IMG/VR virus record: IMGVR_UViG_3300027932_000003
Coordinates: 1 to 34,531 of that record
Reading direction: 5' to 3' (one strand)
Length of the DNA: 34,531 nt
DNA from: a virus
Part shown: piece by piece, positions 1 to 34,531 of the stretch
How the letters are laid out: every line of letters starts with the position of its first letter
Position numbering within the stretch: position 1 is the stretch's first letter
Program-made: the position numbers and the translations under genes
The notes under the pieces: model-generated
Told to the model about the DNA's origin: nothing
What the model saw: only the letters and a program-made list of their open reading frames with translations
The model's database searches: none

Positions 1-50
1 TGTAGTTTTTTTCATTTTCTGCGAAAATTTCACAACTAATGCAAAAAATT

Positions 51-410
51 GAAAATTCCAATTTCTTTCGTTTTTTTCGTTTTTTTCGCAAATTTCCCAA
101 CTTTCGCAATAAATTGGAAATTCCAATTAATTCTACACCTCCAAATAATAATTGGAGCGGTGCAAAAAATTCAAACTTCCAAAATTCCAATTAATCTGTC
201 ATTTTGCGTAAATTGTGCAAAAAATGAGAAAAATTGTAAATTCCTAATTTCCTAAATTTGAAATAATCTATCATTTTCTGCAAAAAAGTTAAAAAATTGG
301 AAATTCCTAAATTCCAAATAATTCTACATTTCCAAATAATTTTTCAACTATGATAAAAAATACTAATTTTCTAAATTCCTAAATTACAATTAATCTGTCA
401 TTTAGTGAAA
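51..410. repeat. Imperfect short tandem direct repeats inside the ITR (unit approx aaattcc(a/t)aatt, plus recurring aattaatctgtcatt)
   Basis: At least 8 copies of the aaattcc-aatt motif seen by eye between about 51 and 395; aattaatctgtcattt occurs at about 190 and 388; mirrored in the right ITR. Confidence 0.5.
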
Positions 411-1289
411 TTTGTAATATAAAATTTGCAAATTCAAACTTTGGAAATTTGTAATAAATGTTAATTTGTGGATATTAATAACTACTAACTATAATATTAT
501 AATTTATAATTTGGAGGGAACCAAACCCACAATTTAAAGTTTTTAGTTACTAAACATATTCATAATTTATTTAATTTCTTAATTCTAGCAAACCAAAACC
601 TCAATTTAAAGTTAGAAAGATACTAAACATATTGTTAATTTGTTATATTTATTCAAATCGTTATGTGTTGTTAGTTTTTTGCGTTTAGTGTTGGAGAAAT
701 TGGAAGTTTAGAAAGAAAAGTTTATATACCAGAAGAAAGCATTTAGTATTGTTAGTGGGCATTATCTTTCTTCTTATTATTATTTTTTTATATATATTAT
801 TATTAACATTTAAATTAGATAATTATATAATTATGAAGTTATATAATTATATAATTAGCTAACTACTAATTAGTAGTTTATAATATAATAATTATAGTTT
901 TGTAGTTCAAGTGTAAAATATAGTTTCTTTTTTTCTTTCAATTCAATAGAAGATTCTGTATACAGTTTGGATTTATATCAGTATTTTATGGTAAAAATTG
1001 TAAGGAGATTTAATAATTTAGAGAATATGGAAACTATCTAGTTATTCAATATAATAATTATATAGTTATGTAGTTAGTAGTTTATAATTAATAAATTATA
1101 GTCAAACCTAAAATAGGTTTTTTTAGGATTTTTCACCGTTAGGAAACAATTTATGTTTGGTGTTATGAGAGAAATTGGAGAGACAGAATTTACACGTTCT
1201 CTATAGAGAGAGGTGGCGATAAGAGTTAAGGAGATAGAGAATGTTTTATATTCGTCATATAATATATGATGATTTGTAGATGATAAAAA

Positions 1290-1478
1290 ATGACAAGAGT
1301 ACATAAATTAACTGCTGAGCAGAAAAAAATTTTAGAAAGAATGCATAATAGAATAGATTATATTATCAAAGCTTACAAGGAGTATTTGAATGCGTTAGCT
1401 GAATTTGATAGAACTGGTGTATTAAAAATTCATGGGAAAGTCATTTATGAAAGAAAATATAATGATCATCAAAAATAA
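1290..1478 (+). CDS. ITR-encoded hypothetical protein (62 aa), left copy
   Basis: ATG-initiated ORF with balanced helical-looking composition; upstream ttttatattcGTCATAt (1241..1260) about 40 nt before the ATG matches the genome-wide promoter pattern; identical copy in right ITR. Confidence 0.5.
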   Translation: MTRVHKLTAEQKKILERMHNRIDYIIKAYKEYLNALAEFDRTGVLKIHGKVIYERKYNDHQK

Positions 1479-1516
1479 CATAATTATAAGTCGAAAAATG
1501 AAGACATGAAAAGGTA

Positions 1517-1536
1517 GAGAAAGATTTAAATATGAG
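1517..1536 (+). promoter_or_regulatory. BRE/TATA promoter (gagaaagaTTTAAATAtgag) inside the ITR, driving 1567..1764
   Basis: Purine-rich stretch plus TTTAAATA box about 40 nt upstream of ATG 1567; same module recurs at about 1937..1954, 3241..3260 and 3968..3986. The mirrored copy (32996..33015) sits about 39 nt upstream of ATG 32966 on the minus strand. Confidence 0.5.
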
Positions 1537-1566
1537 TTTTTACATATATGATATTGTGAATAAAAG

Positions 1567-1764
1567 ATGATGAGCATAAAAACAAAAATAAGTAAAAAAC
1601 AAGCGAAAGAATTAGTTTCGCAGTTTTTGCAAAATTCAAATTATATTTCGTATAAAAGTTCAACTAACTTTTATTATTCATTTACTGATAAAAAAGCTTC
1701 AGTCGATATAAAGATTTATGAATTTGATAAGAAATATTTTTTAGAAATTATCACATTAAGTTAG
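1567..1764 (+). CDS. hypothetical protein (65 aa)
   Basis: ATG ORF preceded by the ITR-embedded TATA module; T-rich tail downstream. Confidence 0.45.
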   Translation: MMSIKTKISKKQAKELVSQFLQNSNYISYKSSTNFYYSFTDKKASVDIKIYEFDKKYFLEIITLS

Positions 1765-1840
1765 TTTTTTAATTTTTTATTTCTATTTCTTATTTTTCTC
1801 ATAATTTGTTATTTTTTATTTTCTGCAATTATGTTAAATT

Positions 1841-1860
1841 TTTTTCAAGTTTGAGATAAT
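1841..1860 (+). repeat. T-tract + palindromic element, copy 1 (tttttCAAGtTTGAGAtaat)
   Basis: Recurring motif 3' of plus-strand genes; see also 2403..2425, 3893..3912, 13608..13629, 17214..17237. Confidence 0.4.
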
Positions 1861-1987
1861 ATTACTAAATATAGAGAAATTGTGTGTTGTATAGTCTAAT
1901 GATAAAAATAACGTAAGATATAAAGGTAAAAGTATAAAGAAAACTTTAAATATGAGAATGAAGATATGTATATTGGTGAAAAGAAAA

Positions 1988-2302
1988 ATGAACACACAAA
2001 AAGATACACAAAAAGAAGTTGAGCAAAAGATAGGCGAAATTTTATATAGGGCAAGACAAGAAGGAGAAGCTTTTTTAGTTACTTTAACATCTGAGCAATT
2101 AAAGAAGTCTGGTTTTGAAGAGGATAATGATTTCTTTAATTTTAGCAATGTAGACATTTATATAATTTATGACGGCGAATACAAAATTAAATATATATTT
2201 GACAATGATCCTAGCAATTTTATGTATGAAAGTAAAATAGAAATTGGTGGGTTAAAGGAGTTCATAGAAGTTATTAAAAAATATCTAGAAGTTTCAGAGT
2301 AA
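1988..2302 (+). CDS. hypothetical protein (about 104 aa)
   Basis: ORF track starts at ATG 1952, which lies inside the TATA box (ctttaaatATGag). The first ATG at the expected 36-43 nt spacing is 1988, so I place the start there; same frame and stop. Confidence 0.5.
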   Translation: MNTQKDTQKEVEQKIGEILYRARQEGEAFLVTLTSEQLKKSGFEEDNDFFNFSNVDIYIIYDGEYKIKYIFDNDPSNFMYESKIEIGGLKEFIEVIKKYLEVSE

Positions 2303-2402
2303 TTTTTTTCTTTTTTTGTTTCAATTTTCCCAGTTACCGTTTTTTTCTCCAAATTTCTATTTCTCCATGACTATTTTCTAAAATTTTCAAGACTATGTAT
2401 AA

Positions 2403-2425
2403 TTTTTCTCAAGATTGAGATAAAA
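2403..2425 (+). repeat. T-tract + palindromic element, copy 2 (tttttcTCAAGATTGAGAtaaaa)
   Basis: TCTCAA-GA-TTGAGA is a perfect inverted repeat with 2-nt spacer, preceded by a T-tract. Confidence 0.4.
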
Positions 2426-2492
2426 ATTCATGACTAACATTTATTGAGAGAAACATAAATATGTCATAAATATAAAAGAAAATCGATATATT

Positions 2493-3017
2493 ATGAATAT
2501 AGTTTTGAGAGAATTGAATAAAGAAAAATTTAATATAAATATCACTGCATGGTTAGATATTGATAATGATATTCAAAGTTGTTATACAAATTTTAAAGAA
2601 ATTACGATAGTTACAATAATTCAAATGATTTCTGAAATTGTAGAAAAAGATGGCTGGGATTTACAATATTTTGAGAAAGATGAAGAAGAAAAATTATTTA
2701 ATGCATTTATGAAAAACTCTAAAATTACAGTACGGCTAAATAAAAAGATAGATGAATTGAATTATGATTTTAAAGAAACTATTGTTGAATTTGATTTTTC
2801 AGAAAGTGAGAAAAAGAAAATTGCAGAAATATATTTGAGTAATATACTTAATGAATATCGTTATTTAAATGACTGTATTTTGGAAAATTTAGCAGACAAA
2901 GATATTAATTCGATTTCAGAAGCTTTAAGTAGTGAAGTTTATCAATTATTAAGTTCTGATGAGATAAAAGCAAAATTTAAGGAAAAGATAGAGAAAATTA
3001 ATACTGAAAAAGTATAG
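2493..3017 (+). CDS. hypothetical acidic protein (174 aa)
   Basis: ATG ORF; promoter cataaatatGTCATAaatataaaag at about 2451..2478. Confidence 0.55.
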   Translation: MNIVLRELNKEKFNINITAWLDIDNDIQSCYTNFKEITIVTIIQMISEIVEKDGWDLQYFEKDEEEKLFNAFMKNSKITVRLNKKIDELNYDFKETIVEFDFSESEKKKIAEIYLSNILNEYRYLNDCILENLADKDINSISEALSSEVYQLLSSDEIKAKFKEKIEKINTEKV

Positions 3018-3032
3018 ATAAGATGTGAAAAT

Positions 3033-3194
3033 ATGGATTTAAATGCTCCATTAGATCCAATATGGCTTTTGGTTATTGTTGGAATTTTTTATGAATTATT
3101 ATTTATCTTTTTCTTATTGGAATTAAGACAGATAATGAAACGAATTGAAGAAGAAGAATTAGTCAGAATGTTAAAAAAGAAATATAAAAATTAA
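3033..3194 (+). CDS. small hypothetical membrane protein (53 aa)
   Basis: Hand-translated: MDLNAPLDPIWLLVIVGIFYELLFIFFLLELRQIMKRIEEEELVRMLKKKYKN; one hydrophobic helix followed by a charged tail; starts 16 nt after the stop of 2493..3017; below the ORF-track size cutoff. Confidence 0.3.
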   Translation: MDLNAPLDPIWLLVIVGIFYELLFIFFLLELRQIMKRIEEEELVRMLKKKYKN

Positions 3195-3293
3195 ATAAAT
3201 TTTCACTAAAAATATGGCGTAAGCTACAAAGATAAAAGTTTAGAGAAAACTTTAAATATAAGTTTAGACATATGTTATATTGAGGTAAGAAGA

Positions 3294-3461
3294 ATGAAAG
3301 AAGTAAAAGTTGGAAATTCGAGATATTATATAAGTTCAAGAGATGATGAGATAAGTGTAATACATGAGTTAGTTCAAAAAGGTTACTCCATAAGTCAAAT
3401 AGCTAGTTTGTTGAATATTTCAGAAAGAAAAATTAAAAAATACTTAGAAGATTGTTGGTAA
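3294..3461 (+). CDS. small helix-turn-helix DNA-binding protein (55 aa)
   Basis: Hand-translated: MKEVKVGNSRYYISSRDDEISVIHELVQKGYSISQIASLLNISERKIKKYLEDCW; GYSISQIASLLNISERKIKKYL is a typical HTH; TATA module at 3241..3260 and gaggt 8 nt upstream of the ATG; missed by the ORF track. Confidence 0.45.
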   Translation: MKEVKVGNSRYYISSRDDEISVIHELVQKGYSISQIASLLNISERKIKKYLEDCW

Positions 3462-3642
3462 GTTATTTCTTTTTTTGATTTTTAATTTTTTCTTTTCTTT
3501 TTATTTTTATGTTTTATTATTTTTAGTTTTAAAATATCAATACAAAATTTTCGATAAATTTTGGAATTGAAAGATATGAATGTAAAAGTTTGAAGAAAAT
3601 TTTATAAAGGGCAAATGACATAATGTAAAATTGGAGGTAAAT

Positions 3643-3843
3643 ATGAATTGTGTAACAATTGAACAAAAAGGCAAATATACGTACATAAAATGTAAAAAAT
3701 GTGGAAATGTGCTAATTACAAATGATCCAGAATTATCGTTAGCTCCAATAAAAAATAAACAATTAATATCAATATCTAGCTGTGAGCATTTTCAAGTTAT
3801 TGAAAATGAAGATACAGTCGAAATTATATCAAAACAAAGTTAA
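3643..3843 (+). CDS. hypothetical protein with Cys-rich putative metal-binding motifs (66 aa)
   Basis: ORF track starts at TTG 3631; ATG 3643 is preceded by ggaggt (Shine-Dalgarno-like) and lies about 40 nt from the TATA at about 3597; contains CKKCG and SSCEH. Confidence 0.45.
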   Translation: MNCVTIEQKGKYTYIKCKKCGNVLITNDPELSLAPIKNKQLISISSCEHFQVIENEDTVEIISKQS

Positions 3844-3892
3844 TTTTTTTCTTTTTTAGTTTTAACTTTCTATTTTCTATTTTTATGTTCCA

Positions 3893-3912
3893 TTTTTCTC
3901 AAGTTTGATATA
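3893..3912 (+). repeat. T-tract + palindromic element, copy 3 (tttttcTCAAGTTTGATAta)
   Basis: Same motif family, one mismatch in the right arm of the palindrome. Confidence 0.35.
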
Positions 3913-4014
3913 TTATTTCTAAACTGGAGGAATTAAAAAAGCGTAGGATAGAAACGTAAAACTGTAGAGAAAACTTTATATATAAGTTTTTGCATATTAG
4001 ATATTAGTGATAAC

Positions 4015-4251
4015 ATGAGTCAAAAAGTTAGGTTAGGCAGAAAAGAAAAAGCAGTTTTAGATTTTTTAAAAGAACATGCAGAAGGCGTTTGGAAGACCGA
4101 TTTAATTAATCATTTTAGCTGGGCTAGTCGTTATGATAATGTTATGAACAAAAGGTTACAACAAATGCAGAAAAAAGGTCTAATAATCATAAAAAGTGAG
4201 ATAAATCCGGAAAGCGGAAGAAGTAAGCAAAGAGTTTATTTAAAACAATAA
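4015..4251 (+). CDS. winged-helix DNA-binding protein (78 aa), paralog of 13704..13928
   Basis: Hand alignment with the 74-aa product of 13704..13928 shows shared R-GxxE, W, NKR, KKGL, NPxxGR and VYL positions; TATA module at 3968..3986. Confidence 0.6.
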   Translation: MSQKVRLGRKEKAVLDFLKEHAEGVWKTDLINHFSWASRYDNVMNKRLQQMQKKGLIIIKSEINPESGRSKQRVYLKQ

Positions 4252-4284
4252 TTTTTTTCTTTAATCTTTTTCTTTTTTTTAGTT

Positions 4285-4476
4285 TTATTTTAATTCTCTA
4301 ATTAAATCTTCTATCTCATAAATAATATCTTCTATTTTTTCAATTTTTTCTTTTTCAAATTCATGTTCTTCATAGTTCTCAATAAGTTTCATACTTTCTT
4401 CTAGTTTTTCTTTTGCATTTTGTAATTCTGTAATTGCAGATTCTAAAGCTGATATTATTTCATTGTAATCTATCAT
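4285..4476 (-). CDS. hypothetical acidic coiled-coil protein (63 aa)
   Basis: ATG ORF with aagaggtg upstream; last gene of a leftward gene string. Confidence 0.45.
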   Translation of the reverse strand: MIDYNEIISALESAITELQNAKEKLEESMKLIENYEEHEFEKEKIEKIEDIIYEIEDLIRELK

Positions 4477-4479
4477 TTT

Positions 4480-4746
4480 TTACACCTCTTTTATTCTTTT
4501 CCAAACCTTTCCAATTGTTACACTTATATCAATTGACATTACAGAAAACCAAATTTCAAAATTTAATAGTTTATTGTTAATTTCTAAATAGCCAGCAATT
4601 TTATTTTTATTTTTTGTATAAAATATTATTCTTGGTTTTTCGTTAAAAATAAAAGCTTTATTTAGTAGATTTAAAATATCTTCTTCTCTCATATTTTCAA
4701 TTTTGTTTTTTGTTTTTTCCATTTGCTCCAAAAATTTTTCACTCAT
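4480..4746 (-). CDS. hypothetical protein (88 aa)
   Basis: ATG ORF; own promoter tttttatatGTCATAtaatac on the minus strand at about 4765..4790. Confidence 0.5.
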   Translation of the reverse strand: MSEKFLEQMEKTKNKIENMREEDILNLLNKAFIFNEKPRIIFYTKNKNKIAGYLEINNKLLNFEIWFSVMSIDISVTIGKVWKRIKEV

Positions 4747-4798
4747 GTTTTCACAATTACTGTTGTATTATATGACATATAAAAAGATTTTTATTTTT

Positions 4799-5416
4799 TC
4801 AGAATAAAGAGCCAAAACATTTCGCTTTAAACTCACAGGCTTTACATAGATAATTATTCGCGCCAGGTATAGTTTTATAATCTTGTAATTTCATAAATTC
4901 TTTAAATTTCTTAATCCAGTCAATTGCTTTTTGCAGATATGTTCCAATTATAGTTTTATTTATTTGGAATTGTTTAACTTCTTTATTTATTCTATTTAAA
5001 TATATGATATAGACATTATCAATTTTATAGTTTTGTTGTTGTAATAAGTAATAGTAAATTGAGACTTGGTAAAGATGATATTCTTTGATATTAAAGTAAT
5101 TACTTGTGATAGTTTTTAGTTCTATAAGATCATTATTGCAAATTAAGTCAATTCTGCCTGATATTTTTAATCCTTCAATTTCGCCTTTTACTTCAACTTC
5201 AGATTTACAGCCTAGTTTTTCGACAAAATAATTTTCTATTCTCTCGTGATGTTGTTCTCCTAGGTCAAGGCTAATTTCATTTACTGCTTTCTCAAACTCA
5301 AATTTTCTACTAAAATAGCTTTTTCTAAAGCAAATTCCAATTTCGCTAGGAAATATTGTATTCTCTGGATATTTCATTTTGAAGCTTTGTTTTACAAATT
5401 CTTCATAATTTGTCAT
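4799..5416 (-). CDS. Cas4-like / RecB-family nuclease (205 aa)
   Basis: GRIDLI (motif II), IELK (motif III), [11 protein letters not shown] (QxxxY) and C-terminal C-x2-C-x5-C ([10 protein letters not shown]) plus an N-terminal Cys; aggtgg upstream of the ATG; follows the ATPase gene, as in the conserved rudivirus SSB-helicase-nuclease operon. Confidence 0.7.
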
Positions 5417-5418
5417 TT

Positions 5419-6726
5419 TTAACCACCTAAATTACTAAATCTCATTAAGTTTATTATTCTATTACAAATTTCTTCATTTTGTACTTTTCCAATTTGTAAA
5501 TCTATGTCTAATGCCTGTAATAGAATTTGAATATCGATACTTTGCTCTTGTCTTCTGGATTCTAAATTTTCGCAATTTACATAGTTATGAATACTATTTA
5601 TCTTCTGTTGAATTAATTCAATTAATGCTTTTAAAATTGAAGGATAAAGAACTCTTGCATTTATAATTTTATCGTAAGTTTTCTTAATTGCTAATTGAAT
5701 AATATGAATTCTATCTAATATTGCAGAAGTGAAAATTTCATAATTTTGTAGATAGTCTTCTAAATCTGGAGTTACTAATTTATTAATTGTATATGCATAT
5801 GGATTTCCAGCGTAAATAATTGGAATACATTTTTGTATAGTTGCTGATTTTGATTCTGTTCCAGCTCCTCTTGTCCAAATACAATTTTCAATTCCAGTTG
5901 ATAGAGTTGAATTTATAGTATTTAGTTCTTTTGTTGAAAAACCATCTTTCCAATTTTGAATTTCATCAAATATCAAACCGTTTGATAGAAATACAGCTCC
6001 ATACATATTGTTTCGAGCATCATATACCAAATTGGCATAAGTTGGAGCTTCCGTGTAATATCTAAAATTGAAAACTTCTTGTAAAATCATGAAAGTTGTA
6101 GTTTTTCCAGTTCCTCTATTAGAAATTTCAATATAATTTATTTGTCTTTTGGTAATTGGAGATTTGAAAAGTGGGAATAGTCTTGGAAGAAAGAGAAATA
6201 TATCATTTATTTCCATTTTAGTCGGGTCATATCCAAAACTTTGCAATAAAAGTGCATAAGTTGAATATTCTGAATTTGCTAATTCAAATAATTCTTTTGC
6301 AATTTCATAATTGTTGGGTGGCTCAATTGAATAAATATCATAAATACGCCAACCTTCTATACCTTTTCTAATTTTGACAAACATGTAACTTGTAATTAAA
6401 TTATAGAAATTTTCAGGATTATCAGCTATAAAATGTGGATCGAAATTTGCAGTAAAACCATTTTGAAATTTTGCTATAACTTCATCATCTTTTACTTTAA
6501 ACTGTATAATTTTAGAGATAAATTTCACTTCATCATTAAAAAGCAAATAAGATTGAAAATATTGTTGATCAATTCCGCGTTTGTAAGCTTTTAAAATTTC
6601 AATTTTCTTCCTTTCTTCAATTTGTTTTCCAGAGAGAATTATATTTAAAACTCTTTCTGTATCTCTTGGATTATAAAAAAAAGAATGAGATTTTATTTTT
6701 TCAAGAAGTTGATTTGAACTACTCAT
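5419..6726 (-). CDS. P-loop ATPase, putative helicase (435 aa)
   Basis: Walker A NRGTGKTT; size and position between the SSB-like and nuclease genes. Confidence 0.7.
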
Positions 6727-6751
6727 AAAAAAAATGATAACTTATGACGTT

Positions 6752-7165
6752 TTAAAATTCGTCTTCAACATTCTTTTTCTCTTTCTTTTTCTGTGTTTTT
6801 TCCTCCTTTTGGCTTGATTTTTGTTTTTCTTCTTCTTCTTCTGTGTCTATTTCTTCTTCTTGAACAGCATTATTATTCCTTGGCGTAAATTTTACATATT
6901 CGTTTAATAAGTCAGCATATTTATTTAAGAATTCTGAAATTAATCTTAAATCTTCAGCATCATTTGCGGTTATTCCAAGTTGTTTTCTAAAATTATTAGC
7001 AGAATGGATAGTCATTGAGTATCTAACTTTTCCGTCTTGTGGTATTGCATTTAACTGTACAACTATTCTTTTTAGACCTTTGATTTTTAAAATTCTACTG
7101 GCTATTTTATTATTTTCTTTAGCTTGTTTACCTAACTCATCTATTATTTCCTTCAAACTTGCCAT
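6752..7165 (-). CDS. putative ssDNA-binding protein with acidic C-terminal tail (137 aa)
   Basis: Acidic tail EEEIDTEEEEE; first gene of the leftward operon; promoter aaatatGTCATAttataag on the minus strand at about 7184..7208. Function inferred from operon context, not from a motif. Confidence 0.5.
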   Translation of the reverse strand: MASLKEIIDELGKQAKENNKIASRILKIKGLKRIVVQLNAIPQDGKVRYSMTIHSANNFRKQLGITANDAEDLRLISEFLNKYADLLNEYVKFTPRNNNAVQEEEIDTEEEEEKQKSSQKEEKTQKKKEKKNVEDEF

Positions 7166-7265
7166 CTTTTTCGCCTTATTAATAACTTATAATATGACAT
7201 ATTTATATATTTATAAAAGTACAAGCCATGATATTTAGAAGTTTAAAAAAAGATGAAAAAAATAT

Positions 7266-7538
7266 TTAAATTAACTTAAAGAATATAGATCTTATTAATT
7301 TAGATACTTTCATATTATATTTATTTGCTAATTCTTCAAGTTTTTGATAATATAATTCATCAATTGTGAAAAAAACACGCTCATCATAAATTTCACTGAT
7401 TTCAATTTCTTTAAATTCTTTTTGAGAATTTAGAATTTTATCTATTTCTTGTTTTATTGTCTCTCTTTTCTCATAAAAAAGATTTTTATACTTTGATGGT
7501 ATACGTAATTCGATATACTTATTTCTTTGCTTTTTCAT
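7266..7538 (-). CDS. hypothetical protein, possible ribbon-helix-helix fold (90 aa)
   Basis: C-terminal half RVFFTIDELYYQKLEELANKYNMKVSKLIRSIF fits a strand-helix-turn-helix (RHH) pattern; divergent from Rep across a shared 70-bp promoter region. Confidence 0.4.
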   Translation of the reverse strand: MKKQRNKYIELRIPSKYKNLFYEKRETIKQEIDKILNSQKEFKEIEISEIYDERVFFTIDELYYQKLEELANKYNMKVSKLIRSIFFKLI

Positions 7539-7581
7539 AATTTTAGATATTTTCAGGCATTATATAAACATGACATATACA

Positions 7582-7593
7582 TTTAAATGTCAG
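7582..7593 (+). promoter_or_regulatory. Rep promoter: TTTAAATGTCAG (TATA followed directly by GTC)
   Basis: TATA box abutting GTC about 20 nt upstream of the Rep start codon. Confidence 0.5.
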
Positions 7594-7609
7594 GTTTTCA
7601 ATTGCATAT

Positions 7610-7954
7610 GTGAACGGTAAAAAAGTTTTTAGCTATCATTTTCTTTATGTTTACACGTATTTTATTACTATTGCTACAAATTATCACTATAATGATACGA
7701 CAAAAATCTATAAAAAATTCAGACAATATATTTATAATCATGATAAAAATTCTCATATTTTTTCAGTAAAAGAATATACAACAAGATTACATGGTCTACA
7801 TTATCATGTTTTAGTTTTCACGAATAAAAGGCTTGACTATTCCAGAGTTCATAAGCAAATGCCAAAACATTCAGATATAAATATTCAATTAGTTCCAAAA
7901 ACAAAAAATGATATAAAAAAAGTTTTAACTTATATGTTAAAAAATCAAAAATAA
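7610..7954 (+). CDS. HUH-superfamily rolling-circle replication initiator Rep (114 aa)
   Basis: LHGLHYHVLVF (HUH motif: H-hydrophobic-H followed by hydrophobics) and VLTYMLK (YxxK, Tyr at residue 108 by my count). The frame has no ATG before residue 84, so the start is GTG at 7610, right at the expected leaderless position. Confidence 0.75.
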   Translation: MNGKKVFSYHFLYVYTYFITIATNYHYNDTTKIYKKFRQYIYNHDKNSHIFSVKEYTTRLHGLHYHVLVFTNKRLDYSRVHKQMPKHSDINIQLVPKTKNDIKKVLTYMLKNQK

Positions 7955-7955
7955 A

Positions 7956-8243
7956 TTACTTAGATTGAGGTTGTTGATTTTGTTCAGCTTTTTTCTGTGC
8001 TAATGCATTTACATCTCTTAATGTATCCATATTCAAGAGTGAATTAATTCCAAGGGTTGTAGTATCTTTAATTGATTCAACTGCTGAAATTGTAGATTTT
8101 GTCATCTGATCTACTGCAATTTGGAATGATTGATTTGCTTGCTTTTGATTGTAGAGATATACTACTTCTCCAACAACATAGCTAGCTATTAGAACTCCCA
8201 TCAGTACTAAAAATCCTTCTAAAGCTGTTTGGCTTAGTGTCAT
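7956..8243 (-). CDS. small membrane protein, N-terminal TM helix plus helical domain (95 aa); PVAP-like candidate
   Basis: One hydrophobic segment (ALEGFLVLMGVLIASYVVGEVVYLY) followed by about 65 polar, helix-prone residues; architecture resembles the roughly 98-aa rudivirus pyramid egress protein. Assignment is tentative. Confidence 0.5.
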   Translation of the reverse strand: MTLSQTALEGFLVLMGVLIASYVVGEVVYLYNQKQANQSFQIAVDQMTKSTISAVESIKDTTTLGINSLLNMDTLRDVNALAQKKAEQNQQPQSK

Positions 8244-8341
8244 TTCAATTTTATTATATGCAAATTACTTAGTAATAAAGTTTATGCAAAAAATCGAAAT
8301 ATATAAATATGTCATAATGTATGTTTATAAAATGAGGAAAA

Positions 8342-8503
8342 ATGATGGAGAAAGTTAAAAAGGAAAGAACAGTTTTCGGTATAAATATAGATAAAGAATT
8401 AAAAAGAAAATTAAAAGTATATTGTGCAAATAATAATATCACGCTAACAGAAGCAATTGAAGAAGCTTTAGAAGAATATTTACAGAAAAGGGGAACTAAA
8501 TGA
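8342..8503 (+). CDS. ribbon-helix-helix (CopG/Arc-like) DNA-binding protein (53 aa)
   Basis: Hand-translated: [53 protein letters not shown]; promoter atataaataTGTCATAat at 8301..8318; missed by the ORF track. Confidence 0.55.
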
Positions 8504-8646
8504 GAGTAATAACGTTTAAAGTTGAAGAAGATCTTTTGCAAAAACTTGATAAATATGCTATGAATCACAAGCTAAACAGATCTGAAGTAATTAGGCAAGC
8601 ATTAATGGAATTCTTGAGACCAAATACTACAACATATGATAGTTAA
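8500..8646 (+). CDS. ribbon-helix-helix DNA-binding protein (48 aa)
   Basis: Hand-translated: [48 protein letters not shown]; textbook RHH pattern; ATG overlaps the stop of the upstream RHH gene (ATGA). Confidence 0.55.
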
Positions 8647-8701
8647 AAATAAATTAATATATCTTTTTTTATTTTTCATTTTTTTACAAATATATTTCTA
8701 G

Positions 8702-8944
8702 TCATTTCTTTCTTTTTAATCTTTCAATTTCTGCTTTAAGTTCATCAATTTCATCATAAATATCTGCAAAGATATCATAAATTACTACATATATAATTGC
8801 AAAAATTCCAGATGCAAAAAATGTTGATATTATAACTATTGGCATATTTTTTACAAGAATTCCTAATGACATGACTATTAAAGCTAAAGACATTAAAGCT
8901 AAAAAAATTAAGAAAACTATTATTTCACGAAATTCTCTTTCCAT
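8702..8944 (-). CDS. two-TM membrane protein with C-terminal coiled-coil tail (80 aa), paralog A
   Basis: Two hydrophobic segments then ELKAEIERLKRKK; own promoter aaataaatttGTCAGaaaacg on the minus strand. Confidence 0.5.
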   Translation of the reverse strand: MEREFREIIVFLIFLALMSLALIVMSLGILVKNMPIVIISTFFASGIFAIIYVVIYDIFADIYDEIDELKAEIERLKRKK

Positions 8945-8956
8945 TTTTTCTCATTT

Positions 8957-9232
8957 TCATTTTTCGTTTTCTGACAAATTTATTTCTTGTTTTCTCTCTC
9001 TTTTTAATCTTTCAATTTCTAGTTCAAGTTTATTAATTCTTGTATCTAAATCATCTATCAAATCTATTATCCAAGTAAAAATTATTGCCAACAAAATTGA
9101 TACAATTGCGGAATATAAAACTATATTTTGTAGATTTTTAGATAAAATTCCTTCAGAAAATATTAAAAGTATATTAAGTATTACAATTGAAAGCATTATA
9201 GAAATATATAACCTAAAAGCTAATTTGCCCAT
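8957..9232 (-). CDS. two-TM membrane protein with C-terminal coiled-coil tail (91 aa), paralog B
   Basis: Same architecture, ending KLELEIERLKRERK; own promoter tatatatttGTCAGataacg on the minus strand. Confidence 0.5.
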   Translation of the reverse strand: MGKLAFRLYISIMLSIVILNILLIFSEGILSKNLQNIVLYSAIVSILLAIIFTWIIDLIDDLDTRINKLELEIERLKRERKQEINLSENEK

Positions 9233-9287
9233 ACTTTGTCATTCTTATTTTTCGTTATCTGACAAATATATAAGTTTCTATTTCAAA

Positions 9288-9434
9288 TTATTTGGAAGAT
9301 TTTTGATTAAGCTCATAATAAGCCTCAATTAACATTTTTCTAAATTCTTCTAAATCTTCTTTACTTTCAATTATCAAAAATTTTTCTCCATCTTTTTCTT
9401 CAATTCTCATATATGAATATTTGTTATTAGACAT
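9288..9434 (-). CDS. small hypothetical protein (48 aa)
   Basis: Hand-translated: MSNNKYSYMRIEEKDGEKFLIIESKEDLEEFRKMLIEAYYELNQKSSK; 32 nt downstream of gene 9467..9766 on the same strand; no separate promoter seen. Confidence 0.25.
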   Translation of the reverse strand: MSNNKYSYMRIEEKDGEKFLIIESKEDLEEFRKMLIEAYYELNQKSSK

Positions 9435-9466
9435 TTAAAAAACTTTACTTTATCCTTAATTCTGAA

Positions 9467-9766
9467 TTAATGTATTTCATTATTAATTTCACCGCAAAAA
9501 ACTACAATATTAAACATATTTCTATTATATCTCCAATTTATTTTAATATATTGTGGATATTTAAAAGTTTTTATTATATATTTTAAAATTCCAGTTCCTT
9601 TTTTCTCATATCTTTGTTTTGTAATATTCATCCTAATTTTTATAGTTATTAAATTTTCATCTTCTAAAACTAAGTAATCGTAAACATTATCAAAGTAACG
9701 TATTTTCAACCAATCGAATAATTGAAGTGTATATTTTTTACATTCTAATTTGATGAATTCGTCCAT
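9467..9766 (-). CDS. hypothetical protein (99 aa)
   Basis: ATG ORF; promoter atttaattGTCAAattatg on the minus strand. Confidence 0.5.
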   Translation of the reverse strand: MDEFIKLECKKYTLQLFDWLKIRYFDNVYDYLVLEDENLITIKIRMNITKQRYEKKGTGILKYIIKTFKYPQYIKINWRYNRNMFNIVVFCGEINNEIH

Positions 9767-10002
9767 GTTTTAATTTTCATAATTTGACAATTAAATAATT
9801 TTTTGTTACTTTACGTATAGTATAATATAGAATATGCGGAATTAGAAATTATAACAAAAATTACAACTCAGCATATATATTATATAATTTATATAGTTTT
9901 TTCTTTAAATGATGACTCAATTTCATCAACTTATATACATTATATTACATATACGACGTGAAAATTTATATTGTAGAAATTAAAATTTATAATTGACCAA
10001 AA

Positions 10003-10407
10003 ATGGCAAAAGGAAGAACACCAAGGTCCTATAGCCAAAGGTATGCAAAATGGTCAGCTAAATTTGCATCATTTTCAAATCCTACCGTAGCATCTACAAT
10101 TTTAAGTAATGTTTCGCCAGTTGCACAGCAAAATTTCCAAACTAATGTACCAAAGTTTACTAGTGTAAATGAACAAGTTTCTAGCGTATTGTCAGAATAT
10201 GGAATTACTGGCCCTAACAGGGCGATTTACCAAGGTTTCGGTCTTAAGGTAGCTAGAGCTTTAAATAGGTTGGGAGGAGGGCCAGCACTTGTTAACATGA
10301 TAAATGGACTAAAAGCATATTATATTTCAGCATTTAATGCTAATCCAACTGTTCTAGATGCAGTGACAAATATAATCACCGGTTCGCCAACTGGATATGT
10401 AAGCTAA
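10003..10407 (+). CDS. major capsid (coat) protein, rudivirus type (134 aa)
   Basis: Length and N-terminus (MAKGRTPRSYSQRYAKW...) match my recollection of the 134-aa SIRV coat protein; isolated monocistronic gene with a 235-bp upstream region and a long T-rich tail (10408..10518). Confidence 0.85.
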   Translation: MAKGRTPRSYSQRYAKWSAKFASFSNPTVASTILSNVSPVAQQNFQTNVPKFTSVNEQVSSVLSEYGITGPNRAIYQGFGLKVARALNRLGGGPALVNMINGLKAYYISAFNANPTVLDAVTNIITGSPTGYVS

Positions 10408-10518
10408 AAAATTATAGAATATCTTTTAAGCTATTTTATTTTTTTAATTTTTCTTTTTCAGAACTTTAGTTCAAATTTAAAATTTAAAAAAATTTACTTT
10501 TAACTTTTTAACTTGAAA

Positions 10519-10707
10519 TTAATCATTATCATCAATTTTTGTTTCTATATACTCATAATTTGTTTTACTTATTCTTTTACAATCACTAATTTTTACATTA
10601 GGATGATGTTTTTTCAAATGTGTAATCATAGCTTTTCTAGTTCTCGTTAAATGTTGACAAATTGGACATTCAAATAAAAAGATACCCATAGTGTTTTTTA
10701 GTGTCAT
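10519..10707 (-). CDS. C2H2 zinc-finger protein (62 aa)
   Basis: CPICQHLTRTRKAMITHLKKHH = C-x2-C-x12-H-x4-H. Confidence 0.6.
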   Translation of the reverse strand: MTLKNTMGIFLFECPICQHLTRTRKAMITHLKKHHPNVKISDCKRISKTNYEYIETKIDDND

Positions 10708-10725
10708 GACGTTTAAAAGCTTAAT

Positions 10726-11733
10726 ATGAAAACCGTAATTTTGACTATGAATTATTCATCTATAAGAAATGTTTCAGAAGATATTGCACAAGTTTTACGA
10801 AAAAATGGTGAAATTGTTACAATTTCAACAAATCCATATTTAATTCCACAATCTGATAAATTAATAATTTTTATGCCATTTCATCCTCCATCTCTAAATC
10901 CATATTTGTATGCATTTAGAGAATTTAAAGGTAAGAAGTATTTTTATACAACTTGTGATGGTTTACCTAATACAAATATTGTAAATCAATATCTATTAGA
11001 AAATATAATATTTATACCAAATTCAAAGTTTACAGCTCAGAATTTACAAGAAGTTGGCTTAAATGTTGAATTGCCAGTTTTCCATGGTATAAATTTTGAA
11101 ATTGTAGAAAAAGCTGAACAATTAGCTATTCAATTGAAACAAAAATTAGATGCTGATTTTCCAAATGTTGTAAAGTTTGGAATTGTTTCAGGTTTAACTA
11201 AAAGAAAAAATATGGATCTTATGATAAGAGTTTTTCAAGAAACAAATACTAAAATTCCAGAATTAGCCAAGAAAATCCATTTCTTTGTAATTTCTCATAA
11301 AGCATTTAAAGATTTTGAAGTTCCTGAAAATGTGCATTTTGTTAGTGAATTTGGACTAAATCCTAGAGAATATATATTTGCATTTTATTCAACTATGGAT
11401 TTTGTAATTGTTCCTTCTGGAACTGAGGGCTTTGGACTTCCAGTTTTAGAAAGCATGGCTATGGGAACTCCAGTAATTCACCAATTAATGCCTCCATTTG
11501 ATGAATTTACATCATGGCAATGGAATTTACTAATTAAATCATCAGAAATTGAAGAATATTACGATAAAACGCATGGGCAAAAATGGAGAATTCATAAATT
11601 TGATATTCATGACATGATAAATGCAATATTAATAGCTTCAGAACTTCAAGATAGAGATGAGAGAAGTCAAAATTTAAGAGAATTAGCAAAAAGATACGAT
11701 ATTAATAATTTATATGTTAGATTTTTAGAGTGA
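10726..11733 (+). CDS. GT-B fold glycosyltransferase (GT4-like) (335 aa)
   Basis: SGTEGFGLPVLESMAMGTPVI contains the E-x7-E motif of retaining GT4 enzymes; immediately downstream of the coat gene region. Confidence 0.8.
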   Translation: MKTVILTMNYSSIRNVSEDIAQVLRKNGEIVTISTNPYLIPQSDKLIIFMPFHPPSLNPYLYAFREFKGKKYFYTTCDGLPNTNIVNQYLLENIIFIPNSKFTAQNLQEVGLNVELPVFHGINFEIVEKAEQLAIQLKQKLDADFPNVVKFGIVSGLTKRKNMDLMIRVFQETNTKIPELAKKIHFFVISHKAFKDFEVPENVHFVSEFGLNPREYIFAFYSTMDFVIVPSGTEGFGLPVLESMAMGTPVIHQLMPPFDEFTSWQWNLLIKSSEIEEYYDKTHGQKWRIHKFDIHDMINAILIASELQDRDERSQNLRELAKRYDINNLYVRFLE

Positions 11734-11796
11734 CTTCAAGAGCTGATTAATCGAAAAATTTATGTATGTCATAATATATATAATTGTTGTGAGAGT

Positions 11797-11922
11797 ATGA
11801 GAGAGATAATAATCGAATGTAAAGATTTTACAAGATTTCATGTAAAAGAAAAGAAAGGTATACAAATTAAAAATATAATACAAATGTGTCAAAGTTACAA
11901 TCTAGAAGTTAAGGTGTATTAA
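11797..11922 (+). CDS. small hypothetical protein (41 aa)
   Basis: Hand-translated: MREIIIECKDFTRFHVKEKKGIQIKNIIQMCQSYNLEVKVY; preceded by tatgtatGTCATAatatatat; ends 3 nt before the next ATG. Weak. Confidence 0.25.
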   Translation: MREIIIECKDFTRFHVKEKKGIQIKNIIQMCQSYNLEVKVY

Positions 11923-11925
11923 AAA

Positions 11926-12225
11926 ATGCCAAAATTTTATTATTGCTATTTATGTAAAACTACACTTGTTGGGAAAAAACAATTTAAAAAGCATGCACAA
12001 ATACACTTTAAAAACAATAGATGTCCATATTGCAATATGAAAACTAAGAATTTGAATATTCATTTAGCATATTATCATCTAGGATATAGAAGAAAAGCAA
12101 TTTTATTAAGAGATTTAGCAATTTTGTGCAAAGAAGCAAATAGTACAAATATTTTGAAAGATGAAAATCTAAAACTTGATAATTACATCAAATTCAATAT
12201 ACAAAGAATGATGAAAAAGTTATAA
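11926..12225 (+). CDS. C2H2 zinc-finger protein (99 aa)
   Basis: CYLCKTTLVGKKQFKKHAQIH = C-x2-C-x12-H-x3-H, plus a second finger-like CPYCNMKTKNLNIHLAYYH. Confidence 0.6.
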   Translation: MPKFYYCYLCKTTLVGKKQFKKHAQIHFKNNRCPYCNMKTKNLNIHLAYYHLGYRRKAILLRDLAILCKEANSTNILKDENLKLDNYIKFNIQRMMKKL

Positions 12226-12249
12226 TTCTTTTTTTAGTTTGTATTTTTT

Positions 12250-12447
12250 TCACTTCTTATTTTCTGAGTTTTTGTTTAGCAAAACTGATATATCTTTGCT
12301 AATTTCTTCAGATATATTTTTAATTATTTCTAAAGCTTCCAATATTTCATCTTCTTTAAGATCTTCATTTTCATTAATTTCGGTAATTAGACCAAGTTGT
12401 AATTCAAGTAAAATCTCAAATTTTATTAAATCTATCTTTTTTATCAT
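12250..12447 (-). CDS. hypothetical acidic helical protein (65 aa)
   Basis: ATG ORF; promoter atatttGTCATAttttaaattt on the minus strand; preferred over the overlapping low-complexity plus-strand ORF 12239..12463. Confidence 0.45.
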   Translation of the reverse strand: MIKKIDLIKFEILLELQLGLITEINENEDLKEDEILEALEIIKNISEEISKDISVLLNKNSENKK

Positions 12448-12484
12448 TTTCTCACGTAGATAGAAATTTAAAATATGACAAATA

Positions 12485-12712
12485 TCAAGTTTTGCCTAAT
12501 CTCATTTTTATTTCTTCTATTTCTTTTTTAAGTTCATTTTGAGAAATCTTTAATTCCTCAATCTGAATTTTCAGATTTTGTAATTCTGAATTTACTATCT
12601 CTTTAACAGCATCTTTCAGAGCTTGTTTTATCTTAAGATAAAGTTGAACAATTGCGAATAATGTAGTTACAAATGTAGAAATTATAGTTAGAATTAAAGT
12701 TATTTCACTCAT
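12485..12712 (-). CDS. membrane-anchored coiled-coil protein (75 aa)
   Basis: N-terminal hydrophobic helix (ITLILTIISTFVTTLFAIVQLYL) then heptad-like ELQNLKIQIEELKISQNELKKEIEEIKMRL; overlaps the upstream gene by 8 nt. Confidence 0.5.
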   Translation of the reverse strand: MSEITLILTIISTFVTTLFAIVQLYLKIKQALKDAVKEIVNSELQNLKIQIEELKISQNELKKEIEEIKMRLGKT

Positions 12713-13088
12713 CTTTTATTCCCTCTAATTGATCTTCTAAATTATCTAAATTTAAATTTTCATCTTCTTTAAATTTTTGGTAAACAGAATCTACTTGTTT
12801 CGCGTAAGGCTGAGGATAAACTACGCGAAAATCTGCGATATCAATTCTACCAGTTTTAGGATCTTTAGCTATTAAAAATTGGAAATAGAAAGTAAATCCG
12901 GGGATATATAAATCTACAATTATGGGCAATTCTGAATTTTTTAAAACAATAATTGAATGTGGTAAATATTTTGATAATCCATAAATTTGACCTTGTAATT
13001 CTAATTCTCTAATTTTATCTATCGCGATTCTAACAGGGCCGAAAATATTCGCGAATTCATCTTTAACTTGCATAATTATATATTTCAT
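12705..13088 (-). CDS. hypothetical protein (127 aa)
   Basis: ATG ORF, first gene of a two-gene leftward unit. Confidence 0.55.
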   Translation of the reverse strand: MKYIIMQVKDEFANIFGPVRIAIDKIRELELQGQIYGLSKYLPHSIIVLKNSELPIIVDLYIPGFTFYFQFLIAKDPKTGRIDIADFRVVYPQPYAKQVDSVYQKFKEDENLNLDNLEDQLEGIKDE

Positions 13089-13175
13089 AAAACAAGAATA
13101 AATAAACTCAAAGCGAATTTGCTATATACATTATATTATGTATATTAGTTTGTTGTTTAATACGTAAAGCATGAG

Positions 13176-13198
13176 CGAAAGATTTATATATTTCGAAA
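13176..13198 (+). promoter_or_regulatory. Inverted-repeat-flanked TATA promoter (CGAAAgATTTATATAtTTCGaaa) for the zinc-finger gene 13223..13576
   Basis: CGAAA / TTTCG inverted repeat brackets the TATA box; identical 23-mer at 13656..13678. Confidence 0.5.
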
Positions 13199-13222
13199 AC
13201 GAATATTATCTTGGTGAAAAGA

Positions 13223-13576
13223 ATGAGAAGTCAAAAAACACAAAACAAAAGCCAAAACAAGTTACTTTTTTGTAAATTATGTTCTTTCGTAGCTACAAGT
13301 TATGAAGAATTAGATCATCATATAAAAATGAGTCATGAAGAATCAGATGATATTTCTGAAGAATTTCAAGTAATTTTTCTAAAGAAAAAAGACTATGAAG
13401 AGTATATGCGTAAAGAATATTTAAGAATTTGTAAAGGAGGAGGATGTATTATTAGACCACAAATTGATATTGAGAATGACAAAGATGAAATAAAACATTT
13501 ATACAAAGAATATTGTTCAACTTGTGAACTTAAGAAATATCTTCTAGCCGAATTAAAAGAAAACGGAAAAATGTGA
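13223..13576 (+). CDS. C2H2 zinc-finger protein (117 aa)
   Basis: ORF track starts at TTG 13211; first ATG is 13223, 37 nt from the TATA. CKLCSFVATSYEELDHHIKMSH = C-x2-C-x12-H-x4-H; additional C-x2-C (CSTC) near the C-terminus. Confidence 0.55.
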   Translation: MRSQKTQNKSQNKLLFCKLCSFVATSYEELDHHIKMSHEESDDISEEFQVIFLKKKDYEEYMRKEYLRICKGGGCIIRPQIDIENDKDEIKHLYKEYCSTCELKKYLLAELKENGKM

Positions 13577-13607
13577 ATTTATTAAGTCTTTATTTTTTTA
13601 TGCCCTA

Positions 13608-13629
13608 TTTTTTTCAAATTTGTATTAAT
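13608..13629 (+). repeat. T-tract + palindromic element, copy 4 (tttttttCAAATTTGtattaat)
   Basis: CAAATTTG palindrome after a T7 run, 3' of 13223..13576. Confidence 0.35.
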
Positions 13630-13655
13630 ATTTCTAATTTTTAACAAACAGAAAA

Positions 13656-13678
13656 CGAAAGATTTATATATTTCGAAA
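13656..13678 (+). promoter_or_regulatory. Inverted-repeat-flanked TATA promoter, second copy, for the winged-helix gene 13704..13928
   Basis: Same 23-mer as 13176..13198; 38 nt from ATG 13704. Confidence 0.5.
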
Positions 13679-13703
13679 GCATATATTATAATGATGAAAG
13701 AGA

Positions 13704-13928
13704 ATGAGGATAGGTAAAGAAGAAGAAAAAATTTTAGAATATCTTCAAAAAAATGGAGATTCAGAGTGGTTAGATAAATTGAAAAGTACTTTTTCTCATA
13801 CTGTTGGATATAAAATAATTGTAAATAAAAGAATAAAGAATCTAGAGAAAAAAGGTCTAGTAAAAATTGTTTGGGAAAAGAATCCACAGACTGGAAGAAA
13901 TAAAAAGAAAGTGTATTTAGTAACTTAA
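13704..13928 (+). CDS. winged-helix DNA-binding protein (74 aa), paralog of 4015..4251
   Basis: See 4015..4251; conserved NKR, KKGL, NPxTGR and VYL positions. Confidence 0.6.
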   Translation: MRIGKEEEKILEYLQKNGDSEWLDKLKSTFSHTVGYKIIVNKRIKNLEKKGLVKIVWEKNPQTGRNKKKVYLVT

Positions 13929-13954
13929 AATGTAAAGAGATATAGGTGAAAAAA

Positions 13955-14170
13955 ATGAGTGTAGAAAAAGTTGAGCAGAAAATAATTGAAATAGCACATG
14001 AATTTGCTCAAAAATATGGAAAAGAAATCTTGGAATTAAGTGAAGATGAACTAATCTCATATCTAACATCATTTTTTAATTATGAAGAATGGTTGATTTT
14101 TAAACATAATGAAATAGAAATGTTAAGATTATTTTTGAAAACAGTAAAAGAAGATTTATCTAAATCTTAA
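13955..14170 (+). CDS. hypothetical protein (71 aa)
   Basis: ORF track starts at GTG 13946; ATG 13955 is preceded by aggtga; likely co-transcribed with 13704..13928. Confidence 0.45.
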   Translation: MSVEKVEQKIIEIAHEFAQKYGKEILELSEDELISYLTSFFNYEEWLIFKHNEIEMLRLFLKTVKEDLSKS

Positions 14171-14355
14171 GTTAATATTTTTAAAATTTTTTTCTTATCA
14201 ATCTTTTTATCAGTTTTGCAAGGTATATAAAATCCTTCATGTAAATCATACGGTTCACCATACCATAATTTTTTATTCAAATTACATGGCTCAGTATTCC
14301 AACCTTTCTTCTTTTTGATTATCATATTCTCAATCTTATTATCTACTCGCCACAT
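14167..14355 (-). CDS. hypothetical basic protein (62 aa)
   Basis: ATG ORF overlapping the 3' end of the large upstream gene by 17 nt; uncertain. Confidence 0.3.
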   Translation of the reverse strand: MWRVDNKIENMIIKKKKGWNTEPCNLNKKLWYGEPYDLHEGFYIPCKTDKKIDKKKILKILT

Positions 14356-15739
14356 TTTTAAAGTTTTTATAGTAGAAAATTGGCTTATATTGTTTAGCTT
14401 TTGTCGATTTTTGAGCTAATTTTATCGAATTTTCAACTTTTGCTTGACCTTGTAATTTCTCTCCAAGTTGTTGAGCAAATTGTAAATCAGCATTTGAAAT
14501 TCCATAAAATGACCATTTTGTCTTCCAATAATTCAAGAAATCAGAATATGATAATGTTCTTTTTCCAGAATTGTAACTATAATTTTGTTGATATGGATAT
14601 CTAGCAATTTCTAGAATTGCTGAAGCTACCATTTTAGCATACCAAATGTTTGAATACTTCTTATTCACAATTTGTTGAACATGTAAGAATTGTTGATATG
14701 TAACTGCATAATTTTCAATTTCTGAGCTATAAGTAATATTTATCCCACCGGGACTTGGATCATAAAGATGTAATTTAAACAAACTCCCAAAAATTGAAAT
14801 TACAGTTTTATCAGCAGTTAAAATTGTTATTAAATCTAATTGTGTAACATTATTAGGATTAAATTCAGGAATTAACATAGCAAAGTCAAGAGGAGTATAA
14901 TCTAATATCATTCCGAAAACATCAGCAAAATTTTGTAAAATCATATTATTCTCAAGTTGAACTTTATAAGTTGGAGAATTTTCAATTTCTGGAGCTAAAA
15001 TACACCTGTCTAACCATCCAACATCAAGGGCAAATCCACTATTAATTATCTCGTTTAAATTGGGAACAAATGAAACTACAAATTTAGCTAAATCTGGAAG
15101 TTGATTATAGTTTAAATTTAATGCATTTAGCAAATCACCAACTCCAGTATTTTGAATATTATTAAGTGAATAATTATCAACATTTGGAATTTGAGTATTT
15201 CCAATTCCTAAAGTTTGTAAGTTAATACTAGTATTTGTAGTTGTTAAGCTATTAAAATATTGTTCTATTTTTTCACATGCTTGATTTCTATTTATAATTG
15301 TATTAGCTGGTTGAAAGACAGAGAGATCAAAATAAGTTTCATCAAAAACGGCTGGTTGATATAAAATTGAGCAAAGATCTACATAATTATCATAAAATTG
15401 TATAAAGTTATTAACAAATTCAAGACCAGAAGTTTGACCATAAATTCCACTTTGACCTAATTGTAGAAAACTAAATGAATTTGTATTTGGATTAAATATT
15501 GAAATTGCTAAATTGTTTAATGATGAAAGTAAAGCTGAAATAATTGTAGCATATGCAATTCCATAATTAGTATTTATACCTGGAGGAATTTGAACATTTT
15601 CAAGTGGAGTTGGAAGAATTGATTCAACTCCAGCGTTAAACATTACAGAAAAAGCTGGAAATGTTTTTCTATTTAGTACTTTTTGATAAAGATGATATTT
15701 CATTTGTGCAATTGATCTTTGTCCTACTTTCCTACCCAT
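14339..15739 (-). CDS. putative minor virion structural protein, N/Q/S/T-rich (about 466 aa)
   Basis: ORF track start 15763 is TTG; first ATG is 15739 with ttttattttGAC about 22 nt upstream; composition and size resemble rudivirus minor structural proteins (from memory). Confidence 0.55.
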   Translation of the reverse strand: MGRKVGQRSIAQMKYHLYQKVLNRKTFPAFSVMFNAGVESILPTPLENVQIPPGINTNYGIAYATIISALLSSLNNLAISIFNPNTNSFSFLQLGQSGIYGQTSGLEFVNNFIQFYDNYVDLCSILYQPAVFDETYFDLSVFQPANTIINRNQACEKIEQYFNSLTTTNTSINLQTLGIGNTQIPNVDNYSLNNIQNTGVGDLLNALNLNYNQLPDLAKFVVSFVPNLNEIINSGFALDVGWLDRCILAPEIENSPTYKVQLENNMILQNFADVFGMILDYTPLDFAMLIPEFNPNNVTQLDLITILTADKTVISIFGSLFKLHLYDPSPGGINITYSSEIENYAVTYQQFLHVQQIVNKKYSNIWYAKMVASAILEIARYPYQQNYSYNSGKRTLSYSDFLNYWKTKWSFYGISNADLQFAQQLGEKLQGQAKVENSIKLAQKSTKAKQYKPIFYYKNFKNVASR

Positions 15740-15873
15740 AATTATTATATTTGTAAAAGTCAAAATAAAAACTTAATTCTAATATACAATATAATGTATA
15801 TCAGTTTTACTCTTTGATCTCATCATATTCAATTCATAAAATATATATTTGTCATAATTTGAGTTACGAATGT

Positions 15874-16332
15874 ATGCAATTACAATTTAGAATAGAAGAA
15901 GCAAAAGATAAAGAATTAATAAAATTTGTAAGAATGTTGATAGATTATTATCATTCTCAAGGAATGCCTTTGGGAGGCGGTGCTGGAAAAAATAGCAGAT
16001 ATTTTATGTATATTGCTAACGACAGTGAGCAAGATTTTATTGTAGCAGTAGCATGGCTCCATGACAATACACCATTTAGATATATAGCTCAAGAATACAA
16101 AATTCCAGATAATAGAAGTTATTTTATTAGAAGAGTTACAAAAACAGTTCCTGGAGATTATGACATTAATTTTCTAATTGATTTAGCTAAGAAATTGAAA
16201 AATGATGGATTTGAAGTACTTTGGACTTTAGGATTTCCAGATCATTCCAACGCTTTATACAAGAAAGCAGGATTTCAAGAAGTTGGGAAAACAAATAGAA
16301 CTGGACATCCAATTTTCATTAAAAAATTATAA
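15874..16332 (+). CDS. hypothetical protein, possible GNAT-like acetyltransferase fold (152 aa)
   Basis: ORF track start 15814 is TTG; ATG 15874 lies about 25 nt after atatatatttGTCATAat. C-terminal NALYKKAGFQEVG resembles GNAT motif B; motif A is not clear. Confidence 0.45.
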   Translation: MQLQFRIEEAKDKELIKFVRMLIDYYHSQGMPLGGGAGKNSRYFMYIANDSEQDFIVAVAWLHDNTPFRYIAQEYKIPDNRSYFIRRVTKTVPGDYDINFLIDLAKKLKNDGFEVLWTLGFPDHSNALYKKAGFQEVGKTNRTGHPIFIKKL

Positions 16333-16608
16333 CTTATGTTTTTTAATCTTATTTGCTATATATACTGATTCTATAATTGAAAGAAGTGTTTCAAGTTGAA
16401 CATCATTATCGATAAGTACTCCAAAAAGATAACCAAAGAAAATAATTAAAGAATCCATACTTATTTTTTCATCTTTGTAGCTTTCTAAAAGATCATAAAA
16501 AGCATATTCTAGATAACTTACTTGTTTTTCTATAATTTTAAGTGAGTTTTCATCTGGATGAAAAGTTTCTTTAAAAACTTCTATTATTTTCTGTAAACCG
16601 GGATCCAT
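16327..16608 (-). CDS. hypothetical protein (93 aa)
   Basis: ATG ORF, convergent with 15874..16332. Confidence 0.5.
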   Translation of the reverse strand: MDPGLQKIIEVFKETFHPDENSLKIIEKQVSYLEYAFYDLLESYKDEKISMDSLIIFFGYLFGVLIDNDVQLETLLSIIESVYIANKIKKHKL

Positions 16609-16680
16609 ATATCATCAATATAAAAATTTTTATATGACAAATTTAAACATATATATGTCATAATTTTTAAGTTTAATTTG

Positions 16681-17064
16681 ATGAATTTTAGACAATCTGG
16701 AAAATATTATGAATATAAGACACTTAATTATCTTGAAAAACATGGCTATAAAGCTATAAGAATTCCAGTTTCTGGAACTGGAAAACAGCCAATTCCAGAT
16801 ATTATAGCAATTAAGGATAATACAATTTTTCCAATTGAAGTTAAATCAACTTCACAAAATTATGTTGTAATTGATAATTTTCAAATTGATAAATTGTTTA
16901 AGTTCTGTGAGATATTCAATTTTTGTAATTGTAAACCGTTAATACTAGTTCATTATAAAAAATATAAAAATGTCATAATATATAATTTGAGTCAAGATGT
17001 CAGAACAAAAGAAAAAATCAAATTTGCCTTCAGAGCTAACAGCAAAACTGTATTTAGCACTTGA
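16681..17064 (+). CDS. Holliday junction resolvase, Hjc-type (127 aa)
   Basis: ORF track start 16678 is TTG; ATG at 16681. RIPVSGTGKQPIPDIIAIKDNTIFPIEVKS shows the SG ... PD-IIA ... EVK nuclease core of archaeal Hjc; promoter atatatatGTCATAattt. Confidence 0.75.
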   Translation: MNFRQSGKYYEYKTLNYLEKHGYKAIRIPVSGTGKQPIPDIIAIKDNTIFPIEVKSTSQNYVVIDNFQIDKLFKFCEIFNFCNCKPLILVHYKKYKNVIIYNLSQDVRTKEKIKFAFRANSKTVFST

Positions 17065-17206
17065 CGATTTAACTATGGCATTAGCTACTTGTGATAGTGA
17101 AGAAATTAGAAAGAGTGAAGTTTTTCAAAAAGCTCTAGAAGTTGTGAAAATTGTAAAAGAAATGAGAAATGCTAAAATAAAATCTGATGAAGAAGAAAAA
17201 GCCTAA
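16997..17206 (+). CDS. hypothetical helical protein (69 aa), overlapping the 3' end of the resolvase gene
   Basis: ATG ORF in another frame overlapping 16681..17064 by 68 nt; plausible composition; uncertain. Confidence 0.3.
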   Translation: MSEQKKKSNLPSELTAKLYLALDDLTMALATCDSEEIRKSEVFQKALEVVKIVKEMRNAKIKSDEEEKA

Positions 17207-17213
17207 ATTTCAA

Positions 17214-17237
17214 TTTTTTTCAAGTTAAAGAGATAAC
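17214..17237 (+). repeat. T-tract + palindromic element, copy 5 (tttttttCAAGTTAAAGAGAtaac)
   Basis: Same motif family, directly after the stop at 17206. Confidence 0.35.
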
Positions 17238-17620
17238 ACATTTGGGTTATATCTTTTTATCTAAAATTTTTTTCTTTATAAATCTCGTTACGCTCTTTCT
17301 TTGCGTAAAATTACGTTAAGAAAAATAAAAATATCGAGAGATAAGAGTTTAAAAAGATTTCTTGTAAATTTACGACTTTAGTTTATATACTCATCATTAC
17401 AATTTGTTACGCAGTAAGCGAAATAAAAGATCATTAGATGAATTGAAAGTACGTGTTTGATTTCAAATTTCAATTTTTCATATCATAAAAAAATCGAAAA
17501 ATAAAAAAGTTTTTACTTCTTCAGTTGAAAACTTCAAAAAAAGGAAGAAGATTTTGACATAAAACAATTTTTACTTTTACAACAACATTTATAATTTTAT
17601 AATATATACATGATAATAAT

Positions 17621-20600
17621 ATGAGTTTCTTATTAAATCTTGGTGACCTAGGTACATTTTTTTCAGATGAGCTAACAGCATTAGAAAATTTTGCAAATTT
17701 CTTAAGCTCTGATTTTATAAACTTTTTTAGTGCAGTAGTTAATGATATTGAAAATGTTGTAAGTTTCATAGGTCAGGCAATTAGTGATATTCCAACTTTT
17801 ATGCAAAAAATTGCTAACAATTTCTTGACGATTTTGCAAAATTTTGTACAAACTGCAATTCCAGTAGTAAGTGGATTTTTAACATTTCTTGAACAACAAA
17901 TTATAAATGTATTTCAAGATTTATCTTCTTTAGCTTCTACATTTATAAACGATGCATATTCATTTTTACAGGGTGTTGTAAATGCATTTGCAAATTTAAT
18001 AAGTACAATAGTTCAAGATTTCTTAAATAATTTTGGTCAAAATATGAAACATATTAGTTCTGCAATTTCTCAACTTACTCAATTTTTAACTCCATTTATT
18101 GCACCAATTACAATTGGTAAATTTTTGCCAGCAATAATAGATAAATTAGCTGAAATTTTGCCAGAAGTTGAAATAGATTTAGCACCTGTTGGTCTAGGCG
18201 GAAAAATTCCAATTAACTTTGGAGAAATTGTAAAAGCGTTTGCTGAAACTGCGGTAGACTTTTTTGATGAAGTTAGACAAGAAATACAAACTACGCTTAA
18301 GGAGTTTATAAAAGAGCCATTTATTTCAGATTTTAAAATTACTGCTAGAGAAATATTTAATGAAATTGGACTTGGAGATTTGCCATTTGCAGATCCTCCA
18401 TTTAGATTAATTGCAAATTGGGTCGGAGCAAGATCATTTTCCGAAATAAAAGACCATCTCAGGGAAACAATTTTATTGACCGGTTTTCCAGCATGGTTTA
18501 CTGATGCTTATCTAGAATCTCCTGCAGATGATTATATACCTAAAAATCCATTATTTAGACCAGTAAATATAAGAGATGTAATTTTAGCGTCTCAATACGG
18601 TTTTCTGAATTTTGATGCAGTTTCGCAATATGCAGAAAATAATTTAATAACTCCAAAAACTGCAAAATTAATGTATCAAAATGAGACTGCTAGACTTTTG
18701 CAAAGAGCAGTTGAGGAAGGCATTCGTCAATTTATAGTCACCCCAGAAAAAGCTTATCAAGAAATAATACAAAATGTCAATTTAGCAGGCAAAGACTTAT
18801 ATTTAAAAGTTTTTACTTTAGAGTATAATTATTCAGTTCAAAGAATTGTCAGACAATTTTTAAGATCACTTTTGTCGAGAGCTTTAACGAATTTTGGAAG
18901 ACCTTACATTGATCTAAAATTCCTAGAATCAACAGTTCAAAAATTATTTAAAGAATTAAATTATCCTGAAGAAGTTCAAAATGTTTTTAACGTTATGATT
19001 GAACAATCTCAAATTGTGTATACTAATCAATTACTTTTAACACAATTAGAACAAATTACCAGATTAGGAATATTTGATGAGAAAAAGATAAAAGCGGATT
19101 TAAAAGCTAATAACTTTAATGAACAAATAGCACTAACAATTTTGAATTATGAACTTCAATATGTACAATTACAACATATTCTAAAAGAGTTTCAGTTCAA
19201 ACTACAAAATTACATTATTAGTTCAAAAGATGCAGAAAAAGAGTTAAAACATCTAGGTTTTGATTCTTCTATAATCTCTGAGATAATTTTTGAATATCAA
19301 ACAGCTCCATTAACAAAATATCAAATTAGTCAAATTGAAAATTTAGCAAAGAAAGGATATTTATCAGTTGATGAAATTAAAAAACAATTAAATTCTCTTA
19401 AAGTAATTAAAGAATTTGAAGACATATTTATCAATTACACAAATCAAGAAATTCAAATATCATCAATTTTGAGTATTGCAAAAGAACAATTGAGAAACTT
19501 CTTGATAGATTTGAAAACTGTAGAAAATGAATTAAAAGCGTTAAAAATTAATGATTATTTAATAAACGAGGTAATTCAAGAAGAATACAATATAAATATT
19601 GCTAAATTACAATTATCATATATAGAAACTTTAGCTAAGAATTTATACTATGATCAAGCTCAATTAGCTGGAGAATTATCTAAAATTTTGAAAGATAAAA
19701 CTGCAATAGATCTTTATACTCAAAAATTCTATTATGAATATGTATTTCCAAAAATAGTTAACTATTACGTAAGTTTAGCAAGACATGGAATAATTGGAAA
19801 TATTAAAAATTTACCAAAAGAAATTGTAGATTATGAAATTAATCCAGAAATCCAAATTTTTCAACTTACAACAGAATTAGAATATATAAAGTCTTTATTA
19901 AAAGATTTACAAATAACTCCAACAAATGCTGAAAATGAGTTAATAAAATTAGGAATGCAAAAAGATATAGCTAATTTGTTTGTACAAACTTATGTACCAA
20001 CATTTTATAGTTTACATACTATAATTGGAAATGTTGTGCAAGGTCAACTTTACAAAGTAGGAAAAATTCCAATTAATTTAGGAAATGCAGAACAACAATT
20101 AAGACAATTAGGAATTCCAGATAATCAAATTAAAGTTTTATTAAACCAATATGCCTCTTCATTTGGCTTAGAAATTTGGAGGAAATTCTTACCTTCACTT
20201 TCTCAAATTGAAACTGCAATAAAATATAACTTTCCAATTAGTCAATTAGTTGAATATTCATTTATACCTTCTGAATTTCTAAATCTTTACACTAATTTAT
20301 ATCAATATGAGCTAATTGGACAATATGTACAATCTCTAAAGACAGAATATGTAGAATTATTAGTTTATGGAGTTCAAAATATACAATTAGAAAGTTTATT
20401 AAAACAATACGGAATAAATGAAACATTATTAGGAGTTTTCAAATTATCAGCTCAAATTAGAAAAATATTAACGGCTTACCAAGAGCTTTACATCACCCCA
20501 TCTAAAGCACTCACAATTAGCGAATATATTAGTAATCCTAATCAATTATTACAAAAAGTATTTAGTGAATTTCAAGTTCCTAGTGATTTACAAAATACTT

Positions 20601-20797
20601 ATCTCGAGTATGCAAGAAATAGGAGATTAAGGACTTACGTAAACGACATAATTTCAACAATCAATTTACTATTTGAAAAGCAGAAAATTGATTTAAATAC
20701 CGCACAATCATATTTGCAACAATTAAAACAATATGGTTTAACTAATGAAGAAATACAATTAATATTGTTAAACTGGCAATTGAGATCTAACTACTAA
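17621..20797 (+). CDS. large virion-associated structural protein, predominantly helical (1058 aa)
   Basis: Single uninterrupted ATG ORF of 3.2 kb; size matches the roughly 1070-aa rudivirus minor structural / terminal fibre protein (from memory). Confidence 0.75.
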   Translation: MSFLLNLGDLGTFFSDELTALENFANFLSSDFINFFSAVVNDIENVVSFIGQAISDIPTFMQKIANNFLTILQNFVQTAIPVVSGFLTFLEQQIINVFQDLSSLASTFINDAYSFLQGVVNAFANLISTIVQDFLNNFGQNMKHISSAISQLTQFLTPFIAPITIGKFLPAIIDKLAEILPEVEIDLAPVGLGGKIPINFGEIVKAFAETAVDFFDEVRQEIQTTLKEFIKEPFISDFKITAREIFNEIGLGDLPFADPPFRLIANWVGARSFSEIKDHLRETILLTGFPAWFTDAYLESPADDYIPKNPLFRPVNIRDVILASQYGFLNFDAVSQYAENNLITPKTAKLMYQNETARLLQRAVEEGIRQFIVTPEKAYQEIIQNVNLAGKDLYLKVFTLEYNYSVQRIVRQFLRSLLSRALTNFGRPYIDLKFLESTVQKLFKELNYPEEVQNVFNVMIEQSQIVYTNQLLLTQLEQITRLGIFDEKKIKADLKANNFNEQIALTILNYELQYVQLQHILKEFQFKLQNYIISSKDAEKELKHLGFDSSIISEIIFEYQTAPLTKYQISQIENLAKKGYLSVDEIKKQLNSLKVIKEFEDIFINYTNQEIQISSILSIAKEQLRNFLIDLKTVENELKALKINDYLINEVIQEEYNINIAKLQLSYIETLAKNLYYDQAQLAGELSKILKDKTAIDLYTQKFYYEYVFPKIVNYYVSLARHGIIGNIKNLPKEIVDYEINPEIQIFQLTTELEYIKSLLKDLQITPTNAENELIKLGMQKDIANLFVQTYVPTFYSLHTIIGNVVQGQLYKVGKIPINLGNAEQQLRQLGIPDNQIKVLLNQYASSFGLEIWRKFLPSLSQIETAIKYNFPISQLVEYSFIPSEFLNLYTNLYQYELIGQYVQSLKTEYVELLVYGVQNIQLESLLKQYGINETLLGVFKLSAQIRKILTAYQELYITPSKALTISEYISNPNQLLQKVFSEFQVPSDLQNTYLEYARNRRLRTYVNDIISTINLLFEKQKIDLNTAQSYLQQLKQYGLTNEEIQLILLNWQLRSNY

Positions 20798-20828
20798 ATA
20801 AATTTGTCATATTTTTTAGTTTTTACAC

Positions 20829-21644
20829 ATGAGCGTTAATTTGTGTCATTATGAGGCAGAAAATATAAGTTATAAAGATTTAGAAAATCTTCAAGGTATG
20901 ATATATTATGAAATAAAATATGATGGTACACATATATGTTTAAAATATGAAAATGAACTAAAAATTAATACTAGAAAAGATATACCTCATGATAAAACAT
21001 TTCAGAATTTGTTTTATCAAGTTCCAAATATTGATGAAATTATAAAATATATAAAAGAACATAACAATTATATAATACATGGGGAACTTATACATAAAAA
21101 GACATCAGCACTACAAATCCATACAAATGAAACTCCAGAATTTATAATTTATGATGTCTTTGACAAAGAGAACAACAGATATTTAAGTCCGCTTGAAGTT
21201 GATAGTGAAATTTACGAATGGTATCCAGAAATTTGTTTAGATTTAGATGATTTACTTGATATTATAACTAAAGAAAAACTTGAGGGCTTAGTAGCTAAAA
21301 TCTATAATCCGAAATTTGCAAATTGTAAAGAAGGCAAAAACTTCAACTTATGCGTTTATAAATACAAACCGTATTTTTCAACTTTAGGAGTAATATTTAA
21401 GCCCGTTAGAAAAGAAATTGATGTTAGACAATTAGCGTTTCTTCTCGGCGAAATAGATAATGATTTAAAGAATAATAAAGATGAATGGTATAATAATCAT
21501 CCAGATTTGCTAAGATTCTTACTAAATAATAAAGATAAAATACTTCAACTTTTGCAAAATAAAAACTTTATACTACAAGTTGAGAAAGAAACACATTTAA
21601 ACATTAAGAAAATTGAAGAATACATTAAAAATTTCAAGAGATAA
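20829..21644 (+). CDS. hypothetical protein (271 aa)
   Basis: ATG ORF; promoter aaataaatttGTCATAtt. Confidence 0.6.
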   Translation: MSVNLCHYEAENISYKDLENLQGMIYYEIKYDGTHICLKYENELKINTRKDIPHDKTFQNLFYQVPNIDEIIKYIKEHNNYIIHGELIHKKTSALQIHTNETPEFIIYDVFDKENNRYLSPLEVDSEIYEWYPEICLDLDDLLDIITKEKLEGLVAKIYNPKFANCKEGKNFNLCVYKYKPYFSTLGVIFKPVRKEIDVRQLAFLLGEIDNDLKNNKDEWYNNHPDLLRFLLNNKDKILQLLQNKNFILQVEKETHLNIKKIEEYIKNFKR

Positions 21645-21725
21645 CAATACTTAGATCAAGTCATATACATAATATTATGTATAAGTTATGTGTACTTATT
21701 TTTGTCAACTCATTAATTTTTTCAT

Positions 21726-23474
21726 ATGAGCTTACCGTACAAAGTGCGTTTTAAATTACCACTTGAATTTCTGACTTTACAAGATTGGAATAACTTTGTC
21801 AAAAATCTGTTGTTCATTAATCAATATGGCCCAGGAAAATTATTACAATATTATCAAAATGGCAATTTTCAAAATCTAAATGATGTAATTGCAAAATATC
21901 TATATGTTTCAGCTTTGAAAGTTATGGGATATAACGTTTTGCATAATTTATCAACACCACAGGCTTATACATTCGGTGAAGGAAATCAACAGCCATTTAA
22001 AACCATGTCAAATAGACCAACTGTTAGTTTTCCATATTCAATACCATTTGAATTTATACAATTTTATCCGATATCTAAATTGCCTAACTATCAATTCCCA
22101 GTTTTTCCAATTTCAAAATTACAAGTTCAATTATCACAAGTTAGTAAACAATTACAATTATTAATTCCCAAACTCATAAGTAAAATTATAACTCCTAACG
22201 GAATTGCAGGTACTCAATTTCAATTTTCTGGAACTGCAACTGTTGAAGATTTAGTAAATAATTATTTAAATCCACAATATTTACAAACTTGGAGAGAAAT
22301 AATAATACAAAATTTAGGCAGTTCTGCAGTTCAAATTAATAATTCGATTTATTTAATGCCTAAAAATTGTTTAAAAATAACTGCAAGTTCTCCATCTGAA
22401 ATTCAATTAACTGCACAAACTCCAACTTTGCTAAGTGAAGAAATTGAATTTGTTGGAACTACTGGAACTCCCATAACTACTTATACAATTACTATAACAA
22501 ATAATCAGGCTAACCCTACTCCGTCACCGTTTCAGCAATTACTAAATTTAAATTTATCATCACTTTTATCAAGTCCTAGTCAATTTTCAAATTTAGAATT
22601 TTGCTTAGACGTTCAATGTAATACGCCTCTTTATGCATATGTTGAAAATTATAGTTCTAATTTATCAACTGTTTATATTTGGATAAATTTACCAACTTCA
22701 ATACCGGCAAACGGTTCATTAACTATCTATATGTTTATCAGAAATACAAATCAATATCCTTATACTGGAATTTCCCCATTAGTTGCACAACAATTATCAT
22801 TAACTGGAAATTATGATAATGGAACTAATGTATTTCCATATTATCAAAGTTTTGCAAATTTATCAGCTTTACCATCTGGTTGGGGATTAGTATATAACTC
22901 AGCTTCTAATTCTTTATTATTTCAAACATATTATTTGGAAATTACAAATGCTAATTTCAATAATGGAATAACACAAAGTTCATCACCAAATCTTGAAAAT
23001 TTAGTAGTTGATTTCCTAGTTCAATTAAATTCATTTAGTGGAACTCGTAGTTCTGTTATTGGAATCGGCTTAGGTCAAGCTAATACAAGATCAACTTATT
23101 TTATTGGCGGTGGCGGTGGGGCAGTTATCGGCAATAATTCAGACGGTGTAGCTTTTGGATATGATAATGTTGGTACAACAAATATACTTTATGAATATGT
23201 TGGCACTAGTAATGTTAATAGTTTCTCAGTATCAACAAGTGCAGTACTTCTCGGTATTGGTTTAGCACCGTCTGAAACATATTTCTATTATAATTATCAA
23301 ATTCAATATAGTTCAATTGATATTCCTGGAACATTTAGTTTGCCTATAACTGTAATTTTCCAATCAACACCTACAGATATGTATTTATATGCAATAAAAA
23401 CAAGAAATTTACCGCCAAACGGGGTAATGCCTTCAAATTCTCAACCGCAAAAGACAATAATTCTAATTACGTGA
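21726..23474 (+). CDS. putative minor structural protein, S/T/N/Q/G-rich (582 aa)
   Basis: ATG ORF; composition with Gly run GGGGGAVIGNNSDG; size class of a rudivirus minor structural protein. Confidence 0.6.
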   Translation: MSLPYKVRFKLPLEFLTLQDWNNFVKNLLFINQYGPGKLLQYYQNGNFQNLNDVIAKYLYVSALKVMGYNVLHNLSTPQAYTFGEGNQQPFKTMSNRPTVSFPYSIPFEFIQFYPISKLPNYQFPVFPISKLQVQLSQVSKQLQLLIPKLISKIITPNGIAGTQFQFSGTATVEDLVNNYLNPQYLQTWREIIIQNLGSSAVQINNSIYLMPKNCLKITASSPSEIQLTAQTPTLLSEEIEFVGTTGTPITTYTITITNNQANPTPSPFQQLLNLNLSSLLSSPSQFSNLEFCLDVQCNTPLYAYVENYSSNLSTVYIWINLPTSIPANGSLTIYMFIRNTNQYPYTGISPLVAQQLSLTGNYDNGTNVFPYYQSFANLSALPSGWGLVYNSASNSLLFQTYYLEITNANFNNGITQSSSPNLENLVVDFLVQLNSFSGTRSSVIGIGLGQANTRSTYFIGGGGGAVIGNNSDGVAFGYDNVGTTNILYEYVGTSNVNSFSVSTSAVLLGIGLAPSETYFYYNYQIQYSSIDIPGTFSLPITVIFQSTPTDMYLYAIKTRNLPPNGVMPSNSQPQKTIILIT

Positions 23475-23481
23475 TGAAAAA

Positions 23482-24456
23482 ATGTCTGGCCCAGTGACTG
23501 TCTCACGAATACCGCAACCATCATTTCCATGCAAAGCAGTCTATAAAATTGCTAATTTATTATCTCCAGTAACTAAATATTCATTAATTTCCTCTTCCTT
23601 ATGGAACGAAATTGTTCAAGATTTATATCTAACTTATAGTGTATTCAAATATATTAACTATTTATCTCAATATCCATATCCAGAATATATACAGCCTGCA
23701 ATTGATGAATTTCTAAACTTTCCTTATCAATTTACGCCTTATTCATTTACGCCTCTATTGATTGCACAAAAAGGAATTCCGTTAACCGCAGATGAATTTA
23801 ATAAACTTATTGATGCAATTACAGAATTAGCGAATAAATCCAATATTAAACTAAAATCACAACTAAATCACGTTCAACGTGATCAAATTGTTAGATCTTC
23901 ACAATTTTCAAATATAATTTATGCGGTAAATCAGTTACTAACTTTCAATCATAATCAGTACTTTCTACTTAGTTGTACAGGTTATGAATTTAGTAATTTA
24001 TTAAGTAAGCAAAATACATTTCTGAATGTGTTAATTGAAAATTTAAAATATAGCATTACTATTCCCTCAAATACTTATATTAAAAACTTCTTAATATATC
24101 AAACTTCAGAACTTATTATTAGTTACGGTTCAATTGCAAACTTAGTAATTAAAATAAATTTTGGAGGAATATTGTTATATAATTATTCATATATAAATTC
24201 AGTAAATATAGAAACTGATAATGACGGAATGCGTTTTACTGGTCATACATCAGCTAATACAATCACTATTCAAACTGAAAATGGAGGTATTTTTTTATAT
24301 GATGATTCATATGTAAACACTTTATATGTAGAAAATAATGTTGCAGGAATATATTTATATAATAATGCGATAATAGAAAATTTAATTTGTAAACAAAATT
24401 CTGGAGGAGTATATGTTTCTGGGAATGCAAAAATTATAAATAATCAATGTGCTTAA
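23482..24456 (+). CDS. hypothetical protein with C-terminal beta-helix-like repeats (324 aa)
   Basis: C-terminal roughly 100 residues carry repeats GGILLYNYSYINSVNIE / GGIFLYDDSYVNTLYVE / AGIYLYNNAIIENLICK / GGVYVSGNAKIINN. Confidence 0.6.
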   Translation: MSGPVTVSRIPQPSFPCKAVYKIANLLSPVTKYSLISSSLWNEIVQDLYLTYSVFKYINYLSQYPYPEYIQPAIDEFLNFPYQFTPYSFTPLLIAQKGIPLTADEFNKLIDAITELANKSNIKLKSQLNHVQRDQIVRSSQFSNIIYAVNQLLTFNHNQYFLLSCTGYEFSNLLSKQNTFLNVLIENLKYSITIPSNTYIKNFLIYQTSELIISYGSIANLVIKINFGGILLYNYSYINSVNIETDNDGMRFTGHTSANTITIQTENGGIFLYDDSYVNTLYVENNVAGIYLYNNAIIENLICKQNSGGVYVSGNAKIINNQCA

Positions 24457-24933
24457 CTATAATTTACAAAATACAAATTCTCTATTATCATCAGTTATAA
24501 AAGTTAGAATTGTTCCATATAATTTTTTCATTAACTCAAAGCGGTTTTCAGTCCAGTCATGAATAGCAATACAATATTGTTTATACTTTTGTAATTCTTC
24601 AATTTTCAGATTCTTTTCACAGCCTTCACAATCCATAACTAAAATGTCAGTGTCAGGATATTGATTTCCAGTCCATTCCCCATTTATCTCAACTTTATCA
24701 CAAATATTAAATTCTTTACAAACTTTTTCCTTAAATCTCTTGTTTAACTCATCACTTTTTTCAAAACCAATTACTTTTTTAGCATTCTTAAGAAGAAAAT
24801 ACAAAGCTGAACTTCCACAATCATTTCCGATTATCGTAATTGTCTTATCTTTTACGTCTAATTTTCCATAAGCTAAATCAAATTCATGCCAATAGCAACA
24901 TTCCAATTTACAAAAATAATCTTTATAATCCAT
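24457..24933 (-). CDS. SAM-dependent methyltransferase, FkbM-like (158 aa)
   Basis: TIIGNDCGSSALYFL ... KKVIGFEKS resembles FkbM-family motif I and the acidic end of beta-2; DILVMDCEGCE further on. Confidence 0.5.
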   Translation of the reverse strand: MDYKDYFCKLECCYWHEFDLAYGKLDVKDKTITIIGNDCGSSALYFLLKNAKKVIGFEKSDELNKRFKEKVCKEFNICDKVEINGEWTGNQYPDTDILVMDCEGCEKNLKIEELQKYKQYCIAIHDWTENRFELMKKLYGTILTFITDDNREFVFCKL

Positions 24934-24953
24934 AACATCACCTAATTAAGAAA

Positions 24954-25883
24954 TTAGGAACTAATAACTTCAAATAATGCATAAACTGTACATTTTCCAG
25001 TTGCCCAGGCATAAATATTTGAAGGATTATTTACATGAATTTCTATTGAATCATTTTGTAAAATCGGGAAGTTATTATATAGATTATTGCCAATATAAAC
25101 GATATAATTACTGAGATTTTGGAGAATTATTCTTACAGTTTCTATGGATGGGCCTGTGTACAAAGGTGAAGGAGTAGTAGAAACATCTAATTGTAGACCT
25201 TCTATAGTTGGTGGACTTAAGTATAAACCAAGTTTATTAATTGTATTTGTCAAACCGACAGTTGCTAAATATACATATGTCAAAGTATAAGCTAAAGAAT
25301 CAGCAACAAAATAAATAGCACTTTGTAACGAAATTCCTAATCTCTTAGCTATTGAATTTATAGTTTCATAAAATGAAATATAGAAATTCTGTAAATCTTC
25401 TTTTATAATTGTCCTAGATTGTTCAATATTTGAAATTAAATAATTAACAACATTATAAATTGTTTCATATAGAGCAATTGTATCTTTCTCTAAAATTGAA
25501 GTGGCAGTCGGAACGGCAACTACAATTTTTTCATAAATTTCTTCTGGTAATTTAACAATTGAATAATAAAGTTGTTGATTTGAGTATAATATTGAATTTA
25601 TTTGTTGATTTGCAGTTGCTATAAAACCTGCAATGTATATTGGATCAAGTTCAGTTAGCACAGGCTGACCAGAAACGTAAACCTCATCATAGAAAAATCC
25701 AGAATCTGCAGTAATTGAATTTGGAACTGTAAGATTACCGTTTTTCAAAATTGAAGTAACTGCATTTCCGCCAGTTTCATAAAGCTGAATTAGCAAAAGT
25801 GATGCAGTATTCCACATTGAAGATGTTAATCTCTGAAACGGTGACGCAAGTAATTCGCTAATTGAAGTATATGTAACGCTCAT
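24954..25883 (-). CDS. hypothetical protein (309 aa)
   Basis: ATG ORF; no motif recognised. Confidence 0.6.
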   Translation of the reverse strand: MSVTYTSISELLASPFQRLTSSMWNTASLLLIQLYETGGNAVTSILKNGNLTVPNSITADSGFFYDEVYVSGQPVLTELDPIYIAGFIATANQQINSILYSNQQLYYSIVKLPEEIYEKIVVAVPTATSILEKDTIALYETIYNVVNYLISNIEQSRTIIKEDLQNFYISFYETINSIAKRLGISLQSAIYFVADSLAYTLTYVYLATVGLTNTINKLGLYLSPPTIEGLQLDVSTTPSPLYTGPSIETVRIILQNLSNYIVYIGNNLYNNFPILQNDSIEIHVNNPSNIYAWATGKCTVYALFEVISS

Positions 25884-26014
25884 ACTATTTTTATCCCATC
25901 ATGACCTAAAAAACTATTCACAACTAATTCATAATATTATGAATATAGCATGTCCTCATTGATCTCATCAGAAACCAAGATAACTAATATTTGTCATAAC
26001 TTGAGAAGAATATT

Positions 26015-26620
26015 ATGAAAATCTTCACATTTGCAGGGTTTACAAAACATCTAAAGGAATTGGATTTTGATTATGTTGTCTTGGATAAAACTTTTAATGA
26101 TATAACTCCCCAGTTAATCGAAAAATTTAGAGATAAGATAATCTGGAATGAAACAAATAGTGATATAAGAGCCATAAGGATAGCTAAACAATTACTAAAA
26201 ATTCTAGAAATAGCAAAAGATCAAGATGATGACATATTTGCTATAGTAGATAGTGATCTAATTGTTCCAAATTTGAGAAATATTGACCCTAACGATAAAA
26301 TTTTAACTTTGTGCTATTGGCTTTATTACGACTGGGCTAATGAAATTAGACCATTTTGTTCAGGAACAAATTACATTTTTAATAAAAAACATATTGTAAT
26401 TTTAGAAACTGCAATAAATGTTTATTTAGAAAAAGAATATTATAAAGAATTTTCAGTGGATATATTTCTACATGACCATATTTTGCATATAAACGTCTTG
26501 AAGTTAGGAACTATCCATTATGTAAAAACTCCAGAGGGAGAGAAAAAAATGGAATTTACATTTGAAAATATAAATCAAGTGTTTAAACATATTCCAGAAT
26601 TTGTTTTAATATCTTGGTGA
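26015..26620 (+). CDS. hypothetical protein with DxD-like motif (201 aa)
   Basis: ATG ORF; promoter tatttGTCATAacttgag; IVDSDLIV could be a DxD nucleotide-sugar motif (weak). Confidence 0.5.
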   Translation: MKIFTFAGFTKHLKELDFDYVVLDKTFNDITPQLIEKFRDKIIWNETNSDIRAIRIAKQLLKILEIAKDQDDDIFAIVDSDLIVPNLRNIDPNDKILTLCYWLYYDWANEIRPFCSGTNYIFNKKHIVILETAINVYLEKEYYKEFSVDIFLHDHILHINVLKLGTIHYVKTPEGEKKMEFTFENINQVFKHIPEFVLISW

Positions 26621-26729
26621 GGTCAAATATGGAGTTCTTTAATTCAGAATTGAGACCGAACCAGTCCAAACTTAAAGTTAAAGACATTAAAATGTCATTT
26701 TTTAAATTTTGAATTAAGGACGTGGTAAA

Positions 26730-27812
26730 ATGAGTGGTGATATTTTATTGCAAACTCCAATTTATTACGTTTATCCACAACATCATGATGTTTCTTTTAA
26801 GTTTGTAGCAAAAGAACATATAAAAATGCTAAAAGAAAAATATACAGTTTACGAAATTCCTGCTTTATCATTTTATCAATTTACTCCTTTCAAATATCCA
26901 ATTTCAATTATTCATCCATTCTTTTATTCAATGTGGCATTGGGGTAACGTTGAATTTTCATTCTTTGAACAATATAGATCTAAAGTTAGTCAAATAATAG
27001 GAGTTGAAGTAGCTGACAGTGATAGAATTTCAGAAAAATTTATAGATTATGCAAATAATTATGCAGATAGACTAATTGGAAATTCTGAATGGACATTAAA
27101 CGCTTTTAAAAATTCTGGACTAAAAATTCCAATTTTTAAAGTTGTTCATAATTTTAATGAGAGATTATTGGCGAAAAATGATGAATTAAAAGTTGATGAA
27201 CAAGTTAAATATATTGAAAAAGTAAAGAAAGAGAAAAATATAAAACTAGTAATGATATCGCTTTGGCATTCTGATTACAGAAAAGGAGCTGATTTATTTC
27301 ACGTAATTGTAAAAGAAATACAAAAAGAAAGAGATGATATTTATTTTCTAGTCAAATCAGGCGGGCCGAGGACAGATTTTCAAGACCTCAAAATGTTTAA
27401 CCTAACAGGAAATACAGATTTTGATAATATCGTAAAAATGTATAGAATTTCTGACTTGTATTTACTAACTTCAAGAGGCGGAAGTTTTGAATTAAACGGT
27501 TTAGAAGCTTTTGTATCAAAAATTCCAGTTGTAGCAACTAAAGGAGGAGCATGGCAAGAGTATTTTCCTTCACAATTGAAAGATTTATTAATTGATAGTT
27601 GTGATTATCCAACAGTTTTACCAGGAAATCCAATTCATATAGGAAAAGGAGTGGAAATGTGCATAAATGACGCTATAGATAAAATATTAGAAGTTTTAGA
27701 TAAATTAGATGAATATAAGGCAAAAATTGAGGAGAACTATAATTTTTGGCTAGAAAATTTTAGTTATGAAACTGTAAAAAAACAATTGTTTAACACATTA
27801 GAAAAATCTTAA
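26730..27812 (+). CDS. putative GT-B glycosyltransferase (360 aa)
   Basis: TSRGGSFELNGLEAFVSKIPVVAT resembles the C-terminal sugar-donor region of GT4 enzymes; aaggacgtggt upstream of the ATG. Confidence 0.55.
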   Translation: MSGDILLQTPIYYVYPQHHDVSFKFVAKEHIKMLKEKYTVYEIPALSFYQFTPFKYPISIIHPFFYSMWHWGNVEFSFFEQYRSKVSQIIGVEVADSDRISEKFIDYANNYADRLIGNSEWTLNAFKNSGLKIPIFKVVHNFNERLLAKNDELKVDEQVKYIEKVKKEKNIKLVMISLWHSDYRKGADLFHVIVKEIQKERDDIYFLVKSGGPRTDFQDLKMFNLTGNTDFDNIVKMYRISDLYLLTSRGGSFELNGLEAFVSKIPVVATKGGAWQEYFPSQLKDLLIDSCDYPTVLPGNPIHIGKGVEMCINDAIDKILEVLDKLDEYKAKIEENYNFWLENFSYETVKKQLFNTLEKS

Positions 27813-27838
27813 ATTGGTCATAAAACTCAAACTGTAAC

Positions 27839-29035
27839 ATGGAATTTAAAAGAAAAAGTTCAGGCATAATAAAAAGTTTTAGCTCATTAGACATTTTTTC
27901 TATAAACCTACTTTACATGGGAATTTTAAGCGGTATAAGTTATCCTCTTTTTGTCTCAAGTCTTCTAAAATCTGTAAATTTACTATTTGCAATTTTGATA
28001 GGTGCAATTTTTGGAATTCCGTTACTTGCAATGTATTATTTACTGACTAAAAAAATTCCGCTTAATGGAGGAGATTATGCGTACATTAGATCTTCATTTT
28101 CTCCAAAATTCTATACAGTTTTTGGAATTTCGCTCTGGTTAATTTATGTATTTTCAGCACCAGTTTTATCAAACCTTGTATTGTTAAATTTCAATATTCC
28201 AATATTCGATAAGTTTTTAATTTCAGAACTATTACTTGGGACTGCGTTACTTAGTGTTAGCAAAAAAACAATTTATGCTTATATTGTTGACGCTATCGCA
28301 ATTTTACAAATAATCGTTTCGCTAATCTTGCCAATTTCAAGTTTCCATTTTCAAATTCAAAATTTTACAATATCCAATACTCTATTATCGGCATTATTAT
28401 TTGATTTATCTATGTTTTTATTTCTAAATGCAATTAGTTACATAGCAGGAGAAACAAAAAACATAAACAAAAATGCGAAAATCGGATATTTTGTAAGTTA
28501 TTTAGTAGTTACAATTTTAGCAGTATTGGACAGTTATTCAAATCTAAATATATTATTTCTACTAATGCCGATATGGTTTATGAGTTATATTTTTGTTACT
28601 TCTATGATTCAGAGTAGACTAGTTCAAAATTTAGCATTTGATAAAATCTTACCTGAAAAATTTGCAAAAATAACGCCTAATGCTTTACTGTTAATCTTTA
28701 TCGCTGATACAATTACAAACGTTTTAGAAAATCTTCTAAATTTTACAATTTCATTTGGTCTTGATGGCCTGTTATTTATTTTCTGGAACTTTATAATTGT
28801 TAGTTTTGCATTTCTGAAATTGACAAATAAAAAACTATTATTTTCAATAGTAATGATTAGTCTAATTTTACAGATCTTCTTATTCTTTTATTTAGGATTA
28901 CAAAATAGCGTATTTTATAATTTTGTAATTGAGGGAAACATACTATATACAATATTAAGAATATTGATAATGCCAATTGTTGGAGGAATTATTTACTTAT
29001 TGAGGAGAAAAGTGATAAATGTTGAATTAAAATGA
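27839..29035 (+). CDS. polytopic membrane protein, possible flippase/transporter (398 aa)
   Basis: At least 10 hydrophobic segments by eye; sits between a glycosyltransferase gene and 29032..29934, overlapping the latter by 4 nt. Confidence 0.6.
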   Translation: MEFKRKSSGIIKSFSSLDIFSINLLYMGILSGISYPLFVSSLLKSVNLLFAILIGAIFGIPLLAMYYLLTKKIPLNGGDYAYIRSSFSPKFYTVFGISLWLIYVFSAPVLSNLVLLNFNIPIFDKFLISELLLGTALLSVSKKTIYAYIVDAIAILQIIVSLILPISSFHFQIQNFTISNTLLSALLFDLSMFLFLNAISYIAGETKNINKNAKIGYFVSYLVVTILAVLDSYSNLNILFLLMPIWFMSYIFVTSMIQSRLVQNLAFDKILPEKFAKITPNALLLIFIADTITNVLENLLNFTISFGLDGLLFIFWNFIIVSFAFLKLTNKKLLFSIVMISLILQIFLFFYLGLQNSVFYNFVIEGNILYTILRILIMPIVGGIIYLLRRKVINVELK

Positions 29036-29934
29036 AATTGATTTTTGGATTAAGTTCAACATTATCATATATTTTAAAAACAAATTTTCCAATTTTAGTT
29101 AATCAACTAAGATTTAAAAGAAAAACATGGAAAAATGAAACATGGATTGATAGTGGCGGATATCAAATTATAATGCATAATCTAAAAATTTCTGTAAATG
29201 ATGTCTTGCAAAAGTATAAAAGTGTTAATGCTTACGCATTTTTTTCGCTTGATATTCCTAGCGTTTTTTCGCCAATTGATAAACGAAACTTTGAATATTT
29301 CGAATATCTATATACGAAAATTGAGTATATAGAAAAGATTATACCAGTTTTACATATTTATTCACTTCAAGATATAGATGAAGCAATTGATTTTTATAAA
29401 CAATACAGTTATTATTTTGCAATTGGTGGTATAATGACTTCTAGCAAAATGAAAGTTTTACAATATACATTTCCATGGGTTTATTATATAAAAAGAAAAG
29501 TTCCATATCTCCATATTTTAGGCATGTCATCTCCATATTTTTTACAAATTTTTAATAATATGCAAAGCATGGATACCGCAATTTGTTCAACAATTTCAAC
29601 ATTTAAAGAAATAATTTGGTTTGATAGTTCTAGGAGATATGTTGGAAATATGAAAACAAAAAGGGAAAGATATAAAATTACAAAAGAAGAAAAAGAACAA
29701 TTATTTGAATTTTTAGACAAACATAACTTTCAATTTAACTATGATTTAAGTAATAGAAATATTCTAGAACTTATAAATGCATATATGTTATTATATAATA
29801 ATTGGAAAATTAAGAATAAATATACAGAATATGCAGAAAAACTTAGAAAAATGGGACTAGATAGTTTGACAAGTGAGTTAATTAGAAATTATAAAATTGC
29901 AAATGAAATATTAAAACAGAAAAGAGAAAAATAG
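29032..29934 (+). CDS. hypothetical protein (300 aa)
   Basis: ATG ORF translationally coupled to the membrane protein gene. Confidence 0.55.
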   Translation: MKLIFGLSSTLSYILKTNFPILVNQLRFKRKTWKNETWIDSGGYQIIMHNLKISVNDVLQKYKSVNAYAFFSLDIPSVFSPIDKRNFEYFEYLYTKIEYIEKIIPVLHIYSLQDIDEAIDFYKQYSYYFAIGGIMTSSKMKVLQYTFPWVYYIKRKVPYLHILGMSSPYFLQIFNNMQSMDTAICSTISTFKEIIWFDSSRRYVGNMKTKRERYKITKEEKEQLFEFLDKHNFQFNYDLSNRNILELINAYMLLYNNWKIKNKYTEYAEKLRKMGLDSLTSELIRNYKIANEILKQKREK

Positions 29935-29948
29935 AAGATAAAAAAATA

Positions 29949-30503
29949 TTAACTTAACAATTTGTCTAATTCTTCATCATAAATTACTTCAACTTTTCCG
30001 TCTTTGACAATTATTTTGCCACTAAGATTTTCGCCGAAATAATGTAGTAACATTCCAAATCCTGTTGTTCTAGTTCTTCCGCTAATTTTGTATTCAATTT
30101 CTGCATTATTGTTACACCAAAGATGTTTCACATAGCCTAATGAGCCTGCAGGAGACATTAGTACGCTAGTTTGCTGACACTCACCAGAATTAATTTTTAC
30201 ACTTACATCTCCTCTAAATCCACTAGGAATTTCGATTAAGTATAATGTCGAATTTGGCTCATATTTTATCACTAAAGTTCCTTTTTCAGTTTGAATCATT
30301 TTGGCATTTGATAATTTTAATGCAATTGAACTAACTGACTCAAATTCTATAAAACTTCCATTCCCATCACTTTTAACAAACCTTCCGCTGATATAAATAA
30401 TTCTGCCTCTTTTTCTGGAACCAATACCAGTAAGATCTAATTGTTTATCTTCAAAATATGGATATTTTCCATCTTTTAAACTAACTGGAACTTTGTAACT
30501 CAC
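29949..30503 (-). CDS. hypothetical protein (184 aa), GTG start
   Basis: No in-frame ATG before residue 69; GTG at 30503 is preceded by gaggtaat; 10 nt after the upstream gene. Confidence 0.5.
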   Translation of the reverse strand: MSYKVPVSLKDGKYPYFEDKQLDLTGIGSRKRGRIIYISGRFVKSDGNGSFIEFESVSSIALKLSNAKMIQTEKGTLVIKYEPNSTLYLIEIPSGFRGDVSVKINSGECQQTSVLMSPAGSLGYVKHLWCNNNAEIEYKISGRTRTTGFGMLLHYFGENLSGKIIVKDGKVEVIYDEELDKLLS

Positions 30504-30513
30504 TTTTATTACC

Positions 30514-31236
30514 TCAATCTGTTTTATTTTTCCTTGGTCTTGGATGTGTAATTAAATAATATTTATTTCCGCTTAACATAACCGAATTTTCACCATGATC
30601 TGGAGATTTAATAACAAATACAGTAGCGTCTTGTGGATGTACTAAAAACGTAGAACCAGGTGTTGAAAATAAATCAGTAGCTAATACAGTATTTGAAAAT
30701 TGTATTTCATGATTATAAATTGTTAAACTACTTACATGATTGAGACTAAGATTTAATTCACCATTTGGCGGTGGAACTTCATAAATTTCTAGATTTCCTT
30801 GATTATATGTCAAATGAAATTCGTATAATTGACCTTTTATGAAATAATCATAAACTTCTATTGAATAATTGCTATAAGAAATTAATAATTCTTTTGAACT
30901 AAGATTTAAAAGTTCTAGTTCTTTTAATATAATGTTTTTCATATCTTCTAAACTTCTTGTAATTTTATTTCTTCTATAGACAGATATTATTGGCGATACT
31001 GGCGTATAATATATTCCTTTTACTTCATCCAATTGATCATCAATATTTCTAAAACATCCATTAAATGTCATACCGCTTCTTGAAACATATTTAGAACAAT
31101 TAATAAAATGATTAGATATTAACGAAATTTTGGTAACTTGACCATTTGTATGTTTCAACATAAAAACGATTGGCAAATATTTAATTTGTTTTAAAATTTT
31201 AACTTCATATTTTTTAACTTGATCTTCTTGAGACAT
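30514..31236 (-). CDS. hypothetical protein (about 240 aa)
   Basis: ORF track start 31248 is GTG; ATG 31236 is preceded by aggtga and by tttaaatttGTCATAtagc. Confidence 0.55.
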   Translation of the reverse strand: MSQEDQVKKYEVKILKQIKYLPIVFMLKHTNGQVTKISLISNHFINCSKYVSRSGMTFNGCFRNIDDQLDEVKGIYYTPVSPIISVYRRNKITRSLEDMKNIILKELELLNLSSKELLISYSNYSIEVYDYFIKGQLYEFHLTYNQGNLEIYEVPPPNGELNLSLNHVSSLTIYNHEIQFSNTVLATDLFSTPGSTFLVHPQDATVFVIKSPDHGENSVMLSGNKYYLITHPRPRKNKTD

Positions 31237-31322
31237 ACGATCTATCACCTGTAAAATATCATATGCTATATGACAAATTTAAAGCATTCGAAAAGTCTCG
31301 ATTTAGAAAAATATAAAAAAAA

Positions 31323-31607
31323 TTATTTTTCATAATATTCTATTGTAATTCTATCAATTGGAAAATCATATCCTGTTATCATCTCTAAAGTTTTCCTAGG
31401 CTCTCTGACTAGTAAGCAAAATAATTCATCAAAATTTTTAACTCCAAAATCTTCATAAATACTACTACTGAAATCTCTAACTTCTCTGTTAATTTCAGTC
31501 TCGATTAAACAATATTTTTGTTCATAATCTGTAATAAAATAACTTTCTTCTTCTGATAAAATAATTCTAAAACCATAGTTATATTTTTCAACTATTATAT
31601 CAACCAT
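31323..31607 (-). CDS. hypothetical protein (94 aa)
   Basis: ATG ORF with aggtgaagg upstream; second gene of a two-gene unit. Confidence 0.5.
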   Translation of the reverse strand: MVDIIVEKYNYGFRIILSEEESYFITDYEQKYCLIETEINREVRDFSSSIYEDFGVKNFDELFCLLVREPRKTLEMITGYDFPIDRITIEYYEK

Positions 31608-31623
31608 TTTTCCTTCACCTCAT

Positions 31624-31920
31624 TTAACAATTAATTGTCCAGTCTCTATTTCCATATTTTTCCTCAAACTCTTGGTATTTTCTTTGTTTTAATAATTTTA
31701 TAATTTTTTTAACTTCTTCTTCTGTAATTTTTAAACAATTCCTTCCATTATAATGGCTAATTGTAATTGTCGGAGTAACTTTGTCACGGTTTACTGTTTC
31801 AACTTGAACATAATATTCGCCATTTTTTTCAACAATATAATAATAATAATCTTCAAACTTAGTTTTTACTTTTTTAGAATAAATTATCTTCCTATCTTCT
31901 TGATTTGAACTTTCGGACAT
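31624..31920 (-). CDS. hypothetical protein (98 aa)
   Basis: ATG ORF; promoter tttttatatttGTCATAaaag then aggtga. Confidence 0.5.
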   Translation of the reverse strand: MSESSNQEDRKIIYSKKVKTKFEDYYYYIVEKNGEYYVQVETVNRDKVTPTITISHYNGRNCLKITEEEVKKIIKLLKQRKYQEFEEKYGNRDWTINC

Positions 31921-32009
31921 TTAACTCATCACCTGTAAATTAACATAACTTTTATGACAAATATAAAAATATCTTAAGCTTTCGATTTATAAAAAAGAAA
32001 AAAATAATA

Positions 32010-32474
32010 TTAATCTTTGATAAATTCGATTCTATAATTTTTCTTCAAAAGATAATATACTTTAAAATAGAAAGGATCAGCGTGACTGACAATAGATTCT
32101 GGTACCATCTTCAGTAAAGCAATGATATCTTCTGGAACATTATATTCATTAGAATAGTAAATGATTACTTTATTTTCTTTGCCTTCAAATCTATGCCAGA
32201 AATACGCTCTTTTGTAATATATGATATAATTATGAAACCCATTATTCCACTCATCATATGCTATATACTTTATATTATCATCATTAACAAAAATTACAGA
32301 ACTAATATATCGATCATTTACAACATTTCTTAATTTTTCAAATAGATATTCCTTAAGCTCCTTATAATTTGCTTTTTGTATTTCATTCCATAACTGAATA
32401 ATTTCATATCTCAAAATCTCTAATTGATTAATTATTTGATTTATTTTTTCTAATTGTTGATCAAATCTATTCAT
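32010..32474 (-). CDS. hypothetical protein (about 154 aa)
   Basis: ORF track start 32480 is GTG; ATG 32474 follows ttttaaatttGTCATAatac. Confidence 0.5.
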   Translation of the reverse strand: MNRFDQQLEKINQIINQLEILRYEIIQLWNEIQKANYKELKEYLFEKLRNVVNDRYISSVIFVNDDNIKYIAYDEWNNGFHNYIIYYKRAYFWHRFEGKENKVIIYYSNEYNVPEDIIALLKMVPESIVSHADPFYFKVYYLLKKNYRIEFIKD

Positions 32475-32651
32475 TTTCACTTCTCACCAAATCAATTCAC
32501 GTATTATGACAAATTTAAAAATGTCTTTACTTTTCGATTTGCAAACTTTCTAAAATATTAGTAATTTTATTTAAAGCCTGAGAAAAATTAAGCATGGAGA
32601 AAGAAAACAAAAAACAAAAAAATAAAAAATAAAGAATACGAAAGAAAAAAA

Positions 32652-32966
32652 TTAGTATATATTCCAAATCAATAAAGCAATTAACTTCAATATTTCTTCA
32701 CGCGTACCTTCAATTACTTTTTCATTATCAAAACTCTGACTGACCTTATACAATTGTGCAATCTTCTGCAAAATTTTAATAACGTCTAAATCTTGTGGAT
32801 TTAAGTACTGATAATAAACTTCATTTTCACCATGTTTTATCTTTATAACTAATTTGTTATACTCTATATGCTTACCTTGCACTTGTTCTAACTGAATTAA
32901 AAAATTAACATTAACTTGTTGTTCCAATACCTCTTTCATTTGACTTTGACTTTTTTCTTGACTCAT
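32652..32966 (-). CDS. hypothetical protein (about 104 aa), diverged paralog of 1567..1764
   Basis: Driven by the right-ITR copy of the promoter; ATG 32966 is 39 nt from the mirrored TATA (ATG 32978 is also possible); product shares KE(L/V), VYYQY / FYYSF and DxxIKI segments with the left-end 65-aa protein. Confidence 0.45.
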   Translation of the reverse strand: MSQEKSQSQMKEVLEQQVNVNFLIQLEQVQGKHIEYNKLVIKIKHGENEVYYQYLNPQDLDVIKILQKIAQLYKVSQSFDNEKVIEGTREEILKLIALLIWNIY

Positions 32967-32992
32967 CTTTTTCACCATTATCTATTATCTCT

Positions 32993-34531
32993 AAACTCAT
33001 ATTTAAATCTTTCTCTACCTTTTCATGTCTTCATTTTTCGACTTATAATTATGTTATTTTTGATGATCATTATATTTTCTTTCATAAATGACTTTCCCAT
33101 GAATTTTTAATACACCAGTTCTATCAAATTCAGCTAACGCATTCAAATACTCCTTGTAAGCTTTGATAATATAATCTATTCTATTATGCATTCTTTCTAA
33201 AATTTTTTTCTGCTCAGCAGTTAATTTATGTACTCTTGTCATTTTTTATCATCTACAAATCATCATATATTATATGACGAATATAAAACATTCTCTATCT
33301 CCTTAACTCTTATCGCCACCTCTCTCTATAGAGAACGTGTAAATTCTGTCTCTCCAATTTCTCTCATAACACCAAACATAAATTGTTTCCTAACGGTGAA
33401 AAATCCTAAAAAAACCTATTTTAGGTTTGACTATAATTTATTAATTATAAACTACTAACTACATAACTATATAATTATTATATTGAATAACTAGATAGTT
33501 TCCATATTCTCTAAATTATTAAATCTCCTTACAATTTTTACCATAAAATACTGATATAAATCCAAACTGTATACAGAATCTTCTATTGAATTGAAAGAAA
33601 AAAAGAAACTATATTTTACACTTGAACTACAAAACTATAATTATTATATTATAAACTACTAATTAGTAGTTAGCTAATTATATAATTATATAACTTCATA
33701 ATTATATAATTATCTAATTTAAATGTTAATAATAATATATATAAAAAAATAATAATAAGAAGAAAGATAATGCCCACTAACAATACTAAATGCTTTCTTC
33801 TGGTATATAAACTTTTCTTTCTAAACTTCCAATTTCTCCAACACTAAACGCAAAAAACTAACAACACATAACGATTTGAATAAATATAACAAATTAACAA
33901 TATGTTTAGTATCTTTCTAACTTTAAATTGAGGTTTTGGTTTGCTAGAATTAAGAAATTAAATAAATTATGAATATGTTTAGTAACTAAAAACTTTAAAT
34001 TGTGGGTTTGGTTCCCTCCAAATTATAAATTATAATATTATAGTTAGTAGTTATTAATATCCACAAATTAACATTTATTACAAATTTCCAAAGTTTGAAT
34101 TTGCAAATTTTATATTACAAATTTCACTAAATGACAGATTAATTGTAATTTAGGAATTTAGAAAATTAGTATTTTTTATCATAGTTGAAAAATTATTTGG
34201 AAATGTAGAATTATTTGGAATTTAGGAATTTCCAATTTTTTAACTTTTTTGCAGAAAATGATAGATTATTTCAAATTTAGGAAATTAGGAATTTACAATT
34301 TTTCTCATTTTTTGCACAATTTACGCAAAATGACAGATTAATTGGAATTTTGGAAGTTTGAATTTTTTGCACCGCTCCAATTATTATTTGGAGGTGTAGA
34401 ATTAATTGGAATTTCCAATTTATTGCGAAAGTTGGGAAATTTGCGAAAAAAACGAAAAAAACGAAAGAAATTGGAATTTTCAATTTTTTGCATTAGTTGT
34501 GAAATTTTCGCAGAAAATGAAAAAAACTACA
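32993..34531. repeat. Right inverted terminal repeat (ITR)
   Basis: Mirror copy of 1..1539; the window ends with the reverse complement of its first bases. Confidence 0.85.
33054..33242 (-). CDS. ITR-encoded hypothetical protein (62 aa), right copy
   Basis: Identical translation to 1290..1478; mirrored promoter. Confidence 0.5.
   Translation of the reverse strand: MTRVHKLTAEQKKILERMHNRIDYIIKAYKEYLNALAEFDRTGVLKIHGKVIYERKYNDHQK

What the first reader, a model, noticed from the sequence alone, without database searches (positions are those of the whole stretch)
7610..7954. HUH Rep gene with a non-ATG (GTG) start and catalytic Tyr near the C-terminus
The ORF has the HUH motif (HYH followed by VLVF) and YxxK at Tyr108, as in rolling-circle initiators of rudiviruses. 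The reading frame has no ATG until residue 84, so translation must start at GTG 7610, directly downstream of a TATA+GTC promoter. An ATG two bases upstream (7608) is out of frame and followed at once by a stop, so a sequencing frameshift is unlikely.
Basis: partly seen in the sequence, partly recalled or inferred. Interest (0 to 1): 0.55.

Follow-up and report, generated by a model that had tools for sequence, protein, structure and literature searches.

The report
Rudivirus Rep gene with GTG start
This is the ordinary copy of the already characterised replication-initiator (Rep) gene of Sulfolobus rod-shaped viruses, and its GTG start codon is a conserved feature that GenBank already annotates in related viruses.

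Summary
The ORF at 7610-7954 (+) encodes 114 aa and starts at GTG. It has HYH at residues 64-66 followed by VLVF, YMLK at 108-111, and its first in-frame ATG at codon 84. An out-of-frame ATG at 7608 runs straight into TGA.

The protein is 70% identical, end to end, to SIRV1 ORF119, the solved and biochemically characterised rudiviral HUH Rep (PDB 2X3G, E=1e-48). It passes the Pfam cut-offs for PF21578 and PF23343.

The window is a near-complete linear usarudivirus genome. It is about 89% identical at the nucleotide level to SIRV8/9 and has perfect 1556-bp inverted terminal repeats.

The GTG start is invariant in 15 of 16 rudiviral homologues. In each it lies exactly 18 nt downstream of a conserved TATA box plus GTC motif, while the spacer between them varies freely. 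Nine other ORFs in this genome (eight ATG, one TTG) have their start codon at the same distance from a GTC motif. This points to a leaderless mRNA that begins at or next to the GTG.

GenBank already annotates this GTG start in SIRV2 and SIRV4-11. Nothing here is new, so interest is low.

The parts
7582..7588 (+). TATA box (TTTAAAT) of the Rep promoter
   Evidence: Read directly. TTTAAA is conserved in all 12 distinct homologous upstream sequences in a fixed register.
7589..7591 (+). GTC trinucleotide immediately downstream of the TATA box, the rudivirus-specific promoter element
   Evidence: It is conserved in all SIRV homologues, and SBRV1 has GTA. The GTC motif of SIRV1/2 promoters is described in PMC5569661, citing Kessler et al. 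2004.
7592..7609 (+). 18-nt spacer between GTC and the start codon; the predicted transcription start lies at its 3' end
   Evidence: Its length is invariant but its sequence is variable across 16 loci. The transcription start site itself is inferred, not mapped.
7608..7613 (+). Out-of-frame ATG followed at once by TGA, overlapping the GTG
   Evidence: An ATG at -2 is present in only 7 of the 16 GTG-start loci (window, SIRV8, SIRV9, SIRV11, V60, V65, SBRV1), so it is not conserved.
7610..7612 (+). GTG initiation codon of Rep
   Evidence: It is the first canonical start after the in-frame stop at 7571-7573 and the only one upstream of codon 84. It is invariant in 15 of 16 homologous loci. The N-terminus is colinear with the 119-aa protein crystallised as 2X3G.
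7610..7954 (+). Rep coding sequence, 114 aa plus the TAA stop
7658..7672 (+). Rep motif I (Y17-F-I-T-I21)
   Evidence: Y17, F18, T20 and I21 are invariant in 17 rudiviral Reps.
7799..7819 (+). Rep motif II, the HUH motif (H64-Y-H66-V-L-V-F70)
   Evidence: H64, H66, L68 and F70 are invariant in 17 sequences.
7931..7942 (+). Rep motif III (Y108-M-L-K111), with the catalytic tyrosine
   Evidence: Y108 is invariant in 17 sequences, and K111 in 16 of 17. It aligns with Tyr108 of 2X3G.
1..1556 (.). Left inverted terminal repeat, the presumed site of Rep action (origin)
   Evidence: It is 100% complementary to 32976-34531. Window 1-92 is 91% identical to the SIRV1/2 termini. The window stops about 23 nt short of the hairpin apex seen in the SIRV1 and SIRV8 records.
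32976..34531 (.). Right inverted terminal repeat

Best explanation
The ORF at 7610-7954 is the rudiviral replication initiator Rep, the orthologue of SIRV1 ORF119 and SIRV2 gp16 (ORF119c). It is a small single-domain HUH endonuclease. By homology, the HUH histidines (H64, H66) hold a divalent metal, and Tyr108 attacks one strand near the covalently closed hairpin terminus inside the ITR. This forms a 5'-phosphotyrosine adduct and frees a 3'-OH that primes strand-displacement synthesis. The second active site of the dimer reseals the hairpin. Expression comes from a host-type archaeal promoter (TATA 7582-7588 plus the rudiviral GTC 7589-7591). The transcript starts at or within about 2 nt of G7610, so the mRNA is leaderless and translation begins at the 5'-terminal GUG. 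Shown here: the homology, the motifs, conservation of the GTG and of the promoter spacing, and the ITR genome context. Inferred: the transcription start, leaderless initiation, and the enzymatic activity of this particular orthologue.
For: The protein is 70% identical over residues 4-114 to PDB 2X3G, SIRV1 ORF119, at E=1.2e-48 with the same residue numbering. It scores 158.6 bits on Pfam PF21578 (cut-off 27) and 33 bits on PF23343 REP_ORF2-G2P (cut-off 27.8). There are 30 tblastn hits, all in Rudiviridae, at 42-87% identity. Motifs I, II and III are invariant in 17 sequences. Synteny with SIRV9/8/10 is exact: a gp18-like ATPase, a gp17-like PHA01746 protein, a 90-aa weak RHH match below the Pfam cut-off, Rep, the pyramid protein and the SvtR-like RHH. 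The genome is linear with 1556-bp perfect ITRs. GTG is invariant in 15 of 16 loci, always 18 nt after TATA+GTC, while the spacer and codons 2-4 vary. No other canonical start codon could include motifs I and II. Ten ORFs in this genome have GTC at -21 to -23 from the start codon, Rep at -21; of the other nine, eight start with ATG and one with TTG. Annotated genes of SIRV8 and SIRV2 show the same peak at -21 to -23. About 60% of S. islandicus transcripts are leaderless (PMC10883916). Rep function comes from the literature: it nicks the SIRV terminus, forms a covalent 5' adduct and releases a 3'-OH (PMC5062984, PMC4187194, both citing Oke et al. 2011).
Against: No transcription-start or N-terminal protein data for this gene were available; Kessler 2004, Okutan 2013 and Oke 2011 are not held in the library. 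The Rep nick site could not be located because the window lacks the extreme hairpin terminus. RefSeq annotates other starts for two homologues: SIRV1 at a TTG two codons downstream, and SIRV3 at a GTG 73 codons upstream. The exact initiation codon has therefore not been settled by experiment.
Confidence: 0.9

Rival explanations
1. The conserved GTG is not merely tolerated. It is selected as a weak initiation codon that keeps the Rep dose low, acting as a translational throttle on the replication initiator.
For: A single G-to-A transition would create ATG, yet GTG is retained in 15 of 16 loci across three genera that are only 46% identical in protein sequence, while neighbouring bases vary freely. 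In the closest annotated genome only 3 of 61 genes are annotated with a non-ATG start, and Rep is one of them.
Against: The 16 loci are phylogenetically related and collapse to 12 distinct sequences in about 4 lineages, so the count overstates independent retention. SRV uses ATG. No expression data are available. This refines the best explanation and is compatible with it.
Confidence: 0.35
2. Translation starts somewhere other than 7610. Candidates are an upstream near-cognate codon (ATT 7601 or ATA 7577, in frame after the stop at 7571) or the internal ATG at codon 84.
For: The frame is open for 12 codons upstream of the GTG. The SIRV3 RefSeq annotation extends the ORF far upstream.
Against: The upstream open stretch is the promoter itself (TATA+GTC). 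Its spacer part is not conserved at the protein or nucleotide level. A start at Met84 would remove motifs I and II, which are invariant. The active, crystallised SIRV1 protein starts at the homologous GTG.
Confidence: 0.04
3. The GTG start is an artefact of a sequencing frameshift, and the true start is the ATG at 7608.
For: ATG 7608 overlaps the GTG.
Against: ATG 7608 is followed directly by TGA. Homologues lacking any ATG at -2 (SIRV1, 2, 3, 4, 5, 6, 7, 10 and V3) keep the same GTG and the same frame. An independent metagenome assembly carries the identical sequence over 2345 nt.
Confidence: 0.01

Closest known systems
SIRV1 ORF119 Rep (PDB 2X3G; Oke et al. 2011, J Virol 85:925) and its SIRV2 orthologue gp16/ORF119c
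   Same: It is 70-71% identical in amino acids and colinear from the N-terminus. It shares motif I, the HUH motif, and Tyr108 in a YxxK motif. It also shares the GTG start and the TATA+GTC promoter 18 nt upstream, and sits in a linear genome with long ITRs.
   Different: It is 5 residues shorter at the C-terminus (114 versus 119 aa). The neighbourhood is rearranged: in the usarudiviruses the pyramid-protein gene lies between Rep and the SvtR-like gene, on the opposite strand.
Rep orthologues of Yellowstone usarudiviruses SIRV4-11 and isolates V3, V60 and V65 (annotated as 'hypothetical protein')
   Same: It is 74-87% identical in amino acids, 114-115 aa long, and has the same GTG start, the same promoter and the same flanking genes.
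   Different: The differences are point substitutions only, for example Gly3 where the others have Cys or Ser. The best match is 86.8%, to SIRV10.
HUH Rep proteins with a single catalytic Tyr (Pfam PF23343, REP_ORF2-G2P)
   Same: It has the same three-motif order with one YxxK tyrosine, and scores above the Pfam gathering cut-off.
   Different: It is a minimal endonuclease domain of about 115 aa with no helicase domain. It is dimeric, and it is proposed to act on hairpin ends of a linear dsDNA genome rather than on a circular replicon (PMC4187194).

Membership tests
Rudiviral Rep (SIRV1 ORF119 family, Pfam PF21578 '117-like_vir') | Sequence match above the family's curated cut-off over the full length | tested here: met
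   The score is 158.6 bits against a cut-off of 27, covering profile positions 2-100 of 101. The match to 2X3G is E=1.2e-48 over residues 4-114 of both proteins.
Rudiviral Rep (SIRV1 ORF119 family, Pfam PF21578 '117-like_vir') | Encoded in a linear rudivirus genome with long inverted terminal repeats, in conserved synteny | tested here: met
   The ITRs are 1556 bp and perfect. The window is about 89% identical in nucleotides to SIRV8/9. The flanking genes are the same as in SIRV9.
Rudiviral Rep (SIRV1 ORF119 family, Pfam PF21578 '117-like_vir') | Site-specific nicking and joining at the hairpin terminus with a covalent Tyr-DNA adduct | not testable with these tools
   This needs biochemistry. 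The window also stops about 23 nt short of the hairpin apex, so the nick site cannot even be located in the sequence.
Rudiviral Rep (SIRV1 ORF119 family, Pfam PF21578 '117-like_vir') | Homodimer with two closely positioned active sites | not tested
   This is inferred only from 70% identity to the dimeric 2X3G. No model was built.
HUH endonuclease (Rep) superfamily | Motif II: His-hydrophobic-His followed by hydrophobic residues | tested here: met
   The motif is H64-Y65-H66-V-L-V-F. H64, H66, L68 and F70 are invariant in 17 sequences.
HUH endonuclease (Rep) superfamily | Motif III: catalytic Tyr (YxxK) | tested here: met
   The motif is Y108-M-L-K111. Y108 is invariant in 17 of 17 sequences and K111 in 16 of 17.
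HUH endonuclease (Rep) superfamily | Motif I (uuTu) N-terminal to the HUH motif | tested here: met
   The motif is F18-I-T-I21, with F18, T20 and I21 invariant.
HUH endonuclease (Rep) superfamily | Rep fold | tested here: met
   I tested this only through sequence: 70% identity across the whole chain of the solved structure 2X3G. PMC4187194 describes that structure as having the superfamily II Rep fold. I made no independent structure prediction.
Leaderless archaeal mRNA with a non-ATG start | Start codon at the transcription start, about 25 nt downstream of the TATA-box centre | tested here: inconclusive
   The geometry fits. The TATA centre at 7585 is 25 nt before G7610. GTC at -21 falls in the same -21 to -23 class as nine other ORFs of the genome, eight with ATG and one with TTG, and as annotated genes in SIRV8 and SIRV2. 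No transcription-start data were available.

The most novel reading that the evidence does not exclude
The GTG at the 5' end of a leaderless Rep mRNA is kept by selection as a deliberately weak start. It would limit the dose of the replication initiator across at least three rudivirus genera, and could make Rep synthesis depend on host initiation-factor state during infection.
Probability: 0.3. Interest if true: 0.25.

Novelty: already known. Interest (0 to 1): 0.08.

Why it matters
It matters little beyond correct annotation. The result confirms that this genome carries the canonical rudiviral replication initiator. It also shows that the GTG start, at a fixed distance from a TATA+GTC promoter, is a family-wide feature. 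That could be used to harmonise inconsistent RefSeq start annotations: SIRV1 is annotated at a TTG two codons downstream, SIRV3 with a 73-codon upstream extension, and many orthologues are still labelled 'hypothetical protein'. The one mildly open question is whether the conserved weak start codon has a regulatory role.

Tried and rejected
I tried to read the primary papers for the nick site, catalytic-residue mutants and mapped transcription starts: Oke 2011 (DOI and PMC3019997), Kessler 2004 (PMC524901) and Okutan 2013 (PMC3737344). None is held. Details of Rep biochemistry therefore rest on secondary citations (PMC5062984, PMC4187194) and on my own recollection.

A literature search for 'SIRV Rep Y108' returned only unrelated papers.

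A strict regular expression for TATA+GTC found only six promoters, which was too few. I replaced it with a scan of GTC offsets upstream of all ORFs of at least 60 aa and of annotated SIRV8 and SIRV2 genes.

I did not run the large protein-database searches, structure prediction or fold search. A 70% identical solved structure and 30 annotated viral homologues already settle the identity.

I considered and rejected three alternatives: a sequencing frameshift, an upstream extension of the ORF, and initiation at Met84. The reasons are given under the rival explanations.

Full report
**The observation**

- The ORF opens with GTG at 7610 and ends with TAA at 7952-7954, giving 114 aa.
- The HUH motif is H64-Y65-H66 (7799-7807), followed by V-L-V-F.
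- Y108-M-L-K111 is encoded at 7931-7942.
- The only canonical start codons in frame are codon 1 (GTG), codon 84 (ATG) and codon 109 (ATG).
- The nearest upstream in-frame stop is TGA at 7571-7573.
- ATG at 7608-7610 is out of frame and runs directly into TGA at 7611-7613.
- TTTAAAT (7582-7588) plus GTC (7589-7591) lies 18 nt upstream of the GTG.

**What the window is**

The window is a near-complete linear rudivirus genome.
- It has perfect 1556-bp inverted terminal repeats at 1-1556 and 32976-34531.
- It is 25.4% G+C.
- Its closest relatives are the Yellowstone usarudiviruses SIRV8, SIRV9 and SIRV10, at about 88-89% nucleotide identity over 79-85% of the first 25 kb.
- A stretch of 2345 nt around the gene is 100% identical to a contig of ENA metagenome assembly ERZ27246779. 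The gene caller used there called the same 114-aa product.

**What the gene is**

The protein matches one solved structure, 2X3G ('SIRV1 hypothetical protein ORF119'). The match is E=1.2e-48, with residues 4-114 aligned to residues 4-114 at 70% identity.
- It scores 158.6 bits on Pfam PF21578 (117-like_vir, cut-off 27) and 33 bits on PF23343 (REP_ORF2-G2P, cut-off 27.8).
- It scores 179.7 bits on PHROG 7769, a family of unknown function.
- A tblastn search of the phage collection finds it in 30 records, all Rudiviridae, at 42-87% identity.

In an alignment of 17 rudiviral sequences the invariant residues include:
- Y15, Y17, F18, T20 and I21 (motif I);
- H64, H66, L68 and F70 (motif II, HUH);
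- Y108 (motif III).

K111 is present in 16 of the 17 sequences.

The neighbourhood is syntenic with SIRV9. In order, it holds:
- a gp18-like ATPase (5419-6726, minus strand);
- a gp17-like PHA01746 protein (6752-7165, minus strand);
- a 90-aa protein with a weak RHH match below the Pfam cut-off (7266-7538, minus strand);
- Rep;
- the pyramid-forming protein (7956-8243, minus strand);
- the SvtR-like 56B RHH repressor (8342-8503, plus strand).

SIRV1 ORF119 is the characterised rudiviral Rep. According to PMC5062984 and PMC4187194, both citing Oke et al. 2011, it has four properties:
- It nicks the SIRV genomic terminus.
- It forms a covalent adduct with the new 5' end.
- It releases a 3'-OH for priming.
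- It has the superfamily II Rep fold with a conserved catalytic tyrosine, and is a dimer.

That the catalytic residue is Tyr108 is my recollection of that paper, which I could not open. The alignment does put the window's Y108 on Tyr108 of 2X3G.

**The start codon**

I aligned the start regions of 16 homologous loci in a fixed register.
- GTG occupies the same position in 15 of the 16 homologues: SIRV1-11, isolates V3, V60 and V65, and the Japanese SBRV1. Only SRV has an ATG, on a shorter N-terminus.
- Among the 12 distinct sequences the GTG is invariant. TTTAAA plus GTC (GTA in SBRV1) is conserved exactly 18 nt upstream.
- The 18-nt spacer and codons 2-4 vary freely.
- An ATG at -2 is present in only 7 of the 16 GTG-start loci. 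In the others the preceding bases are TGT, TTC, ATC or ATT. The overlapping ATG is therefore incidental, and a frameshift artefact is excluded.
- The 119-aa protein that was crystallised begins at the homologous GTG.
- A start at Met84 would delete the invariant motifs I and II.

**How the gene is probably expressed**

I scanned the region upstream of all ORFs of at least 60 aa in the window. The distance from the G of a GTC motif to the start codon is bimodal.
- Ten ORFs fall at -21 to -23. Rep is at -21; of the other nine, eight start with ATG and one with TTG. Examples are those starting at 6726, 9766, 10726, 20829, 21726, 25883, 26015 and 27839.
- A second group falls at -30 to -38. These usually have a GGTGA- or GAGG-like motif before the ATG.

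The annotated genes of SIRV8 and SIRV2 show the same two classes.

The TATA centre at 7585 lies 25 nt before G7610, which is the usual archaeal distance from TATA box to transcription start (established knowledge). About 60% of S. islandicus transcripts have 5' UTRs shorter than 4 nt (PMC10883916).

I therefore infer that the Rep mRNA is leaderless and begins at or within about 2 nt of the GUG. This step is inferred, not shown. No transcription-start data for this gene could be retrieved.

**How unusual a GTG start is**

It is not very unusual.
- Annotated SIRV8 has 3 non-ATG starts among 61 genes.
- SIRV2 has 14 among 54, under an older annotation that takes the longest ORF.
- The Rep GTG start is already annotated in the GenBank and RefSeq records of SIRV2 and SIRV4-11.
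- RefSeq differs for SIRV1, which is annotated at a TTG two codons downstream (117 aa; my guess is that this explains the '117' in the Pfam name).
- RefSeq also differs for SIRV3, which is annotated at a GTG 73 codons upstream, reading through the promoter.

The one point that goes slightly beyond the record is the persistence of GTG rather than ATG across three genera with protein identity down to 46%. A weak start that limits Rep dose is a plausible reading. It is untested, and the loci are not independent.

**The substrate**

- The first 92 nt of the window are 91% identical to the Icelandic SIRV1 and SIRV2 termini. The Rep coding sequence itself is only 77-81% identical to theirs. This fits a conserved cis-acting terminal element.
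- The 21-nt motif AATTTAGGAATTTAGGAATTT is one I recall as conserved in rudiviral ITRs. It occurs with one mismatch at 238-258 (minus strand) and 34274-34294 (plus strand), and with two mismatches at 365-385 and 34147-34167. Chance would give 0.05 matches.
- The window starts about 23 nt inside the hairpin apex seen in the SIRV1 and SIRV8 records. The nick site cannot be placed.

**Verdict**

The feature is already known, both as a protein family and as an annotated GTG-start gene. Interest is low.

Noticed in passing
window 1-1556 and 32976-34531: The inverted terminal repeats are perfect and 1556 bp long, so the window is an essentially whole linear rudivirus genome. Compared with the SIRV1 and SIRV8 records, each end stops about 23 nt short of the hairpin apex.
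   Followed up: partly
window 1-92 (and its mirror at 34440-34531): The terminal ~90 nt are 91% identical to the Icelandic SIRV1/2 termini, against 77-81% for the Rep CDS. They include the tandem TTTCGTTTTTTTCGTTTTTTTCG. This is a candidate conserved origin or Rep-recognition element.
   Followed up: partly
window 238-258, 365-385, 34147-34167, 34274-34294: There are four copies, with 1-2 mismatches, of the rudiviral ITR motif AATTTAGGAATTTAGGAATTT. Chance expectation is 0.05.
   Followed up: partly
window 7167-7212 and 8297-8342: A 46-nt inverted repeat (80% complementary) turns out to be two promoters sharing AAATATATAAATATGTCATA. They face outward from the block that holds Rep. One drives the gp17-like gene (start 7165, minus strand) and the other the SvtR-like RHH repressor gene (start 8342, plus strand). 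This could be a shared operator.
   Followed up: no
whole window; examples are starts at 6726(-), 9766(-), 20829(+) versus 2493(+), 8944(-), 32480(-): Distances from the GTC motif to the start codon fall into two classes: -21 to -23, and -30 to -38. The second class usually has a GGTGA/GAGG-like motif. This suggests leaderless and short-leader gene classes. The same pattern appears in annotated SIRV8 and SIRV2.
   Followed up: partly
L013 (SIRV1, NC_004087.1) 298-651; L014 (SIRV3, NC_030884.1) 73-651: RefSeq start annotations of the Rep orthologue are inconsistent. SIRV1 is annotated at a TTG two codons downstream of the conserved GTG. SIRV3 is annotated 73 codons upstream, reading through its own TATA+GTC promoter. 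Most usarudivirus orthologues are still labelled 'hypothetical protein'.
   Followed up: yes
window 7952-7958: Rep and the convergent pyramid-forming-protein gene (7956-8243, minus strand) end one base apart, leaving no room for separate terminators. In SIRV1/2 this gene is elsewhere, and Rep is followed by the SvtR-like gene on the same strand.
   Followed up: no
L022 (ENA ERZ27246779 k141_69905), L023 (ERZ27246761 k141_22465): The exact 114-aa protein occurs in public metagenome assemblies. L022 is 100% identical and L023 99.8% identical over 2345 nt around the gene. No record in the phage collection exceeds about 89% identity.
   Followed up: partly

Follow-up and report, generated by a model that had tools for sequence, protein, structure and literature searches.

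A P98/C92-family protein of 95 residues as the very probable builder of virion-egress pyramids in a Usarudivirus-like genome

We analysed a stretch of viral DNA of 34,531 nucleotides (IMG/VR record IMGVR_UViG_3300027932_000003, positions 1 to 34,531), called the window throughout, in which the open reading frame (ORF) at 7956..8243 on the minus strand very probably encodes the virus's virion-egress pyramid protein (PVAP) and, by analogy with its experimentally studied homologues, would be the sole builder of the virus-associated pyramids (VAPs) through which lytic egress takes place. By sequence, the 95-aa ORF is assigned unambiguously to the PVAP (P98/C92) family, and in every sequence and architecture feature of PVAPs that could be tested its product agrees with that family. 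Pyramid formation by the 95-aa protein is something we infer from this homology. The gene and the predicted parts of its product are arranged as follows.

7956..8243, minus strand: PVAP coding sequence, 95 aa plus TAA, assigned through the phrog_8367 match, the identity to P98 and C92, and dN/dS.
8151..8225, minus strand: predicted N-terminal transmembrane (TM) helix (ALEGFLVLMGVLIASYVVGEVVYLY), codons 7–31, with the conserved pair G25-E26, from the 19-residue Kyte-Doolittle scan, pLDDT and the alignment.
7977..8150, minus strand: predicted polar alpha-helical C-terminal domain, codons 32–89, with the block ...TT..IN...NMDTLRDVNxLAxKK, from the AlphaFold2 model and the invariant columns.
7959..7976, minus strand: Q/N-rich C-terminal tail, codons 90–95, predicted to be disordered and variable in length, from pLDDT and the orthologue alignments.

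The assignment is carried by a profile match to phrog_8367, 'pyramid forming protein', which has an E-value of 1.3e-52 and extends over profile positions 1–94 of 96; among the other PHROG families none was matched significantly, with E-values of at least 0.037 and phrog_608 'holin' at 0.048. Similarity to PVAP family proteins, on which a preliminary description of this DNA had staked its proposal, was found in both of the BLASTP comparisons that it had suggested: with SIRV2 P98, the 95-aa protein shares 64% identity over the full length (E 4e-44), and with STIV C92 it shares 58% (E 7e-38). P98 and C92 are themselves 59% identical to each other as computed here, or 55.4% by the authors' count (PMC3265310), and the 95-aa protein therefore falls inside the sequence space that has been validated. 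Together with the syntenic, annotated orthologues described below, these matches bear out the PVAP-like assignment that had been put forward from architecture only, a guess that proved right for this ORF.

A tblastn search of the 95-aa protein against 50,697 phage and archaeal virus records matched 36 of them, all belonging to STIV or to rudiviruses of Sulfolobus, Saccharolobus or Stygiolobus, and the RefSeq versions of these records carry the annotation 'pyramid forming protein'. Identities in this search were highest for SIRV4–SIRV11 (82–89%), followed by SIRV1, SIRV2 and SIRV3 (62–65%), STIV (54–64%), SRV (46%, a partial match) and SSRV1 (45%). Searching in the opposite direction, with seven known PVAPs as tblastn queries against the window, returned 7956..8243 alone, all other matches having E-values above 0.1, so that a second PVAP copy was not found in the window.

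Conservation within the family follows a consistent pattern. In an alignment of eight sequences that spans the rudiviruses and STIV, SSRV1 and SRV included, the invariant columns (A43, A54, T61, T62, N67, M72, L75, D77, V78, N79, L81, A82 and K85) are all kept in the 95-aa protein, and two of them, D77 and K85, are still invariant across all representatives of the family at 50% identity, even the most divergent. Among 42 closer homologues we counted 37 invariant columns, with residues 32–85 nearly invariant and with G10, F11, L12, L18, Y22, G25 and E26 invariant in the TM region; variation in sequence and length is concentrated at the two ends of these homologues, in the first residues and in the Q/N-rich tail, the proteins being 92–98 aa long. 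The size of the product, 95 aa and 10.42 kDa, fits the PVAP class (~92–98 aa, ~10 kDa). The family comprises 157 clusters at 90% identity and, among 1.84 billion representative proteins, no more than seven at 50% identity, a narrow width that agrees with the reported rarity of PVAP and its confinement to viruses of thermoacidophilic archaea (PMC12596118). PVAP has also been counted among the core genes that every SIRV carries (PMC5454432).

In its TM segment and helical content, the architecture of the protein likewise agrees with that of a PVAP. A Kyte-Doolittle scan with a window of 19 residues reaches its maximum of 2.15 at residues 12–30 (LVLMGVLIASYVVGEVVYL) and does not exceed 0.61 beyond residue 31; this single peak therefore indicates exactly one segment of membrane-spanning length, located at the N-terminus, as the preliminary description had it. 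That description had also counted about 65 helix-prone polar residues after the helix, a figure close to what we find, with the final 64 residues being high in Q, N, S, T, K and A and an AlphaFold2 model, built from a 42-sequence alignment, showing helix over residues 3–89. Mean pLDDT of the helical part is 75, with values of 83–92 over residues 1–30, and drops below 50 in residues 90–95, which are modelled as disordered. For VAP formation, P98 can reportedly do without its final ~10 residues. The earliest basic residue of the 95-aa protein is K34, and the absence of any K or R ahead of the TM segment means that, on the basis of hydropathy only, the protein is without a Sec-like n-region. As K34 follows the TM segment and no basic residue precedes it, the positive-inside rule predicts an N-out/C-in topology with a cytoplasmic C-terminal domain.

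At the level of the fold, the AlphaFold2 monomer is one continuous helix (pTM 0.31) that does not resolve sheet packing, and in this it differs from the literature prediction for PVAP of a TM helix followed by three C-terminal helices (PMC10791045). A Foldseek search of the model against BFVD gave no matches, a single long helix being uninformative for a fold search, and a sequence search of the PDB with the 95-aa protein yielded nothing even at E-values up to 10; by sequence, the PVAP family thus appears to have no detectable solved structure. PVAP also has no Pfam family, and a Pfam scan of the 95-aa protein returned only sub-threshold matches (SoxE_N, 0.076; DUF6427, 0.1).

An architecture of one TM segment plus helices is unspecific when taken alone, and it could describe a generic small membrane protein or a holin-like pore former; other small ORFs of the window, at 8702..8944, 8957..9232 and 12485..12712, combine TM segments with coiled coils. 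The sub-threshold match of the 95-aa protein to the phrog_608 'holin' family mentioned above points, weakly, in the same direction; however, it is not significant when set against the E-value of the PVAP profile, and no holin family of Pfam was matched. The protein is moreover identical at 58–64% of positions, over the full length, to both validated PVAPs, which makes functional divergence unlikely, and it has the family-invariant C-terminal motif intact. A generic or holin-like role is accordingly very improbable in our estimation, and the assignment to the PVAP family is the reading that we carry forward.

The preliminary description had ranked three ORFs of the window as candidates, and its order was right. 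Its second candidate, the 75-aa ORF at 12485..12712 on the minus strand, would be the pyramid protein if the 95-aa ORF served another role. In keeping with its earlier characterisation as a TM helix plus coiled coil, this ORF has an N-terminal hydrophobic segment (Kyte-Doolittle 2.39 at residues 4–22), and coiled-coil-type matches were obtained for its C-terminal part, all of them sub-threshold. It is also conserved across the Rudiviridae, including ARV2 and SBRV1, and ARV2 is reported to be without a recognisable PVAP (bioRxiv 10.1101/2020.01.16.907410). Against this, the 75-aa protein belongs to another family, phrog_7330 (E 2.5e-33), as a homologue of SIRV2 ORF84c; known PVAPs give no tblastn matches at 12485..12712; and in SIRV2, P98 by itself suffices for VAPs (PMC4456609). 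We consequently rejected the 75-aa ORF as a PVAP and regard the possibility that it takes this role as almost negligible, the 95-aa ORF being the PVAP gene of the window.

The 75-aa product is a family-wide small membrane protein. It is 77% identical to SIRV2 ORF84c, its family was detected also in ARV2, SBRV1 and SRV, and the start of its gene overlaps the end of an upstream gene of 127 aa (12705..13088). In ARV2 and SBRV1, the tblastn search of the 95-aa protein across the 50,697 records gave no PVAP match, and ARV1, ARV2, ARV3 and MRV1 have been reported to be without a P98-like gene (bioRxiv 10.1101/2020.01.16.907410).

The third candidate, the 98-aa ORF at 31624..31920, had been considered unlikely on account of its hydrophilic character, and we rejected it because it is indeed hydrophilic, with a maximum Kyte-Doolittle value of -0.08, and has no PVAP similarity. 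This position is coding on the minus strand only, the plus strand there having four stops. The ORF found no tblastn match in the 50,697 phage and archaeal virus records, and its profile and structure matches were all sub-threshold (Pfam DUF6438, 0.0024; PDB 3v68, 0.018; SSO0352 DNA-binding protein, 0.5). It is an ORFan of the variable right arm, and the right arm of rudiviruses is the home of accessory and anti-defence genes.

The 95-aa ORF itself runs from ATG to TAA over 95 codons and encodes a product of 10.4 kDa with a pI of 5.1; on the opposite strand, the ORF list of the window holds no overlapping ORF of at least 40 aa. ATG-initiated ORFs of at least 95 aa number 32 in the window, compared to a mean of 0.3 in mononucleotide shuffles of it. 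In comparisons with five orthologues, for which dS lies between 0.6 and 1.6, dN/dS of the ORF is 0.27 (SIRV9), 0.11 (SIRV4), 0.09 (SIRV7), 0.20 (SIRV2) and 0.23 (STIV), and this range of 0.09–0.27 therefore marks it as a coding sequence under purifying selection. The ORF is real, and purifying selection on it is clear. JGI and ENA metagenomes contain a protein identical to the product (P0001), which is encoded on 16 contigs originating from several samples, and the gene order around its gene is constant on these contigs. The product is identical to no isolate's protein, its exact matches being unannotated metagenome proteins only. That it might be a chance ORF or a non-functional remnant in an AT-rich genome, as its small size and the fact that P0001 is named by no source could suggest, is scarcely conceivable and is effectively refuted already by the dN/dS values, the 157 homologous clusters at 90% identity, the 37 invariant columns among 42 homologues, the conserved synteny and the ~0.3 such ORFs expected per shuffled window.

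The window has a G+C content of ~25% and is a complete-looking linear Usarudivirus-like genome. It encodes a rudiviral major capsid protein (134 aa; Pfam Sulf_coat_C, E 1.2e-75) and shows ~87–89% nucleotide identity to SIRV8, SIRV9, SIRV10, SIRV7 and SIRV5 over 75–85% of its first 25 kb, viruses that are placed in the genus Usarudivirus, from Yellowstone. It is bounded by an inverted terminal repeat of 1556 bp (1–1556 and 32976–34531) that is perfect, with 100% complementarity, an identity for which, in a metagenome assembly, an assembly effect could account in part. As the nearest isolates, SIRV8 and SIRV9, are only ~89% identical over 80–85% of the first 25 kb, the virus of the window may constitute a separate Usarudivirus species.

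Gene order places the PVAP gene in a conserved neighbourhood, in which genes for a protease, a PHA01746-like protein, a 90-aa protein and a Rep-like protein lead up to the convergent PVAP gene, followed by divergent ribbon-helix-helix (RHH) genes. The same order is found in SIRV9, SIRV4 and SIRV7 as well as in six metagenome contigs, and the syntenic counterparts of the 95-aa gene are SIRV9 gp17, SIRV4 gp12 and SIRV7 gp11.

Several neighbouring genes are worth recording individually. The ORF at 5419..6726 on the minus strand (435 aa) lies upstream, within the conserved left-arm block shared with the PVAP gene, and matches, through Pfam BrxL_ATPase (9e-15), the ATPase domain of BrxL-like Lon proteases; in SIRV9, the orthologue carries the annotation 'protease'. 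The product of 7610..7954 on the plus strand is a small Rep-like protein of 114 aa (Pfam 117-like_vir, 5e-47; REP_ORF2-G2P, 8e-8) with an HYHVLVF motif, which we take to be, probably, the counterpart of SIRV1 ORF119 Rep; this gene and the PVAP gene are convergent, with their stop codons 1 nt apart. On the other side, two overlapping RHH regulator genes at 8342..8503 and 8500..8646, both on the plus strand (56B_RHH, 4.6e-14; RHH_1, 2e-7), diverge from the PVAP gene, and the intergenic region between them (8244–8341, 98 bp) is highly conserved among usarudiviruses. This pairing of RHH and PVAP genes is kept in SIRV4, SIRV7 and SIRV9 and on every metagenome contig that reaches that far, and in SRV a CopG gene stands immediately upstream of the PVAP gene. 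Also close to the PVAP gene are two tandem paralogues on the minus strand, at 8702..8944 and 8957..9232 (80 and 91 aa; phrog_9310, 2e-41 and 9e-36), whose products are small membrane proteins, each strongly hydrophobic in its N-terminal two-thirds and ending in a charged C-terminal helix (..ELKAEIERLKRK.. and ..LELEIERLKRER.., respectively).

Two candidate signals, both of them putative assignments, flank the PVAP coding sequence.

8273..8279, minus strand: candidate archaeal TATA-like box TTTATTA, 30–36 nt upstream of the ATG.
7939..7955, minus strand: T-rich tract (TTTATTTTTGATTTTTT), candidate archaeal terminator directly after the PVAP stop codon.

The first of these sits in a block, AA[CG]TTTATTA[CT]T, that is conserved in SIRV4, SIRV7 and SIRV9, and SIRV2 has a similar sequence, AACTATATTATT, at an equal distance from the gene. 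Judging from Sulfolobus promoters in general, TTTATTA could plausibly be an archaeal TATA box whose transcript would begin with only a very short leader. The T-rich tract at 7939–7955 falls within the final codons of the convergent Rep-like gene.

How the protein would act can be outlined from the mechanism described for its homologues P98 and C92; on its own, either of these proteins builds pyramids of sevenfold symmetry, in archaea as well as in E. coli and yeast (PMC4456609, PMC10791045, PMC10551542). By analogy, the ~10 kDa PVAP of the window would need no signal peptide and would use the hydrophobic helix at its N-terminus to insert into the cytoplasmic membrane of the host, on whose inner side its polar helical C-terminal domains would form a tightly packed protein sheet. 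Starting from a heptameric nucleus, the recruitment of further subunits would then produce seven triangular facets, yielding a pyramid with an outer layer continuous with the membrane, presumably made of the TM helices, and an inner layer corresponding to the sheet of C-terminal domains. Tight packing between PVAP subunits would exclude lipids and S-layer anchors, and the growing pyramid would therefore be driven outward and break through the S-layer. With the infection well advanced, the facets would come apart along their seams and curl outward, opening an aperture of ~100–200 nm through which the rod-shaped virions could exit. Opening of the pyramids has been observed in archaeal hosts only (PMC4456609, PMC10791045, PMC10551542), and a host-specific trigger is therefore suspected. 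One might speculate further that the RHH (56B-like/CopG) regulator or regulators directly set the timing of the lysis gene and that the disordered Q/N-rich tail tunes this host-specific trigger of pyramid opening, a combined proposal that we consider improbable.

For annotation, the value of the result is that an egress or lysis gene has been identified in the genome of an uncultivated, Yellowstone-type rudivirus. The 95-aa variant was previously unnamed and the PVAP family itself already known; the protein is an ordinary core gene product of its virus group, lies close to annotated orthologues (83–89% identity) and opens no new question. The family being very narrow, each natural variant nevertheless helps slightly in charting which substitutions are tolerated, and this additional one does so with residues 32–85 nearly invariant and a freely varying tail.

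Among the known systems, C92 of STIV (YP_024995; Turriviridae) has the same architecture as the 95-aa protein and has proved sufficient in experiments to form pyramids of sevenfold symmetry (PMC10551542, PMC3265310); it is also reported to interact with the host ESCRT protein CdvB (PMC10551542). Its virus, STIV, is unrelated to rudiviruses, being icosahedral and membrane-containing with a circular genome. A further protein, gp43 of the lipothrixvirus SIFV, whose VAPs are six-sided, is likewise ~10 kDa in size with an N-terminal TM segment followed by helices, and alone forms egress pyramids (PMC10791045); according to the literature, it has no sequence homology to P98 and C92, and its pyramids are sixfold whereas theirs are sevenfold (PMC10791045, PMC10551542).

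SIRV2 P98 (ORF98, NP_666583; Icerudivirus) stands nearer to the 95-aa protein, sharing with it the family Rudiviridae, the size class (98 versus 95 aa), an N-terminal TM helix with a G-E pair and a C-terminal block, ESIKDTTT..IN.LLNMDTLRDVNALA, while the tail of the 95-aa protein is three residues shorter than that of P98 and has another sequence. The location of the gene also differs: in SIRV2 it lies in the right arm, 31.7 kb into a genome of 35.5 kb, where it is surrounded by small ORFs and adjoins the ORF249 and AcrID1 genes, whereas the window has it in its left arm, at 8 kb, flanked by the Rep-like gene and the two RHH genes. Left-arm placement is, however, already the norm in annotated usarudiviruses (SIRV9, SIRV4 and SIRV7). 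The 'pyramid forming protein' genes of the usarudiviruses SIRV4–SIRV11 (for example SIRV9 gp17, YP_009362569) are direct orthologues with identical order and orientation and occur in 95-aa and 98-aa length variants; within this set, the protein of the window combines a SIRV7-like N-terminus (MTLS...) with the 95-aa length of SIRV8 and SIRV9.

Follow-up and report, generated by a model that had tools for sequence, protein, structure and literature searches.

Overlapping genes for SvtR-like and aCcr1-family ribbon-helix-helix regulators in a Yellowstone-type Sulfolobus islandicus rod-shaped virus

The viral DNA analysed here (the window, the whole stretch of 34,531 nt at 25% GC) carries at 8342..8646 two short overlapping genes, which probably (we put the probability at roughly 0.85) constitute a two-gene operon of two different characterised ribbon-helix-helix (RHH) factors, SvtR and a viral aCcr1, in a Yellowstone-type Sulfolobus islandicus rod-shaped virus (SIRV). 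The upstream gene, ORF1, is assigned to SvtR and the downstream gene, ORF2, to the aCcr1 family of cell-cycle regulators. The features of the locus, in window positions, are as follows.

7956..8243, minus strand: gene for the pyramid-forming (virion egress) protein, divergent from ORF1 and having a 98-nt intergenic region in common with it; named from the "pyramid forming protein" at the homologous position in the SIRV4-11 RefSeq records
8269..8568, minus strand: antisense 99-aa ORF, read as a spurious shadow ORF and not a gene
8298..8317, plus strand: putative promoter core AATATATAAATATGTCATAA, with a TATA box at ~8300-8309 followed by GTC at 8311-8313, assigned from position and conservation
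8314..8334, plus strand: putative equivalent of the SvtR operator; ATAATGTATGTTTATAAAATG in the window, ATAATTCAAAATCTTAAAATG in the operator of the SIRV1 gene's own promoter
8334..8337, plus strand: GAGG Shine-Dalgarno (SD)-like motif, 4 nt before the ORF1 ATG, within the block TGAGGAAAAATG
8342..8503, plus strand: ORF1, 53 aa, assigned as SvtR ortholog (56B-like RHH transcriptional repressor)
8489..8493, plus strand: AGGGG purine-rich SD-like motif within the 3′ end of ORF1, 6 nt before the ORF2 ATG
8500..8503, plus strand: ATGA start/stop overlap (ORF2 ATG, ORF1 TGA), present in 12 of 12 isolate genomes and 3 metagenome contigs
8500..8646, plus strand: ORF2, 48 aa, assigned as viral aCcr1-family RHH cell-cycle regulator, ortholog of SIRV9 gp19
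8664..8685, plus strand: three oligo-T runs (T7, T5, T7), likely an archaeal transcription stop

Perfect (100%) inverted terminal repeats of 1,556 bp lie at both ends of the window (1-1556 and 32976-34531), which is thus a complete linear rudivirus genome. Nucleotide identity to SIRV8 and SIRV9, Yellowstone members of the genus Usarudivirus, is 89-90% (~89% for SIRV8), and by this measure the window is a Yellowstone-type SIRV (Usarudivirus). Together, the repeats and the identity to SIRV8/9 bear out the rudivirus assignment made in the preliminary description. The window genome itself is absent from the phage collection that we searched. Comparisons were made across 12 Usarudivirus genomes, comprising the window and 11 related isolates, and across 3 metagenome contigs.

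The preliminary description had proposed two ORFs of 53 and 48 aa that overlap by ATGA at 8500..8503, and both the coordinates and the lengths are exactly as it claimed. It had also described the pair as missed by the ORF track; this holds only in that both fall below the length cutoff of the track, and the pair is not an overlooked feature, because both genes are annotated in the public records of its relatives. In the RefSeq records of SIRV4-11 they appear with the identical 4-nt overlap, divergent from the gene for the pyramid-forming protein, the first under the name "Arc-like repressor" and the second as "hypothetical protein". The pairing was found in 12 of 12 isolate genomes, with identical architecture in the 3 metagenome contigs. 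Variation in both genes falls mainly on third codon positions (variable columns at positions 1/2/3: 20/16/46 for ORF1 and 18/6/28 for residues 1-40 of ORF2), and the pN/pS values are 0.20 (ORF1), 0.28 (ORF2 residues 1-40), and 0.36 (all of ORF2). These substitution patterns indicate that both plus-strand frames are under purifying selection.

Both ORF1 and ORF2 are SIRV core genes, and core genes other than the central ones are rearranged between Yellowstone and Icelandic SIRVs (Bautista et al. 2017). In SIRV1 the two homologs are unlinked, with gp08 (SvtR) at 5398-5568 on the minus strand and gp14 (the aCcr1 homolog) at 9114-9293 on the plus strand; in SIRV1 and SIRV2 alike (gp15 and gp21 in SIRV2) the genes lie 3.6 kb apart on opposite strands. 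There, SvtR comes immediately after gp09/gp16, and the aCcr1 homolog overlaps gp13/gp20 by 4 nt. An origin of the pair by tandem duplication was considered and rejected, as ORF2 shares 65% identity with cellular proteins of the aCcr1 type and BLASTP of ORF1 against ORF2 finds no similarity.

Several neighbouring genes were also noted. The gene at 7610..7954 (plus strand) encodes a 114-aa "117-like" or Rep-related protein (PF21578, 5.3e-47) and is the homolog of SIRV1 gp09. In the window it is separated from SvtR by the pyramid-protein gene on the opposite strand, while in SIRV1 gp09 immediately precedes SvtR and the pyramid-protein gene is found at 29466-29762, toward the opposite end of the genome. 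A 90-aa protein encoded at 7266..7538 (minus strand) has an RHH-like C-terminal segment, scoring 19.3 bits against RHH_3, slightly under the cutoff of 21.6, and matching ORF2 in phmmer with E 0.016; if it is counted, three RHH genes lie inside 1.4 kb. Its position makes it the ortholog of SIRV4 gp10, for which Li et al. (2023, PMC9976892) name a viral RHH cluster of its own. The gene downstream of ORF2 is convergent and resembles a small membrane or coiled-coil protein. Further on, a 48-aa ORF at 9288..9434 (minus strand) is, by position alone, the counterpart of SIRV9 gp22 and SIRV8 gp24, which are placed in arCOG07934 as AbrB-like, antitoxin-like proteins whose host homologs adjoin RelE toxins (2024, PMC11065993).

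The reading of both peptides as RHH proteins in the preliminary description agrees with the curated profile models, which found RHH similarity in each (ORF1 with PF21432 and RHH_1, ORF2 with RHH_1). ORF1 scores 52.5 bits against PF21432 56B_RHH (cutoff 27.2; E 4.6e-14) and 22.8 bits against PF01402 RHH_1 (cutoff 20.5). It also matches PDB 2KEL, the NMR structure of SIRV1 protein 56B, over 48 residues (query 4-51 against chain 8-55; E 2.6e-17), an entry with two chains of one sequence. SvtR, the product of SIRV1 gp08 (ORF56b), is the protein of PDB 2KEL and was reportedly described by Guilliere et al. (2009, J Biol Chem 284:22222). ORF1 is ~71% identical to SvtR of SIRV1/2/3 and 87% identical to the "Arc-like repressor" of SIRV8/9, and tblastn with ORF1 matches the annotated SvtR or "Arc-like repressor" genes in all SIRVs. 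Among virus records, tblastn finds SvtR in SIRVs and SIFVs only. On these profile and identity matches, we assign ORF1 as the SvtR ortholog. Its start is ambiguous, with consecutive in-frame ATG codons at 8342 and 8345; isolate V65 has the second ATG only and the Nymph Lake isolates the first only, and in RefSeq the gene spans 162 nt in SIRV4-7 and SIRV11, as against 159 nt in SIRV8/9/10. SvtR acts as a homodimeric repressor of the RHH type; it binds the promoter of its own gene, and the site bound with the highest apparent affinity lies ahead of gp30 (ORF1070), which encodes a tail-fibre protein (PMC5569661).

ORF2 belongs to a different RHH family. It scores 31.1 bits against RHH_1 (cutoff 20.5) and 75.4 bits against the NCBIfam equivalog model NF053762, "aCcr1 family cell cycle regulator" (cutoff 60; E 2.3e-21), of which ORF1 is a non-member at 23 bits. 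ORF2 shares 95.8% identity with SIRV9 gp19 (YP_009362571.1), 65% with a chromosomally encoded protein of Acidianus sp. HS-5 (58 aa), and 54% with SIRV2 gp21, and the β-strand MRVITFKV is identical in the cellular Acidianus homolog. Residues R2, K7, and R27, which are essential for DNA binding and for the cell-division phenotype of aCcr1 (Yang et al. 2023, PMC9976878), are present in ORF2 and invariant among 8 homologs. The AF2 model (pLDDT 79.7) has an extended N-terminus and two helices, as expected of an RHH monomer, and its top Foldseek matches are NikR, CopG, Arc, and SvtR (TM 0.64-0.81), with E-values of only 0.03-0.4 because ORF2 is very short. Model score and conserved residues together identify ORF2, at the level of sequence, as a viral member of the aCcr1 family.

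The distribution of ORF2 is broader than that of SvtR. With tblastn, homologs appear in 79 archaeal-virus records from rudi-, lipothrix-, turri-, bicauda-, and fuselloviruses, many of them from viruses without SvtR. This distribution agrees with the clade of SIRV2 gp21 and aCcr1 described by Li et al. (2023, PMC9976892). A word-index protein search with the 48-aa ORF2 returned 7 matches. A scan of genome contigs recovered Sulfolobales homologs as well as distant RHH-fusion proteins in Bathyarchaeia and Nitrososphaeria. The distant homologs, on MAG contigs from these two groups (L017-L032), are 39-49% identical to ORF2 over ~39 residues and conserve a 10-residue motif; in three translated loci (L017, L021, and L027), the RHH domain is fused at the N-terminus of proteins of ~306-309 aa.

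In one respect ORF2 departs from the tested proteins of the family. The expected length is ~58 aa, with a conserved tail at the C-terminus (...VEKI[KR][FL]); ORF2 stops at residue 48 without the "...ARVEKIK[FL]" ending, 10-11 residues short of the cellular and SIRV2 proteins that have been tested (58-59 aa). Total length varies with the tail among Usarudivirus-type relatives, being 48, 52, 58, 59, or 63 aa (window 8500..8646, L034-L036, P0003, and P0004), and only some of them, such as P0004 ("...VKVEKIKL"), retain the motif seen in the tails of cellular aCcr1 and of SIRV2 gp21. The missing tail does not exclude membership in the aCcr1 family, because it lies outside the 38-position model and has been reported as unstructured.

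Proteins of this family have been studied directly. SIRV9 gp19 was synthesised and overexpressed as the usarudiviral representative of the SiL_0190/aCcr1 branch, and all constructs of that branch gave a 10-fold lower transformation efficiency and retarded growth; the text contains no cell-size data specific to SIRV9 gp19 (Li et al. 2023, PMC9976892). Binding to the aCcr1 box in cdvA and other host promoters and a division block on overexpression have been shown for SIRV2 gp21, SiL_0190, aCcr1, ATV gp29, and SMV3 gp63, and aCcr1 homologs are predicted to be homodimers that act mainly on host cell-division promoters (PMC9976892, PMC9976878). SIRV2 gp21 binds the promoter ahead of gp20-gp21, while its binding to the promoter of SvtR (gp15) is non-specific only (PMC9976892).

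The layout of the locus is conserved along with the coding sequences. Across the 12 Usarudivirus genomes AATATATAAATATGTCATAA is invariant, and it is nearly identical 5′ of SvtR in SIRV1/2. The start-codon block TGAGGAAAAATG is likewise conserved, both among the Usarudivirus genomes and in SIRV1, and its GAGG is one that we take to match the Sulfolobus anti-SD sequence. A GAGG, GGGG, or GAGGAG lies 6-11 nt 5′ of the ORF2 ATG in 12 of 12 genomes; SD-like motifs are typical of internal operon genes. The coupled tandem arrangement put forward in the preliminary description is therefore confirmed as a layout, with both the ATGA overlap and the SD-like motif in all 12 genomes. Within 8342-8646 there are no T runs of 5 or more, and the first ones come after the ORF2 stop. 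A scan for bacterial-type promoters and terminators is uninformative for an archaeal virus.

Conservation does not extend to the repressor's target sequence. In SIRV1 the operator ATAATTCAAAATCTTAAAATG lies between the promoter core and the start block; at the equivalent position in the window, the flanks are conserved and the TTCAA core is replaced. TTCAA is likewise lost from the site upstream of ORF1058 (17621..20797) that is homologous to the SIRV1 gp30 site (compared positions: 8314..8334 and ~17400..17430 in the window; 5576-5596 and ~16900-16930 in SIRV1, L013). The operator pattern ATnnTTCAAnA...AAAATG was thus not found in the window at the pair's own promoter or at the large structural protein gene, a result that concerns conservation of the target sequence and has no bearing on the family membership of ORF1. 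Across the window the SvtR consensus ATnnTTCAAnAnnnnnAAAATG gave 9 matches with up to 2 mismatches against 7.3 expected, and none lay at the pair's own promoter. In its printed form this consensus fails to match SIRV1; once a 4-nt spacer is used, the fit to the SIRV1 gp08 operator is exact. For the window, autorepression and the target set are extrapolated, because the TTCAA core is absent at both sites and the consensus is unenriched. Loss of TTCAA from the operators, together with a β-strand change from AVFGIYM in SIRV1 to TVFGINI in the window, may reflect co-evolution of the repressor and its operators.

Sites for aCcr1 are not enriched either. The whole window has 5 copies of the aCcr1 box AGTATTA where 13.1 would be expected, and 15 of AGTAWTA where 25.5 would be; both counts are ~2 sd low, and the copies show no clear placement at promoters. 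We make no claim of ORF2 autoregulation, because the box is unenriched and shows no clear promoter placement. Two of the 15 AGTAWTA copies, both AGTAATA, fall at the locus, one in the divergent intergenic region (8271..8277) and one in codons 2-4 of ORF2 (8505..8511). The first coincides in part with what is likely the TATA box of the pyramid-protein gene, on the opposite strand, and no conclusion is drawn from it because it is exact in only 5 of 12 genomes.

Other readings of the locus have to be weighed against a SvtR-aCcr1 operon. That the minus-strand 99-aa ORF is the true gene and the plus-strand ORFs arose by chance could be argued from length, since no other ORF at the locus is as long in the window, SIRV8, or SIRV9. 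Its pN/pS of 0.41 is uninformative alone, since the sense frame constrains the antisense frame; the informative result is that stop codons interrupt the antisense frame in 9 of 12 related genomes, which marks 8269..8568 as a shadow ORF. This frame has no Pfam match, no annotation in any relative (SIRV4-11 records), and a low-complexity composition rich in F, I, S, and L, while the plus frames have strong family matches and variation dominated by third positions. The preliminary description had called the antisense ORF probably spurious and had set its being the real gene as the outcome that would count against the pair; the comparative data contradict that outcome, and we give it next to no credence. 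It is also unlikely, to a lesser degree, that the adjacent genes are expressed independently, with an internal ORF2 promoter in the 3′ end of ORF1 and the 4-nt overlap a product of compaction. Overlaps of 4 nt are common in such compact genomes (for example, SIRV1 gp13/gp14 and SIRV2 gp20/gp21), TATA-like strings are frequent at 25% GC, and one of them, AATATTTA, lies at 8474..8481, ~20 nt 5′ of the ORF2 ATG. However, the codons of the conserved EEYLQK stretch, which SIRV1 also has although no ORF2 follows there, dictate this internal TATA, so its conservation is uninformative on promoter function; at ~-22 from the ATG it is too close for the usual -26/-27 spacing, and a conserved SD-like motif stands ahead of ORF2.

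The tight coupling, kept without exception across the 15 Usarudivirus-type sequences compared, could alternatively provide a 1:1 supply of subunits for SvtR-aCcr1 heterodimers or mixed oligomers on DNA, with a specificity new relative to either homodimer. Both proteins have the same small dimeric fold, and phmmer finds a weak similarity between them (E ~2e-5, against 168 window ORFs). BLASTP of one against the other nevertheless gives no alignment, and ORF2 is far closer to cellular aCcr1 (65%) than to ORF1. SvtR is reported as a homodimer, the aCcr1 homologs are predicted homodimers that act alone when overexpressed, and in SIRV1/2 both function from unlinked genes. An obligate heterodimer would have its genes co-occurring and linked wherever either occurs, and this is not the pattern found: aCcr1 homologs are in 79 virus records, SvtR in SIRVs and SIFVs only. 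The preliminary suggestion of a heterodimeric regulator, or of a regulator plus partner, thus finds no support, and we regard it as very unlikely; the same low probability applies to mixed dimers or DNA co-oligomers physically linking viral late-gene control to host division shut-down. If one RHH protein neutralised a partner, the pair would be a type II toxin-antitoxin-like or anti-defence module; this would fit with the common use of RHH domains as the DNA-binding domains of antitoxins and with weak sub-threshold matches of both proteins to VapB, RelB, and MazE models. Those matches fall far short of the curated cutoffs, while ORF1 clears the cutoff of the SvtR model and ORF2 that of the aCcr1 model. 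A search for an adjacent PIN, RelE, MazF, or like partner found RHH-only proteins, neither of them with a toxin-type domain; the downstream gene is convergent, and both genes belong to the SIRV core. Since no toxin-type partner is present, a module of this kind, already held less likely in the preliminary description, has a negligible probability.

For the SvtR-aCcr1 operon, the following mechanism is proposed. A single bicistronic mRNA would most likely run from the TATA+GTC promoter at 8298..8317 to the oligo-T runs at 8664..8685, and translation of ORF2 is probably coupled to that of ORF1 through the ATGA overlap and the internal SD-like motif; here we infer co-transcription and coupling, having observed directly the genes themselves, their family membership, and the conservation of overlap and promoter core. 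By homology, ORF1 would be a homodimer that binds and represses its own promoter and further promoters of the virus, in particular the one ahead of the gene for the large minor structural protein (ORF1058). ORF2 would, again by homology, be a homodimer acting on aCcr1-box (AGTATTA-type) sites in the host promoters of cdvA, ESCRT-III-2, and others. Its action would block cell division while DNA synthesis continues, thereby favouring virus production; SIRV2 gp21 acts on host promoters to stop division (PMC9976892). Dose and timing of this host-directed regulator would follow the SvtR promoter in the Usarudivirus lineage. That promoter is autorepressed in SIRV1 (PMC5569661), and SvtR autorepression could set the dose of the host cell-cycle hijacker.

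As a discovery the pair carries little weight, because annotation of both genes already exists for close relatives and each family has been studied by experiment, with a 96%-identical ortholog of ORF2 among the proteins tested. The gain lies partly in annotation, as the name viral aCcr1 can be given to the ORF2 orthologs that RefSeq lists as "hypothetical protein" for SIRV4-11. It lies also in the placement of the Usarudivirus host cell-cycle regulator behind the SvtR promoter, as against its own promoter of the gp20-gp21 type in SIRV2, a difference suggesting that the lineages differ in the timing of cell-division arrest. This Usarudivirus-specific wiring, with aCcr1 behind the conserved SvtR promoter, is the only mildly new point, and its consequence was not found in the literature consulted.

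Several known systems offer comparisons. Type II RHH antitoxins (VapB, RelB, MazE, and CopG-like) have the same fold and small, often overlapping genes, but the window pair has no toxin partner and all its matches to them are under the family cutoffs. By description, the locus also resembles the genes gp29 and gp30 of Acidianus filamentous virus 6 (AFV6), likewise two neighbouring RHH genes of an archaeal virus, where the RHH regulator AvtR (gp29) controls the neighbouring RHH-protein gene (Peixeiro et al. 2013, via PMC5569661). As summarised in that secondary account, AvtR differs from the proteins of the window pair in having two RHH motifs per chain, and the AFV6 genes are separately promoted, neither overlapping nor coupled. 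ORF2 belongs with cellular aCcr1 (SiL_0190/SiRe_0197) and its viral homologs (SIRV2 gp21/ORF59b, SIRV9 gp19, ATV gp29, SMV3 gp63, and STIV A61), as it passes the aCcr1 equivalog model and keeps the DNA-binding residues R2, K7, and R27. ORF1 is like SIRV1 SvtR in Pfam family, length class (53 vs 56 aa), promoter core, and SD/start block, and differs from it in the β-strand described above. SIRV1 has nothing coupled downstream of SvtR, whereas in the window an aCcr1 gene follows it in a coupled arrangement; conversely, the aCcr1 homolog of SIRV1/2 is coupled to gp13/gp20, while ORF2 of the window stands behind the SvtR promoter.

Follow-up and report, generated by a model that had tools for sequence, protein, structure and literature searches.

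The window analyzed here, 34,531 nucleotides in length, is a complete linear rudivirus genome (34.5 kb) whose nearest relatives are the Yellowstone viruses SIRV4-11. Beside its major coat protein gene lie three small genes with C2H2 zinc-finger motifs, referred to here as A, B, and C (Table 1). All three ORFs, which an earlier note had picked out, are present in the ORF list; A is encoded on the minus strand, a point absent from that note. The coat protein matches its SIRV8/9/10 counterpart at 99% identity, and the neighboring glycosyltransferase, already recognized in the note and supported by a Pfam match, is 56-93% identical in all rudiviruses examined. The small acidic and membrane proteins said to be interleaved with the finger genes were found as well, namely a 65-aa ORF with a pI of 4.5 and a 75-aa ORF, a putative membrane protein whose N-terminal segment is hydrophobic by inspection.

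Table 1. Positions, strands, and supporting evidence of the genes and sequence elements in the window
Feature	Position	Strand	Basis
Major coat protein gene, 134 aa	10003..10407	+	Pfam PF12193 Sulf_coat_C, E = 1.2e-75
Gene A, single C2H2 finger, ORF of 62 aa, CPIC-x12-H-x3/4-HH	10519..10707	-	ORF list, regex
Finger of A, CPICQHLTRTRKAMITHLKKHH	10603..10668	-	regex
Putative promoter of A, CTTTTAAAC then GTC, within the 18-bp gap between the divergent A and glycosyltransferase genes	10708..10719	-	sequence
GT4 glycosyltransferase, 335 aa, SIRV2 ORF335 homolog	10726..11733	+	Pfam Glycos_transf_1, E = 8e-12
o41-B promoter, CGAAAAATTTATGTATGTCATAAT (BRE/TATA + GTCATAA), 38 nt ahead of the o41 ATG	11753..11781	+	motif scan
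o41, 41-aa ORF, ends 3 nt upstream of B	11797..11922	+	ORF list; phrog_12004, E = 3e-26
Gene B, 99 aa, two tandem fingers and a basic helical C-terminal half	11926..12225	+	regex
B finger 1, CYLC-x12-H-x3-H, canonical	11944..12006	+	regex
B finger 2, CPYC-x9-H-x4-H, non-canonical x9 spacing	12022..12078	+	regex
75-aa ORF	12485..12712	-	hydrophobic N-terminal segment ITLILTIISTFVTTLFAIVQLYL by inspection
Early-type promoter and 5' leader of C, CGAAAGATTTATATATTTCGAAAACGAATATTATCTTGGTGAAA, containing palindrome TTTCGAAA	13176..13219	+	direct repeat, motif match
Gene C, 117 aa from ATG, bipartite zinc protein (predicted)	13223..13576	+	ORF list, regex, conservation
C2H2 finger of C	13271..13336	+	regex
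C-terminal Cys4 domain of C (C70, C75, C98, C101)	13430..13525	+	conservation
Second early-type promoter copy, ahead of the winged-helix gene	13656..13699	+	direct repeat
o74a, 74-aa winged-helix protein, paralog of 4015..4251	13704..13928	+	Pfam HTH_24, E = 3e-5

All ORFs of 40 aa or more in the six-frame translation of the whole genome were scanned with the regular expression C-x2-C-x9-14-H-x3-5-H, which returned exactly four matches, 4/4 of them inside A, B, and C; residue shuffles (n = 1000) gave a mean of 0.05 matches and a maximum of 2, and none reached four. The fingers of A and C and the first finger of B fit the ligand pattern C-x2-4-C-x12-H-x3-5-H exactly. The earlier description of C-x2-C-x12-H-x3-4-H fingers applies to all three ORFs, but it missed that B has two fingers, the second with x9 spacing, and that C, a C2H2 gene as described, has a second, Cys4 site. 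The zinc ligands are retained in all homologs (15 rudivirus records and metagenomes), and the loss of ligands or spacing that the note had named beforehand as grounds for refutation was looked for in these sequences and not found. Purifying selection acts on each of the three, with median dN/dS values of 0.35 for A, 0.15 for B, and 0.28 for C (coat gene, 0.08). With the Pfam C2H2 models all three proteins score under the gathering threshold, the best being C with 23.3 bits vs 27 for PF24540. The analysis confirms that A, B, and C encode real C2H2 zinc-finger proteins, which are predicted to bind zinc.

Gene A belongs to phrog_6283 (E = 5e-28) and occurs in Icelandic and US SIRVs, with tblastn identities of 73-98% in Usarudivirus and, across the finger and C-terminal extension, 50-53% (E = 1e-10) to SIRV1/2/3. 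It lies between the coat and GT335 genes, on the same strand, in SIRV1, 2, 3, 4, 5, 7, 9, 10, 11, V3, and V60, and on sequence grounds it is the syntenic ortholog of SIRV2 gp27/ORF55 and SIRV3 gp20. SIRV2 gp27 (ORF55), SIRV1 gp20, and SIRV3 gp20 resemble A in the combination of a finger with a C-terminal extension, in position, in antisense orientation, and in a TATA-GTC promoter; SIRV3 gp20 is annotated as a "C2H2-finger transcriptional regulator", and expression or functional data on SIRV2 gp27 were not found in the literature. The gap between A and the glycosyltransferase gene measures 18 bp here, compared with 87-131 bp in the Icelandic viruses.

Residues M7, C14, C17, H30, and C43 are invariant in family A. 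A fourth histidine is always present, at +4 or +5 and without a single fixed column: SIRV1/2/3 have it at +4 and some Yellowstone relatives at +5, and the Yellowstone proteins, with the last histidine at +4 and/or +5, also carry an N-terminal ORF extension unlike their SIRV1/2/3 counterparts. The invariant Cys43 could be the actual fourth ligand. The finger helix opens with basic residues (R24 and K25 are conserved), the pI of the protein is 9.2, and the C-terminal extension holds the invariant motif S-D/N-C-K/R-R-I-S...E-Y-I/V-E. In a profile search of the kind proposed in the note, family A found classical fingers among PDB entries (HIC2, E = 1.3e-6; also CTCF and ZBTB7A), in keeping with the finger assignment. 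In SIRV2 and isolate V60, the TATA-GTC layout stands 28-30 nt ahead of the ATG equivalent to Met7; the GTC element of SIRV promoters has been reported in the literature. Because this TATA-GTC-ATG(Met7) arrangement is kept in SIRV2 and V60 and M7 is invariant, translation of A probably begins at Met7 (10689) and yields a protein of 56 aa, and its mRNA would probably be leaderless, starting at Met7.

Gene B matches phrog_12334 (E = 2e-59) and is found only in Usarudivirus and hot-spring metagenomes, apart from one distant homolog in SBRV1. All eight ligands (8/8) are invariant in full-length sequences, which is weak evidence in so shallow a family (75-90% identity), and the second finger lacks the conserved aromatic residue. 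The protein has a pI of 9.9; its family profile reached only E = 0.04 as the best match to PDB fingers, and its AF2 model is poor (pLDDT 58). An AAGGTG motif resembling a Shine-Dalgarno sequence lies 11 nt ahead of the ATG. Usarudivirus genomes conserve the short ORF upstream of B, o41, which has weak matches in SIRV1/2/3 as well, and the promoter element of o41-B is also present upstream of the homologous ORF in isolates V3, V60, and SIRV10, while its GTCATAA is common to the promoter of the ribbon-helix-helix (RHH) gene at 8342. B is probably co-transcribed with o41 from this TATA+GTC promoter, which is of a common SIRV type. We regard B as a distant relative of ORF7-98 of SBRV1 (Japarudivirus), a "Zn finger protein" that is colinear with it (98 vs 99 aa, fingers at the same positions) and shares the HLAYY/HLAYWY motif, with 27% identity, a BLASTP E-value of 8e-5, and an hhalign probability of 85%. 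In contrast to B, ORF7-98 is located in the left arm beside an RHH gene, away from the coat gene, and its second finger has the canonical x12 spacing, whereas that of B has x9. In architecture B resembles SSV1 B129 (PDB 2WBT), cited as a two-finger viral protein, although B129 was absent from the sequence searches run with B. Several RefSeq records truncate the family B gene, which removes its fingers.

The third protein, C, which an in-frame TTG at 13211 would extend to 121 aa, consists of a basic N-terminal tail, the C2H2 finger, an acidic linker (pI 4.0), and the Cys4 domain. F16, C17, C20, L30, H33, and H38, as well as the four cysteines of the Cys4 site, are invariant in family C, the finger ligands C17, C20, H33, and H38 across 20 sequences with identity down to 45%. 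The finger helix is acidic, with S26, E28, E29, and H32 at the contact positions. The AF2 model shows a beta-hairpin and helix at 15-37, disorder at 40-49, and a three-helix C-terminal part. In the profile search, the family C profile matches hundreds of multi-finger proteins through positions 5-56, with E-values down to 1e-28, and P0078, a relative from family C, reaches 28.3 bits and so passes the 27-bit gathering score of PF24540. C matches phrog_18124 and is present in a subset only; its finger module lies at the genome terminus in SIRV3.

The retrieved part of supplementary file 3 of PMC11065993 lists SIRV3 gp06, SMV3 gp47, SIRV7 gp27, and SIRV9 gp33 under ADG.04, a predicted anti-defense gene family whose label rests on promoter similarity only (Bhoobalan-Chitty et al. 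2024, PMC11065993). SIRV7 gp27 and SIRV9 gp33 share 65-77% identity with C, and tblastn with C found SIRV3 gp06 (54% identity, E = 9e-6) and SMV3 (46%, E = 2e-7). The basic N-terminal tail, C2H2 finger, and acidic stretch are common to C, SIRV3 gp06, and SMV3 gp47, and a strong BRE/TATA regulatory sequence precedes both C and the ADG.04 members. By these similarities C is a member of the ADG.04 family, with the anti-defense role predicted for it. The words zinc, C2H2, and finger are absent from the main text of PMC11065993, and the ADG.04 entries retrieved from its supplementary table carry no function or domain annotation; PADLOC and Pfam gave no clue to inhibition of host defense by C. Members of the family differ in their C-terminal parts: C fuses the finger to a Cys4 domain, bicaudavirus-type members have a different domain in its place, and the Cys4 mini-domain stands alone in the integrated elements of S. 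islandicus Y.N.15.51, a Yellowstone host.

The promoter and leader of C form a 44-nt direct repeat, 86% identical, with the region ahead of the winged-helix gene o74a, so that the o74a promoter is a second copy of that of C. The 23-nt core of the repeat occurs twice vs 0 expected, and the palindrome TTTCGAAA lies just past each TATA box and nowhere else in the genome. The element GAAAGATTTATATAT matches the early consensus (purine-rich BRE + TTTAWATA) with 0 mismatches, and the TATA box of the C promoter begins 40 nt before the ATG. Its BRE/TATA core equals that of terminal early-type genes in this genome (1519, 33013) and in SIRV2/3, whereas its flanks (CG...TTTCGAAA) are unlike the terminal early consensus (AGAG...GAGTTT); given these differing flanks, C may be regulated apart from the terminal early genes. 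A strong BRE/TATA precedes all IMG/VR relatives of C, including those from bicaudaviruses. The o74a protein shows a weak match to NCBIfam Sta1 and is 39-43% identical to SIRV9 gp09, V60, and ARV1 gp38, homologs which appear as ADG.02, "putative transcriptional regulator", among the retrieved supplementary entries of PMC11065993.

The three finger genes had been described as clustered, and all do lie within 3.5 kb of the coat gene; they differ, however, in family, promoter, and conservation. Comparisons by hhalign between families A, B, and C gave probabilities of 1-21%, the genes fall into three separate PHROGs, and their promoter types and phyletic spread differ. The comparison among rudiviruses that the note had suggested returned an uneven picture, with A in all SIRV-type viruses, B in Usarudivirus, and C in a subset only. 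B and C sit in variable islands flanked by conserved core genes. Judged by sequence comparison, A, B, and C are three unrelated families and probably not one functional cluster.

The recurrence of C2H2 fingers in crenarchaeal viruses, to which the note had pointed, is upheld by the literature: one or two C2H2 proteins are typical of rudiviruses, lipothrixviruses, fuselloviruses, and bicaudaviruses, and AFV1p06 is the sole characterized one (PMC3541406, PMC5569661). Such fingers have thus been described previously, and the genome contributes no protein of a new kind. AFV1p06 (ORF59a of Acidianus filamentous virus 1, PDB 2LVH) binds one zinc ion and DNA (PMC3541406). It comes from another virus family, has homologs in fuselloviruses, and uses a glutamate as the fourth ligand; 2LVH does not appear in any of the three complete phmmer lists (queries A, B, and C, E up to 10), and membership of any of the three in its family was rejected, as phmmer detected no sequence homology. 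Eukaryotic classical fingers (PF00096, PF13894, PF24540; CTCF, HIC2, ZFAT) have the same ligand pattern and hydrophobic core positions as the viral ones, and the profiles of families A and C match them significantly, although A, B, and C differ from them in having one or two fingers in proteins of 56-117 aa and no TGEKP linker.

The explanation that we favor, with moderate confidence, is that these are real zinc-protein genes of three families, which share only the beta-beta-alpha C2H2 motif and would serve different roles in infection. Cys/His patterns that arose by chance in spurious or non-functional ORFs would be in keeping with the short ORFs, the AT-rich genome, and Pfam matches that are all under threshold, but four matches stand against 0.05 expected, the conserved ORFs have dN/dS of 0.15-0.35, the ligands are invariant, families A and C match true fingers significantly, and each of the three genes has a conserved promoter; this reading is extremely improbable, and the conservation and selection analyses refute it. 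It is unlikely, too, that A, B, and C are ordinary sequence-specific transcription factors that form a functional cluster and jointly regulate the adjacent structural and glycosylation genes. The idea, which was the implicit view of the earlier note, draws on the annotation of the A ortholog SIRV3 gp20, on DNA binding by AFV1p06, on the basic character of A and B, and on proximity to the coat gene; it sits poorly with unrelated families, differing promoters, a very different spread with the SBRV1 homolog of B elsewhere in its genome, the location of B and C in variable islands amid core genes, and the acidic putative recognition helix of C. We consider it quite unlikely that the fingers are protein- or RNA-binding modules docking on host RNA polymerase, the ribosome, PCNA, or a defense complex, with zinc mainly stabilizing small proteins at 80 degrees C, since the similarities are no better than any C2H2 finger gives and the finger helices of A and B begin with basic residues, as is typical of nucleic-acid binders.

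Within the favored explanation of three families with different roles, A and B are most likely nucleic-acid-binding regulators, as both are basic (pI 9-10) and carry Lys/Arg at the starts of their finger helices, and the nucleic acid is probably DNA. The lone finger of A would need flanking segments for DNA binding, as in AFV1p06 or GAGA factor, whereas the two tandem fingers of B could suffice for about 6 bp, with its helical basic tail possibly driving oligomerization. C is set apart from A and B by its acidic finger helix and linker, its second site of four cysteines, and its early-type promoter. The strong BRE/TATA, which is typical of rudiviral immediate-early genes and is duplicated ahead of the winged-helix gene, suggests that C is probably made immediately post infection, and the palindrome TTTCGAAA is likely an operator. 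C itself would probably act as an Aca-like early regulator or by binding a host or defense component, and not as a classical sequence-specific transcription factor.

More tentatively, and as a doubtful possibility, ADG.04-type proteins such as C may be immediate-early host-takeover or anti-defense effectors, not transcription factors. The eukaryote-like finger with its acidic "recognition" helix and the acidic-aromatic tail would then form a conserved targeting or mimicry module with interchangeable C-terminal domains, be it the Cys4 mini-domain, a different domain of ~60 aa as in bicaudavirus-like contigs, or none, and the TTTCGAAA palindrome beside the duplicated promoters would serve to switch off both C and the winged-helix gene.

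C2H2 fingers are a hallmark eukaryotic DNA-binding domain and are rare in prokaryotes, crenarchaeal viruses being among the few recurrences. Our analysis splits a trio that had been lumped together into a core SIRV single-finger gene, the start codon of which is probably mis-set, a Yellowstone-lineage double-finger gene, and a modular early-gene family. The last of these, represented by C, offers a concrete candidate for an Aca-like regulator or a zinc-finger anti-defense protein in archaeal viruses, and its confirmation would reveal a classical finger in a non-transcriptional role beyond the eukaryotes.

Because its ends (table) proved on comparison to be exact reverse complements of each other, and because region 10000-14000 shares 85-88% DNA identity with the Yellowstone viruses SIRV4-11 and isolates V3, V60 and V65 (all Usarudivirus), the window represents an entire linear rudivirus genome (34.5 kb) that ends in inverted terminal repeats. 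Its G+C content is approximately 25%, and no identical record was found in the collection searched. An Rfam scan of the entire genome returned no RNA family, and scans for sigma-70 promoters and intrinsic terminators, models irrelevant to an archaeal virus, remained at chance level.

All three C2H2 zinc-finger ORFs proposed in the earlier note (A, B and C) are present, among the neighbors it described: the coat and GT4 glycosyltransferase genes, an acidic 65-aa ORF and a 75-aa ORF, which has a hydrophobic N-terminal segment by inspection and may encode a membrane protein. A regular-expression scan of every six-frame ORF of at least 40 aa found C-x2-C-x9-14-H-x3-5-H four times genome-wide, each time within A, B or C; residue shuffles gave a mean of 0.05 matches and never reached four, and a chance origin of the motifs is refuted. 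The C2H2 fingers previously seen thus stand in all three proteins, whereas the second finger of B (x9 spacing) and a second conserved set of four cysteines in C (the Cys4 domain) had been overlooked. Elsewhere, in the left arm, a 70-aa ORF that contains a CKKC pair and, further along, a Cys/His pair (SSCEHF) may encode a further small metal-binding protein.

Positions in the window of the zinc-finger genes and other features discussed
Feature	Position	Strand	Description
Gene A	10519..10707	-	62 aa, CPIC-x12-H-x3/4-HH
Gene B	11926..12225	+	99 aa
Gene C	13223..13576	+	117 aa from ATG
Coat gene	10003..10407	+
GT335	10726..11733	+	GT4 glycosyltransferase
o41	11797..11922	+	41-aa ORF before B
o41-B promoter	11753-11797
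RHH gene	8342..8503		SvtR-like
RHH gene promoter	8296-8345
o74a	13704..13928	+	74-aa winged-helix ORF after C
o74a paralogue	4015-4251		78 aa, winged-helix
44-nt repeat, C copy	13176..13219		upstream of C
44-nt repeat, o74a copy	13656-13699		upstream of o74a
Terminal BRE/TATA cores	1519, 1939, 3245, 3969	+
Terminal BRE/TATA core	33013	-
HTH ORF	3294..3461		55 aa
70-aa ORF	3631-3843	+	left arm
22-nt repeat, first copy	9932-9953		upstream of coat gene
22-nt repeat, second copy	13123-13144		between a 127-aa ORF and C
Terminal repeats	1-60 and 34472-34531

A comparison of homologues, which covered 15 rudivirus records from six genera together with metagenomic homologues, showed that the ligands are kept, so that the loss of conservation named in the earlier note as refuting its reading was not seen. 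In family A, C14, C17 and H30 are invariant and the fourth histidine is never absent: Icelandic viruses have it at +4, whereas some relatives from Yellowstone have it at +5. An additional invariant residue, Cys43, is located within a conserved C-terminal motif and could serve as an alternative fourth ligand. Family B, which is shallow (75-90% identity), retains 8/8 ligands in full-length sequences. In family C, F16, C17, C20, L30, H33 and H38 do not vary even in sequences of only 45% identity, and C70, C75, C98 and C101 are invariant in every full-length member. Median pairwise dN/dS values (Nei-Gojobori) were 0.35 (A), 0.15 (B) and 0.28 (C); the coat gene gave 0.08.

None of the three proteins had a match in Pfam, NCBIfam or PADLOC that exceeded the threshold; C2H2 models appeared sub-threshold only, and no PADLOC defence-system family was found. 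The family profiles of A and C appear to provide clearer C2H2 evidence than the single proteins: among solved fingers, the A profile matched HIC2 (E = 1.3e-6), then CTCF and ZBTB7A, and the C profile gave 234 hits among 1.84 billion representative proteins, mostly multi-finger proteins aligned via profile positions 5-56. One C-family member exceeds the Pfam gathering score for PF24540. B is the weakest case of the three, its profile matching CTCF tandem fingers at E = 0.04 only; its AF2 model is poor (pLDDT 58), and a Foldseek search on such a model is meaningless.

Profile-profile comparison of the three families gave probabilities of 1-21%, confined to the motif; on these hhalign values, recent paralogy of the three genes was rejected. 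PHROGs places A, B and C in three separate families of unknown function, and word-indexed searches recovered close relatives only (6, 10 and 21 proteins). A occurs in every Icelandic and US SIRV, where it invariably lies in antisense orientation between the genes for the coat protein and the glycosyltransferase, and is absent from SRV, ARV1, SSRV1, SBRV1 and SMRV1; small ORFs at this position in SRV and SSRV1 were rejected as homologues, as they carry no Cys/His motif. B is confined to Usarudivirus, apart from a distant homologue located elsewhere in the SBRV1 genome. C occurs in only part of Usarudivirus (not in SIRV4, 10 or 11), and its finger module alone constitutes SIRV3 gp06, encoded near the genome terminus, and is also found in the bicaudavirus SMV3. 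When the conserved core of rudiviruses (coat, GT335 and homologues of SIRV2 ORF84c, ORF110 and ORF488) is taken as the reference, B and C occupy variable islands.

Gene A and the glycosyltransferase gene are divergent and 18 bp apart. Read on the strand of A, the gap is CTTTTAAAC-GTC-ATG: a TATA element resembling box A, then the GTC element described from SIRV1/2 promoters (PMC5569661). The annotated ATG falls inside this promoter element. The Met7 codon is invariant and lies 28 nt past the start of the TATA element. The same layout is found in SIRV2 and isolate V60, with 28-30 nt from TATA to the Met7 equivalent, from which SIRV2 ORF55 is annotated exactly. In Sulfolobus promoters, the TATA box is centered near -26. 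From this geometry and the position of Met7, we infer a leaderless mRNA encoding a 56-aa protein; this probable start is new from the present analysis. The finger helix of A begins with basic residues (R24, K25), the finger region has a pI of 9.9, and, by analogy with AFV1p06, the protein plausibly binds DNA through its lone finger and conserved extension. A literature search on the expression or function of SIRV2 ORF55/gp27 found nothing relevant.

Gene B begins 3 nt past the stop codon of the conserved o41, with AAGGTG 11 nt upstream. Ahead of both genes, 38 nt from the o41 ATG, stands CGAAAAATTTATGTATGTCATAAT. The o41-B and RHH gene promoters have in common the TATA-GTCATAA form and share ATCGAAA-N-AT-N-TA...TATGTCATAAT, a TATA box followed by the GTC element. 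Both finger helices of B carry lysine at contact positions, and its last 45 residues form a basic segment (pI 10) with predicted helical structure. SBRV1 ORF7-98 ("Zn finger protein") is colinear with B and has both fingers at the same positions, although its second finger shows the canonical x12 spacing instead of x9. The homologue is annotated at full length in SIRV5, 10 and 11. In the RefSeq records of SIRV7 (3691-3990 of locus L001), SIRV9 (11975-12274 of L003), SIRV4 (3012-3311 of L007) and SIRV8 (gp30), it begins at an internal methionine, yielding a 62-aa version that loses finger 1 and the cysteines of finger 2, whereas each of these four genomes preserves the complete 99-aa ORF and every ligand.

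Gene C has an in-frame TTG at 13211 as an alternative start, which is less likely because all homologues begin with MRSQ or MTNKK and because the ATG is preceded by GGTGA at a distance of 8 nt. Unlike those of A and B, its finger helix presents S26, E28, E29 and H32 at contact positions; the linker EESDDISEEF has a pI of 4, and relatives that stand alone, 47-63 aa long, terminate in an acidic-aromatic tail. The Cys4 domain, which matches no Pfam or PADLOC family, also exists alone as a 59-60-aa protein. None was found on contigs of species-representative genomes; an exact look-up located it (59 aa, 8001-8180 of locus L030) in the Yellowstone host strain S. islandicus Y.N.15.51 (CP001404.1, about 1.30 Mb), within an element of ~7.6 kb (L030 4768-12369) whose borders are the N- and C-terminal parts of a split SSV-type integrase. 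This element also carries RHH/MazE-like genes and encodes a 664-aa TrmB-related protein, and a 5.3-kb metagenome contig (L031) has a similar gene order. Since the Cys4 domain occurs alone in an integrated element and the finger module alone elsewhere, C seems to be a fusion between two modules that mobile elements carry. In a second architecture of the C family, the basic tail, the C2H2 finger and the acidic stretch are retained and joined to a different C-terminal domain of ~60 aa (KTLKEKA..L.LL..G...NEY.G.C, with a terminal Cys), as seen in IMG/VR contigs including SMV3 (L025-L028) and proteins P0048, P0078 and P0144. The IMG/VR contig IMGVR_UViG_3300027931_000010 (L018) encodes the C protein with 100% identity, and the region upstream of the gene is identical as well.

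The 44 nt before C recur, 86% identical and in direct orientation, before o74a and form the promoter and 5' leader of both genes. The repeat holds GAAAGATTTATATAT, a purine-rich BRE followed by TTTAWATA, and the same core is found ahead of terminal genes of this virus and of known SIRV2 and SIRV3 early genes, in every case at 38-43 nt from the ATG. This regulatory sequence marks SIRV2 immediate-early genes, including anti-CRISPR genes, and has been used to predict anti-defence genes (Bhoobalan-Chitty et al. 2024, PMC11065993). The terminal ORFs are small, and the early-type regulatory sequence AGAGAAAG/A-N-TTTAWATAT-GAGTTT stands 40-43 nt in front of them; they likely represent the anti-defence or early gene set of this virus, and one of them, the 55-aa HTH protein, looks like an Aca8 homologue. 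A strong BRE/TATA is present in every IMG/VR relative of C, even where the C-terminal domain differs. The palindrome TTTCGAAA, a candidate operator, occurs only twice in the genome, directly after the TATA boxes of C and o74a; bicaudavirus-like C-family members have in its place an inverted repeat, CTGCC...GGCAG, over the BRE. The promoter flanks of C and o74a depart from the terminal consensus AGAG...GAGTTT, so the two genes may constitute a regulatory subclass of their own. Further upstream of C, in the divergent intergenic region, lies the second copy of a 22-nt repeat (TATATACATTATATTAYRTATA, 91% identical), holding the inverted repeat TATACAT/ATGTATA; the two copies may constitute a shared regulatory site.

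SIRV9 gp33, SIRV7 gp27, SIRV3 gp06 and SMV3 gp47, all homologues of C, are listed as the predicted anti-defence family ADG.04 in the supplementary table of PMC11065993, where the ADG.04 entries retrieved give no function; the words zinc, C2H2 and finger are absent from its main text, and the A and B homologues that were looked up are missing from the table. For the paralogous winged-helix pair (o74a and the 78-aa protein), there is a weak NCBIfam hit to the Sta1 family, and relatives, SIRV9 gp09 and ARV1 gp38, are listed as ADG.02 ("putative transcriptional regulator"; PMC11065993).

The earlier note had described the three genes as clustered, and all three might be plain transcription factors of a single regulatory unit. 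This reading is weakened by the unrelated families, the differing promoters and distributions, and the acidic finger helix of C; the genes are better seen as three families than as one cluster. Possibly, and especially in C, the fingers are protein- or RNA-binding modules. That the C family comprises C2H2-finger anti-defence effectors with swappable C-terminal domains seems to us rather unlikely. The best-supported reading is that A and B are putative small basic zinc-finger proteins that would bind nucleic acids in the viral programme, and that C is a presumably early-expressed, putatively zinc-binding bipartite protein, which may act as an Aca-like regulator or bind a component of the host or of a defence system.

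One or two classical-finger proteins are typical of rudiviruses and of other viruses of crenarchaea, as stated by Guillière et al. 2013 (PMC3541406); among these proteins, only AFV1p06 had been characterized according to a 2017 review (PMC5569661). Since such viral fingers have already been described, SIRV3 gp20 is annotated as a C2H2 regulator in its record and the C family has been flagged as ADG.04, the three genes add to a known class and do not represent a new kind of protein. Our modest additions are, for C, its Cys4 domain, its modular architecture and the duplication of its early promoter; for B, a second finger and the shortened annotation in several RefSeq records; and, as a trait of Usarudivirus, a set of three genes that together hold four fingers.

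Follow-up and report, generated by a model that had tools for sequence, protein, structure and literature searches.

Two identical 23-bp modules in a Yellowstone rudivirus genome are probably cores of paralogous early/anti-defence-type promoters and not a conserved operator

In this study, we found that two identical 23-bp modules in the genome of a rod-shaped archaeal virus probably form the cores of a pair of paralogous promoters of early/anti-defence type, and that the inverted repeat within them is probably not a conserved operator. The window (the whole stretch of DNA analysed, 34,531 nt, positions 1 to 34,531 of the IMG/VR record IMGVR_UViG_3300027932_000003) is a complete linear rudivirus genome of a Yellowstone-type Sulfolobus rod-shaped virus (SIRV-like). 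It has 25% G+C and perfect terminal inverted repeats of 1556 bp each, and is ~87% identical to the Yellowstone viruses SIRV5/6/8/9.

Results

The two modules and the genes they precede

The 23-mer CGAAAGATTTATATATTTCGAAA occurs exactly twice in the window, at 13176-13198 and 13656-13678, both on the + strand. The original prediction had reported identical modules at these positions, and both copies were exact on re-search. No further copy was found within the window when up to 3 mismatches were allowed, and the expected number of copies was 0 in 100 dinucleotide-preserving shuffles. Since both modules are also present in an independent IMG/VR contig of another sample (L010/L025), they are not an assembly artefact. 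The promoters containing copies 1 and 2 were designated P1 and P2. In P1, the BRE-like CGAAAGA (13176-13182) abuts the TATA box TTTATATA (13183-13190), which is followed by TTTCGAAA (13191-13198); the same three elements of P2 lie at 13656-13662, 13663-13670 and 13671-13678. The TATA box TTTATATA matches the 8-bp Sulfolobus consensus TTTAWATA. As had been described, the arms CGAAA and TTTCG bracket the TATA box; they are of 5 nt each with a 10-nt spacer and can be read directly in both copies. The similarity between P1 and P2 exceeds the 23 bp and covers 44 nt at 86% (repeat family D20); 38 of the 47 nt preceding the ATG are identical, followed by ATGAG in both. The module starts 47 nt (P1) or 48 nt (P2) before the ATG and ends 24 or 25 nt before it, and the TATA centre lies 36.5 or 37.5 nt before it. 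The distance of 37-38 nt given earlier is therefore about right when counted from the TATA centre and wrong when counted from either end of the module.

P1 precedes a zinc-finger gene of 117 aa (13223-13576, + strand) and P2 a wHTH gene of 74 aa (13704-13928, + strand), both at the coordinates first given. The zinc-finger protein, a member of the ADG.04 family, has an N-terminal C2H2 motif and four invariant C-terminal cysteines, and its C2H2-type Pfam matches were all under the cut-off. An upstream box, ACGTAAAG (13162-13169, + strand), stands 21 nt before the P1 TATA and is kept in most P1 alleles, and a CGAAT element (13200-13204, + strand) stands 9 nt downstream of the P1 TATA; both are absent from P2. 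A Shine-Dalgarno-like motif lies between the TATA and the ATG, GGTGA in P1 (13213-13217, + strand) and GATGA in P2. In Sulfolobus, the distance from the TATA centre to the transcription start is roughly 26 nt, and the start of P1 is predicted at ~13211-13214. An RNA hairpin formed by the repeat is not expected, since the repeat lies upstream of the predicted start site. The purine-rich BRE and TATA at the right distance from a gene, in an archaeal virus, agree with the earlier reading of the modules as promoters.

Oligo-T ends archaeal transcription, and two T7 tracts (13593-13599 and 13608-13614, + strand) between the zinc-finger unit and P2 are likely terminators. Since these tracts end the zinc-finger gene before P2, the two units appear to be separate. 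The wHTH gene, which encodes a minimal winged helix (HTH_24), is followed after a 26-nt gap by a 71-aa gene (phrog_21593; 13955-14170, + strand) without its own promoter. In relatives it is usually this gene that comes first after P2; in the window it probably shares a transcript with the wHTH gene. The conserved gene divergent from P1 (phrog_7457; 12705-13073, - strand) has its own TATA-like TTTATTTATT ~22-31 nt before its ATG and does not need P1. Two minus-strand ORFs over P2 and the wHTH gene (13582-13887 and 13917-14072) had no family support and were taken as spurious.

Relationship to the promoter classes of rudiviruses

Rudiviral transcription depends on host TBP, TFB and RNA polymerase at BRE/TATA promoters (PMC5569661). 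We surveyed the 70 nt upstream of ~53 window genes. The majority of the window promoters have a TATA box directly followed by GTC(A), and TATA+GTC is a known rudiviral promoter signature (Kessler et al. 2004, as summarised in PMC5569661 and PMC1635249). In both P1 and P2, TTTCGAAA and not GTC follows the TATA. A second class, near the genome ends, has the pattern GAGAAA(A/G)(C/A)TTTAAATAT(R)AGTTT (repeat family D1) and includes the promoters of an Aca8 homologue (3294-3461; 56% identical to SIRV5 Aca8) and of a wHTH paralogue (4015-4251).

Besides P2, the best local alignment of P1 was with the early-type promoter of the 1995 gene (score 46; null 95th percentile 26, maximum 36), and weaker matches with scores of 28-32 were obtained for the 4015, 3294, 1567 and 32652 promoters. 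P2 aligned with the early-type promoters 1995 (score 40) and 3294 (39), both above the null maximum of 36, and its top-scoring partners were GTC-type promoters with a CGAAA BRE, 11797 (42) and 8342 (40). The BRE-TATA of the 1567 promoter, GAGAAAGATTTAAATAT, differs from that of the module, GCGAAAGATTTATATAT, at 2 of 17 positions. At the place where CGAAAGA abuts the module TATA, the early-type equivalents are AGAAAGA/GAGAAAGA and (G)AGAAAGA/GAGAAAAC, and AGAAA stands in place of CGAAA in L045, L039-P2, L052 and L056. CGAAA is also the BRE of two GTC-type promoters, 11751 and 8294. Since early-type promoters have a purine BRE at the same place, and CGAAA serves GTC-type promoters too, the left arm is a BRE variant. 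The TATA reads TTT(A/T)TA(T/A)A in nearly all P1 alleles (L043/L044: TTTTTAAA) and in most P2 alleles, with departures in the P2 of SIRV5 (TTTTTACA) and SIRV9 (TTTTCATA). The ACGTAAAG box occupies the position of the (A/C)(C/G)GTAAAA box in early-type (class B) promoters. The 4015 promoter of the window and that of SIRV3 gp06 (20/29) can be aligned with it, and both carry ACGTAAAA there.

A previous report showed that the early/anti-defence genes of rudiviruses have a regulatory sequence in common, which is specific to each virus and centres on a strong promoter made up of a purine-rich BRE and TTTAWATA (Bhoobalan-Chitty et al. 2024, PMC11065993). In its Supplementary Data 1, SIRV5 gp29, SIRV6 gp28, SIRV7 gp27 and SIRV8 gp35 are listed as ADG.04 on the 'low-probability' sheet, which holds genes with a TATA/BRE close to the early promoter but with the ORF among core genes or the start site near the start codon (PMC11065993). 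We verified SIRV5 gp29 (ORF29) as the orthologue of the zinc-finger gene. The high-confidence ADG.04 members are SIRV3 gp06 and SMV3 gp47 (PMC11065993), and both were also recovered by tblastn with the zinc-finger protein. The wHTH family corresponds to ADG.02/03, 'MarR, long protein' (PMC11065993). PMC11065993 mentions neither P2 nor the 71-aa gene nor the inverted repeat, and the Yellowstone SIRV papers PMC5454432 and PMC9319562 contain no promoter analysis.

P1 and P2 resemble the early/anti-defence consensus (PMC11065993) in the purine-rich BRE and TTTAWATA repeated before several small genes per genome, in the box of P1 at the class B position, and in the gene families behind them, of which the zinc-finger orthologues are already ADG.04 and the wHTH family is ADG.02/03. 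They differ from it in location, since the modules lie at 13.2-13.7 kb of 34.5 kb, amid core genes and not among the terminal accessory genes. They also differ in the 8-9 nt after the TATA, TTTCGAAA here versus RAGTTTNN, and the SIRV5-8 orthologues were rated 'low probability' by the authors. With the TATA+GTC promoters of the same genome, P1 and P2 share the dependence on host BRE/TATA recognition and the use of CGAAA as a BRE (11751, 8294). However, they are without GTC, and the relative V60 uses a GTC-type promoter for its 71-aa gene instead of P2. Taken on sequence likeness, P1 and P2 likely belong to the lineage of strong rudiviral promoters of the early/anti-defence type and not to the TATA+GTC majority.

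Alleles of the inverted repeat

The locus was collected from nine sequenced SIRV records (seven with the zinc-finger locus), IMG/VR and JGI metagenomes, and 18 unique P1 alleles and 17 P2 alleles were compared. In both sets the BRE, the TATA and the fixed distance to the ATG are kept, the module start lying exactly 47 nt before the ATG in 18/18 P1 alleles, and the 8 nt after the TATA vary. CGAAA is present in 17/18 P1 alleles. TTTCG at the window position was found in 6/18, and the same number (6/18) have both arms at the 10-nt spacing. The remaining 12/18 read TTT(A)GATT-TCGAA or similar, with TTTCG 6 bp farther downstream at a 16-nt spacing. Among the natural alleles are v1, TTTCGAAA; v2, TTTAGATT-TCGAAA; that of SIRV9, CAAAA/TTTCA; and one with TTTAG in place of the right arm. 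Among the P2 alleles, TTTCG is present in 14/17 and both arms are intact in 12/17; the others have CAAAA, AGAAA or TTTCA, which are independent, non-symmetric G-to-A changes of the top strand at CpG. Across the P1 and P2 alleles, the changes in the arms are not compensatory.

P1 and P2 alleles are ~70% identical across the population. The mean P1-P2 identity was 33.15/47 within a genome versus 33.11/47 between genomes (permutation p = 0.50). Because the two values are equal, concerted evolution or gene conversion of P1 and P2 is ruled out, and the 23/23 identity in the window is a particular allele combination and not a maintained feature.

The arms had originally been interpreted as an operator. 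In the fuller form considered here, CGAAA-N10-TTTCG overlaps the TATA and would be bound by a dimeric regulator, so that both units would be switched together, and the candidates are the wHTH product of the locus itself (Aca-style autoregulation), Aca8 (3294-3461), the paralogue 4015-4251 and a host Sta1-like factor. The repeat is perfect in both window copies, and the 12/17 P2 alleles with both arms also speak for it. In addition, TATA-flanking 5-nt inverted repeats with at least 2 G/C per arm are enriched in the window promoters, at 9 of 53 upstream regions versus 2.2 expected; most of these stem from the promoter signature occurring in its two orientations, TGACA...TGTCA. Taken alone, the inverted repeat is weak evidence, and its two copies count as one event. 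Precedents are also available. The footprint of the host protein Sta1 on SIRV1 promoters covers an imperfect repeat in their core (PMC1635249), the majority of archaeal viral regulators are autoregulating repressors (PMC5569661), and Aca8, a wHTH protein, was proposed as a putative repressor of early promoters in a study where the SMV2 consensus has repeats overlapping the BRE (PMC11065993).

However, only 6/18 P1 alleles keep the 10-nt spacing, and in the others the centre-to-centre distance shifts from 15 to 21 bp. Such a switch between half-sites 15 and 21 bp apart is hard to reconcile with a rigid dimer. The arm variants are independent of each other, as described above, and the BRE accounts for the left arm. 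The motif is nowhere else in the genome: in the window, TCGAAA was found 20 times versus 21.8 expected and TTTCGAAA 2 times versus 1.9 expected. Since neither is enriched, there is no wider regulon. With these allele counts, the operator claim was not borne out, and we regard an operator as unlikely. We instead consider it likely that the 5-nt inverted repeat is not a conserved functional unit, the left arm being the BRE and the right arm one allele of a variable segment.

TTTCG is found at the 10- or 16-nt spacing in most P1 alleles, distant ones included (L039, L041, L043, L044), and both arms contain CpG in a genome of 25% G+C. For these reasons some constraint on the downstream (T)TCGAA element is possible. 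The post-TATA segment differs from that of class B, and P1 and P2 could be acted on by a factor other than Aca8, the proposed repressor.

The wHTH gene and the repeat

The original prediction had named the wHTH product as a possible regulator of both genes. The 74-aa protein and the conserved wHTH at 4015-4251 are divergent paralogues (37.5%), and the AlphaFold2 model of the former is a confident winged helix (pLDDT 90). The nearest folds found by Foldseek were Stf76, AbfR2, MarR and PadR, with a TM of ~0.7 and a weak E of ~0.03. The match to the Sta1 family was also weak (E = 0.002), at 18 bits far below the cut-off of 80. PDB sequence searches with the wHTH and zinc-finger proteins gave nothing useful. 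The fold and the Sta1-family match are in favour of a DNA-binding role at an operator.

Genome comparison argues against such a role for this protein. Its orthologues comprise 16 full-length proteins (77-86% identity) and two shorter fragments. The wHTH gene stands behind P2 only in the window lineage and in L031, and in all other relatives P2 directly drives a 71-aa-family gene. Comparison with SIRV8 shows that the wHTH gene was inserted after the P2 module, ahead of the 71-aa-family gene. A GTC-type promoter drives the wHTH gene in L051-L055, and in L052-L055 the wHTH gene precedes the zinc-finger gene. TAGAAAAATTTTTAAATCTCTAAAGCG drives it in L056/57, and these TAGAAAAATTTTTAAATCTCT variants contain no inverted repeat. 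The wHTH and 71-aa genes of L058 come directly after the upstream region of P1 and a P1 module of the CAAAA type, with no zinc-finger gene between the module and the wHTH gene in the 102 nt available upstream. Conversely, the majority of genomes with P1 or P2 have no wHTH gene at this locus. Since the contexts of the wHTH orthologues differ among genomes, the wHTH gene and the repeat are not linked. Judged on these arrangements, autoregulation by the wHTH through the arms is unlikely, and the suggestion that its product is the regulator found no support. Regulation by another factor, such as Aca8, the 4015 paralogue or host Sta1, is possible. When the module was compared by eye with the Sta1 consensus ATNT-N8-(A/T)NAT (that is, ATNT-N8-WNAT) and with the SvtR consensus ATnnTTCAAnAnnnnnAAAATG, neither fitted in register.

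Bacterial Aca1 and Aca2 belong to autoregulated anti-CRISPR promoters, which have a small (w)HTH gene and an inverted repeat overlapping the core promoter. The present locus is similar to Aca-type promoters (Aca8 having been proposed for SIRV2) in two respects: its small wHTH gene shares a unit with small accessory genes, and the core promoter is overlapped by an inverted repeat. It differs in that the repeat and the wHTH gene are unlinked across genomes and the repeat is not conserved. The Sta1 sites in SIRV1 promoters (Kessler et al. 2006, PMC1635249) offer a parallel, with an imperfect inverted repeat in the core promoter to which a wHTH dimer binds. They differ in that the Sta1 consensus is not in register in the module and Sta1 is a host-encoded activator, to which the viral wHTH is a weak match.

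Other readings of the arms

The arms could also be two opposed BREs that share one quasi-symmetric TATA, making each module a compact bidirectional promoter, with the bottom strand reading CGAAA-TATATAAAT. P1 would then give a leftward transcript towards 12705-13073, and P2 an RNA antisense to the zinc-finger gene. The BRE and TATA of the + strand GTC-type promoter 8294-8307 read exactly as the bottom-strand CGAAATATATAAAT, and the bottom strand of the common P1 allele, CGAAA-TC-TAAATATA, has the same BRE-2nt-TATA spacing as the top strand. Other symmetric promoters are also present in the window, namely TGACA-TATA-TGTCA at 7571-7592 and a back-to-back pair between 16608 and 16678. However, the top-strand TTTATATA fits TTTAWATA, and the bottom-strand TATATAAA fits it less well. 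The divergent gene 12705-13073 has its own TATA-like element near the ATG, and it survives the deletion of the right arm in SIRV4/11 and of the entire module in SIRV10. Read in reverse, P2 has no minus-strand gene behind it; the ORFs overlapping there are without family support, and arms have been lost from several P2 alleles. A bidirectional promoter is therefore highly improbable.

Another reading is that the conserved regulatory feature is CGAA(T/A), 9 nt downstream of the TATA in zinc-finger-gene promoters, and not the inverted repeat. This element may be a putative site of the zinc-finger protein itself, and the right arm of the window would be an extra, allele-specific copy. CGAA is present at module positions 25-28 in 15/18 P1 alleles and also in the zinc-finger promoters of L052/L054, where the gene order differs. 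It is also found in the promoter of the bicaudavirus SMV3 gp47, which is identical to P1 at 34/47 positions with the same spacing to TATA and ATG; among the other window promoters, the best match to P1 was 27/47 and the median 21/47. The P1 of the window has CGAA three times in direct orientation, at module positions 1, 19 and 25. However, the element is absent from P2, so it cannot explain the shared module, and SIRV3 gp06, also ADG.04, has an ordinary class B promoter without CGAA. Its conservation could also stem from common ancestry, or from a basal function of the region immediately before the start site. We consider this reading very unlikely as an account of the modules. From the alleles compared, CGAA at positions 25-28 is the best-conserved non-core feature specific to zinc-finger-gene promoters, and it is the most interesting lead.

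Genome breakpoints at the modules

When SIRV4/11 are aligned with the window, homology ends inside P1, just after the TATA, and everything up to 14170 is lost, with a BRE-TATA remnant left. In SIRV10, homology ends just before P1, where the deletion starts. SIRV4/10/11 retain the phrog_7457 gene without the right arm (SIRV4/11) or without the whole module (SIRV10). The divergence of SIRV5/7/9 and SIRV8 from the window begins just after P2, and L030/L036 are without P2 and the 71-aa gene. As read from these alignments, the stretches gained, lost or replaced as cassettes in related viruses start at the modules or inside them. Simple P1 x P2 recombination as the source of the SIRV4/10/11 deletions is ruled out by the endpoints. 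The SIRV4/11 deletion extends from the P1 TATA to where the downstream minus-strand gene has its 3' end, and the only microhomology is of the ATAAAT type. L058, from its arrangement, looks like a product of P1 x P2 recombination. The direct repeats P1 and P2 clearly act as recombination substrates at least sometimes, and part of the breakpoint clustering is what conserved promoters beside fast-evolving genes would produce.

Discussion

In the explanation we favour, that of two paralogous promoters of the early/anti-defence type, each module would consist of the purine-rich TFB-recognition element CGAAAGA, the consensus TATA TTTATATA and the 8 bp that follow it. The modules would be bound by host TBP and TFB, which would recruit the host RNA polymerase, and transcription would start ~10 nt before each ATG. 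P1 would give a monocistronic zinc-finger (ADG.04) mRNA ending at the T-tracts, and P2 an mRNA for the wHTH and the 71-aa protein. Recombination would be a side effect of two similar promoters lying 480 bp apart. We infer the activity and timing of P1 and P2 in this virus from sequence. Since P1 and P2 share a core promoter, the two units are probably alike in expression strength and timing. The prediction that the two genes are co-regulated is in this sense very probably right, and it finds no support in so far as the arms are unlikely to act as their operator.

P1-type promoters might further form a small second regulon within the rudiviral early-promoter family, apart from the proposed Aca8 circuit. 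In this case CGAA would be a putative operator of the zinc-finger protein, and the duplicated CGAAA in the window allele would create the inverted repeat and extend control to P2. We regard this as quite unlikely. If true, this would make the zinc-finger protein the first C2H2-type autoregulator with sequence specificity to be described from an archaeal virus.

The element is a plain BRE/TATA promoter, a shared viral promoter of this sort is already known and, as far as sequence comparison can tell, the operator idea does not survive; the regulatory discovery is modest. Shared promoter sequences now serve to predict early/anti-defence genes in archaeal viruses, and this locus is a central-genome pair of such promoters. 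Its natural alleles, in which the repeat is present, displaced or absent, the wHTH gene is present or missing and the zinc-finger gene may be deleted, are a ready mutational series for the region between TATA and start. In natural rudivirus populations, gene cassettes are also gained, lost and replaced at borders marked by these two similar promoters 480 bp apart.

The genome and its AT-rich palindrome

The window carries perfect terminal inverted repeats of 1556 bp at 1-1556 and 32976-34531, within which lie families of direct repeats. With these repeats at both ends, the window is a complete linear rudivirus genome, and it is Usarudivirus-like. SIRV5/6/8/9 share about 87% identity with it, and no near-identical record was found in the phage collection.

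We found that an AT-rich palindrome of roughly 20 bp, TATACATTATATTATGTATA, recurs in several intergenic regions (13125-13144, 9934-9953, 15781-15800, 21664-21683, and 9874-9893). When up to 3 mismatches were allowed, 8 matches were detected in the window against 0.08 expected. The sites are placed ahead of the coat-protein gene, in the gaps that separate divergent gene pairs, and 5' of module 1, the 23-bp core of promoter P1 ahead of the zinc-finger gene. Module 1 begins 31 nt downstream of a palindrome copy, and its TATA box is about 38 nt away. As an operator candidate, the palindrome is stronger than the inverted repeat of the 23-bp modules.

Other promoters in the genome

An early-type promoter family, D1, was present as 65-nt copies at 1491-1555, 1911-1975, 3217-3281, 3941-4005, and 32977-33041 (minus strand), with the form (G/A)CGTAAG...GAGAAAACTTTAAATATRAGTTT. 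These promoters drive small genes, including a homologue (3294-3461) of Aca8, a wHTH proposed as an early-promoter repressor, and a conserved wHTH gene (4015-4251). The family agrees with the published concept of regulatory sequences of anti-defence genes (ADG). Another family, D8/D13, comprises three 57-nt GTC-type promoters on the minus strand (31253-31309, 31937-31993, and 32489-32545) with a conserved TCGA-containing segment upstream, and it is a further example of promoter duplication in this genome. Compact symmetric promoters, in which the TATA box is placed between TGACA and TGTCA, were located at 16634-16661 and 7571-7592. At the former, a pair stands back to back in the gap separating the divergent genes 16327-16608 (minus strand) and 16678-17064 (plus strand); the latter is similar and lies upstream of the gene at 7266-7538 (minus strand). 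These symmetric promoters are possibly bidirectional.

Variation of the P1/P2 locus in relatives

Natural rearrangements of the P1/P2 locus were found in metagenomes, in locus L058 (1-330) and in the whole of loci L052 and L054. In L058 (1-330), the zinc-finger gene is absent, and the wHTH and 71-aa genes are joined directly to P1. In L052-L055, the wHTH gene lies behind a GTC-type promoter and precedes the zinc-finger gene.

An alignment (A1) of the zinc-finger protein (13223-13576) with its orthologues revealed a mosaic with two alternative N-termini, MRSQKTQNK... and MTNKKVQ.K.... As these co-vary with the P1 alleles v1 and v2, the results suggest recombination that took in P1 together with the gene's 5' end.

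The bicaudavirus SMV3 has a homologue in the same family, ADG.04 (gp47). At the protein level, gp47 and the zinc-finger protein are only about 46% identical across 52 aa. The promoter upstream of gp47 (L049 333-400) was identical to P1 at 34/47 positions, with equal TATA-CGAAT-ATG spacing. These results suggest either that promoter and gene passed together from one virus family to another or that selection has acted on the promoter.

What the first reader, a model, noticed from the sequence alone, without database searches (positions are those of the whole stretch)
15874..16332. Possible GNAT-like acetyltransferase, alongside an FkbM-like methyltransferase at 24457..24933
The C-terminus NALYKKAGFQEVG resembles GNAT motif B, but motif A is unclear, so this is tentative. 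Virus-encoded acetyl- or methyl-transferases could modify host chromatin proteins, virion proteins or nucleic acids, a possible route to evading host restriction or interference.
Basis: inference. Interest (0 to 1): 0.45.

Follow-up and report, generated by a model that had tools for sequence, protein, structure and literature searches.

The report
Rudivirus GNAT-fold acyltransferase and methyltransferase genes
The flagged ORF is a real, conserved core gene of rod-shaped archaeal viruses (the SIRV2 ORF154 family) whose predicted fold is clearly GNAT acyltransferase. The second ORF is a class I SAM methyltransferase. Both were already annotated this way in related viruses, and their substrates remain unknown.

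Summary
The window is a Yellowstone-type Sulfolobus islandicus rod-shaped virus (Usarudivirus, about 88-95% nt identity to SIRV8).

**GNAT gene, 15874..16332 (+), 152 aa**
- It is the ortholog of SIRV2 ORF154 (70% aa identity). It is under strong purifying selection and has a conserved TATA-like block upstream.
Motif A (Q/RxxGxG/A) really is missing; the loop reads KTVPGDY.
- The best structural match is phage Mu Mom, the glycyl-tRNA-dependent DNA-modifying GNAT, but only by a small margin. Profile comparison finds no specific kinship with Mom, and Mom's essential HTH-like insertion is absent.
- The weak sequence signals point to acetyl-CoA GNATs instead (3h4q E=0.008).
- Relatives are already annotated 'putative acetyltransferase', and the literature lists a GCN5-family acetyltransferase as a gene shared among rudiviruses.

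**Methyltransferase gene, 24457..24933 (-)**
- It has a class I Rossmann methyltransferase fold (pLDDT 96) and is already annotated as a SAM-dependent methyltransferase.
- The FkbM likeness is sub-threshold only.
- It lies 8 kb from the GNAT gene on the opposite strand, so the two are not linked.

**Verdict:** ordinary, already-known annotation with unknown substrates. A Mom-like or DNA-tailoring role is a low-probability but testable alternative.

The parts
15874..16332 (+). Gene for a 152-aa GNAT-fold protein. It is the ortholog of SIRV2 ORF154 (gp34 by my count) and SIRV8 ORF39, and belongs to phrog_8069.
15835..15856 (+). Conserved A/T-rich TATA-like block (CATAAAATATATATTTGTCATA), centred about 30 nt upstream of the ATG. 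It is the putative archaeal promoter of a leaderless or short-leader mRNA.
   Evidence: The block is conserved between the window, SIRV8 and SIRV2 although the flanks diverge. Its function as a promoter is inferred from known Sulfolobus promoter geometry and was not tested.
15949..15954 (+). Codons for Y26-H27 at the C-terminal end of helix alpha1. Both are invariant in the 40-sequence family alignment.
   Evidence: Invariant columns. Helix 13-26 in the model. In MAFFT alignments H27 pairs with Mom H58, a residue whose mutation strongly reduces Mom activity. This equivalence is tentative.
16120..16161 (+). Strand beta4 (Y83-F-I-R86-R87-V-T-K-T) plus the beta4-alpha3 loop (V-P93-G94-D-Y96). This is the position of GNAT motif A, which is degenerate here. 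The R86-R87 pair is the most conserved feature of the extended family.
   Evidence: F84, I85, R86, R87 and P93 are invariant. R86 and R87 are >=90% conserved across 59 sequences including distant members. Strand 82-90 and helix 97-110 come from the model. HMMER aligns this segment in register with beta4 and motif A of the GNAT 3h4q and of glyphosate N-acetyltransferase.
   Evidence: W117, T118, G120, N126, F134 and G138 are invariant. The weak matches of GNAT models fall here.
24457..24933 (-). Gene for a 158-aa class I (Rossmann-fold) SAM-dependent methyltransferase. It is the ortholog of the SIRV2 and SIRV8 'SAM-dependent methyltransferase' and belongs to phrog_5108.
   Evidence: ORF. phrog_5108 at 6e-82. 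128 homologues, several named methyltransferase by NCBI. AF2 pLDDT 96, pTM 0.91. Foldseek gives 1294 PDB hits at E<=1e-3; the top hits are METTL5, PH1948 and DIMT1.
24808..24834 (-). Methyltransferase motif I (I34-I-G36-N-D38-C-G40-S-S42), the glycine-rich SAM-binding loop after beta1. E58 at the end of beta2 is the expected ribose-binding acidic residue.
   Evidence: G36, D38, C39, G40, S41 and E58 are invariant. Strands 31-35 and 53-57 come from the model. The assignment follows the general class I methyltransferase motif scheme and is an inference.
24616..24648 (-). Methyltransferase beta4 and the motif-IV position (D96-I-L-V-M-D101-C-E103-G-C105-E106). This is the FkbM-type DxEGxE-like motif, and here it contains a CxxC.
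   Evidence: D101, C102, E103, C105 and E106 are invariant. It is the only stretch matched by TIGR01444 fkbM_fam (residues 92-108, E=0.065).

Best explanation
The ORF at 15874..16332 is a functional gene found in nearly all sequenced Rudiviridae. It encodes a small, single-domain enzyme of the GNAT (Gcn5-related N-acyltransferase) fold.

The conserved residues line the usual GNAT active-site cleft between beta4 and beta5: the R86-R87 pair on beta4, P93-G94 in the cofactor loop, W117-T118-G120 on beta5, H124-S125-N126 and Y129 at alpha4, and Y26-H27 at the end of alpha1. The protein is therefore most likely catalytically active.

The most probable chemistry is transfer of an acyl group, most likely acetyl from acetyl-CoA, to an amine of a substrate that carries negative charge. 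The invariant Arg pair suggests a phosphate- or carboxylate-bearing acceptor, such as a nucleotide-sugar, a nucleic acid or an acidic protein segment. The cofactor loop is atypical, so the donor is inferred, not shown, and the acceptor is unknown.

The ORF at 24457..24933 is an independent, separately transcribed class I SAM-dependent methyltransferase with an FkbM-type DxEGxE-like motif. It is conserved in rudiviruses and occurs in at least one filamentous Sulfolobales virus. Its substrate is also unknown.

What is shown: gene reality, conservation, both folds, and the presence or absence of the motifs. What is inferred: acetyl-CoA use, catalytic activity, and an anionic acceptor.
For: **Gene reality and conservation**
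-, with dN/dS 0.09-0.25.
- The literature lists a GCN5-family acetyltransferase and a SAM-dependent methyltransferase among the genes shared by rudiviruses (bioRxiv 10.1101/2020.01.16.907410).
- SIRVs share 30 core genes under purifying selection (PMC5454432).

**Fold**
- The AF2 model has pLDDT 92 with order b1-a1-b2-b3-(extra helix)-b4-a3-b5-a4-b6-b7.
- Foldseek finds 146 PDB hits at E<=1e-3, and the 50 listed are GNAT-fold proteins.

**Sequence signals towards acetyl-CoA GNATs**
- The extended family profile matches PDB 3h4q 'putative acetyltransferase' at E=0.0078, in register from b2 to b6. It also matches glyphosate N-acetyltransferase at 0.09 and Gcn5 at 0.17.
- Pfam Acetyltransf_1 and FR47 each match 5 of 40 members.
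- NCBIfam ArsN1a matches 7 of 40 members.

**Catalytic competence**
- The conserved residues sit on b4, b5 and the a4 N-terminus.

**Methyltransferase**
-.
Against: - No curated GNAT model reaches its threshold. The best is 15.1 bits against a 20.7-bit cut-off.
- Motif A, the pyrophosphate-binding Q/RxxGxG/A loop, is not recognisable. An Asp and an aromatic residue occupy positions that are normally Gly/Ala.
- I found no biochemical or genetic data on SIRV2 ORF154/gp34.
Confidence: 0.6

Rival explanations
1. Mom-like or otherwise non-CoA acyltransferase acting on nucleic acid. The protein would use an aminoacyl-tRNA or another activated ester as donor. It would modify viral DNA, either directly at a base or by tailoring a 7-deazaguanine base inserted by the virus's TGT/DpdA-like enzyme, and the SAM methyltransferase could be a second tailoring enzyme.
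For: - Motif A is degenerate, as it is in Mom.
- A conserved Arg on beta4 (R86/R87 versus the essential R111 of Mom), a His at the end of alpha1 (H27 versus H58) and a Tyr in alpha4 (Y129 versus Y159) occupy comparable positions.
- Both proteins have a 17-18-residue beta3-beta4 insertion headed by an invariant Pro.
- The window encodes a TGT/DpdA-like protein (phrog_887, 9e-65).
- Twelve Ligamenvirales viruses were listed among viruses encoding a DpdA/DpdA2 homolog or a G+ synthesis gene. The paper's passage on hosts of DpdA-only viruses notes that Sulfolobus encodes the full G+ pathway (PMC6884629).
Against: - Profile-profile comparison with the Mom family gives probability about 2%, and only an out-of-register match.
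- There is no hit to Pfam PF25680 (Mom) in any of 40 members, and Mom never appears in the HMM searches of the PDB.
- The HTH-like insertion that is essential for Mom activity is absent: the b6-b7 connection is only 6 residues.
- Mom S124 and R151 have no conserved counterparts.
- A beta3-beta4 insertion of similar length and an Arg on beta4 also occur in acetyltransferase-type GNATs: the insertion in 3h4q, and a beta4 Arg in both 3h4q and glyphosate N-acetyltransferase.
Confidence: 0.12
2. Sugar or nucleotide-sugar N-acetyltransferase in virion glycan biosynthesis. It would work with the glycosyltransferases rudiviruses share (two group-1 glycosyltransferases were detected in this window) and with the FkbM-like methyltransferase acting as a glycan O-methyltransferase. 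This is a specific acceptor choice within the acetyl-CoA model.
For: - Rudiviruses share three glycosyltransferases, the GNAT and the methyltransferase.
- Two group-1 glycosyltransferases lie in this window, at 10726..11733 and 26730..27812. The second is about 1.8 kb from the methyltransferase gene.
- The invariant Arg pair would suit an NDP-sugar diphosphate (inference).
- From my own knowledge, not tested here: FkbM-family enzymes often methylate sugars, and GNATs such as PseH and WecD acetylate NDP-amino-sugars.
Against: - The window contains no recognisable amino-sugar biosynthesis genes.
- The GNAT gene is not adjacent to any glycosyltransferase.
- FkbM membership is itself sub-threshold.
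- The methyltransferase's best structural neighbours are RNA adenine methyltransferases, not sugar methyltransferases.
Confidence: 0.12
3. Catalytically inactive GNAT-fold protein that serves as a binding or structural module, for example by binding CoA, a nucleotide or a protein partner.
For: Motif A is degenerate and no curated acetyltransferase model reaches threshold. The family is tiny and isolated, with only 32 representatives among 1.84 billion at E<=1e-3.
Against: The invariant residues cluster on the elements that form the GNAT active-site cleft (b4, b5, the a4 N-terminus and the a1 C-terminus) rather than on the surface or only in the hydrophobic core. Purifying selection is strong.
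Confidence: 0.1
4. Anti-defence acetyltransferase, such as an AcrVA5-like enzyme that acetylates a host Cas protein or another immune protein.
For: There is precedent for a GNAT anti-CRISPR; reviews surfaced, and the AcrVA5 mechanism is from my own knowledge. Two homologues lie next to CRISPR-related DNA: one inside a host type I-A array and one next to virus-borne RAMP/Csf3 genes.
Against: The gene is a central, syntenic core gene under purifying selection, whereas variable genes accumulate at rudiviral termini and known rudiviral Acrs lie near the genome ends (own knowledge). The CRISPR associations are single cases, and one of them may be a recombination relic.
Confidence: 0.05

Closest known systems
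SIRV2 ORF154 (gp34 by my count) / rudiviral 'putative acetyltransferase' family (phrog_8069; the MRV1, SSRV1, ARV3 and SBRV1 annotations)
   Same: This is the direct ortholog: 70% aa identity to SIRV2 ORF154 and 96% to the SIRV8/9 proteins. It has the same length and sits in the same position between the ~480-aa ORF488 homologue and the Holliday junction resolvase. Relatives are named 'putative acetyltransferase' in GenBank and 'GCN5-family acetyltransferase' in Baquero et al..
   Different: Yellowstone-type SIRVs, including this window, have a 93-aa minus-strand ORF (16327..16608) between this gene and the resolvase. In SIRV2 the two genes are only 6 nt apart. Usarudivirus proteins also carry a short insertion in the b2-b3 turn.
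Acetyl-CoA-dependent GNAT acetyltransferases (for example PDB 3h4q, 2oh1, RimI 5isv, glyphosate N-acetyltransferase 2bsw)
   Same: Same fold and strand order. Motif B is recognisable. The match to 3h4q is in register at E=0.008, and 3h4q also has a long b3-b4 insertion and an 'IHRL' beta4 corresponding to 'FIRR' here.
   Different: Motif A (Q/RxxGxG/A) is replaced by K-T-x-P-G-D-Y. Helix alpha2 is replaced by a Gly-rich, low-confidence loop (residues 27-41). No curated family threshold is reached.
Phage Mu Mom (PDB 8bv8; Pfam PF25680), the glycyl-tRNA-dependent DNA adenine-modifying GNAT
   Different: There is no detectable sequence kinship (hhalign about 2%, no PF25680 hit). This protein lacks the essential HTH-like insertion (Mom residues 175-209), the basic N-terminal tail, and counterparts of S124 and R151. 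It is 152 aa against Mom's 241 aa.
Ligamenvirales SAM-dependent methyltransferase (phrog_5108; SIRV2 and SIRV8 orthologs), and the FkbM family (TIGR01444) and METTL5/PH1948-type methyltransferases
   Same: 82% aa identity to the SIRV2 and SIRV8 proteins named methyltransferase. Class I Rossmann fold with the Gly-rich motif I and the acidic residue at the end of beta2. The DxEGxE-like motif at beta4 matches the FkbM model.
   Different: It lies below every curated threshold: 13.7 bits against 37.7 for TIGR01444, and no Pfam Methyltransf_21 hit. It lacks the (D/N)PP(Y/F) motif of the adenine-N6 methyltransferases that top the structure search. It is unusually Cys-rich, with 10 Cys of which 6 are invariant, including a CxxC in the catalytic loop.

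Membership tests
GNAT superfamily (fold level) | Mixed alpha/beta fold with strand order b1-a1-(a2)-b2-b3-b4-a3-b5-a4-b6-b7 | tested here: met
GNAT superfamily (acetyl-CoA-dependent acetyltransferases) | Motif A: the pyrophosphate-binding loop Q/R-x-x-G-x-G/A between b4 and a3 | tested here: not met
   The loop is K90-T-V-P93-G94-D95-Y96 (family consensus K-T-x-P-G-D-Y). No register gives Gly at position 4 together with Gly/Ala at position 6. HMMER has to place an indel here when aligning to 3h4q.
GNAT superfamily (acetyl-CoA-dependent acetyltransferases) | Motif B (b5-a4-b6, with the ...N..lY.k.GF..vG pattern) | tested here: met
   W117-T-L-G...H-S-N126-A-L-Y129-K-K-A-G-F134-Q-E-V-G138 is conserved. 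It is the segment matched by ArsN1a, Acetyltransf_1, Gcn5 and glyphosate N-acetyltransferase.
Pfam Acetyltransf_1 (PF00583) / FR47 (PF08445) | Score at or above the curated gathering threshold | tested here: not met
   The window protein gives no hit at E<=1. Each model is hit weakly by 5 of 40 members (best E 0.023-0.029). Acetyltransf_1 scores 15.1 bits against a 20.7-bit cut-off.
GNAT acetyltransferases | Binding of acetyl-CoA and acetyl transfer | not testable with these tools
   This needs ITC, thermal shift or activity assays, or a co-structure. The Mom study notes that GNAT co-substrates cannot be read from structure.
Mom family (Pfam PF25680; adenine-modifying, Gly-tRNA-dependent) | Sequence membership (Pfam model or profile-profile match) | tested here: not met
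   No PF25680 hit in 40 members at E<=1. hhalign against a 28-sequence Mom alignment gives probability 1.7-2.5% and an out-of-register match.
Mom family | HTH-like insertion between b6 and b7 (Mom residues ~175-209), essential for activity | tested here: not met
   b6 spans 135-139 and b7 spans 146-151, so the connection is only 6 residues and the protein ends at 152.
Mom family | Catalytic residues R111, S124, D149 and R151 (plus H58, Y59 and Y159) | tested here: inconclusive
   Candidate counterparts exist for R111 (R86/R87), H58 (H27), Y159 (Y129) and partly D149 (D123, which is variable). None exist for S124 or R151. Without a residue-level structural superposition the equivalences are tentative.
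Class I SAM-dependent methyltransferases (the 24457..24933 protein) | Rossmann-like seven-strand fold with a Gly-rich motif I and an acidic residue at the end of b2 | tested here: met
   AF2 pLDDT 96. Foldseek gives 1294 PDB hits at E<=1e-3, topped by METTL5 at 3.5e-9. G36-x-D38-x-G40 and E58 are invariant.
FkbM family methyltransferases (TIGR01444 / Pfam PF05050) | Score at or above the curated cut-off of the family model | tested here: not met
   TIGR01444 gives the window protein E=0.065 and 13.7 bits against a 37.7-bit cut-off, covering residues 92-108 only. 17 of 35 members give weak hits, the best at E=9.7e-4. No member hits PF05050 at E<=1.
FkbM family methyltransferases | D-x-E-G-x-E motif after b4 | tested here: met
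   D101-C-E103-G-C105-E106 is invariant in 35 sequences, and it is the stretch aligned to the TIGR01444 profile. That this motif characterises FkbM enzymes is from my own knowledge.

The most novel reading that the evidence does not exclude
The rudiviral GNAT may not be a protein acetyltransferase. It could instead be a minimal Mom-like, nucleic-acid-directed acyltransferase, using a non-CoA donor such as an aminoacyl-tRNA or acylating an aminomethyl-7-deazaguanine. Together with the virus's DpdA/TGT-like enzyme and the SAM methyltransferase it would then build a DNA hypermodification in rod-shaped archaeal viruses. My evidence does not exclude this reading. Mom is the top structural neighbour, motif A is missing, an invariant Arg pair sits on beta4, and a DpdA-like gene is present in the same genome.
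Probability: 0.1. Interest if true: 0.75.

Novelty: already known. Interest (0 to 1): 0.25.

Why it matters
Taken at face value, this confirms an existing annotation. Rudiviruses carry a GNAT-fold gene and a SAM methyltransferase gene among their shared genes, and this window holds the usual copies.

Neither enzyme has a known substrate, even though rudiviruses are the best-studied archaeal viruses. Knowing what these enzymes modify (virion glycans, host chromatin or immune proteins, or viral DNA) would fill a gap in a very small core proteome.

Three observations make one specific question directly testable with existing SIRV2 genetics, namely whether rudiviral DNA is chemically modified:
- the cofactor loop is atypical;
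- Mom is the nearest solved structure;
- a DpdA-like transglycosylase is encoded in the same genome.

Tried and rejected
1. **TTG start at 15814 (172 aa).** Rejected. The conserved promoter-like block lies downstream of it, and homologues and the SIRV8 annotation start at the ATG.
2. **Direct family assignment of the window proteins.** Pfam, NCBIfam and PDB sequence searches gave nothing significant. The de novo TIM-barrel hits for the methyltransferase profile are repeat artefacts.
4. **Conserved synteny with the upstream ~480-aa ORF488 homologue in distant family members.** The 412-aa and 439-aa neighbours on contigs L005 and L006 show no similarity to it.
5. **AlphaFold DB (afdb50) fold search.** The library was unavailable.
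6. **Literature on ORF154, P154 or gp34 function, acetylation in SIRV2 infection, and 7-deazaguanine in rod-shaped viruses.** Nothing relevant was found in the held library.
7. **tRNA genes in the window, as a possible link to a tRNA-dependent enzyme.** None were found.
8. **A functional link between the two flagged genes.** Rejected on position: they are 8 kb apart, on opposite strands, with several genes between them.
Full report
**Origin of the window.** The window has about 25% G+C. Region 15500-17200 is 95.5% identical to Sulfolobus islandicus rod-shaped virus 8, and 25 kb of the window aligns to SIRV8 at 88% identity over 91% of its length. The window is therefore an unlisted Yellowstone-type Usarudivirus of the Rudiviridae.

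**The observation.** A + strand ORF ends at 16332.
- SIRV8 annotates the ATG form as ORF39, and all homologues align from this Met.
- An A/T-rich block, CATAAAATATATATTTGTCATA (15835-15856), is conserved between the window, SIRV8 and SIRV2 while its surroundings diverge.
- This block is centred about 30 nt upstream of the ATG. That is the geometry expected for a Sulfolobus TATA box driving a leaderless or short-leader mRNA (inference). It lies downstream of the TTG, so 15874 is the start.
- The gene is real. It has 57 homologues at E<=0.01 in 5.8 billion proteins and is present in 38 virus records, all Rudiviridae: SIRV1-11, ARV2, ARV3, MRV1, SSRV1, SBRV1 and SRV.
- dN/dS is 0.09 against SIRV8 and 0.25 against SIRV2.
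- It is the ortholog of SIRV2 ORF154 (70% identity). Counting from gp29 = ORF156, that is gp34.

**Fold.** Direct searches with the single protein find nothing in Pfam, and nothing significant in NCBIfam or in PDB sequences. PHROGs places it in phrog_8069, 'unknown function'.
- An AlphaFold2 model built on a 40-sequence alignment is confident (pLDDT 92, pTM 0.86).
- Its elements are b1 4-10, a1 13-26, a Gly-rich low-confidence loop 27-41, b2 42-49, b3 54-63, an extra helix 66-74, b4 82-90, a3 97-110, b5 115-119, a4 127-131, b6 135-139 and b7 146-151.
- This is GNAT topology, with a2 replaced by a loop and an insertion between b3 and b4.
- Foldseek against the PDB returns 146 hits at E<=1e-3, and all 50 listed are GNAT-fold proteins, including RimI, PaiA and AAC(6')-Ib.

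**Motifs.**
- W117-T-L-G ... H124-S-N126-A-L-Y129-K-K-A-G-F134-Q-E-V-G138 is the most conserved block.
- It is the part matched, weakly, by ArsN1a (residues 101-144, E=0.009), by Acetyltransf_1 (profile positions 80-116 of 116 in homologue P0047), and by Gcn5 and glyphosate N-acetyltransferase.

The b4-a3 loop is K-T-V-P-G-D-Y (consensus K-T-x-P-G-D-Y), and it cannot be fitted to Q/R-x-x-G-x-G/A.

The most conserved feature of the whole family, including its most distant members, is an Arg-Arg pair on b4 (F-I-R86-R87). Y26 and a Gly of the a1-b2 loop are also conserved.

**How isolated the family is.** A profile search of 1.84 billion representative proteins finds only 32 at E<=1e-3.
- The distant members sit on short, ORFan-rich, virus-like metagenomic contigs.
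- Adding them to the profile raises the best PDB sequence match to 3h4q_A 'putative acetyltransferase' (E=0.0078), in register from b2 to b6.
- 3h4q has a b3-b4 insertion of similar length and an 'IHRL' b4 strand aligned to 'FIRR'.
- Glyphosate N-acetyltransferase (E=0.09, 'QLRG' on b4) and Gcn5 (E=0.17) follow.
- These are borderline values, but they are consistent and all point to GNAT acetyltransferases.

**The Mom lead.**
- Mom has recently been shown to transfer glycine from Gly-tRNA(Gly) to N6 of adenine in dsDNA. Its key residues are H58, Y59, R111, S124, D149, R151 and Y159, and it has an essential HTH-like insertion at residues 175-209 (PMC13219725).
- By inspection, the rudiviral protein has a His at the end of a1 (H27), the Arg pair on b4, a Tyr in a4 (Y129) and a 17-18-residue b3-b4 insertion headed by an invariant Pro. 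Mom has the same features.

Every membership test nevertheless fails:
- no PF25680 hit in any of 40 members;
- hhalign probability about 2%, with only an out-of-register 'WLHDxxP' match;
- no HTH-like insertion, because b6 and b7 are joined by 6 residues;
- no counterparts of S124 or R151.

**Most likely mechanism.** The conserved residues lie on b4, b5, the a4 N-terminus and the a1 C-terminus, which are the walls of the GNAT active-site cleft. Selection is strongly purifying. An active enzyme is therefore more likely than a decayed fold.
- The weak sequence signals favour acetyl-CoA-type GNATs, so acetyl (or another acyl) transfer from CoA to an amine is the best guess at about 0.6.
- The invariant Arg pair suggests an anionic acceptor. 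Candidates include NDP-amino-sugars for virion glycans, because rudiviruses share three glycosyltransferases and two are detected in this window. Other candidates are nucleic acids and acidic protein segments.
- None of this is shown. I found no experimental data on ORF154/gp34.
- Published SIRV2 knock-outs removed only accessory genes, leaving a genome of SIRV core genes only. As a gene present in all SIRV records, gp34 was presumably retained, but the paper does not mention it.

**The methyltransferase.** ORF 24457..24933 (-) encodes 158 aa.
- It falls in phrog_5108 'SAM-dependent methyltransferase' (6e-82) and has 128 homologues. These include SIRV2, SIRV8, SRV, SMRV1 and one Sulfolobales filamentous virus, several of them named methyltransferase.
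- The AF2 model (pLDDT 96) has the class I Rossmann methyltransferase fold.
- Foldseek gives 1294 PDB hits at E<=1e-3, led by METTL5, PH1948, DIMT1 and TrmK/TrmM.
- Motif I (G36-x-D38-x-G40) and the acidic E58 after b2 are invariant.
- After b4 the protein has D101-C-E-G-C-E106 rather than the (D/N)PP(Y/F) of adenine-N6 methyltransferases.
- This stretch is the only one matched by TIGR01444 fkbM_fam: window E=0.065 and 13.7 bits against a 37.7-bit cut-off, weak hits in 17 of 35 members, best E 9.7e-4.
- Pfam Methyltransf_21 is never hit.
- 'FkbM-like' is thus a fair description of a motif, not a membership.
- The gene is 8 kb from the GNAT gene, on the other strand, with several genes between them. 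Nothing links the two beyond both being shared rudiviral genes.

**Comparison with what is known.** GenBank records of MRV1, SSRV1, ARV3 and SBRV1 already call the GNAT ortholog 'putative acetyltransferase'. Baquero et al. list a 'GCN5-family acetyltransferase' and a 'SAM-dependent methyltransferase' among the genes shared by rudiviruses. The finding therefore re-derives an existing annotation from raw sequence. My additions are:
- fold-level confirmation with confident models;
- the explicit failure of motif A and of all curated thresholds;
- the extreme isolation of the family;
- Mom as the nearest solved structure.

**Verdict.**
Both folds are right, but acetyl-CoA use, FkbM membership, any linkage between the genes and a role in evasion are untested or unsupported.
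- Novelty: already known.
- Interest: 0.25.
- The most novel reading not excluded is a Mom-like or DNA-tailoring acyltransferase working with the DpdA-like enzyme encoded at 29032..29934. I give it a probability of about 0.1 and an interest of 0.75 if true.

Noticed in passing
L009/L012 (JGI 3300005860 contig Ga0080004_1126968) 1-2400; also L010: A homologue of the GNAT-like gene (P0056, 49% identity, 58% G+C) lies inside a CRISPR array. Two degenerate 25-nt repeats (CTTTCAATTCTTTCTGAGTTGCATC type) lie upstream of it, and 16 regular repeats follow about 470 nt downstream. Next to the array is a complete type I-A locus (cas6, cas4, cas2, cas1, csa1, csa3, csa4, cas3). Only the gene itself resembles viral DNA. 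The same arrangement appears on a second JGI contig, with a 1-nt length difference. It could be a viral gene captured in the trailer part of a host array, or an assembly path through spacers.
   Followed up: partly
L011 (ENA ERZ27248007 contig k141_299992) 5001-8488: On an 18.6-kb rudivirus-like contig that also has a 1287-aa protein and a glycosyltransferase, the GNAT homologue P0042 is followed on the same strand by two small ORFs, a RAMP protein (PF03787), a Csf3-like protein (PF27782) and a PAPS-reductase-like protein (PF01507). These look like virus-borne type IV-like Cas genes next to a possible nucleic-acid or sulfur-modification enzyme.
   Followed up: no
window 29032..29934 (+) and 27839..29035 (+): A 300-aa TGT/DpdA-like protein (phrog_887 queuine tRNA-ribosyltransferase, E=9e-65) overlaps by 4 nt the end of a 398-aa permease-like gene (weak AA_permease_2 hit, 1.6e-5). 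Hutinet et al. 2019 counted 12 Ligamenvirales viruses among those encoding a DpdA/DpdA2 homolog or a G+ synthesis gene, and noted that Sulfolobus hosts have the full G+ pathway. Rudiviral DNA might therefore carry 7-deazaguanines, and the coupled permease could import the base.
   Followed up: partly
window 20829..21644 (+): A 271-aa protein matches Pfam RNA_ligase (1.9e-11) and DNA_ligase_A_M (1.1e-6). It belongs to phrog_12949 (unknown function). This is a nucleotidyltransferase/ligase-like gene just downstream of the 1058-aa minor capsid protein gene.
   Followed up: no
window 24954..25883 (-): The 309-aa gene immediately upstream of the methyltransferase gene on the same strand appears, by position, to correspond to a gene annotated 'putative protein acetyl transferase' in SIRV isolate V3 (OM401712). 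Pfam finds nothing for it, and PHROGs places it in an unknown-function family (phrog_7221). That annotation looks unsupported and could be confused with the true GNAT-fold gene.
   Followed up: partly
window 24457..24933 (-): The methyltransferase has 10 cysteines in 158 residues. Six are invariant across 35 homologues (C12, C39, C72, C78, C102, C105), including a CxxC inside the catalytic-loop motif DCEGCE and a Cx5C. They may form a metal site or the intracellular disulfides typical of hyperthermophile virus proteins.
   Followed up: no
window 16327..16608 (-): A 93-aa minus-strand ORF (phrog_12149) overlaps the 3' end of the GNAT gene by 6 nt and separates it from the Holliday junction resolvase gene (16678..17064, Pfam Hjc 2e-18). 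In SIRV2 the GNAT ortholog and the resolvase gene are only 6 nt apart on the same strand.
   Followed up: no

Follow-up and report, generated by a model that had tools for sequence, protein, structure and literature searches.

Rudiviruses are the main model of archaeal virus gene regulation, and to our knowledge only one viral repressor-operator pair, SvtR/gp30, has been studied in them. The canonical promoter of SIRVs consists of a TATA box, then TGTCAT approximately 22 nt before the start. According to a review, SvtR binds the promoter region of gp30 (ORF1070) with the highest affinity, approximately 80 nt upstream of the BRE/TATA, and represses it (PMC5569661). Solitary repeat units (SRUs) are described as lying immediately 3′ of promoters and in the vicinity of acr genes (PMC10651486), and stand-alone repeats and mini-arrays are found in Sulfolobales viruses (PMC6858448). 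For the host protein Cbp1, one report describes approximately 92 non-CRISPR sites in S. solfataricus P2 and more in two S. islandicus strains; a 21-bp motif that follows the repeat consensus, most strongly at 6 bp near the repeat 3′ end; and de-repression of transcription start sites near such sites upon deletion of cbp1 (PMC10883916).

The window, the whole stretch of 34,531 nucleotides analyzed here, is a complete 34.5-kb genome of a Sulfolobus islandicus rod-shaped virus (Usarudivirus) with approximately 94% identity to SIRV8/9. Between the stop codon of its 69-aa ORF (17204-17206), the ORF69 homolog, and the ATG of ORF1058 at 17621 lies a gap of 414 bp; in the closely related, annotated SIRV9 the same gap is the longest internal intergenic one. 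An initial annotation had described some 410 bp without a convincing ORF at this place, and this description holds: ORFs in the gap reach at most 31 aa, have TTG starts and lack conservation, and no related GenBank record carries an annotated feature beneath the gap. A hidden gene or pseudogene was also rejected, as a tblastn search with SIRV2 ORF114 gave no match in the window. The minus-strand ORF at 17521..17769 was rightly dismissed as low-complexity; it overlaps the start of ORF1058 and a lineage-specific filler and is no credible gene. The gap is a composite of a conserved 247-bp non-coding module, 84 nt of this filler and an atypical ORF1058 core promoter.

The conserved module occupies 17207..17453 (+ strand), approximately 247 bp, as a single copy that aligns with homologs elsewhere. 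A conservation check in related genomes, which had been proposed earlier, was run and found this part of the gap to be conserved, non-coding and functional-looking. The module aligns without large gaps in 13 Ice- and Usarudiviruses, and several of its blocks are invariant in all of them. Its identity to SIRV2 is 73%, whereas in the flanking genes third codon positions reach 63% and four-fold sites 52%, and across four rudivirus genera its conservation equals that of coding DNA. In SRV the module is inverted, with the coat-protein operon on one side and the ORF335 glycosyltransferase on the other, while in SBRV1 it sits between ORF177 and ORF126; both viruses have a short, unrelated sequence upstream of their own ORF1070 homologs. 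Position and orientation therefore vary independently of neighboring genes across genera, with three different genomic addresses among rudiviruses. Since the module lies at other loci in SRV (in opposite orientation) and SBRV1, it is not simply the ORF1070 promoter. The complete genomes of ARV1, ARV2 and SSRV1 lack it, and the window contains neither a second copy nor module motifs common to other promoters of the genome. Two annotated genes, SBRV1 ‘ORF51b’ and SRV ‘ORF59’, are probably spurious, as they are without homologs and overlie the module on opposite strands. The literature consulted treats the gp37-gp38 gap only as an SvtR-bound promoter, whereas here most of it is a discrete element of approximately 250 bp that is spread over four genera.

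The module opens directly 3′ of the ORF69 stop codon with the oligo-T run ATTTTTTTCA (17213..17222, +), which is near-invariant in the 13 aligned viruses. The termination signal of Sulfolobus RNA polymerase is oligo-T, and by this token the run is probably the archaeal terminator of the Hjc-ORF69 transcript. A second T-run, CTAAAATTTTTTTC, followed by the TATA-like TTTATAAAT (17261..17283, +), is kept in all Ice- and Usarudiviruses, SRV, SBRV1 and the metagenomic contig L055; the SIRV4/5 version of this segment, TTTATAAATGTC, comes near the canonical promoter of the virus. Block A, AGATAAGAGTTTAAAAAGATTTCTTGTAAA (17339..17368, +), joins a purine-rich BRE-like stretch to the TATA-like TTTAAAAA and is the best-conserved block of the module, being nearly invariant in 13 of 13 viruses, recognizable in SRV and SBRV1, and without another occurrence in the window. 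Block B, TTTATATACTCATCATTACAATTT (17382..17405, +), has an invariant core and comprises a TATA-like box and the conserved TCATTACAATTT. Its SIRV1/3 form, TTTATATA-N3-GTCATTAC, is a near-canonical viral promoter (PWM score 8.9 in SIRV1), in which the window has A for G; by the same kind of scoring, no canonical viral promoter (TATA + TGTCAT) is present within the module.

Next to block B lies a 34-nt hypervariable segment (17406..17439, +) of constant length, whose sequence is a mosaic among lineages; it holds gttacgcagtaagcg and a fifth TTACGC. The initial annotation placed gttacgcagtaagcg correctly (17406-17420), but a role for it in the signal is not supported: this is the sole hypervariable segment of the module, and apart from the window gttacgcagtaagcg occurs only in SIRV10 and a single metagenomic contig. 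At its 3′ edge the module has GAATTGAAAG (17440..17449, +), invariant in 13 viruses but for the initial base, which is T in SIRV2 and A in SIRV3. This block also occurs in the four metagenomic contigs examined (L025, L037, L055 and, by gene identity, L031), and SRV and SBRV1 are without it.

TTACGC (17288-17293) and GCGTAA (17303-17308), separated by a 9-nt spacer, form the palindrome TTACGC-N9-GCGTAA (17288..17308, no strand assigned). These positions agree with those first reported, as does that of the third TTACG (17311-17315). The third half-site, TTACG(T) at 17311..17316 (+), follows 2 nt past the palindrome and reads TTACG or TATCG in relatives; its CpG is kept in nearly all of them and lost in V60 and contigs L037 and L055. 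A fourth half-site, TTACGAC (17370..17376, +), has a CG that is invariant across 13 viruses, and in contig L055 a 48-nt insertion supplies additional copies of ACGCC/GGCGTAA. Stems of 6 bp with at least three G/C are not rare in themselves (13 in the window, compared with 5.7 ± 2.9 in Markov shuffles). The clustering of TTACG/CGTAA is another matter, with five copies in 126 bp where 0.15 are expected (P ~6e-7, or ~2e-4 corrected for all windows). Among aligned relatives TTAC and GTAA are invariant and always spaced by 9 nt, and the spacer sequence is variable. The palindrome is, from its sequence, probably a two-fold symmetric protein-binding site on duplex DNA. It resembles the palindromic operators of archaeal and bacterial dimeric regulators (RHH, wHTH, Lrp-type) in its two 6-bp inverted half-sites with a fixed centre-to-centre spacing of 15 bp, and in adjoining TATA-like boxes; the additional half-sites nearby suggest cooperative binding. 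No published TTACGC site was found for any known Sulfolobus or rudiviral regulator. A switch in TTACGC orientation at the genome centre was considered and set aside, as it follows gene orientation and involves small counts.

The gene downstream, ORF1058 (17621..20797, +), is by homology the counterpart of SIRV2 ORF1070/SIRV1 gp30, a minor structural/tail-fibre protein. It shares 75% amino acid identity with the SIRV1/2 proteins over the first 400 residues and has homologs in all rudiviruses; no Pfam family matches it. Its core promoter region (17552..17620, +) contains the TATA TTTATAATTTT (17588-17598), which is invariant in 13 viruses and centred approximately 28 nt before the ATG, a leaderless-type spacing. 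This promoter is without TGTCAT, an element of at least 23 other promoters of the genome. Scored with a PWM derived from 23 promoters of the genome, it reaches 0.9 compared with 10-22 for the others, and nothing on the plus strand of the gap scores above 3.2.

The upstream region of SIRV1 gp30, the SvtR target (PMC5569661), is the closest described counterpart of this locus. In both genomes the region lies directly upstream of the ORF1070 ortholog, with DNA that is 72-75% identical over approximately 220-240 nt and the same blocks; the window genome also encodes an SvtR homolog, and the TATA box stands far downstream of the presumed operator. However, the window has a gap longer by 100-137 nt and lacks the DUF1874 gene found ahead of the region in SIRV1, and the counterpart of the operator is hypervariable and without a consensus match. 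The SvtR homolog is encoded at 8345-8503 (+), with 69% identity to SIRV1 gp08 and a match to the Pfam family 56B_RHH (PF21432, E = 3e-14). In SIRV1, ATTTTTCAACAGCTAAATGCAA agrees with the left half of the SvtR consensus as published; it stands 77 nt before the core TATA, where a review puts the SvtR site, and aligns to the hypervariable segment of the window (17402-17423). The consensus ATnnTTCAAnAnnnnnAAAATG has no match in the gap at up to 2 mismatches, and SIRV1 itself has the left half only. It counts against an SvtR site that the module is least conserved in the very segment that aligns to the presumed operator of SIRV1. No co-variation was seen between the beta-strand of SvtR and the variable segment; the strand is nearly the same in the window and SIRV9, whereas the segments differ. 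Nor does the SvtR model of the SIRV1 region predict a module away from ORF1070, as found in SRV and SBRV1. Still, among the functions offered by the initial annotation, regulation of the late structural gene from this site has the best support, on account of the homology to the SvtR-bound region upstream of SIRV1 gp30, the SvtR homolog in the window and the atypical ORF1058 promoter. The tie to this particular gene is what fails to hold throughout, since the module also exists apart from ORF1070 in SRV and SBRV1.

The reading we prefer, and to which we give an even chance, is that the module acts as duplex DNA: a protein-binding control region with oligo-T terminators, a palindromic operator with TTACG half-sites and a segment corresponding to the SvtR site, rather than a folded RNA. 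The two conserved oligo-T runs would block read-through from the upstream Hjc-ORF69 transcript. The palindrome and three further TTACG half-sites would bind a dimeric or oligomerizing regulator, and the segment after block B may be the counterpart of the SIRV1 site that is bound by the ribbon-helix-helix repressor SvtR. Bound protein could then spread to the TATA box and hold the structural gene silent until late. The anatomy of the module, its conservation, the homology to SIRV1/2, the SvtR homolog, the absent RNA structure and the atypical promoter are all observed and form the basis of this model. The identity of the binding proteins, the terminator function and the direction of regulation are what we infer. 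The published SvtR site may accordingly belong to a mobile module and not to the tail-fibre promoter itself.

A structured RNA that uses the TTACGC hairpin, whether as a long 5′ leader, a riboswitch-like element or a C/D-box sRNA, is exceedingly improbable. A 6-bp stem can be drawn, Rfam returns sub-threshold matches to C/D-box snoRNA families (E = 0.3-3), and AUGAUGA is present in SIRV9-type sequences. However, the hairpin that had been proposed as an RNA or DNA structure is conserved as sequence and spacing only: there are no compensatory changes, and a pair is broken in 4 of 12 distinct sequences; SIRV8/9/10 (TTACAC) and SIRV4/11 (ACGTAA) show such a break. The folding check suggested at that time lends it no support either, as energies are no better than those of shuffles (z = −1.3, −0.2 and −1.1, none significant) and the minimum-free-energy fold skips the TTACGC stem. 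RNAalifold on two alignments gave empty consensus folds (−6.6 and −0.6 kcal/mol) with essentially no covariation. There are no Rfam matches at the gathering score, only sub-threshold ones at E up to 10, and a search for tRNAs found none. The box C (RUGAUGA) and box D (CUGA) motifs, which in archaeal C/D-box sRNAs go together with guides of approximately 12 nt, are not conserved among the viruses, and the ORF1058 TATA box stands at a leaderless distance from the ATG. The structured RNA is thus largely refuted. The idea that the gap is what remains of a lost and decaying gene, such as the DUF1874 gene that Icelandic SIRVs have at this position, or a neutral spacer has hardly any probability as an account of the whole. 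SIRV1/2/3 do have ORF114 (PF08960) between ORF69 and the module where the window has none, but tblastn finds no trace of ORF114 anywhere in the window, the module of the Icelandic viruses sits downstream of ORF114 and is non-coding there too, and its conservation exceeds the synonymous rate and extends across genera. What does resemble a neutral local duplication is the AT-rich filler (17453..17551, +), 84 extra nt relative to SIRV4/5/11 (17453-17509 and 17527-17551) with a GC content of 17%. It is lineage-specific, being confined to the window, SIRV8/9/10 and close contigs, and consists of imperfect copies of neighboring sequence (D1, D3, D4). A remnant or neutral spacer is therefore refuted for the module and plausible only for the filler at 17453-17551. 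The filler was also considered as a spacer plus repeat unit, which neither its 84-nt size nor its sequence fits. A cis-acting site for replication, resolution or virion assembly (a packaging or nucleation signal), with the TTACG copies as iteron-like elements, is decidedly improbable, and no result singles out the packaging or replication role that the initial annotation had offered. Such a site would suit a single-copy, non-coding module that is independent of orientation and position and contains clustered CpG-rich short repeats, with half-site copies expanded in one relative. Against it, the abstract of a SIRV2 study describes replication as re-initiating at the termini of the genome (PMC5062984), no switch in cumulative GC skew is seen at 17.3 kb, and ARV1, ARV2 and SSRV1 replicate and assemble the same kind of virion without the module.

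A further set of readings turns on the 3′ edge of the module, where GAATTGAAAG exactly reproduces the 3′ end of crenarchaeal CRISPR repeats; genuine arrays whose repeats end in ...TATAGAATTGAAAG were verified. We take the PF08960/DUF1874 gene, which adjoins the module in SIRV1/2/3 and is absent from the window, to encode the AcrIII-1 ring nuclease; no cas genes adjoin the module. The module could be the gene of an unstructured small RNA of approximately 65-100 nt, with a promoter at block A/B (TATA-like 17348-17355 or 17382-17389), whose transcript would include the variable segment of 34 nt together with the invariant GAAUUGAAAG and terminate at the oligo-T run that follows. As the 8-nt crRNA 5′ handle of Sulfolobales repeats, AUUGAAAG, is part of GAAUUGAAAG, such an RNA could imitate a repeat, in the manner of a solitary repeat unit or RNA anti-CRISPR, or serve as a crRNA-like guide. 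We regard the small RNA as unlikely, although several observations fit it. The module is independent of its neighbors across genera, and in SRV it has nothing downstream to regulate; the TATA-like boxes stand at conserved fixed distances, and a T-run follows 20-30 nt past GAAAG in most lineages. A SIRV9-type 37-mer is 33/37 identical to a solitary-repeat site on an archaeal MAG contig (a hot-spring archaeon), including 19 identical bases that extend across the flank and reach into the repeat at its 5′ edge. Among the Icelandic viruses the DUF1874 gene stands immediately before the module, a setting that recalls the placement of SRUs near acr genes and just downstream of promoters. Compared with solitary repeat units/Racr (PMC10651486) and the stand-alone repeats and mini-arrays of Sulfolobales viruses (PMC6858448), the module is likewise intergenic and cas-less, has an exact host-type repeat 3′ end with TATA-like boxes before it and a T-run after it, and adjoins the DUF1874 gene in Icelandic relatives. 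It differs in that the window matches 10 repeat nt only, without a second repeat or spacer, and in that the block is lost in SRV and SBRV1.

These 10 contiguous nt cover 10 of 24 repeat positions, and the 24-mer is more than 7 mismatches away from every repeat tested. The 5′ two-thirds are no more repeat-like than shuffles (p = 0.19-0.78; borderline in SIRV9-type sequences, p ~0.03), and the match to Rfam CRISPR-DR25 is sub-threshold at 15 bits, compared with a cut-off of 36. Moreover, ATTGAAAG occurs 12 times in the genome, mostly within genes, and is not kept in SRV and SBRV1; the lack of a canonical viral promoter in the module also weighs against a small RNA gene. No second repeat exists in the gap or filler, so the locus is no mini-CRISPR array, which takes at least two repeats, a spacer and a leader. 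An nhmmer search for CRISPR-leader homology against 120 of the archaeal repeat-bearing loci listed, all from genomes other than S. islandicus, gave no leader match and only the repeat-proximal 42 nt on one contig, and a metagenome scan returned mostly chance AT-rich matches and one true rudiviral contig. GAATTGAAAG may alternatively be a non-canonical duplex-DNA site by which the virus recruits or titrates host Cbp1, e.g., to silence cryptic promoters in an AT-rich spacer. The published non-CRISPR Cbp1 sites are in its favor, as is the conservation of the GAATTGAAAG block as DNA without RNA structure. Those sites are similarly isolated duplex sequences resembling the repeat 3′ end, outside arrays and near promoters. 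They are, however, described there from host chromosomes and transposons, not viruses, and the likeness of the window is confined to the core-like GAATTGAAAG (PMC10883916). The match to the motif follows its text description and not its logo, the window shows no likeness to the repeat over the remainder of the 21-bp motif, SRV and SBRV1 are without the block, and the report mentions no Cbp1 peaks on the SIRV2 genome (PMC10883916). We consider a Cbp1 site improbable. Taken more broadly, the module as an independent, relocatable rudivirus element that mimics a host CRISPR repeat, either as a small RNA (the 34-nt cassette plus AUUGAAAG, serving as a Racr-like decoy or guide) or as a duplex Cbp1 decoy, is a distinctly unlikely proposition. 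The invariance of the 10-mer in all S. islandicus rudiviruses, the 33/37 match in one lineage and the movement of the module independently of its neighbors are compatible with it. On this view the locus would be an anti-defence hot spot, adjoining an AcrIII-1-type gene in Icelandic strains. If the resemblance to CRISPR repeats were functional, the module would be the first candidate RNA- or DNA-decoy anti-CRISPR of an archaeal virus.

As a defined, deletable element, the module lends itself to experiment, and CRISPR-based editing of SIRV2 exists. The initial annotation had foreseen neither the composite make-up of the gap nor the relocatability of its conserved part. It had also called the region locally G+C-richer than its surroundings, which is true only weakly (26.5% compared with a genome mean of 25.4%), as 41% of windows are equally rich or richer. 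The distinctive trait of the region is its CpG density rather than its G+C content: positions 17270-17419 contain eight CpG, the maximum of the genome, where the mean is 1.5 per 150 bp and the genome-wide observed/expected ratio of CpG is 0.64.

The gap between the 69-aa ORF of the window (16997-17206, a homolog of SIRV2 gp36) and ORF1058 (17621-20797, 1058 aa, a homolog of SIRV2 ORF1070 and SIRV1 gp30, a minor structural or tail-fiber protein) was initially annotated as an unusually long non-coding region, a description that holds: it spans 414 bp (17207-17620), contains no ORF longer than 31 aa, and carries no annotation in any related GenBank record. It is also the longest internal intergenic gap in the annotated SIRV9 genome. 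The distance to the ORF1070 homolog is likewise 414 bp in SIRV8, SIRV9 and SIRV10, 330 bp in SIRV4, SIRV5, SIRV11 and the compared viruses V3 and V65, 277-313 bp in the Icelandic SIRV1, SIRV2 and SIRV3, 239 bp in SBRV1, 134 bp in SRV, and about 100 bp in other rudiviruses. The window lineage carries 84 additional bases (17453-17509 and 17527-17551), which are AT-rich and copy neighboring sequence imperfectly. What appeared unusually long is an ordinary ORF1070 promoter combined with a conserved module and lineage-specific filler. All four motifs that the initial annotation listed are found where it placed them. They had been described as locally richer in G+C, a claim that holds only weakly: the region is not meaningfully richer in G+C than the rest of the genome; its CpG density is the genome-wide maximum.

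Alignment of the gap from 13 Ice- and Usarudiviruses reveals a mosaic of invariant blocks. An oligo-T run directly after the stop codon (17213-17222) is followed by a second T-run with TTTATAAAT (17261-17283), the palindrome TTACGC-N9-GCGTAA (17288-17308), block A, AGATAAGAGTTTAAAAAGATTTCTTGTAAA (17339-17368), and block B, TTTATATA..T.ATCATTACAATTT (17382-17405). A 34-nt segment of fixed length and highly variable mosaic sequence (17406-17439), which includes the previously noted gttacgcagtaagcg, precedes the invariant GAATTGAAAG (17440-17449). Beyond a variable spacer, the TATA box TTTATAATTTT (17588-17598) is centered ~28 nt before the ATG. The blocks are kept in relatives: the window and SIRV2 share 73% identity over the aligned 284 nt of the gap, compared with 63% for third codon positions of the flanking genes and 52% for their four-fold sites. 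Because the gap exceeds both values, the non-coding blocks are under selection.

A search with the gap alone uncovered homologs in SRV (Azorudivirus) and SBRV1 (Japarudivirus), both at other loci. The SRV module is inverted, with the coat-protein operon on one side and the ORF335 glycosyltransferase on the other, and that of SBRV1 is flanked by ORF177 (minus strand) and ORF126; the sequence ahead of the ORF1070 homolog is short and unrelated in both viruses. Window positions 17209-17405 align to SRV at 66% identity (E = 8e-21), with retention of the T-run/TATAAAT, the right arm of the palindrome, block A and TTTATATA, and the SRV and SBRV1 modules match each other over 221 nt. A profile search confirmed both homologs and added five IMG/VR contigs, and in the wider alignment homology extends to the GAAAG block. 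The module is single-copy in the window and undetectable in the complete genomes of ARV1, ARV2 and SSRV1. The module thus amounts to ~247 bp (17207-17453) of conserved, non-coding and autonomous sequence. Small ORFs have been annotated over the module in SRV ('ORF59', 10490-10669) and SBRV1 ('ORF51b', 13585-13740); they lie on opposite strands, one with a TTG start, have no homolog in the window, and are probably annotation artifacts.

The palindrome was initially read as a hairpin. Its TTAC and GTAA are invariant and its spacer is always 9 nt long, with freely changing sequence. No compensatory change occurs at any pair, and SIRV8/9/10 (TTACAC) and SIRV4/11 (ACGTAA) each lose a pair. In the minimum-free-energy fold of 17280-17430 the TTACGC stem is unused (z = -1.3), and neither the minus strand (z = -0.2) nor the whole gap (z = -1.1) is significantly stable. 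RNAalifold energies were -6.6 kcal/mol over 199 columns and, for the wider alignment, -0.6 kcal/mol; covariation was essentially absent. This pattern is the mark of a probable site with two-fold symmetry at which protein binds duplex DNA, and not of an RNA or cruciform structure. Inverted 6-bp repeats containing G/C are not rare by themselves (13 in the genome against ~6 expected); in this region TTACG/CGTAA occurs five times within 126 bp where 0.15 copies are expected. In the metagenomic relative L055, a 48-nt insertion beside the palindrome adds ACGCC/GGCGTAA copies, extra half-sites that fit the expectation for an array of binding sites. Genome-wide, TTACGC/GCGTAA is present in 13 copies (4.3 +/- 1.9 expected), all GCGTAA left of 17300 and all TTACGC to its right; in a longer list of TTACG sites, orientation mostly tracks gene orientation. 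Two direct copies of TTTACGCC lie at 23731-23753, inside ORF 23482..24456, and their spacing of 15 nt equals the centre-to-centre spacing of the palindrome arms.

At least 23 genes of the virus share a specific promoter, in which a TATA box is immediately followed by TGTCAT ~22-30 nt before the start codon (for instance, ORFs 16638 -, 16657 +, 20806 + and 25993 +). A PWM built from these promoters picks out nearly all gene starts, and real promoters are cleanly separated with scores of 10-22. The ORF1058 promoter is a clear exception, scoring 0.9; the PWM scan detects no canonical plus-strand promoter in the gap, and block B is near-canonical as a promoter only in SIRV1. Such an atypical promoter fits special regulation. 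The more distant rudiviruses SSRV1, SBRV1, MRV1, ARV2 and SRV have another conserved motif in common, AATTCTTATAAT...ATTATGAATA, within the short gap before the ORF1070 homolog.

A candidate regulator is SvtR, the RHH repressor of SIRV1 (gp08), which binds with highest affinity at the gp30 promoter region, at a site ~80 nt upstream of the BRE/TATA, and is thought to repress by polymerisation along DNA (PMC5569661). A match to the left half of the SvtR consensus quoted there, ATTTTTCAACAG..., lies 77 nt upstream of the core TATA in SIRV1 and aligns to window positions 17402-17423, the start of the variable segment, where we infer a putative operator from the alignment. The window encodes an SvtR homolog (69% identity; Pfam 56B_RHH). 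Two observations speak against carrying the SIRV1 model over directly: the SvtR consensus has no match in the window gap at up to 2 mismatches, and the SvtR beta-strand is nearly identical between the window and SIRV9 despite their differing variable segments.

The gap is most likely a DNA-level control platform, a mechanism to which we give roughly an even chance. In this platform, terminators would insulate the late tail-fiber gene from upstream transcription; its other components would be an operator formed by the palindrome and additional half-sites, the region corresponding to the SvtR site of SIRV1, and an atypical core promoter. The initial interpretation is partly right: of its proposed roles, a regulatory site is the favored one, and the hairpin is unsupported as a structure. 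The chief reservation is that in other genera the conserved module is not tied to an ORF1058-type gene; it may instead function autonomously. One such function, a replication or assembly signal, seems very improbable. A structured RNA is all but excluded, as is a dead gene.

The module could also be a small RNA or CRISPR-repeat mimic, which we consider unlikely. Sulfolobales CRISPR repeats end in the 10 nt GAATTGAAAG, and arrays with G-N-N-GATCTACTATAGAATTGAAAG repeats and a 64-66-nt period were verified in archaeal genome contigs. A solitary-repeat site on a MAG contig from Desulfurococcales is identical to the SIRV9-type GATGATGAGAAAAAATATCATCTGGAGAATTGAAAGA at 33 of 37 positions. The match contains an unbroken run of 19 identical bases, of which 16 precede the repeat 20-mer by which the site was located, and is far beyond chance. 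Solitary repeat units downstream of promoters, near acr genes, are RNA anti-CRISPRs in bacteria (PMC10651486), and there are records of stand-alone repeats in Sulfolobales viruses (PMC6858448). However, only 10 nt match in the window: the 24-mer has more than 7 mismatches to every repeat tested, its 5' part fares no better than shuffles, and Rfam CRISPR-DR scores 15 bits, below the cut-off of 36. The window genome contains 12 copies of ATTGAAAG, mostly in genes, and SRV and SBRV1 have not retained it. Repeat mimicry is thus a minority reading. The same 10 nt bear on a site for host Cbp1, which binds isolated repeat-like DNA sites with a core near the repeat 3' end (PMC10883916); this we regard as quite improbable.

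Other repeat-like sites were observed. The best in the genome is the 24-mer CAGAATCTTCTATTGAATTGAAAG inside the ITRs (935-958, minus; 33574-33597, plus), with 19/24 ungapped identity to Sulfolobales-type CRISPR repeats; only 3-5% of shuffled genomes contain an equally good match, and neither SIRV9 nor the first 8 kb of SIRV1 showed the 24-mer. A further GAATTGAAAG copy (3564-3573) follows TTTTG within non-coding sequence (3017-3631); SIRV9 does not conserve it. Among the matches listed, dozens of solitary CRISPR repeats lie outside arrays in Desulfurococcales/Sulfolobales MAG contigs (L088-L205), many sharing a conserved flank of ~60 nt upstream (…ccagagggctaacacccgagaccccagcataaataagatg) and gggaggggtcat downstream, a pattern suggestive of a dispersed element that carries the repeat in these hot-spring archaea.

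By blastn, the 2 kb around the gap belong with Sulfolobus islandicus rod-shaped viruses and are 94% identical to SIRV8/9 (Usarudivirus, Yellowstone) versus 77-78% to the Icelandic SIRV1/2/3. The window ends (1-1570 and 32962-34531) are inverted terminal repeats of ~1,570 bp with 99.4% identity, so the window represents a linear rudivirus genome that is complete or nearly so. IMG/VR contig L031 (IMGVR_UViG_3300027931_000075) encodes Hjc, ORF69 and ORF1058 N-terminal proteins identical to those of the window. The slot between ORF69 and the module (17206/17207) is an accessory-gene hot spot: it holds a PF08960 gene (STIV_B116-like, formerly DUF1874) in SIRV1/2/3, an ORF93-like paralog in metagenomic contig L260, and a 240-bp insertion in virus V60. 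We take the PF08960 family to be the AcrIII-1 ring nuclease; no such gene occurs anywhere in the window genome. Just upstream of the ORF69 promoter, TAATACT (16941-16947) is the reverse complement of AGTATTA, a motif reported for aCcr1/gp21-type RHH proteins. The Holliday-junction resolvase gene (16678-17064; Pfam Hjc, E = 2e-18) is unannotated in the SIRV8 and SIRV9 RefSeq records (16730-17117 in SIRV9). In SIRV1/2/3, ORF1070 is annotated to start 36 nt before the ATG that all other rudiviruses conserve (20451 versus 20487 in SIRV2; 16984 versus 17020 in SIRV1), and the real length of their protein is probably likewise 1058 aa.

Follow-up and report, generated by a model that had tools for sequence, protein, structure and literature searches.

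The locus examined here raises the question of which proteins allow a rod-shaped archaeal virus to recognise its host, and whether an uncharacterised protein encoded next to the tail-fibre genes takes part in this process. The window, meaning the whole 34,531-nucleotide stretch that was analysed, shares approximately 89% nucleotide identity with SIRV8 over positions 1-22771 and belongs, by homology, to a rod-shaped virus of Sulfolobus islandicus of the Yellowstone type (Rudiviridae, Usarudivirus). Four consecutive open reading frames, all on the plus strand (17621-20797, 20829-21644, 21726-23474, and 23482-24456), encode proteins of 1058, 271, 582, and 324 aa, which confirms the four genes of the initial annotation, and each protein is matched over its full length by a PHROG family. 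The block is syntenic with ORF1070-ORF564-ORF309 of SIRV2. Gene families and their order are the same as in SIRV2 (gp38 or P1070, gp39 or P564, and ORF309) and in SIRV8 (ORF42-ORF45), one difference from SIRV2 being a usarudivirus-specific ligase-like gene inserted between the P1070 and P564 homologs. The fibre role of this block is already known. Its last gene encodes a product lacking characterisation, a predicted beta-helix that may be part of host recognition and whose length differs from strain to strain by the gain or loss of entire 20-residue coils. The reading favoured here, and judged reasonably probable, is that the block comprises the conserved terminal-structure (adsorption) genes of a rudivirus, with the 324-aa protein most likely tuning host recognition, either as a low-copy adhesin at the virion end or as an accessory protein of the fibre.

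The 1058-aa protein (17621..20797, plus strand) is, by full-length homology, a member of the Rudiviridae P1070 (SIRV2 gp38) tail-fibre family phrog_7334. The profile is matched with E=0 and 1948.9 bits, residues 1-1058 aligning with profile positions 1-1078, and the gene is 75.7% identical in nucleotides to SIRV2 ORF1070 (megablast) and approximately 89% identical to SIRV8 ORF42. The helical character proposed in the initial annotation is tentatively supported by helix-like motifs that recur inside the protein and by weak tape-measure-like PHROG matches. In SIRV2, gp38/P1070 builds the tail fibres and is found in the virion's three terminal fibres (PMC5537682, PMC7911016). The published view, as given in reviews, assigns pilus binding to P1070 itself, with P1070 fibres binding type IV pili at entry (PMC5537682, PMC7911016). 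No receptor-binding domain of rudiviruses is named in the literature searched.

The initial annotation described all four genes as a structural block. This description stands for the 1058-aa and 582-aa proteins, which are homologs of the SIRV2 virion proteins gp38 and gp39, and fails for the 271-aa protein (20829..21644, plus strand), a predicted member of the ATP-dependent RNA ligase family (PF09414) unrelated to its structural neighbours. The Pfam match to PF09414 has E=1.9e-11 and scores 44.9 bits (cut-off 27), and DNA_ligase_A_M reaches 29 bits. Nucleotidyltransferase motifs I (KxDG), III, IV, and V are present in the translation as KYDG (K30), HGEL, EGLVAK, and VYKYKP. No NCBIfam model reaches its own cut-off for this protein, and PDB sequence and profile searches returned nothing usable. 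The gene was found in Yellowstone SIRVs only and is absent between ORF1070 and ORF564 in SIRV2, which marks it as a lineage-specific, non-structural insert.

The 582-aa protein (21726..23474, plus strand) belongs, by homology, to the Rudiviridae P564 (SIRV2 gp39) family. It is homologous over its full length to phrog_7548 (E=2.8e-208) and matches DUF2341 (PF10102) with 26.8 bits against a gathering cut-off of 23.4. SIRV2 gp39/P564 is a minor virion protein (PMC5537682, PMC7911016). A search of PDB sequences with the 582-aa protein gave no match; from DUF2341 and a structure model we infer a lectin-like beta-sandwich, the resemblance to the Concanavalin-A-like lectin/glucanase fold resting on a model of low overall confidence. 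This fold and the carbohydrate-binding modules of siphophage Dit and receptor-binding proteins are the natural comparison, with the qualification that carbohydrate-binding residues were not identified in the 582-aa protein. The protein also contains a hypervariable segment with conserved flanks (aa 381-560; 22866..23405, plus strand), in which identity to 41 homologs falls to 0.20-0.30, compared with 0.6-0.8 elsewhere. Nucleotide similarity to SIRV8 is undetectable across approximately 22855-23412 despite an 89% identical backbone; at the nucleotide level, the version carried by the window is unrelated to that of SIRV8. Such hypervariability would be expected if the segment directly touched a ligand that varies on the host surface.

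The 324-aa protein (23482..24456, plus strand) starts 7 nt after the 582-aa reading frame; its N-terminal part is a conserved helical domain and its C-terminal part a predicted beta-solenoid. It is a member of the SIRV2 ORF309 family (phrog_10791/phrog_14297), to which both its N-terminal domain and its C-terminal cap are homologous and whose position beside the fibre genes it shares; the match to phrog_10791 has E=1.1e-111. Homologs were found in 40 rudivirus records (tblastn), and 48 alignment columns are invariant among 35 homologs, including C17, W41, N42, C165, C303, and C323. The homolog always lies directly after a virion-protein gene. In SIRVs it follows the P564 gene, and in MRV1 and ARV1, where the P564 and P1070 genes are arranged in a different order, it still follows a virion-protein gene, the P1070 homolog, with a 1-nt gap. 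Relatives were also sought outside the rudiviruses: the family profile, run against 1.84 billion representative proteins, recovered only 21 clusters, and Foldseek against BFVD returned rudiviral proteins only, all labelled uncharacterised. NCBIfam gave no match, PDB sequences yielded nothing usable, and a profile search of PDB gave no match. In Pfam, the beta-helix, PbH1, and lyase families included, the full-length protein matched nothing at E<=0.1, and aa 201-324 matched nothing at E<=1. A literature search on ORF309 and Sulfolobus retrieved no paper, and no published function was found for ORF309 homologs. By the gene count made in this analysis SIRV2 ORF309 corresponds to gp40; the only literature match to that label, SIRV3 gp40, is a small gene named AcrIIIB2 and was taken as unrelated to the ORF309 family.

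The repeats at the end of this protein are real, as the initial annotation had claimed, but its count of four units of roughly 20 residues has to be raised. Residues 221-320 (24142..24441, plus strand) can be read as five units in register, each exactly 20 aa long, LVIKINFGGILLYNYSYINS, VNIETDNDGMRFTGHTSANT, ITIQTENGGIFLYDDSYVNT, LYVENNVAGIYLYNNAIIEN, and LICKQNSGGVYVSGNAKIIN, followed by the four-residue tail NQCA, and the units agree with the proposed motif GG-I/V-x-LY-x-x-S/A-Y-V/I-N. At lag 20, autocorrelation scored with BLOSUM62 reaches +110, compared with -85 +/- 23 in shuffled sequences, and 0 of 2000 shuffles matched this score over the lags 5-44; within the N-terminal 200 aa, autocorrelation reveals no period. 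The same 20-residue period is found in the homologs from MRV1, ARV1, and SIRV2 (0/1000 shuffles in each case). The likeness to a right-handed beta-helix, also suggested initially, was borne out by structure prediction. AlphaFold2 gives a solenoid of 7-8 coils at approximately aa 179-324 (24016..24453, plus strand), with pLDDT values of 90-98 over aa 170-324 compared with only 50-80 in the N-terminal domain. The predicted fold of the C-terminus, at high confidence, is a right-handed beta-helix, its stacked coils lying within the expected range of approximately 18-25 residues.

The number of these coils differs between strains. Among close relatives it ranges from 4 to 11, with the units in the same register, corresponding to allele lengths of 300, 320, 324, 360, 380, 404, and 440 aa. 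Variation among homologs is concentrated in the repeats; the best homolog from a rudiviral isolate shares only 55% amino acid identity (42-55% across isolates) on a backbone of 89% nucleotide identity. Long alleles retain 60/120-nt tandem repeats in their DNA with 86-90% identity, whereas Tandem Repeats Finder detected no 60-nt repeat beneath the protein repeat in the window; the coils of this allele have diverged at the DNA level. Contig L006 is identical to the window in nucleotides across the P564 C-terminus and in amino acids through codon 52 of the 324-aa gene, diverges thereafter, and carries 9 coils versus 5 in the window. This pattern points to a recombination breakpoint inside the gene, in its conserved N-terminal part. 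A further difference concerns SIRV4/5/8 ORF45, which has an N-terminal extension of approximately 235 aa; the window encodes the short form, and tblastn located the extension nowhere in the window.

These features can be combined into a proposed mechanism. The N-terminal domain of the 324-aa protein (approximately aa 20-200, conserved in the family) would dock to the fibre or the virion end, while the minimal right-handed beta-helix of 20-residue coils with its conserved, Cys-containing C-terminal cap would act as a rigid adhesin or spacer. Helix length would change by whole coils through tandem duplication or deletion of 60/120 nt, along with recombination in that gene's conserved N-terminal region. 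The lectin-like beta-sandwich of the 582-aa protein would contact a ligand that varies on the host surface, most plausibly the glycosylated type IV pilus. A receptor-binding role of the beta-helix is plausible but tentative. The published assignment of pilus binding to P1070, the moderate confidence of the N-terminal domain model, and the occurrence of beta-helices in other kinds of protein count against the favoured reading. A further version, in which the tail fibres of rudiviruses carry the ORF309-family protein as a previously overlooked distal adhesin that works with the lectin-fold P564 and is length-adjustable (4-11 coils) through 60/120-nt duplication and recombination, is tentative and rather doubtful. 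If true, it would imply a contingency-like host-range locus in an archaeal virus, and pilus recognition would not be, or not only be, a property of P1070.

A different placement, outside the virion, would make the 324-aa protein an assembly factor or chaperone of the terminal fibres, or a protein acting in or at the infected cell, for example by blocking pili for superinfection exclusion. The virion proteins of SIRV2 named in a review are gp26, gp33, gp38, and gp39 only, and the missing ORF309 homolog agrees with such a placement. In several rudiviral genera the gene comes immediately after a fibre or virion gene, an arrangement that suits a chaperone no less than it suits an adhesin; in phages, tail-fibre assembly and chaperone genes sit just downstream of fibre genes. 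Chaperones, however, are usually conserved together with their client, whereas here the N-terminal domain, as the client's binding partner, is conserved and the long and rigid beta-helix, of a surface type, differs among homologs in both length and sequence, a combination that fits an exposed, selected surface better than a chaperone. Inspection of the sequence also reveals no evident signal peptide or membrane segment. On this evidence, a role outside the virion is unlikely.

Beta-helices occur also in enzymes and intracellular proteins, and both possibilities were weighed. A tailspike-like glycan depolymerase or lyase, cutting pilus or S-layer glycans, is highly improbable. In the model the coils are minimal (20 residues) and lack long loops that could line a cleft, and the best structural match is the non-enzymatic adhesin TibA. 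The invariant residues beyond aa 170 among the 35 homologs are F180, L181, I185, Y199, K201, N202, G216, N300, C303, A316, N320, and C323; Asp, Glu, His, and Arg are invariant nowhere in aa 170-324. Whole coils are gained and lost between alleles, a change incompatible with a fixed active site, and the absence of any match to a Pfam beta-helix or lyase family points the same way. The depolymerase reading was rejected for lack of conserved catalytic residues. A cytoplasmic or membrane-proximal module of the toastrack type (DUF4097), regulatory or anti-defence and unrelated to adsorption, is also improbable. Some ORF309-family members do exceed the gathering threshold of this Pfam 'Toastrack' beta-solenoid (22.9 bits), namely homologs P0025 (32.6) and P0035 (24.5), whereas P0022 (18.7) falls below it and the protein of the window has no match. 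The two homologs above the threshold also speak for the predicted beta-helix.

The favoured reading, a virion-end adhesin or fibre accessory protein, can be compared with known beta-helix systems. TibA, Ag43, and pertactin are built on a three-stranded right-handed beta-helix with coils of 19-20 residues. The 324-aa helix resembles these autotransporter adhesins (self-associating in the case of TibA and Ag43) at a sequence identity of only 9-12%; unlike them, the protein has no signal peptide or beta-barrel translocator, and it originates from an archaeal virus. The likeness is one of predicted fold and probable mode of action, not of family membership. Phage tailspikes and receptor-binding proteins share with the 324-aa protein a conserved N-terminal domain with a variable C-terminal beta-helix, a fibre-gene neighbourhood, and a recombination breakpoint in the conserved part. 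In contrast to tailspikes, the 324-aa protein, known here from its sequence and a monomer model, shows no sign of an enzymatic cleft. Length change by whole-coil copy number is not known to be typical of tailspikes.

Two neighbours of P1070 display hallmarks of receptor-binding modules: a lectin-like domain with a hypervariable stretch and a coil-variable beta-helix. Both proteins are concrete experimental targets in a genetically tractable archaeal virus-host system; should neither be present in the virion, the block would be an ordinary, already described structural module.

Two smaller observations concern the block. A motif near the N-terminus, S/T-x-x-x-W-N-x-V/I, was considered as a possible common anchor of the 582-aa and 324-aa proteins and a minus-strand 309-aa protein. 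A post hoc regular expression gave 3 matches versus 0.69 expected; hhalign placed the motif on top when the 582-aa and 324-aa family profiles were aligned, without significance (probability 0.3%, E=0.2), and pairwise BLASTP among the three proteins gave E values of 0.18 or worse. As evidence for a common anchor the motif was rejected, and it is kept as a lead. Finally, two tandem copies of TTTATAAT at 17588..17603 (plus strand), 18-33 nt upstream of the 1058-aa reading frame, form a candidate archaeal TATA-type promoter element.

The four plus-strand genes examined here encode proteins of 1058 aa (17621-20797), 271 aa (20829-21644), 582 aa (21726-23474) and 324 aa (23482-24456), exactly at the positions given in the initial annotation. 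The window has a G+C content of about 25% and, judged from nucleotide comparison, is essentially the complete genome of an uncultured usarudivirus. This assignment is based on about 89% nucleotide identity to Sulfolobus islandicus rod-shaped virus 8 (SIRV8) across 1-22771, on 86-89% identity to the other Yellowstone isolates SIRV4-11 (Rudiviridae, genus Usarudivirus), and on the presence of the 324-aa and 582-aa proteins in exact form in JGI/ENA metagenome data. The block itself and the fibre role of P1070 (SIRV2 ORF1070/gp38) are already known. If the reading developed below holds, the 324-aa protein adds to this known block a beta-helical module of the receptor-binding type.

The C-terminal part of the 324-aa protein is indeed repetitive, with five units rather than the slightly low count of four reported initially. 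Residues 221-320 divide into five units, each exactly 20 residues long and in register, followed by NQCA. BLOSUM62 autocorrelation at lag 20 reaches +110 vs -85 +/- 23 in shuffled sequences, a value attained at any lag by 0 of 2000 shuffles, and detects no periodicity in the N-terminal 200 residues. The proposed beta-helix-like character of this region is borne out by structure prediction: the AF2 model (mean pLDDT 80) combines a helical N-terminal part of moderate confidence with a beta-solenoid that begins near aa 179, reaches the C-terminus in 7-8 coils and scores pLDDT 90-98. The best structural match is the autotransporter adhesin TibA, followed by pectate lyases, tapirins and the solenoid protein 3jx8.

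Homologs of the 324-aa protein, including SIRV2 ORF309 (gp40 in our own numbering of the genes) and SIRV8 ORF45, are found by tblastn in 40 rudivirus records (SIRV1-11, SBRV1, SMRV1, SRV, ARV1, ARV2, SSRV1 and MRV1), and Foldseek adds one from ARV3. Only 21 clusters emerge when 1.84 billion representative proteins are searched with a profile, which suggests that the family is confined to rudiviruses. The best isolate homolog shares only 55% amino-acid identity, and the SIRV4/5/8 homologs differ from the window protein in carrying an extra N-terminal domain of about 235 aa, for which the window has no counterpart at any position. Conservation (48 invariant columns) lies mainly in the N-domain (aa ~20-200), variation is concentrated in the repeats, and the 20-residue periodicity is kept in the MRV1, ARV1 and SIRV2 homologs despite low sequence identity. 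All four cysteines (C17, C165, C303 and C323) are retained, the last two spaced by exactly one coil. A virion-protein gene always lies directly 5' of the homolog: the gene for P564 (SIRV2 ORF564/gp39) or its homolog in the window (7-nt gap), SIRV2 and SIRV8, and the P1070 homolog in ARV1 and MRV1 (1-nt gap), where the P564 homolog is located elsewhere. The homolog is annotated as hypothetical in the SIRV2, SIRV8, ARV1 and MRV1 records examined, every ORF309-family entry returned from BFVD is labelled "Uncharacterized protein", and a literature search found no paper pairing ORF309 with Sulfolobus.

Close relatives of the 324-aa protein vary in length by whole coils. A repeat HMM assigns 4, 5, 5, 7, 8, 9 and 11 in-register units to proteins of 300, 320, 324, 360, 380, 404 and 440 aa, respectively, all stopping 4 residues short of the C-terminus. 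In the long alleles, tandem repeats of 60 nt and 120 nt that are 86-90% identical persist in the DNA, which points to recent duplication; the five-coil allele of the window has no such 60- or 120-nt repeats. The gene is also mosaic. Metagenomic contig L006 (ENA ERZ27246786 k141_83039) shows 0 nucleotide differences from the window across the final 570 nt of the 582-aa gene (compared from 22905 onwards), a stretch covering most of the P564 hypervariable segment, and is identical in amino acids through codon 52 of the 324-aa gene. The first amino-acid difference appears at codon 53, and 102 differences accumulate within the gene's initial 702 nt (comparison ending at 24185); the L006 allele has 9 coils. 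Identity up to codon 52 followed by strong divergence indicates that a recombination junction lies inside the conserved N-domain. Identity to SIRV8 is 73-76% where the 324-aa gene can be matched and returns to 82% downstream. The methyltransferase gene downstream in L006 is only 88% identical to the window. A separate 15-nt tandem repeat, CCTTATCAATTTACG, present in 2.2 copies at 23722-23754 within the 324-aa gene, encodes PYQFTPYSFTP and is shared by L006 and a further contig, L007.

The 1058-aa protein aligns over its full length with the rudiviral family phrog_7334 and is the homolog of SIRV2 gp38 by position and sequence. In SIRV2, gp38 is described as forming the tail fibres, three at either end of the virion, which attach to host pili (PMC5537682, PMC7911016, PMC9319562). 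Phage tape-measure PHROGs match its first ~250 residues weakly (aa 12-250, E 5e-7 to 4e-3). Its repeated helix-like motifs (61 window pairs scoring >=35 vs 2 in shuffles) include a 96-residue duplication at about aa 527-686, and an A-E-x-x-L-x-x-L-G motif recurs about eight times by eye. The 582-aa protein is the homolog of gp39, a published minor virion protein of SIRV2 (PMC5537682), and scores above the DUF2341 threshold of Pfam. AF2 models its N-terminus poorly, reaches pLDDT 85-95 at aa ~260-370 and gives mixed values beyond. Identity to SIRV8 falls from 89% to undetectable at about 22855-23412 (aa ~377-562). A short motif, [ILV][ST]xxx[WF]Nx[IVF][IV], occurs close to the N-terminus of the 582-aa protein (21771-21800) and twice in the 324-aa protein (23587-23616 and 23782-23811). 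It could represent a shared docking helix, the underlying profile comparison being non-significant (E=0.2).

The remaining gene of the block, flanked by the fibre gene and the P564 homolog, had been counted as structural, an assignment that Pfam gathering scores overturn. The 271-aa product is an RNA-ligase-family nucleotidyltransferase (RNA_ligase PF09414, 44.9 bits vs a gathering score of 27; DNA_ligase_A_M, 29 bits vs 26.2) with motifs I, III, IV and V present as KYDG (K30), HGEL, EGLVAK and VYKYKP. Its homologs occur in 17 records, only of Yellowstone SIRVs; SIRV2 has none between ORF1070 and ORF564, and the SIRV8 records examined label theirs hypothetical. The ends of the virus genome are covalently closed hairpins, and a ligase in such a virus may merit testing.

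Taken together, the features of the 324-aa protein match the pattern of a receptor-binding module. The pairing of a conserved docking domain with a variable exposed one, recombination at their junction and a fibre-gene neighbourhood favour an adsorption model, in which the block would encode a terminal adsorption apparatus. P1070 is the published fibre, P564 would contribute a lectin-like part containing a hypervariable stretch, and the 324-aa protein would be a beta-helical adhesin or accessory protein, present in few copies and adjustable in length. The main competing explanation is that the 324-aa protein is an assembly factor or a non-virion protein, consistent with a review naming only gp26, gp33, gp38 and gp39 as SIRV2 virion proteins (PMC5537682). 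A depolymerase is unlikely, since the coils are minimal and dispensable between alleles and the helix holds no invariant acidic or basic catalytic residue. A family-level relationship to Toastrack (DUF4097), whose threshold two homologs pass, is possible on profile grounds, but alone indicates no function. Three elements appear to be undescribed in the searchable literature: the predicted beta-helix of the 324-aa family with its whole-coil copy-number variation, the putative intragenic recombination junction, and, for P564, the predicted lectin-like fold and a hypervariable segment with defined bounds.

For SIRV2, a preprint (10.1101/2021.11.18.469202) places a proposed internal origin of replication close to gp39. 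Over about 19000-25000 of the window, cumulative GC skew is maximal at ~19-22 kb and clearly negative from 22 kb (-0.25, -0.10, -0.21); genes remain on the plus strand to 24456 despite this turn. Further downstream, a minus-strand gene (24954-25883) encodes a 309-aa homolog of SIRV2 ORF269, kept in the rudivirus records searched at 54-91% identity and without a Pfam or NCBIfam match. GenBank labels for its homologs are inconsistent, ranging from hypothetical to "putative protein acetyl transferase". A very hydrophobic 398-aa ORF follows on the plus strand (27839-29035). RefSeq labels what we take to be its SIRV8 counterpart an amino-acid permease, an unusual gene in a virus.
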